From contig JBHGAY010000047.1 in the NCBI GenBank assembly GCA_041946735.1, positions 1-19,524 on the forward strand: DNA of 19,524 nucleotides, in the 5' to 3' direction. Positions within the stretch are counted from its first letter, which is position 1. The number at the start of each line of letters is the position of its first letter. Source of the stretch: Candidatus Eiseniibacteriota bacterium. Lineage in GTDB: Bacteria; Eisenbacteria; RBG-16-71-46; CAIMUX01; VGJL01. Shown here piece after piece: positions 1 through 19,524 of the stretch. A program made the position numbers and the translations under genes. Under the pieces are notes generated by a model. That model had not been told where the DNA came from and searched no databases. It saw only the letters and a program-made list of their open reading frames with translations.

Positions 1-257
1 TCCGGGCTCGCCTCTCCCGTCAGCACGATTCCCTGGACGAGCGGCCAGACGATGTTCTCCTGGTAGACGCCCGGCGCGACGAGCACGGTGTCGCCCGGGC
101 CCGCGGCACGAAGGGCGCGATCGACGGTCGGATGGTCGATCGGGACTCGGATCGTCGCGGCGGAAGCGAGGGGGACCACAGCGACGGCGGCGGTGGCCGC
201 GGCGGCGGCGATCACGGCGATCACGGCGATCGCGGAGCGGACAGAGTCCTTTCTCAT
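1..257 (-). CDS. Secreted right-handed beta-helix (pectin-lyase-like) protein, N-terminal part; runs off the window edge
   Basis: Not in the ORF track. Hand translation from ATG 257 (alternative GTG 263, SD GGAGGGAGG): MRKDSVRSAIAVIAVIAAAAATAAVAVVPLASA|ATIRVPIDHPTVDRALRAAGPGDTVLVAPGVYQENIVW. This is a signal peptide followed by the typical 'IxVP..PT...A...A..GDTVLVAPGxYxENI' beta-helix cap. Confidence 0.8.
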   Translation of the reverse strand, partial: MRKDSVRSAIAVIAVIAAAAATAAVAVVPLASAATIRVPIDHPTVDRALRAAGPGDTVLVAPGVYQENIVWPLVQGIVLTGEASP

Positions 258-369
258 CGACACGGGCCTCCCTCCAGTGGATCGCAAACGATCATACGCA
301 AATCGGGCGAGCGACGGGCGACGAATGTTCGACTCCGGCTCCGGGCCGATGCCGGGCGAGCCGCTCCTG

Positions 370-378
370 TGATACGAT
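370..378 (+). promoter_or_regulatory. Putative extended -10 promoter (TGaTACGAT) for the YCF48-like gene; a divergent TATGAT lies at 296-291 on the minus strand
   Basis: TGnTAnnnT consensus in the divergent intergenic region 264-431. Confidence 0.4.
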
Positions 379-431
379 CCCGCGTTTCTTTGCGTGGTGT
401 CCGTCCTTCCACAATCCCGGAGGTCCTGCCG

Positions 432-1841
432 ATGCGATTGCACGAGATCCTCGCCCGCCGCTCGGGGCGCCGCGCGAGCCGCCGACGCCGTCCGCTCCTC
501 GATCCGGCCGCCGCGGCCACCTCGCGCCGGCAGCATCTTCCCGCGGTCCTCGCGCGGTCCGCCGCGCTGTACGCCTCGCTGTACGCCTCGCTCGCCGTCG
601 TCACGTGCTCGGTCGCATTCGCGGGGTGGAACCTGCAGAACGCGGGAACCTCGGCCGACCTGCACGCGATCACCGCGTCGCACGGAAACGTCGACCGCGC
701 CTGGGCCGTCGGCGACGGAGGCGTGATCGTGCGCACCACCGACGGCGGCGGGCACTGGATCGCTCTGCAGAGCGGGACGGCGGAGGACCTCTATGACATC
801 GTCGCGCTGGAGCTGGCCGGCGAGCCCCTCCTGGCCGTCGGCGCGGCGGGCACGCTCCTCATCTCCACCGATTCGGGAGCGACCTGGACGCAGCGGGACA
901 GCGGCACGACCGCCACGTTGCGCGCGCTCGCCGACTTCGGCTTCTGGGCGGCGGGCGACGGCGGCACGGTCGTCACGAGCTCGGACAATGGAGCCACCTG
1001 GACGCAGCGGCCGACCGGCACCACCGAGAATCTCCACTCGATCACCGCTGTGTTCAGCCATTACGCGGTCGGCGATCACGGGACGGTGCTGCGCACGACG
1101 AACAACGGGCAGAGCTGGTTTCCCATCGCGAGCGGTTGGAGTCAGGACCTCTACGGCACGCCGATGTTCGGGTCGGCCGACATCGTGGTCGGCGACGAGG
1201 GCCTGATCCTGCAGAGCACCGACTTCGGTCAGACGTGGAGCCGCTACGAGAGCGGCACCGCCGCCCGGCTCGAGGAGATCGAGTACTCGGTCAACAACAC
1301 CGACCGGGCCTATTGCGTCGGTGCGGCCGGCACCATCCTTCGCACGACCGACTCCGGACTGACCTGGGGACAGCAGGTAAGCCCGACACAGGCCGATTTG
1401 AACTCCGTCTTCTTCTACCTCGATGACTTGCGCGGCTGGGCGGCAGGCGACGCCGGGACGATTCTGCGCACGAACGACGGCGGCGGGCCGGTCTTCCCTG
1501 CCGGGATCGCGGGAGATCCGACGCAGGACGGCGGGACGGGCAGCGCGATCACGCTCCTCAGCCGGCCCAACCCCTGCCGCGCCACGGCGACGCTGGAGCT
1601 GCGCAACGGGACGGCGGGCGCGGAGGCGCTTGCGGCGGCAGGAGCCGAAGAAGCGGGGCCGGTGCTCGTCGAGCTGTTCGATCCGTCCGGCAGGCGCGTG
1701 CGCGTGTGGCGGCTCGAGAGCGCCGGCGGCGGGTCGTGGGCGCTGCCGCTCGATCTGGGATCTGCGGAGGCGGGAGTCTTCGTCTACCGGGCCACGACGC
1801 GCGGAGGATCGACGGCCGGAAAGCTCGTGCGGCTGCCCTGA
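432..1841 (+). CDS. Secreted YCF48/Hcf136-like beta-propeller (BNR/Asp-box repeats) with a C-terminal T9SS/FlgD-like sorting domain
   Basis: Repeated 'AVGDxGxI(L/V)RTTDGGxTW...SGTxxxL' units. C-terminus SRPNP...VELFDPSGRRVR...GVFVYR...GKLVRLP. Start placed at ATG 432 (SD GGAGG at 419-423) rather than 132. Confidence 0.85.
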   Translation: MRLHEILARRSGRRASRRRRPLLDPAAAATSRRQHLPAVLARSAALYASLYASLAVVTCSVAFAGWNLQNAGTSADLHAITASHGNVDRAWAVGDGGVIVRTTDGGGHWIALQSGTAEDLYDIVALELAGEPLLAVGAAGTLLISTDSGATWTQRDSGTTATLRALADFGFWAAGDGGTVVTSSDNGATWTQRPTGTTENLHSITAVFSHYAVGDHGTVLRTTNNGQSWFPIASGWSQDLYGTPMFGSADIVVGDEGLILQSTDFGQTWSRYESGTAARLEEIEYSVNNTDRAYCVGAAGTILRTTDSGLTWGQQVSPTQADLNSVFFYLDDLRGWAAGDAGTILRTNDGGGPVFPAGIAGDPTQDGGTGSAITLLSRPNPCRATATLELRNGTAGAEALAAAGAEEAGPVLVELFDPSGRRVRVWRLESAGGGSWALPLDLGSAEAGVFVYRATTRGGSTAGKLVRLP

Positions 1842-1856
1842 AGCGTGCCGGCCTGG

Positions 1857-1914
1857 CGGCGCGCGCGGGAGACTCCGGCGCGCGCGGGAGCCGCCAAGCT
1901 TCCCGCGCCCGCCG
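1857..1914. repeat. GC-rich direct-plus-inverted repeat between convergent genes; possible terminator hairpin
   Basis: CGGCGCGCGCGGGAG at 1857-1871 and 1876-1890; near-perfect inverted copy CTTCCCGCGCCCGCCG at 1899-1914. Confidence 0.55.
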
Positions 1915-1929
1915 TCAGTCCTCTGTCGT

Positions 1930-2793
1930 CTACGACTCGAAGATCGCGACGACCGCCTGGTAGCGCGTGTGAACCTTCTCGACCGCGGCCTCGACCGCCG
2001 CAGCGTCCGCTCCGGCGCCGCTCGCCGCCACCCGCAGCTCGGCCGTCGCCTCGCAGAGCGACGCGAAGCCGGCCTTGAGCTCCGGCTCCTTCGCGGCGAA
2101 GCGCGCCGGGATCGGCGCCTCGACGAGCGCGCCGCAGCGCTCCACGAGGGCCTTCGCCGACACCGACAGGTCGTCCAGCCGCTTCTCCGGCATCTCCTTG
2201 TGATAGATGCCGTAGAGGACGACGTGGTAGGCGTCGAGCTCCTTCATCACCGGCCGGACGATCCGCACCATCGACTCGAAGCGGGAATGCAGAGCCTCGA
2301 CCGCGTCGAGCATCGGCTGGACCTCGCTGCCCGCCGCCGCCGTGCGATAGGTCGCGACGTCCTGCTCGAGCGAAGCGACCGCCGCGTCCCACGCAGGCTT
2401 CTTGTCGCGCAGGATCCCGGGCAGCTCCGCCGTCCGGATCGCCTGCACGTGCGCTTCCACCTGGGGCAGCAGCTCCTTGATCATCGCGGCGTTCTTGCTC
2501 GGCCAGGCTTCGTGCCAGAGCGGATAGATCACCTCGTGCAAGGCGATCAGCTCGGGGACTTCCGCCTTCGTCTCGTCCGCCGGGGCTTGCGCGTCGCCGG
2601 GCTCGGCCTGGGCGGGAACGGCTGCGGCTTCCTTCGTCCCTTCGGTCCCTGCGCTCTCTGCGGTCCCTGCGTTGCCCGCGCCGGCGCCTTCATGGCTCGG
2701 GCACTGCCCGAACGCGGGGACGACGAGGAGCAGCGCGAGCAGCAACGAACCGAGCGCCGCCATCTGGAGCGGACCAAGGAGCATTCGACGCAT
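1930..2793 (-). CDS. Secreted hypothetical protein with two tandem His-bearing helical domains
   Basis: SD AAGGAG, signal peptide ending VPAFG, Ala/Glu/Gly linker, then an internal duplication (LHEVIYPLWH...AVEALHSRF / YHVVLYGIYH...AVEKVHTRY). Confidence 0.85.
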   Translation of the reverse strand: MRRMLLGPLQMAALGSLLLALLLVVPAFGQCPSHEGAGAGNAGTAESAGTEGTKEAAAVPAQAEPGDAQAPADETKAEVPELIALHEVIYPLWHEAWPSKNAAMIKELLPQVEAHVQAIRTAELPGILRDKKPAWDAAVASLEQDVATYRTAAAGSEVQPMLDAVEALHSRFESMVRIVRPVMKELDAYHVVLYGIYHKEMPEKRLDDLSVSAKALVERCGALVEAPIPARFAAKEPELKAGFASLCEATAELRVAASGAGADAAAVEAAVEKVHTRYQAVVAIFES

Positions 2794-2875
2794 CGTTTTC
2801 TCCTTTCCTTCCGGCGCAAGTCGGTAGCGGCCGGGCCGGATCCTTTCGACGAGACGCGGCCGGGCGGGGTCGAGC

Positions 2876-4450
2876 CTAGAACAGGAACCCGACCGACCGG
2901 TTGACGAGGCTCGCGAGCGGCGACCAGAAGACTCCGAGCAGGAGCGTCGGCCCCGCGAAGACGACGAGCAGCACCGAATGCGAGATGCCGAGCTGCAGAG
3001 CCGGAGCGCCCGGCTCGCCTCCGGCGCCCGCGATCGCCGCCCGCGCCTCCCCTTCCGGTCCCCGATCGAGGAACATCGCCTTCAGCACTCGCGCGTAATA
3101 GTACAGCGAGATGACGCTGTTCAGGATCCCGATCACGGCGAGCCAGTAGAGGTGCGCCTCGATGACCGCCGAGAAGAGGAAGAACTTGCCCACGAAGCCG
3201 GCGAACGGCGGGATCCCGGTGAGCGAGAAGAGGAAGATCGCCATCGCCACGCCGAGAAGCGGCGCGCGCGGCCCGATCCCGCGATACGCCTCGATCTCCT
3301 CCTCGTTGCCGACCTTCTCGCGGAGCGCGATCACGACCGCGAAGGCGCCGAGGTTCATGAAGAGATAGACGCCGAGATAGAACAGGACGCCGAAGAGGCC
3401 GCCGCGGCTGAGCGTCCCCGTCGCCGGATCGACCGACGCGAGCCCCATGAGCAGGTACCCGGCGTGCGCGATCGAGGAATAGGCGAGCATCCGCTTGATG
3501 TTCGACTGCTGCACCGCGATCACGTTCCCGACCGTCATCGTGAGCGCCGAGAGGACGGCGATCACCGCCGGCCAGTCGATCCGCTCCAGCGCGCCGCCCG
3601 GGATCGTCCCGAACACGTGCAGCGAGATCCGCGCGAGCATCGCGAAGCCGGCCGCCTTCGGCGCGACCGAGAGGAACGCGGTCAGGGGCGTCGCCGCTCC
3701 CTCGTACACGTCGGGACACCAGAAATGGAACGGCACCGCGGCGATCTTGTAGCCCACCCCGGCCAGGATGAGGAAGCCGGCGACCAGGATCGCGGGCTCG
3801 GCGCCGGAAGTGGCGGCGAGCGCCGGCCCGAGGCGCAGCAGATTCAGCTCCCCGGTCAGGCCGTAGAGGATCGACAGGCCGAAGATCATGGCGCCCGAGG
3901 AGACCGAGCCGAACAGGACGTATTTCAGTCCCGCCTCGCTCGCCCGCAAATCCTCCTTCACGTACCCGACGAGCACGTAGGAGAGGTAGCTGACCATTTC
4001 GAGGGAGAGGTAGAGCATGAGCAGGTTCGTCGAGGACGCCATCAGGAAGAGCCCGCCGACGACGCACATCAGGAGCGAGAAGAACTCCCCCATCCTGCGA
4101 ACGCCGTAGTCGCGTCCGGTGACGACGAGCAGCAGGACCAGGATCGTCGCAACGAGGAACAACAGCTTGAAGAAGTTCGAGAGCGGATCGAAGGCGACCG
4201 CGCCCTGGAACAGGAGGAGCGCGCCGGCGCCTTGCGGGAGCGACGCGCCCATCATGGCGATCGTGGCCACGAACGTGGCGACGAGCCCGGCCAGCGCGAC
4301 CCAGGCGGAGCGCAGCGAGCCGCGCCGGTCGGTCGTGAAGTCCGCGAGCACGGCGAGCGAGAACGTGACGAAGATCAGGATCTCCGGCAGGAACCAGCGG
4401 ACGCTCGGGATCGTGTCGAGGACCAGGTAGGTCCCAAGCCTCTCCAGCAT
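2876..4450 (-). CDS. nuoN: NADH-quinone oxidoreductase subunit N
   Basis: Polytopic membrane protein; SEAGLKY, YKIAAVPFHFWCPDVYEGA, NIKRMLAYSSIAHAGY, GIPPFAGFVGK; last gene of the operon. Confidence 0.96.
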   Translation of the reverse strand: MLERLGTYLVLDTIPSVRWFLPEILIFVTFSLAVLADFTTDRRGSLRSAWVALAGLVATFVATIAMMGASLPQGAGALLLFQGAVAFDPLSNFFKLLFLVATILVLLLVVTGRDYGVRRMGEFFSLLMCVVGGLFLMASSTNLLMLYLSLEMVSYLSYVLVGYVKEDLRASEAGLKYVLFGSVSSGAMIFGLSILYGLTGELNLLRLGPALAATSGAEPAILVAGFLILAGVGYKIAAVPFHFWCPDVYEGAATPLTAFLSVAPKAAGFAMLARISLHVFGTIPGGALERIDWPAVIAVLSALTMTVGNVIAVQQSNIKRMLAYSSIAHAGYLLMGLASVDPATGTLSRGGLFGVLFYLGVYLFMNLGAFAVVIALREKVGNEEEIEAYRGIGPRAPLLGVAMAIFLFSLTGIPPFAGFVGKFFLFSAVIEAHLYWLAVIGILNSVISLYYYARVLKAMFLDRGPEGEARAAIAGAGGEPGAPALQLGISHSVLLVVFAGPTLLLGVFWSPLASLVNRSVGFLF

Positions 4451-4460
4451 CGCCCCTCCC

Positions 4461-5927
4461 CTACACCTTCTGCGCCATCTCGACGACCCAGATCACGGAG
4501 CGGCTCATCATGTTCAGGATCGGCATCGGCCAGACGCCGAGCACGATCACGATGATGGCGAGCGGCACGAGCGTGAACAGCTCCCGTCCGTTGATGTCGG
4601 GCAGGCTCTTGTACTTCTCGTTCAATGTCCCGAGGAACATCCGCTGGAGCGTCCAGAGCATGTAGCCTGCGGTCAGCACGATCCCGACCACGGCCAGCAT
4701 CGTCAGTCCCTTGAAGACCGGGAAGGCGCCGAGGAAGACGAGCGCTTCGCTGATGAACCCGGAAAGGCCGGGCAGGCCGAGCGCCGCGAAGAACGCGATC
4801 GAGACGATTCCTGTGTAGATCGGCATCTGGTGCGCGAGCCCGCCGAAGCCGTCGATCTCGCGATGATGCGCGCGGTCGTAGATCACACCGACCAGGAGGA
4901 AGAGCATGGCCGTCGTCGTGCCGTGGTTGAACATCTGGAGCACCGCGCCGTTGACTCCGGCGACGGTGAAGGCCGCCATCCCGAGCAGGCAGTACCCCAT
5001 GTGGCTCACGGACGAATAGGCGACGAGCTTCTTCAGGTCCTTCTGCGCCATCGCGCAGAGCGCCCCGTAGAGGATGTTGATCACCCCGAGGACCGCCAGG
5101 GCCCCGGCGAAGTAGACGCTTCCGACCGGCAGGATCGGATAGGAGATCCGGAGGATGCCGTAGATCCCCATCTTCAGGAGCACGCCGGCCAGGATCACCG
5201 AGATCGCCGTCGGGGCCTCGACGTGCGCGTCCGGGAGCCAGGTGTGGAACGGGAAGACCGGAACCTTGATCGCGAAGCCGATGAACAGCGCCGCGTAGAC
5301 GACGAGCTGGAAGGTCCGGCCGTAGGCGCTCGCGTTGGCCCAGAGCTGCGTCATGTCGAAGGTGTGCGGGCTGCTCGCGAAGTAGAGCGCGATCATCGAC
5401 AGCAGCATCAGCACCGAGCCGGCCAGGGTGTAGAGGAAGAACTTGATCGCGGCGTACTCGCGCCTCGGGCCGCCCCAGATGCCGATCAGGAAGTACATCG
5501 GCAGGAGCATCACCTCCCAGAAGACGAAGAAGAGGAAGAAGTCGAGCGCGCAGAAGACGCCGATCATTCCGGTCTCGAGGAGGAGGAAGAGCGCGTAGTA
5601 GCCGCGCACCATCCGGTTGATTCCCCAGGAGGCGAACATGCAGAGGAAGCAGAGCAGGGCCGTCAGGATCACCATGGTGACCGACAGGCCGTCGACCGCC
5701 ATGAAGTACTGGATGTGGAACGCCGAGATCCAGTCGACCTTCTCGACGAACTGCAGCCCCGCCGCATTGCGATCGAACTGCGCAAAGAGCCAGACCGCCA
5801 ACAGGAACGGAACGGCCGACGCGATCGCCGCCGTCCATCTCGTGAGGTTCGGCCGGTTCTTCGGCAAGGCCAGGATCACCGCCGCCCCGATCAGGGGGAA
5901 GAAGGTCATCCAGGAAAGCACTCCCAT
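4461..5927 (-). CDS. nuoM: NADH-quinone oxidoreductase subunit M
   Basis: FWEVMLLPMYFLIG, KVPVFPFHTWLPDAHVEAPT, LLKMGIYG, LPGLSGFISE. Start at ATG 5927 because SD GGAGGAGG (5941-5934) abuts the upstream ATG 5933. Confidence 0.97.
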   Translation of the reverse strand: MGVLSWMTFFPLIGAAVILALPKNRPNLTRWTAAIASAVPFLLAVWLFAQFDRNAAGLQFVEKVDWISAFHIQYFMAVDGLSVTMVILTALLCFLCMFASWGINRMVRGYYALFLLLETGMIGVFCALDFFLFFVFWEVMLLPMYFLIGIWGGPRREYAAIKFFLYTLAGSVLMLLSMIALYFASSPHTFDMTQLWANASAYGRTFQLVVYAALFIGFAIKVPVFPFHTWLPDAHVEAPTAISVILAGVLLKMGIYGILRISYPILPVGSVYFAGALAVLGVINILYGALCAMAQKDLKKLVAYSSVSHMGYCLLGMAAFTVAGVNGAVLQMFNHGTTTAMLFLLVGVIYDRAHHREIDGFGGLAHQMPIYTGIVSIAFFAALGLPGLSGFISEALVFLGAFPVFKGLTMLAVVGIVLTAGYMLWTLQRMFLGTLNEKYKSLPDINGRELFTLVPLAIIVIVLGVWPMPILNMMSRSVIWVVEMAQKV

Positions 5928-5933
5928 CGTCAT

Positions 5934-6028
5934 CCTCCTCCGCCTCTAGCCTCTGCTTCTACTTCCGTCTTGCTTCCGTCTACTTCCGTCGAGGCTTTCG
6001 GCCTCGTCCCGCTCGTTCCCGCCGCTCG
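5934..6028 (-). other. 95-bp nuoL-nuoM intergenic element: hairpin, short tandem repeats and a strong SD
   Basis: On the mRNA: hairpin CGAGGC-CGAAA-GCCUCG (6006-5990), GACGGAAG x3 (plus-strand CTTCCGTC at 5962, 5973, 5983), then GGAGGAGG. Confidence 0.6.
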
Positions 6029-8170
6029 TCAGAAGCCGCGGATCAAGCGGACGAACACGAGCACCAGCGCGACCGTGACGACACCGAATACGTAGTTCTG
6101 GAACTTGCCGGTCTGGACCCGGCGGAACTGCCGTCCCCAAAGAAGGACGGCGGAAGCCACGCCGTTGACCATCCCGTCGATCACCTTGTTGTCGAACAGA
6201 CCGATCAACCAGGAGAAGAACCTGGTCAGCCAGGCCGCCCCGTTGACGGCGCCGTCGACCACCTTGTTGTCGAAGATCGCCGAGCCCCTCGCGAGGGCGA
6301 TCACCGGCTGGACGACGCCCGCCTGGTAGATCTCGTCGAAGTAGTACTTCCTCGAGAGGAGCGTGTGCAGGCCGGCGAAGCGCTGACGCATCGCCGCCGG
6401 CGAGAACGTTCCCTTCATGTAGAACGCCCAGGAGAGCAGGATCCCGGTCCCGGCGGCGAGGATCGAGAGGATCATCGCGATCAGGTGCGCGGACCCGTGC
6501 CCCTCGCCGTGGCCCCCCGCGTGCGCGACCGCGCCCTCGGCCCCGTGGACCGCCGGCGCCGCCTCATGCCCCGCAATCGCCGGTGCCGCTTCGTGCCCCG
6601 CGACCGCCGGCGCCTGTTGCGCCGCTTCGCCGGCCTCCCCGGTCACCGCAAGCCCCGCCTCGTGCAGTCCGCCGGAGACCATCCCCGCTTCCACCGTCCG
6701 GTAGGTCGCGATCTCCGGCTTCACGACGAGCTTCTGGAACCAGCCGCCCCATGCGGAACCGAGCGACAGGACCGCCAGCGTCACGAGCGGGATCGTCATG
6801 ACGAGCGGCGACTCGTGCGCGTGCTCGAAGCGGTGGCGATCCCGCGGTTGCCCGGTGAACGTCAGGAAGACGATCCGGAACATGTAGAACGCGGTCAGTC
6901 CCGCGGTCGCGAGCAGCAGGAGGAAGACGACGAGATGCCCGGGGTTCTCCATGCCGAACTGGAGCGCCGAGGCGAGGATCGCGTCCTTGCTGAAGAAGCC
7001 CGAGAGGCCGGGGACGCCGGAGATCGCGAGCGTCGCGATCAGGAAGGTGCCGAACGTGACCGGCATCTTGCGCCGCAGGCCGCCCATCTCCGGCATCTCC
7101 TGCGTGTGCACGGCGTGGATCACGCTGCCGCTGCCGAGGAAGAGGAGCGCCTTGAAGAAGGCGTGGGTCATCAGGTGGAAGAGCCCGGCGGTGTACCCGC
7201 CAACGCCGAGCGCGGCGACCATGTAGCCGAGCTGCGAGATCGTCGAGTAGGCGAGCCCCTTCTTGATGTCGGTCTGGACCAGCGCGATCGTCGCCGCCAT
7301 CACGGCCGTGATCAGTCCGATGTAGGCGATGAAGAGCAGCGCGTCGGGCGAGAAGAGCAGGAAGAGCCGGCCGACCATGTAGACGCCGGCCGCCACCATC
7401 GTCGCGGCATGGATCAACGCGGAGACGGGGGTCGGACCTTCCATCGCGTCGGGCAGCCAGATGTGCAGCGGGAACTGCGCCGACTTTCCGATCGCCCCGA
7501 AGAAGACGGCGATCCCGGCCGCGGTGAGGAGGTTGCCGGAGATCGTCCCGTTCGCGACGGCCCGGAAGACGTCCTCGTAGCGGAAGCTGCCGACCTGCGT
7601 GTAGAGGATCAGGATCCCGATGAACATTCCGACGTCCCCGATGCGGGTCGTCAGGAACGCCTTCTTCGCCGCGTCGCTCGCCGACTTCTTCTCGAACCAG
7701 TGGCCGATCAGCAGGTACGACGACAGTCCGACCAGCTCCCAGAAGACATAGAGGGCGAGCAGGTTGTCGCACAGCACGATCCCGAGCATCGAGAAGCTGA
7801 AGAGCCCGAGATAGCCGAAGTAGCGCGAGTAGCGGACGTCGTCGCGCATGTAGCCGATCGAGAAGAGGTGGACCAGGAACGAGACGATCGTCACCACCAT
7901 CAGCATCACGGCGGTGAGGTTGTCGAAGAGGATGCCCATCCCCGCGCGGAAGACGCCCAGGTCGATCCAGCTCCAGTGGAACCCCCGCTGGTAGTCGGGA
8001 TCGAAGACGCCGAGCGTCCGCACGAAGGTGACGAGCGCGAGAAGGAGCGACACGCCGATCGCGCCGGTCGAGAGCCAGTCGCCCTTCCGCGGCAGCTTGC
8101 CGCCGAAGAACATCTGGATCGCGAACGCCGCGAGCGGCAGCAGGAGGATCAGGACGAGATTCGTCAGCAT
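6029..8170 (-). CDS. nuoL: NADH-quinone oxidoreductase subunit L, with a His/Ala/Gly-rich loop and a lengthened lateral helix
   Basis: WELVGLSSYLLIG, KKAFLTTRIGD, GKSAQFPLHIWLPDAMEGPTPVSALIHAATMV, HAFFKALLFLGSG, C-terminal QTG. Confidence 0.97.
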   Translation of the reverse strand: MLTNLVLILLLPLAAFAIQMFFGGKLPRKGDWLSTGAIGVSLLLALVTFVRTLGVFDPDYQRGFHWSWIDLGVFRAGMGILFDNLTAVMLMVVTIVSFLVHLFSIGYMRDDVRYSRYFGYLGLFSFSMLGIVLCDNLLALYVFWELVGLSSYLLIGHWFEKKSASDAAKKAFLTTRIGDVGMFIGILILYTQVGSFRYEDVFRAVANGTISGNLLTAAGIAVFFGAIGKSAQFPLHIWLPDAMEGPTPVSALIHAATMVAAGVYMVGRLFLLFSPDALLFIAYIGLITAVMAATIALVQTDIKKGLAYSTISQLGYMVAALGVGGYTAGLFHLMTHAFFKALLFLGSGSVIHAVHTQEMPEMGGLRRKMPVTFGTFLIATLAISGVPGLSGFFSKDAILASALQFGMENPGHLVVFLLLLATAGLTAFYMFRIVFLTFTGQPRDRHRFEHAHESPLVMTIPLVTLAVLSLGSAWGGWFQKLVVKPEIATYRTVEAGMVSGGLHEAGLAVTGEAGEAAQQAPAVAGHEAAPAIAGHEAAPAVHGAEGAVAHAGGHGEGHGSAHLIAMILSILAAGTGILLSWAFYMKGTFSPAAMRQRFAGLHTLLSRKYYFDEIYQAGVVQPVIALARGSAIFDNKVVDGAVNGAAWLTRFFSWLIGLFDNKVIDGMVNGVASAVLLWGRQFRRVQTGKFQNYVFGVVTVALVLVFVRLIRGF
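6161..6274 (-). repeat. 78-bp-period (26-aa) tandem duplication inside nuoL
   Basis: CACCTTGTTGTCGAA at 6182 and 6260; protein FDNKVVDGAVNGAA / FDNKVIDGMVNGVA. Confidence 0.9.
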
Positions 8171-8173
8171 CCG

Positions 8174-8479
8174 CTAGCCCCTCATCCTGTCGACCTCGTC
8201 GACATCGATGGAGTTCCGTCTCTTGTACAGGTTCAGCACGATCGCGAGGGCGATCGCCACCTCGGCCGCCGCCATGATGATGACGAAGATCGCGAAGACC
8301 TGCCCGCGGATCCCCGGAGCGGTGTAGCGGGCGAAGGCCACGAAGTTCAGGTTCGCCGAGTTCAGGATCAGCTCGATCCCCATCAGGATCGTGACCGCGT
8401 TGCGCCGGGTGAGCACGCAATAGAACCCGGCCGTGAAGAGGATCGCCGCCACGGTCAGGTACGCCTGGAGCGGCATCAT
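8174..8479 (-). CDS. nuoK: NADH-quinone oxidoreductase subunit K
   Basis: RRNAVTILMGIELILNSANLNF, AAAEVAIALA; ATGA overlap with the nuoJ stop. It is the 3' part of track ORF 8174..9514. Confidence 0.96.
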   Translation of the reverse strand: MMPLQAYLTVAAILFTAGFYCVLTRRNAVTILMGIELILNSANLNFVAFARYTAPGIRGQVFAIFVIIMAAAEVAIALAIVLNLYKRRNSIDVDEVDRMRG

Positions 8480-8982
8480 GAGCGTCCCTCCCTCCGGGCC
8501 ATGGTCGCCGCCGCGATCAGGACGGCGAACAGGAGGACCGAGATGACCTCGAACGGCAACAGGAAATCTGTCATCAGATGCGTGCCGATCGCATGCGCGG
8601 TCGGCCCGAGCGCCTCCGGCGGGGCGACCGGCCAGGGCGTCGCGTAGATGACGTAGAGGAGCAGCCCCAGCAGGACAAGGCAGACGACCGCCGCCGGGCC
8701 GCGCTGGAAGCTCGGGCTCTTCAGATCGACGGTGCTGACCTTGTGCGTCAGCATGACGCCGAAGAGGAGCAGGATCATGATCCCGCCGACGTAGATCATC
8801 ACCTGCGTCGCCGCGAGGAAGTCGGCGTGCAGCAGGGCGTAGAGCCCGGCGACGCCGAAAAAGGCGAAGAGCAGCGCGAAGACGCTGTGGATGATCGCCC
8901 GGGCGAACGCGACCACCAGCGCCGAGCCGACGGTCAGAACGGCGAACGCCAGGAAGATCCCTTGCCGGATCGAATCGGACAT
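8476..8982 (-). CDS. nuoJ: NADH-quinone oxidoreductase subunit J
   Basis: ADFLAATQVMIYVGGIMILLLFGVMLT, LPFEVISVLL. Confidence 0.96.
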   Translation of the reverse strand: MSDSIRQGIFLAFAVLTVGSALVVAFARAIIHSVFALLFAFFGVAGLYALLHADFLAATQVMIYVGGIMILLLFGVMLTHKVSTVDLKSPSFQRGPAAVVCLVLLGLLLYVIYATPWPVAPPEALGPTAHAIGTHLMTDFLLPFEVISVLLFAVLIAAATMARREGRS

Positions 8983-9024
8983 CGTCCTCCCATCCTCCCC
9001 TGAAGACCCGTCGAGACGGGCCGG

Positions 9025-9639
9025 CTACTCGCGCGACTCCGTGCCCGCCGGCGGCTCGGCGGCCGCCGGAGCCGGGACGGGGGCGGGGGCGGCGGCCGGC
9101 TTCGGCGCCGCCGCAGCGGCAGCCGCGGCAGCGGCAGCCGCCGCGGCCTCCGCCTTCTTCCGCTCCTCCGCCTTCTTCGCCATCTCCTTGTCCCGCTCGA
9201 GCGCGAACTGCAGGTACATCTCCCGCTTGTCGTGCACGGCCAGCTCGTATTCCTTCGTGGTCGTCAAACACTCGGTCGGGCACGGCTCGGTGCACAGCCC
9301 GCACAGCATGCAGAGCGACATGTCGATGTCGAACCGCGGGATCCACTGCGTGATCTTCGTCCCGTCGGAGGTCACGCCGTATTCGTCCTTCTCCCGCTTG
9401 ACGATCTCGATGTGGATGCACTTGACCGGGCAGGCGCGCGCGCACGCGAGGCACCCGATGCAGTCCTCCTGGCGATTGTGCAGGATGCCGCGGTAGCGCT
9501 CCGGGAGCTGCCACCTCTCGTCGGGATACTCCAGCGTCACCGGCTTCTTGAACGCCTCGCGCCCGGTCACGGACATGCCGACCAGGGCGGTCTTGAGCGA
9601 CTGGTAGATGTCGGAGACGTACTTGGCCACCGGTCCCAT
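9025..9639 (-). CDS. nuoI: NADH-quinone oxidoreductase subunit I (2x[4Fe-4S]) with an Ala/Pro-rich C-terminal tail
   Basis: VTLEYP...RYRG; CIGCLACARACP and CMLCGLCTEPCP. Start at ATG 9639, 2 bp after the nuoH stop. Confidence 0.95.
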   Translation of the reverse strand: MGPVAKYVSDIYQSLKTALVGMSVTGREAFKKPVTLEYPDERWQLPERYRGILHNRQEDCIGCLACARACPVKCIHIEIVKREKDEYGVTSDGTKITQWIPRFDIDMSLCMLCGLCTEPCPTECLTTTKEYELAVHDKREMYLQFALERDKEMAKKAEERKKAEAAAAAAAAAAAAAAPKPAAAPAPVPAPAAAEPPAGTESRE

Positions 9640-9641
9640 CG

Positions 9642-10703
9642 TTATCTCCCCGGGAAGAACCACATCTGCATCCCCAGCCCGATCAACAGCACGAACGAGA
9701 CCGGGATGAGCACCTTCCAGCAGACGTGCATCAGCTGATCGACGCGGAGCCTCGGCAGGGTCCAGCGCACCCACTGGATGACGGCGACGAGCAGGAACGT
9801 CTTGGCGACGAACCAGATCGGGCCGGGCAGGACCTGCCAGGGCAGGAAGGAGTTCCACGCGCCGAGGAACATCGTGGTGGCGACGGCCGAGATCACGAAG
9901 AGGTTCGCGAACTCCGCGAGGAAGAAGAAGGCGAACTTCATCCCGCTGTACTCGGTGTTGTAGCCGCTCACCAGCTCCGACTCCGCCTCCGGAAGGTCGA
10001 ACGGCGTGCGGTTCACTTCCGCGAGGGCGGCGATGAAGTAGACGAGCCCCGCCGCGAAGAGAAACGGCGAGCGGAGAAAGTTCCAGTGCCAGATGCCGCC
10101 CGCCTGCGAGAGACCGATCTGCGTCATGTTCAGCGTGCCGGTGTACATGATGACCCCGATCAGCGAGAGCGCGACCGGGATCTCGTAGGAGATGATCTGG
10201 CTGGCCGCCCGCATCCCTCCGTAGAGGCTCCACTTGTTGTTCGACGCCCAGCCTCCCATCATGATCCCGATCACGCCGAGGGAGCTGACCGCGAGCAGAT
10301 AGAAGATGCCGATGTCGAGATCGGCCGCGATGATCCCGTTGCCGGCCGGAATGACGGCGAAGGTGAGCATCGTCGCAAGGAATGTCAGGACCGGCGCGAT
10401 GTTGAAGAGAAGCCGGTCGGCGCTCGCGGGGACCAAATCCTCCTTCATCAGGAGCTTTAGCGCGTCGGCGATCGTCTGCGCCCAGCCGAACTTCCCGCCC
10501 GTGTAGACGGGGCCGTAGCGACTCTGGATCCGGGCGGAGATCTTCCGCTCCGTCCAGACGAAGAAGAGCGCGCAGATCGCCATCCAGCCGACGGCGACCA
10601 GGCTCGCGAAGACCATCGCGAGGAGGTAGGTAACCTCCGGGGGGATGCTACCGAGAACCGGCGACCCCGCGATCAGTCCGTCGACCCACTCCTTCACTTC
10701 CAC
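9642..10703 (-). CDS. nuoH: NADH-quinone oxidoreductase subunit H
   Basis: ERKISARIQSRYGP, ADALKLLMKED, QIISYE, NRTPFDLPEAESELVSGYNTEYSG, LPRLRVDQLM; GTG start with SD AGGAGG. Confidence 0.97.
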   Translation of the reverse strand: MEVKEWVDGLIAGSPVLGSIPPEVTYLLAMVFASLVAVGWMAICALFFVWTERKISARIQSRYGPVYTGGKFGWAQTIADALKLLMKEDLVPASADRLLFNIAPVLTFLATMLTFAVIPAGNGIIAADLDIGIFYLLAVSSLGVIGIMMGGWASNNKWSLYGGMRAASQIISYEIPVALSLIGVIMYTGTLNMTQIGLSQAGGIWHWNFLRSPFLFAAGLVYFIAALAEVNRTPFDLPEAESELVSGYNTEYSGMKFAFFFLAEFANLFVISAVATTMFLGAWNSFLPWQVLPGPIWFVAKTFLLVAVIQWVRWTLPRLRVDQLMHVCWKVLIPVSFVLLIGLGMQMWFFPGR

Positions 10704-10734
10704 CCCTCCTAAAGAAGACGGCGCCGGCCGCCGC

Positions 10735-11880
10735 CTAGCGGTCGATTTCCCCGAGCACGATGTCCAGCGATCCGACGATGGCCACGAGATCCGCGATCAT
10801 CACGCCGTTGCTGAGCGCGGGCACGATCGCGAGGTTCGTGAAGCACGGCGAGCGCACCTTGAGGCGCCAGAGGTTCGGCTTCCCGTCGGAGACGAGGTAG
10901 TAGCCCAGCTCGCCTCGCGGGTTCTCGACCCGGCAATACACCTCCCCCTTCGGGCACTTGATCATCTTCGGCGTCTTCGGGCTCAGGTAGTCCCCTTCGG
11001 GGATCTGCGCGAGACATTGCCGGAGGATCTTCACCGATTCCGCCATCTCCCACATCCGGACCATGTACCGGTCCCAGCAATCCCCGACCTCCCCCTTGAG
11101 CCCCTTGCCGATCGGGATGTCGAAGTCGAAGCGCGGATAGATCGAGTACGGATCGTCCTTGCGCAGATCCCAGCGCATGCCGCTCGCGCGGAGAGGGGGT
11201 CCGGTGATCCCGTAGTTGATCGCCATCTCGAGAGGGATGACGCCGACCCCGGCCGTCCTCTCGATGAAGATCTTGTTCAAGGAGAGGAGATTGTCGTAGT
11301 CCTTCAGCTTCGGCTGAAAGTAGTCGAGGAACTCGCGGATCTTCTCCAGCATCTCGGGGGTCAAGTCGCCGCTGACGCCGCCGATCCGGTAGTAGTTGTA
11401 GGTGAGCCTCGCGCCGCAGGCCATCTCGAAAATGTCCAGGATCTTCTCGCGATCGCGGAAGCCCCAGACGAGCGGAGTCACCGCACCAAGATCGTTGCCG
11501 AACGTCCCGAAGGCGACGAGGTGGCTCGCGATCCGGTTCAGCTCCGCCATGATCACACGGATGTACTCGGCGCGCTCGGGGATCTCGAGCCCCAGGAGCT
11601 TCTCGACGGTGATGACGTAGCCGTGGTTGTTGTTCATCGCCGCGATGTAGTCCATCCGGTCGGTGTACGGGATGACCCCGGTGTAGCCGACCTTCTCGGC
11701 GTGCTTCTCGAAGCAGCGATGCAGGTATCCGATGAACGGACGGACCTCCTTGACGACCTCGCCGTCGGTCGTCACCTCGAGCCGCAGCACGCCGTGCGTG
11801 GAGGGGTGCTGCGGGCCCATGTTGAGGATCATCTCCTCGGTCTGGAGGTCCTGCGGCTGGACGGTCGGGTCGATCGGCAT
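10735..11880 (-). CDS. nuoD: NADH-quinone oxidoreductase subunit D
   Basis: NMGPQHPSTHGVLRL, GYLHR, DRMDY, ENPRGELG, DIVLGEIDR; no NiFe CxxC motifs. Confidence 0.97.
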   Translation of the reverse strand: MPIDPTVQPQDLQTEEMILNMGPQHPSTHGVLRLEVTTDGEVVKEVRPFIGYLHRCFEKHAEKVGYTGVIPYTDRMDYIAAMNNNHGYVITVEKLLGLEIPERAEYIRVIMAELNRIASHLVAFGTFGNDLGAVTPLVWGFRDREKILDIFEMACGARLTYNYYRIGGVSGDLTPEMLEKIREFLDYFQPKLKDYDNLLSLNKIFIERTAGVGVIPLEMAINYGITGPPLRASGMRWDLRKDDPYSIYPRFDFDIPIGKGLKGEVGDCWDRYMVRMWEMAESVKILRQCLAQIPEGDYLSPKTPKMIKCPKGEVYCRVENPRGELGYYLVSDGKPNLWRLKVRSPCFTNLAIVPALSNGVMIADLVAIVGSLDIVLGEIDR

Positions 11881-11917
11881 CCGTCTCTCCTGTCGGTCCT
11901 GGGCTCGGCGGCCTTGG

Positions 11918-12397
11918 CTACGGCTTGTTCGTCACGCCCCGGTACGACTCCGGGTAGACGTAGTCCTTGCGAAGCGGGTGGCCCTCCCAGTCGAACGGCA
12001 GGAGGATGCGCCGCAAATCCGGATGGCCCTCGAAGTGCACCCCGAGCATGTCGTAGCACTCGCGCTCGTGCCATCCCGCCATCTTCCACACCGGCTCGAC
12101 CGTCGGGAGCGCCGGCGCGGCTCGATCGAGCAGCGCCTTCAGCGTCAGCTTGCGGCCATGCGTCTGCGAATGGAGGTGATAGACGACCGCGATCTGGTCC
12201 GGCGGGTAGTCGACGCCGGAGAGGCACATCAGCCACTCGTAGGAATGTTCTCGATCGTCGCGGAGGAATCGGCACACCTCCGCGATCCTCGGCGGATCGA
12301 TCGACAGGAACGGATCCCCCGCGTGCGCCGTCTCGACGCTCTTCACGACTCCCGGGAAGCGGGCGTTCAGCCGCTCGGCGACCTCCTGGATCTCCAC
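11918..12397 (-). CDS. nuoC: NADH-quinone oxidoreductase subunit C
   Basis: WHERECYDMLGVHFEGHPDLRRILLPFDWEGHPLRKDY. Confidence 0.97.
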   Translation of the reverse strand: MEIQEVAERLNARFPGVVKSVETAHAGDPFLSIDPPRIAEVCRFLRDDREHSYEWLMCLSGVDYPPDQIAVVYHLHSQTHGRKLTLKALLDRAAPALPTVEPVWKMAGWHERECYDMLGVHFEGHPDLRRILLPFDWEGHPLRKDYVYPESYRGVTNKP

Positions 12398-12916
12398 CTA
12401 CGCAGCCCCCCCCACCACGATCGGAGCGCGGTTCTTCGCGATCGTCTTCTTCTTGATCACCTGGTTCTGGAGCGTGATCAGCGCATCGAGGAGCGCCTCG
12501 GGACGGGGGGGACAGCCGGTGACGTAGATGTCGACCGGGATGATCTTGTCGACCCCCTTCAAGACCGAGTAGCCGTGCTCCCAGTACGGGCCGCCGGCGT
12601 TGGAGCAGCTGCCCATCGAGATCACGTACTTCGGTTCCGGCATCTGGTCGTAGAGCAGCTTGACGCGCGACGCCATCTGATGGGTCACCGTCCCGGCGAC
12701 GATCATCAGGTCGGACTGCCGCGGCGTGGCGCGGAACGGGCCGCTCCCGAAGCGGTCGATGTCGTAACGGCTCGCGCCGGTCGCCATCATCTCGATCGCG
12801 CAGCAGGCGAGCCCGAAGGTGACCGGCCAGACGCTCGAGCGGCGCGCCCAATTGATCACGGCGTCGAGAGAGGTGACGACGACCCCGTCGTTGAGCTTGT
12901 TCTCGATCGGACTCAT
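12398..12916 (-). CDS. nuoB: NADH-quinone oxidoreductase subunit B (N2 cluster)
   Basis: [31 protein letters not shown]. Confidence 0.97.
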
Positions 12917-13387
12917 CTAGCGCCTGCCTCCCGCGGCCTCGGCCTTCGCTTCGATTCCTTCGACCTTCCTCGCGATCCGCCGTTCGTCGAGCGGGAGCGG
13001 GGCTTTCACGTCCTCGCGGCGCACCTGCGGGCGCACCCACTCCAAATCCCCCTTCTTCCAGACATAGGCCAGCGCTTCGAGCAGGCTCACGAGGAAGATC
13101 AGGAGATAGACGAAGGAGACGACCCCCATCTGCTTGAAGACGGTCGCCCAGGGGTAGAGCAGCACGATCTCGACGTCGAAGACGACGAAGATGAGCGCCA
13201 CGACGTAGAAGCGGATGTTGAACTTGATCCAGGGGCTGCCGACCGGACGCTCGCCGCACTCGTAGATCGACTGCTTTTCGGCTCCGGGCGCGAACGGACG
13301 AAGGATCTTTCCGAGCCCCAGCGTAAAGGCGGCGAACCCGACCCCTACGACGATGAAGACAAGGACGGTGGCGAAATGGAACTCCAC
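12917..13387 (-). CDS. nuoA: NADH-quinone oxidoreductase subunit A
   Basis: KQSIYECGERP, FYVVALIFVVFDVEIVLLYPWA, YVWKKGDLEW; GTG start with SD GGAGGAG. Confidence 0.96.
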   Translation of the reverse strand: MEFHFATVLVFIVVGVGFAAFTLGLGKILRPFAPGAEKQSIYECGERPVGSPWIKFNIRFYVVALIFVVFDVEIVLLYPWATVFKQMGVVSFVYLLIFLVSLLEALAYVWKKGDLEWVRPQVRREDVKAPLPLDERRIARKVEGIEAKAEAAGGRR

Positions 13388-13426
13388 GGCTCCTCCCGAC
13401 TCCCGATACCCCGCACAAACAGGACG

Positions 13427-13454
13427 AAACTAATGCGGCTCGCGAAAATGTCAA
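13427..13454 (-). promoter_or_regulatory. Putative sigma70 promoter of the nuo operon
   Basis: TTGACA (13454-13449), 16-bp spacer, TAGTTT (13432-13427). An inverted repeat GGGGCGC...GCGCCCC (13461-13486) lies just upstream. Confidence 0.6.
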
Positions 13455-13507
13455 CCCTTCGGGGCGCTCGCCTTGCGCCGCGCCCCTGCCGCTGTTAGCG
13501 TGACCCC

Positions 13508-14164
13508 GTGCGCTCCGATCGATCCACTCCCTCGGTCCGCCAGCGGGACGACCTCGATCGCGTCGTGCGCTCCGGAGGCCGCCTCCCTCTTCGCGTCGTC
13601 CTCGACAATCTGCGTTCGGCCTGGAACGTAGGATCGATCTTCCGTACCTCGGAAGGGGCGGGCGTCGAATGGATCCACCTCTGCGGCATCACTCCCTACC
13701 CCCCTCACCCGAAGCTCGAGAAGACGGCACGAGGAACGACGCTTCTCGTCCCATGGTCGCACCACGTCGACCCGATGGAAGCGATCCGGATCCTCAAAGG
13801 GAACGGCTATCGTCTTGCGGCTTTGGAGTTGACCGACCGTTCCGTGGATTACCGCAGCCTCCCCTACAGCCACCCGTTCGGGATCATCCTAGGGCACGAG
13901 GTTGCGGGAGTCACGCGCCCGTTACTTGAGAATGCTGACTACATCGTGGAAATCCCCCTTATAGGGCGGAAGAACTCGCTGAACGTGGCGACCGCGTGCG
14001 GGGTCGTGCTGTTCGAGATCCTGCGGCAGTGGGGCATCGGCGGGGGCGAGCCAGACGGCCCGGAGCACGACGGGGGCGAGCGAGGCGGCGATGAGCGGGG
14101 CGATGACTGCGATGGCGGCGCGGCCGCGAGAGACCGCTCTGGCGAGGGCGGTGAGGTCGGCTAG
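13508..14164 (+). CDS. SpoU/TrmH-family RNA 2'-O-ribose methyltransferase
   Basis: VLDNLRSAWNVGSIFRT, ILGHEVAGV, VEIPLIGRKNSLNVATA (SPOUT motifs 1-3); Gly/Asp/Glu-rich tail. Confidence 0.92.
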   Translation: MRSDRSTPSVRQRDDLDRVVRSGGRLPLRVVLDNLRSAWNVGSIFRTSEGAGVEWIHLCGITPYPPHPKLEKTARGTTLLVPWSHHVDPMEAIRILKGNGYRLAALELTDRSVDYRSLPYSHPFGIILGHEVAGVTRPLLENADYIVEIPLIGRKNSLNVATACGVVLFEILRQWGIGGGEPDGPEHDGGERGGDERGDDCDGGAAARDRSGEGGEVG

Positions 14165-14176
14165 CTCTCGCGCCGG

Positions 14177-15052
14177 TCAAGCCGGCTGCCGGCCGCTCCA
14201 CGCGAAGAGGAACTCCGACCACGAAAGCCCTCCCGGGATCTCCCACCCGGACCCATCCTCCGGAACGGACGCCTGTTTCGCCGGCTCGCGCCCCGCGGGC
14301 GCGCGCACGCCGGCCACCTCGGCGAGGAGCAGCGCCACGTTGTCCGGGGATCCGCCGCGATCGGCGCGATCGAGCAGGCGGCGGACGGCGGCTTCCAGCG
14401 GTTGGCCCTGCAGAATCGCCGCCGCCTCCTCCATCGGGACCGCCTTGCCAAGACCGTCGCTGCAGAGCAGAAGCCGGTCGCCCGGGTGCAGCGAGAGCGG
14501 AGAGGCGAAGAGATCGGGCTCGCTCGGTCCGCTCGTCCCGAGATGGCGCGTGAGCAGAGAGCCGAGCGGATCGCGCTCGGCCTGCTCCGGATCGATCTCC
14601 CCCGCCTCGACCTTCTCCCACGCGGCGTTGTGATCGCGCGTGACGAGGCGCAGCACGGCGCCGCGTTGCCAGAGCAGGCGCGAATCGCCGATATGGCCGA
14701 CCCACGCTCCATCGTCCTGATGGAGCAGGACGGTCAACGTGGTCCCCATGCCGTCGAGCGAAGGGAGAACGTCCGCCTCGCGACGCAGCCGGGCGCGCGC
14801 GTCGTGGAAGAGCCGGACGAGGCGATCGGGGCCGGCGAGCGAGTCGGCGGAGCGCCCCGCTTCCTGGCGGCAGGCCTCGATCGCGATGCGGCTCGCGTGG
14901 TCTCCGCCGGGATGTCCGCCCATCCCGTCGGCGACGGCGAGCAGAGAGCCTCCCGGGGGGTCGGAGAGTTCGAACGCGCCCCACGCGTCCTCGTTGCGAC
15001 GGCGGACGCGACCCGTCTCGGTCGCTCCCCGCCATCGGATCGCGAGATCCAT
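14177..15052 (-). CDS. PP2C/PPM-family Ser/Thr protein phosphatase (PrpC/Stp1-like)
   Basis: GRVRRRNEDA, VADGMGGH, GMGTT, HIGDSR, TRDH, LLCSDGL, DNVALL. Start at ATG 15052 with SD GGAGG. Confidence 0.93.
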   Translation of the reverse strand: MDLAIRWRGATETGRVRRRNEDAWGAFELSDPPGGSLLAVADGMGGHPGGDHASRIAIEACRQEAGRSADSLAGPDRLVRLFHDARARLRREADVLPSLDGMGTTLTVLLHQDDGAWVGHIGDSRLLWQRGAVLRLVTRDHNAAWEKVEAGEIDPEQAERDPLGSLLTRHLGTSGPSEPDLFASPLSLHPGDRLLLCSDGLGKAVPMEEAAAILQGQPLEAAVRRLLDRADRGGSPDNVALLLAEVAGVRAPAGREPAKQASVPEDGSGWEIPGGLSWSEFLFAWSGRQPA

Positions 15053-15158
15053 CTTCCTCCGATCCGGGAATGGTTCCTCGGGATGTCGCTGCGAATCGGC
15101 CTGTGAGCTAGAATCTGCGGCTCGGGCCATTTCTGTCAAGGCAGATGAAGGGAGGGGA

Positions 15159-16475
15159 ATGCCCCGCCGCCGCCAGCTCCTCGTGATCTTCCAGACGGTC
15201 TTTCTGGACCTGCTCGGGTTCGGCCTCGTCCTGCCGCTGCTGCCGCTGTACGCCGAGCGGTTCGGCGCCTCGCCGCTGGAGGTCACCTCGATCTCGGCGA
15301 GCTACTCGCTGATGCAGTTCCTCTTCGTCCCGCTGTGGGGGCGCCTGAGCGACCGGGTCGGACGGCGGCCGATCCTCCTGCTGAGCATCGCCGCGGCGGT
15401 CGTCTCCTACACCTTCATGGGACTCACCGGCTCTCTGCTGGGACTGTTCCTCGCCCGGCTCTTCTCCGGCATCGCCGGAGCCAACCTGAGCGTGGCCCAG
15501 GCGTACATCGCCGACGTGACGAAGCCCGAAGAGCGGGCGAAGGGGATGGGACTGGTCGGCGCCGCGTTCGGTCTCGGATTCATCTTCGGGCCGTTCCTCG
15601 GCGGGATCCTCTCCGTCCAGTCGCCGGCGTGGCTGCCCGCGCGGATGCGCGAGGGGGCGAGCCTTCCTTTCTTTGCGGCCGCCGCGCTGGCTGCCGTGAA
15701 CCTCATCCTCGCCTGGTTGTGGCTGCCCGAGACGCGGCGCGCCGGCACGCGCGCCGGTACGATGGCGCGCCCGGCCTTCTCGGGCCACGCGCTCGTCCGG
15801 GCCCTTCTCCATCCCCAGATCGGATCGTTGATCGCGATCGGATTCCTGAGCACGTTCGCCTTCGCGAACATGGAGTCGACTTTCGTACTGTGGGGAGAGC
15901 ACACCCTCGGCATGACCGCGCACAAGGCGGGCTATCTCTTCGCCTGGATCGGCGTCTTGATGGTCGCGATGCAAGGGGGACTGATCGGCCTCCTCGCCCG
16001 CCGCTTCGGAGAGCCGAAGCTCGTCATCGCCGGCACCGCCGCGATGGCGGCCAGCCTCCTCGCCGCCCCGCTCTGCCGCAGCTACGCGCCGCTGCTCGGC
16101 GTGCTCGCGCTCCTCGCGATCGGCAGCGGCATGGCGGGCCCGTCACTGCAGAGCCTCATCTCCCGGCGCACGGGCGCAGACGATCAGGGCGGAATGCTGG
16201 GAGTCAGCCAGAGCGTCTCCTCGCTCGCGCGCGTGACCGGGCCGGTGGCGGCGGGATTCGTCTTCGGCAGGATCGGACCGTCGGCGCCATGGGTGCAGGG
16301 GGGCGTGCTGATGGCCTTGGCCGGAGTCCTCGGCCTGGCGGTCCTTCGCAACGCTCGTCAGGACGGCGGAGAAGGCGAAGGAGCGCAAAAAGCCGAGCGA
16401 GCGCAAGAAGCCGAGGGTGGTGCGGGCCGGATGCGAGAGGCCCGCTCCCCCAGATCAGAGGCGCGGGCTCCATGA
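15159..16475 (+). CDS. MFS transporter, DHA1/TetA-like drug:H+ antiporter
   Basis: TVFLDLLGFGLVLPLLP, motif A GRLSDRVGRRP, motif C GFIFGPFLGG; about 12 hydrophobic segments; SD GGAGG before ATG 15159. Confidence 0.93.
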   Translation: MPRRRQLLVIFQTVFLDLLGFGLVLPLLPLYAERFGASPLEVTSISASYSLMQFLFVPLWGRLSDRVGRRPILLLSIAAAVVSYTFMGLTGSLLGLFLARLFSGIAGANLSVAQAYIADVTKPEERAKGMGLVGAAFGLGFIFGPFLGGILSVQSPAWLPARMREGASLPFFAAAALAAVNLILAWLWLPETRRAGTRAGTMARPAFSGHALVRALLHPQIGSLIAIGFLSTFAFANMESTFVLWGEHTLGMTAHKAGYLFAWIGVLMVAMQGGLIGLLARRFGEPKLVIAGTAAMAASLLAAPLCRSYAPLLGVLALLAIGSGMAGPSLQSLISRRTGADDQGGMLGVSQSVSSLARVTGPVAAGFVFGRIGPSAPWVQGGVLMALAGVLGLAVLRNARQDGGEGEGAQKAERAQEAEGGAGRMREARSPRSEARAP

Positions 16476-16521
16476 GGCGCGTATCGAGGCGTGTCGAGGC
16501 TACGCCGGGCCGGGAGAGGGA

Positions 16522-16794
16522 CTACTCGTCCTCCTCTTCTTCGTCCTCCCAGTCCTCGTCATCCTCCTCGTCGGGCTCTTCGTCGTCCTCTTCCTCTTCG
16601 TCCTCTTCGTACTCGTCCTCGTCCCAGTCTTCGTCCTCGTCGTAGTCGTCGAGGTCCTCGAGATCCTCGTCCTCGTCCTCTTCCTCTTCCTCCTCGTCCT
16701 CGTCTTCCTCGTCGAAGTCCTCGTCGTCGAGATCCTCGTCCTCGTCGTCCTCGGAATCCTTCAACTCGAAAAGCCGCTTCCAGTCTTCCTGCAT
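16522..16794 (-). CDS. Extremely acidic (poly-Asp/Glu) 90-aa protein
   Basis: SD GGAGGAG 4 nt before ATG 16794; MQEDWKRLFELKDSEDDEDED...; 71 of 90 residues are D/E; fills an otherwise empty gap and has an upstream promoter. Confidence 0.75.
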   Translation of the reverse strand: MQEDWKRLFELKDSEDDEDEDLDDEDFDEEDEDEEEEEEDEDEDLEDLDDYDEDEDWDEDEYEEDEEEEDDEEPDEEDDEDWEDEEEEDE

Positions 16795-16896
16795 GGTTCT
16801 CCTCCGGGCATCTCGGACCCTCGAAACCGGCACTCACGGCTCGCCCACGGTTCCGTGAGGGCGCGACCGGAGAAGGCCGGGCAGCAGCAGAAGCGG

Positions 16897-16925
16897 ATTT
16901 TCTGGATCCCCCCGGAGAGTGTCAA
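16897..16925 (-). promoter_or_regulatory. Putative sigma70 promoter for the acidic-protein gene
   Basis: TTGACA (16925-16920), 17-bp spacer, GAAAAT (16902-16897). Confidence 0.5.
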
Positions 16926-16958
16926 GGGAAAGTTGCCAGCGCACCGATTCCGCTTTCG

Positions 16959-17220
16959 TATACTCCGACCGATGGAACGATACGCTTCAAACCGCGTCGT
17001 GCCGCCGGGAAGCATCCTACTCTCTCGCCTGCTGCTCGGCACAGCATCGCGCATCGGAGCGGAGCAGCGCCGCCGCAACTTCCGCTTCCCTCGCGTCCGG
17101 GGCTGGACGATCGGCCGATCGGTCGGGGGAGATACGCTGGCGCCGTCCGTTCGACACCCTTCGCATCCTGGCAGAGGAGGAGGGGAACGAAGCGGAAGAA
17201 GAGGAAGAGGAGGAGACCCG
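16959..17220 (+). other. TATACT -10 box followed by a ~250-nt potentially structured leader or ncRNA
   Basis: Nested complementary segments 16965-16973/17118-17126, 17007-17013/17084-17090 and 17031-17037/17062-17068. Confidence 0.3.
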
Positions 17221-18618
17221 TTGCGCACCTCGGAGACGACGCTCCACAAGACTCTGCGACAGCCGCGCCCGCTTCCGCTCTCGCGCGCGACGACGGTGGC
17301 GTTGGCGATCACGCTGCTCTCGATGGCGCCCGCGCTGCTCGGCACGCTTGCCTCCCCCGCTCGCGCCTACGGTCCGGCCGAGGTGCGCGCGATCCTCATG
17401 CAGGCACAGAATCCCCTCCCCGACTCCGTCGGGCGGGTCGTGCTGGCGACGCAACGATCCCTCGACCTCCTCGGAAACGGCGGCATCTCGATGGAGGAGC
17501 ACACGATCGAGAGAGCCGGACCCCGCCGGCCCGAGGAGTTCCCCAATCCGGCCTGGTACTTCCGTCCCCGCATTGACAGCCTGCTGATCTCCGTCGCGAC
17601 GATCCATCGCGCTGACGGGACTCAGGAGCCGGTTCCTCGCGACTCGATCCGCCGCGAGCCGGTAGAGGGAGCGGGACCAGGGGGATATCCGGGCATCCAG
17701 AAGCTGGCGATGCACCTGCCGCCGCTGCGTTCCGGCGACGCGCTCGAGGTGCACCTCGCCGGGGCGAGCGTGCCGCTCTCGCGCATCGAGCAGGTGGCCG
17801 GAGAGCACCTCTTCGCGGACCAGGACTCCGTCGTCGAGTCGGAGCTGATCGTCCGCTTCCCGACCGTGCTCTCCATGATCGGCTGGAGGATGGGAGGACT
17901 GCCGCCGGCGGAGCGGAGCACGCTCGGGGGCAACTACGAAGCGCGCTGGCTCGTAGGCCACCTCCCGCCCTCGGTCCCCACCTACCGCACCGTCTCGGGC
18001 CGGCTGACCGGAACCGCTCCCGACTCGCTGGGGCCGATGCTCCTCGAGTACGGCTTCCAGGCCGACTGGCGTTCGGTCGTCCGGCCGAAGCGGATCTTCT
18101 GGCGGCACGTCCTGGAGAGAAGCGAGCCGGAGATCCTCGCCGGCGTAGCGCGGGAGATCGCGCAGGCGACCATCGATCCGCGGGAGCGCATGCAGCGGGC
18201 CATCGCGTGGACCGACGCGAACCTGAAGCCGCTCTCGATCCCCGCGGCGCAGCTCTGGTTCGAGCCGGCCGATCCGGATGCCGTGGTGCGATCCGGCTTC
18301 GCGATCCCGAGGGACCGCGCCGCGATCCTCGTGTGGCTCTTGCGCCGCCTCGGGGTGCGCGCGGACGCCGTGACCGTCTCCTCCCGCGGAAACCCCGCGC
18401 TCCAGCTGACCTTTCCCCAGCAACTCGACCTCTGGACCGTGCGGGCGCAGGCCGGGAGCGACCCGGAGACATGGGTCGATCTTCGTAGCGGGACACAGCA
18501 ACCGGCGAGTTCCGTTCCGGCCGGACCGGGCCTGCTGTGGACAGTCAAGACGGAAGACGAGGATCCGATCGTCTCGTTCCCGGGGCTGCCGCCGCTACCC
18601 GTGACGGGACGGCCTTAG
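17221..18618 (+). CDS. Secreted DUF3857 plus transglutaminase-like domain protein, probably catalytically inactive
   Basis: TTG start with SD GGAGGAG; signal peptide ending SPARA; DUF3857-like 'ATIHRADG...LPPLRSGDALEV'; TG-like 'DAVVRSGFAIPRDRAAILVWLLRRLGVRA...ETWVD'. Confidence 0.7.
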   Translation: MRTSETTLHKTLRQPRPLPLSRATTVALAITLLSMAPALLGTLASPARAYGPAEVRAILMQAQNPLPDSVGRVVLATQRSLDLLGNGGISMEEHTIERAGPRRPEEFPNPAWYFRPRIDSLLISVATIHRADGTQEPVPRDSIRREPVEGAGPGGYPGIQKLAMHLPPLRSGDALEVHLAGASVPLSRIEQVAGEHLFADQDSVVESELIVRFPTVLSMIGWRMGGLPPAERSTLGGNYEARWLVGHLPPSVPTYRTVSGRLTGTAPDSLGPMLLEYGFQADWRSVVRPKRIFWRHVLERSEPEILAGVAREIAQATIDPRERMQRAIAWTDANLKPLSIPAAQLWFEPADPDAVVRSGFAIPRDRAAILVWLLRRLGVRADAVTVSSRGNPALQLTFPQQLDLWTVRAQAGSDPETWVDLRSGTQQPASSVPAGPGLLWTVKTEDEDPIVSFPGLPPLPVTGRP

Positions 18619-18669
18619 CGCCGTTCGTCCCGCGCGCGCAACGTTCTGCTACCGGACGCGCCGCCGGTC

Positions 18670-18678
18670 TGTTACGCT
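18670..18678 (+). promoter_or_regulatory. Possible extended -10 promoter (TGtTACGCT) for the S8 protease gene
   Basis: TGnTAnnnT in intergenic region 18619-18832. Confidence 0.3.
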
Positions 18679-18832
18679 CTGCCCCGCGTCGAAGTCAGGA
18701 CAACGAGGGGCTGCGCGGCTGACGCTCGCCATCGCACGTTCCATCGTCCCTCCACCCTGCCCGAACGCAATTTCATTCAGGCCGCAACAACCGTTTCCTC
18801 ATGCCCGATGCCCCGAAGGGGAGGAGGAAGAG

Positions 18833-19524
18833 ATGAGTCTTTTGCGCTGGATCGCCGTGACCGGCCTCCTCTTGGTCTCGGCGAGCGCTCAAGCCGGCAC
18901 GATCCATCCGGCACTGCAAGCCGAAATGGATGCCACCGCTCCCGACGCCACGGTCAGCGTGCTCGTCTACATGGCGGAGCAAGCGCCGATCGCAGGAATG
19001 AACCAGGAGCTTCGCGCCGAGAAGGCGACGATGCTCCAGCGACACAGCGAAGTGATCACAGCCTTGCAGTCGACGGCCAGCCGCACGCAGGCGGACCTCC
19101 GGACGTTTCTCGATTCCGGCATCCGCAACGGCAGCGTGCAGGGGTACACGAGCTACTGGATCATGAACGCCTTCGTCGTCGACGCGACGAAGGAAGCGAT
19201 CCGGCAGATCGCCGCCCGCATCGACGTCGACCAGGTCGAGCCGAACTACGGAGTCTCACTGATCGAGCCGGTCGAGATGCATCTGCCGCCGGTGGGCGAG
19301 GAGGCGTACGACGGCCCGCGCGGCATCGGCGTGACCCCCGGACTGCGCGCGATCCGCGCCCCGGAGGTCTGGTATCAGCTCGGCTACAACGGAGCCGGGC
19401 GAGTGCTTGCGAATCTCGACACCGGCGTCGACGGCAACCACCCGGCGCTGCGCGATCGCTGGCGGGGCGTGGGCGGCCAGCATCCGTGGCAGGAGTGCTG
19501 GCTCGACGTCCTCGGCACCGGCAC
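18833..19524 (+). CDS. Secreted S8 subtilisin-like protease (bacillopeptidase F-like), N-terminal part; runs off the window edge
   Basis: Not in the ORF track. SD GGAGGAGG; MSLLRWIAVTGLLLVSASAQA|GTIHPAL..., I9-like propeptide (YWIMNAFVV), then IRAPEVWYQLGYNGAGRVLANLDTGVDGNHPALRDRWRG containing the catalytic Asp motif. Confidence 0.92.
   Translation, partial: MSLLRWIAVTGLLLVSASAQAGTIHPALQAEMDATAPDATVSVLVYMAEQAPIAGMNQELRAEKATMLQRHSEVITALQSTASRTQADLRTFLDSGIRNGSVQGYTSYWIMNAFVVDATKEAIRQIAARIDVDQVEPNYGVSLIEPVEMHLPPVGEEAYDGPRGIGVTPGLRAIRAPEVWYQLGYNGAGRVLANLDTGVDGNHPALRDRWRGVGGQHPWQECWLDVLGTG

Follow-up and report, generated by a model that had tools for sequence, protein, structure and literature searches.

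The question raised by this locus is how a complex I operon with a single nuoM comes to encode a NuoL with the lengthened lateral helix (HL) that in 2M enzymes accompanies a second one. The 2M complex I was described from Nitrospira and other organisms by Chadwick, Hemp, Fischer and Orphan (2018, ISME J 12:2668), as summarized in PMC9040806, PMC6606698, and PMC7117926; in the accounts given by PMC6606698 and PMC9040806, Nitrospira combines a 26-amino acid HL insertion with a real fourth pump gene. The window, by which we mean the whole 19,524-nt stretch of Candidatus Eiseniibacteriota DNA analyzed here, contains the following complex I genes and spacer:

12917-13387, minus strand: nuoA (own Pfam family)
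12398-12916, minus strand: nuoB (own Pfam family)
11918-12397, minus strand: nuoC (own Pfam family)
10735-11880, minus strand: nuoD (own Pfam family)
9642-10703, minus strand: nuoH (own Pfam family)
about 9028-9639, minus strand: nuoI (own Pfam family)
8476-8982, minus strand: nuoJ (own Pfam family)
8177-8476, minus strand: nuoK (own Pfam family)
6029-8170, minus strand: nuoL, 713 aa, with lengthened lateral helix (Pfam, phmmer, and AF2 model)
5934-6028, minus strand: purine-rich nuoL-nuoM spacer, 95 nt (sequence reading)
4461-5933, minus strand: nuoM, 490 aa, the sole nuoM of the operon (PF00361, 2.1e-75, and PF01059)
2876-4450, minus strand: nuoN, 524 aa (PF00361, 2.1e-69)

The genes are ordered nuoABCDHIJKLMN, all on the minus strand, with nuoL lying between nuoK and the one nuoM. 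Since nuoH directly follows nuoD, there is no nuoEFG in between, and the Pfam gene calls bear out the original prediction of an operon with L, one M, and N but no NuoEFG. The nuoL-nuoM spacer contains three GACGGAAG words and a Shine-Dalgarno-like run, GGAGGAGG, ahead of the nuoM start; in a comparison of Shine-Dalgarno regions, the sequence upstream of every nuo gene was G-rich.

NuoL contains the Proton_antipo_N and Proton_antipo_M domains (PF00662 at 8.7e-20 and PF00361 at 1.4e-83) and matches solved NuoL, NdhF, and ND5 chains at up to 5.6e-136 in phmmer. Its AF2 model (overall pLDDT 78.3) aligned to 50 solved entries with Z scores of 44-49 over residues 1-666, those for E. coli 3rko and 7z7r, T. 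thermophilus 4he8, and Paracoccus 8qby being 46-48, and it has the 14 core helices, TM15, lateral helix, and C-terminal anchor helix of solved NuoL. Pfam families, the motif at the start of HL, and the QTG elbow before TM16 are likewise common to the window NuoL and the solved canonical NuoL, Nqo12, and ND5. The solved chains, however, carry one FD..VIDG.VNG-type unit, whereas the window NuoL carries two. The relevant features of the protein are as follows:

6500-6685, minus strand: Ala/Glu/His-rich low-complexity insert before TM15, residues 496-557 (AF2)
6113-6346, minus strand: helix HL, residues 609-686 (AF2 secondary structure)
6197-6274, minus strand: HL unit 1, residues 633-658, head motif FD..V(V/I)DG.VNG (translation, repeat and conservation analysis)
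6119-6196, minus strand: HL unit 2, residues 659-684, head motif repeated (second phmmer domain on 8qby_L)
6035-6103, minus strand: TM16 anchor helix, residues 690-712, after the QTG elbow (AF2 H690-712)

The two units lie in tandem, each 26 amino acids long, with 11 of 26 residues identical by hand count on the translation, and the underlying DNA repeats 41 nt at 83% identity, 78 nt apart. The single motif of Paracoccus NuoL (8qby_L) matches both units as two separate phmmer domains. The 26-aa/78-bp tandem duplication originally reported is therefore present, although the range originally given, 4461-6350, takes in nuoM together with the 3′ end of nuoL. From D612 to Q686 inclusive the window NuoL measures 75 residues, as first counted, versus 51 and 46 in the two further NuoLs of the same genome. 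In 56 canonical loci the span is 49-51, close to the "roughly 48-49" first given. A span of 75 as opposed to 46-51 residues means that the net lengthening is real, at about 24-29 residues, in line with the roughly 26 additional residues that characterize the NuoL of 2M enzymes. Cyanobacterial NDH-1 (6hum, 6khj), which has eleven subunits and lacks nuoEFG like the window operon, supplies the best sequence match to the NuoL core in NdhF1 (5.6e-136), but the HL of NdhF1 is of canonical length, measuring 49 in 4 cyanobacterial loci.

In the AF2 model, HL is formed by H609-663 and H665-686, followed by H690-712; pLDDT along HL is 60-72 at first and lies below 50 at residue 659 and after. The extension stays helical and does not fold back in this model (second unit pLDDT <50), and none of the solved NuoL chains aligns past model residue 667. 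The insert at 496-557 is modeled at pLDDT <50 without secondary structure, and it aligns by phmmer to a comparable insert in 8qby_L.

A long HL is found in 21 of the 80 loci surveyed. Counted by rows, the D-to-Q span is 75-78 in 20, 85 in 2 (both Acidobacteriota loci), and 46-51 in 58, with nothing intermediate. Two FD..VIDG.VNG units 26 residues apart occur in 119 of 120 C-terminal homologs among the matches listed, the long C-terminus is present in all 5 same-family genomes, and the head motif is at least 90% conserved in both units across 74 distinct relatives. One nuoM is present in 17 of the 18 complete long-HL loci and two only in the Nitrospira locus (L077), so that a long HL with a single nuoM, treated in the original prediction as a rare signature mismatch, is in fact the rule. 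Where a long-HL locus shows both nuoD and nuoH, as 14 do, nuoEFG is always absent (nuoD-nuoH gap ≤333 nt), and cultured Melioribacter (L017) has the same operon type. With two units 26 residues apart and an 11-gene operon without nuoEFG, the window shares these features, and we assign a probability of roughly 95% to its being a typical representative of a large complex I family that spans several phyla (nuoABCDHIJKLMN, no NADH module), in which the NuoL strap carries an old, conserved 26-residue tandem duplication beside a single nuoM, rather than an assembly error or a split 2M complex. This long-HL, one-nuoM family is a grouping delimited in the present analysis. An accessory gene tied to the long HL was considered and rejected: the genes after nuoN vary among long-HL loci (DUF502, ExbB/ExbD/TonB, ATP synthase I/a, M48 peptidase, and others). 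The 287-aa signal-peptide ORF that follows nuoN in the window (1930-2793) had no match in 5 related genomes, in a search made without a positive control.

An assembly artefact, with a near-identical second nuoM collapsed or the nuoL repeat misjoined, has in its favor that the draft is split into 72 contigs, one of which, 19.5 kb long, is the entire window. Against this, depth in Logan contigs of run X1 stays level at 22-27 across nuoN, nuoM, and nuoL, and an X1 contig (5474-7162) and an X2 contig from a different study (5495-6520) each read through the HL repeat and the junction of L and M without any difference; X8 raw reads yielded 15 partial reads only. The identical L-M-N layout recurs in 17 other loci, each from another genome. 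The collapsed duplication over nuoM raised at the outset does not survive these results, which leave artefacts of either kind extremely improbable.

The genome, 94.8% complete, gave 12 PF00361 matches representing 11 genes, 9 of them in three L-M-N operons (the two besides the window's being on C1 and C38) and 2 in a hyf-like hydrogenase cluster. No orphan nuoM or other PF00361 gene was found outside the operons and this cluster in the 94.8%-complete genome, contrary to the suggestion that a second NuoM/MrpD-like subunit is encoded elsewhere, and one PF00361 gene lies between nuoL and nuoN. Compared with the Nitrospira 2M complex I, the window NuoL is extended by the same unit in the same place (HL +26 residues) and its operon similarly lacks nuoE and nuoF, but the defining second nuoM is missing from operon and genome, and the two loci fall in different clades of the NuoL tree, the window's being all-long.

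In FastTree phylogenies, which carry local support only, the window NuoL falls inside an all-long clade of 10 rows (support 100, starred), and the window NuoM, in a tree with nuoN as the outgroup, falls inside all-long clades of 10 rows (99, starred) and 12 rows (98, starred). To account for the long HL state, the NuoL tree calls for 5 changes when all branches are counted and for at least 3 when only starred ones are, and in every long lineage compared the extension arises from the same 26-residue unit. A full-text literature search, supplements aside, returned PMC9040806 as the only report of a long HL beside one nuoM. That paper (Yu, Chadwick, Lingappa and Leadbetter 2022, mBio) presents two Ca. 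Manganitrophaceae clusters, Complex_I_1 and Complex_I_2, that have the HL insertion and three standard pump subunits, a combination that the passages concerned flag as curious without explanation. Compared by description, these clusters resemble the window in helix and pump number, but they belong to a different phylum and have canonical gene content and order, whereas the window operon lacks nuoEFG (PMC9040806).

One of two readings proposed for Ca. Manganitrophaceae in that paper is of an evolutionary leftover or transition, with the unit gained for a second nuoM, or kept after its loss, and having no present role. The NuoL tree offers a suitable neighbor in L086 (NC10), a long-HL, one-M locus that adjoins the 2M Nitrospira locus. 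A helix of 26 residues that served no purpose and displaced a membrane anchor should, however, decay or vanish, and the unit instead keeps its length and motif in the 74 distinct sequences, which span several phyla, and throughout the all-long clade with starred support of 100. A role-less unit thus seems improbable to us.

At the Nitrospira 2M locus, the second M does not pair with the first as its sister but joins the M genes of another complex I lineage (99, starred), as if recruited. A fourth module could be borrowed in trans, for example as the NuoM of either canonical complex I operon of the window genome (C1, C38). Judged by PF00361 hit coordinates, a second nuo-like triplet exists in most of the 20 other long-HL genomes, and lone PF00361 genes lie away from clusters in G036, G041, and G043. 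The window genome, however, has no such orphan, and G037 (2.3 Mb, completeness not given) has three PF00361 genes in all, those of its long-HL operon. Sharing of subunits between paralogous complexes is, to our knowledge, not documented, and we regard borrowing as a long shot.

For the function of the second unit, we tentatively prefer, at somewhat less than even odds, a strap that serves as a ruler, with one 26-residue unit for each antiporter-like subunit passed, and a four-module arm in which one encoded subunit is used twice. The match of one unit per subunit and the anchoring of TM16 at NuoN are what we take to be the geometry of the solved structures. Twenty-six helical residues would add about 39 Å, roughly the width of one antiporter-like subunit, and a three-unit strap would hold a four-module arm of the L-X-M/N type. 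The fourth module would be a second copy of a subunit already encoded in the operon, in the simplest case NuoM used twice with a putative M-M interface, which would raise the number of protons moved per cycle by one, as has been suggested for the 2M enzymes. Against this reading, the ratio of one-M to two-M operons with a long HL, 17 to 1, makes plain that a second gene is not required by strap length.

Several sequence features would favor a fourth module: HL length is added in fixed steps, and the long HL seems to have originated repeatedly, always from the same unit. Retention of the head motif in both units would be easier to reconcile with a pair of docking sites on homologous surfaces than with a neutral spacer, and the elbow/TM16 consensus, identical between 22 long and 58 canonical NuoLs, would fit an unchanged anchor site. 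By analogy, the Nitrospira insertion with its real fourth pump gene also points this way, as does, in the model, a predicted helical extension beyond the reach of solved NuoLs. On the other side, the 26-residue step may be no more than a trace of how the insert arose, through duplication of a unit already present, and the head motif could be conserved for kinking the helix instead of for docking. The AF2 confidence in unit 2 is below 50, and the two Acidobacteriota loci measure 85, not 75. We know of no complex I in which one antiporter subunit is used twice.

No unprecedented stoichiometry is required if the extension is simply a longer brace on the L-M-N arm as encoded, in which the extra 39 Å would carry the strap past NuoN and TM16 would anchor beside NuoK/J/A or NuoH, stiffening the E-channel junction. 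This would be consistent with the single nuoM in 17 of 18 complete loci and with the lack of an orphan nuoM in the genome, and a change in the proximal arm could accompany the changed input module of the 14 long-HL loci without nuoEFG. In such an arrangement, however, unit 2 would face nonhomologous subunits and yet keeps the head motif of unit 1, and the anchor partner would differ although elbow and TM16 retain the canonical consensus. We consider the longer brace possible, at odds well below even. The ruler reading in its most specific form is a "homo-2M" enzyme, in which two neighboring subunits would come from one nuoM (or nuoN) gene and the three-unit strap would set four pump modules, with a fifth proton moved per cycle; EFG-less operons across many phyla would commonly encode such enzymes, which would be ancestral to hetero-2M enzymes through capture of a second gene. 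Taken as a whole, this extended proposal is tenable but less likely than not.

By itself the window matters little, being a typical member of a big long-HL, one-nuoM family. What the family indicates is that the strap helix is seemingly built of 26-residue units and that most long-strap operons have more units than their pump genes explain. If the additional unit is only a longer brace, HL length would no longer be usable as a signature of an extra pump in genome annotation. If it serves to hold an encoded subunit in duplicate, the proton/electron stoichiometry would exceed that expected from gene counts in many uncultured and some cultured bacteria, and the 2M enzymes would have a simple evolutionary origin.

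The operon on the window, which is contig C42 (GC 67%) of a 4.89 Mb draft genome in 72 contigs, comprises 11 genes on the minus strand in the order nuoABCDHIJKLMN, and every protein matches its own Pfam family. Because nuoH directly follows nuoD, the operon is without nuoEFG, and this gene order upholds the original prediction of a single nuoM and no nuoEFG. The range 4461..6350 considered in that prediction takes in nuoM plus nuoL's final 107 codons.

Genes of the complex I operon, each product matching its own Pfam family
12917-13387, minus strand, nuoA
12398-12916, minus strand, nuoB
11918-12397, minus strand, nuoC
10735-11880, minus strand, nuoD
9642-10703, minus strand, nuoH
about 9028-9639, minus strand, nuoI
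8476-8982, minus strand, nuoJ
8177-8476, minus strand, nuoK
6029-8170, minus strand, nuoL (713 aa)
4461-5933, minus strand, nuoM (490 aa)
2876-4450, minus strand, nuoN (524 aa)

The nuoL-nuoM spacer (5934-6028, minus strand) is 95 nt long and purine-rich, and in it GACGGAAG occurs three times and a GGAGGAGG run precedes the nuoM start. Gene calls give spacers of 16-115 nt here in several clade members, the other nuo junctions being tight. An ORF lying 82 nt past nuoN (1930-2793, minus strand; 287 aa) has a signal-peptide-like start and a coding-type GC3 of 0.90; it belongs to no Pfam family, and searching five related genomes with it gave no match. No accessory gene adjoining the operon is conserved across the compared loci. 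The 569-aa protein at 132-1841 (plus strand), with BNR/Ycf48-like and sortilin-Vps10 repeats, has no relation to the nuo operon.

The lateral strap helix (HL) at the NuoL C-terminus contains two adjacent 26-residue units, residues 633-658 and 659-684, both starting FD..V(V/I)DG.VNG and sharing 11 of 26 residues as counted on the translation. At the DNA level a 41-nt stretch is repeated 78 nt apart with 83% identity. In a phmmer comparison with solved chains, the lone matching motif of Paracoccus NuoL (8qby_L) yields two separate domains, one aligned with each unit. When the window NuoL was aligned with the genome's two other NuoLs and 80 nuo loci, its D612-to-Q686 span was 75 residues versus 51 and 46 in the other two, and the span was bimodal over all rows (46-51 in 58, 75-78 in 20, 85 in 2, with 3 loci cut off). 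These values show that the net lengthening of HL is real, confirming the proposed long helix with figures close to those first estimated. The two loci with a span of 85, both from Acidobacteriota (L057, L068), exceed the usual long form by ~10 residues, which precede the first unit. Elsewhere in the window NuoL, residues 496-557 (6500-6685, minus strand) form an Ala/Glu/His-rich low-complexity insert between TM14 and TM15 that is predicted to be disordered (pLDDT <50) and varies in length among the closest relatives; a comparable insert occupies this site in Paracoccus NuoL (8qby_L).

A collapsed nuoM duplication, raised as a possible artifact, is refuted for the source genome. Logan contigs from sequencing run X1 match the window with zero differences, and their depths over nuoN, nuoM, and nuoL, which are contig means and not raw-read depths, are 22.7, 23.2, 22.1, 30.8, 24.5, 17.9, 26.4, and 26.5. 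One X1 contig (3461-5196) spans the N-M junction and another (5474-7162) spans the L-M junction and the HL repeat, as does, with no difference, a contig (5495-6520) from run X2 of a different study. High depth bins at 5153-5514 and 6963-7505 are summed contigs of other organisms on conserved cores.

The 12 PF00361 matches in the source genome come down to 11 genes, with one L-M-N set each in the window, on contig C1, and on contig C38, plus two genes on contig C15. No orphan PF00361 gene was found in this 94.8% complete genome, of which about 5% is unseen, and to that extent the suggestion that a second NuoM or MrpD is encoded elsewhere does not hold. The C15 pair clusters with a NuoH-like gene and a NuoK-like/HyfE-like gene, and the Pfam pattern of this cluster resembles that of a hyf-type group 4 hydrogenase membrane arm.

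Antiporter-like genes outside complex I operons
L013:3634-9535, minus strand, hyf-like cluster on C15 (661-aa NuoL-like, NuoH-like, HyfE/NuoK-like, and 495-aa antiporter-like genes)
C7:219200-220072, C7:174202-175083, and C4:66716-67570, lone PF00361 genes of Ignavibacteria MAG G036, distant from other antiporter-like genes

An HTH and PTS-EIIA regulator gene precedes the C15 cluster, and several other genomes that carry the long-HL operon have PF00361 pairs spaced in a similar way. G036, the genome of locus L018, has its three lone genes in addition to a long-HL L-M-N operon; lone PF00361 genes also occur in genomes G041 (C3:563741) and G043 (C108:71392).

A search with NuoL residues 560-713 recovered 439 proteins at E <= 0.001. 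The two motifs are exactly 26 apart in 119 of the 120 matches listed, the remaining one sharing the 76-residue spacing, and among these matches the closest named homologs are from Candidatus Eisenbacteria MAGs, with others from Bacteroidota, Zixibacteria, and Binatia. The long HL is present in 21 of the 80 loci (3 of them cut by a contig end). Of the 18 complete downstream, 17 have L-M-N with one M, and only a Nitrospira MAG (L077) has L-M-M-N; a second M gene is absent from all 56 canonical-length loci. All 5 same-family genomes encode the long NuoL C-terminus, and L-M-N order is seen where contigs allow (G008, G010, and the same-order genome G013). All 14 long-HL loci with both nuoD and nuoH visible lack nuoEFG, the gap between these genes being at most 333 nt; among canonical-length loci, 14 have a small gap and 10 have one of 2.5-5.3 kb, a comparison across genomes that are partly related and not independent. 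L062, L078, and L081 each contain a pair of complex I operons arranged tail to tail within 10 kb; one of the two has the long HL in L062 and L078, and L081 has a canonical HL in its forward operon and nuoN alone seen on the reverse strand.

In a FastTree NuoL phylogeny with the HL columns left out, the window NuoL falls within a 10-row all-long clade (100, starred) with locus L026 as its sister. The long state requires 5 changes on this tree, or at least 3 counting starred branches alone, and the insert copies the same HL unit in every long lineage. The NuoM tree mirrors the NuoL tree, and on it the Nitrospira locus's two M genes do not pair as sisters; both trees are unrooted, with local support values only. 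The long HL beside a single nuoM is the norm of a large family, of which the window locus is an ordinary member. Earlier accounts describe 2M enzymes as carrying an extended NuoL together with a second NuoM (PMC6606698, PMC7117926). Yu et al. 2022 report the 26-residue HL insertion of Nitrospira 2M complex I also in Ca. Manganitrophaceae NuoL of Complex_I_1 and Complex_I_2, clusters described as canonical in gene content (PMC9040806), and a full-text literature search found a long HL beside one nuoM reported nowhere else.

An AF2 model of NuoL (23-sequence alignment, pLDDT 78.3, but <50 from residue 659 on) keeps HL helical through residues 609-663 and, after a break at the second D-G, 665-686, followed by the TM16 anchor helix (690-712). 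Solved NuoL chains match the model with Z of 44-49, none aligning past residue 667. With a helix rise of 1.5 Å, 26 helical residues add ~39 Å, which is close to how wide one antiporter-like subunit is in solved structures. The head-motif residues F, D, D, G, N, and G are kept at 90% or more in both units among 74 distinct relatives, a conservation that weakens the improbable case of a leftover without function. From sequence, the two conserved heads may each dock on a similar surface, and the elbow preceding TM16, whose consensus does not differ between the 22 long and the 58 canonical NuoLs, may mark an unchanged anchor. Together these favor a long HL that would hold a fourth antiporter-like module between NuoL and the TM16 anchor. 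A longer brace, with the strap taking TM16 beyond NuoN to NuoK/J/A/H, is an only slightly less probable alternative. It is unlikely that the fourth subunit is borrowed from a co-resident operon, as the only three PF00361 genes of genome G037 (completeness not given) are those of its long-HL operon. Since no gene for a fourth module is present, the module would be NuoM or NuoN present twice, a reading that leans on the subunit geometry and to which we assign a probability of roughly 0.4; the fourth slot of the enzyme may then be filled from the operon's own single nuoM or nuoN.
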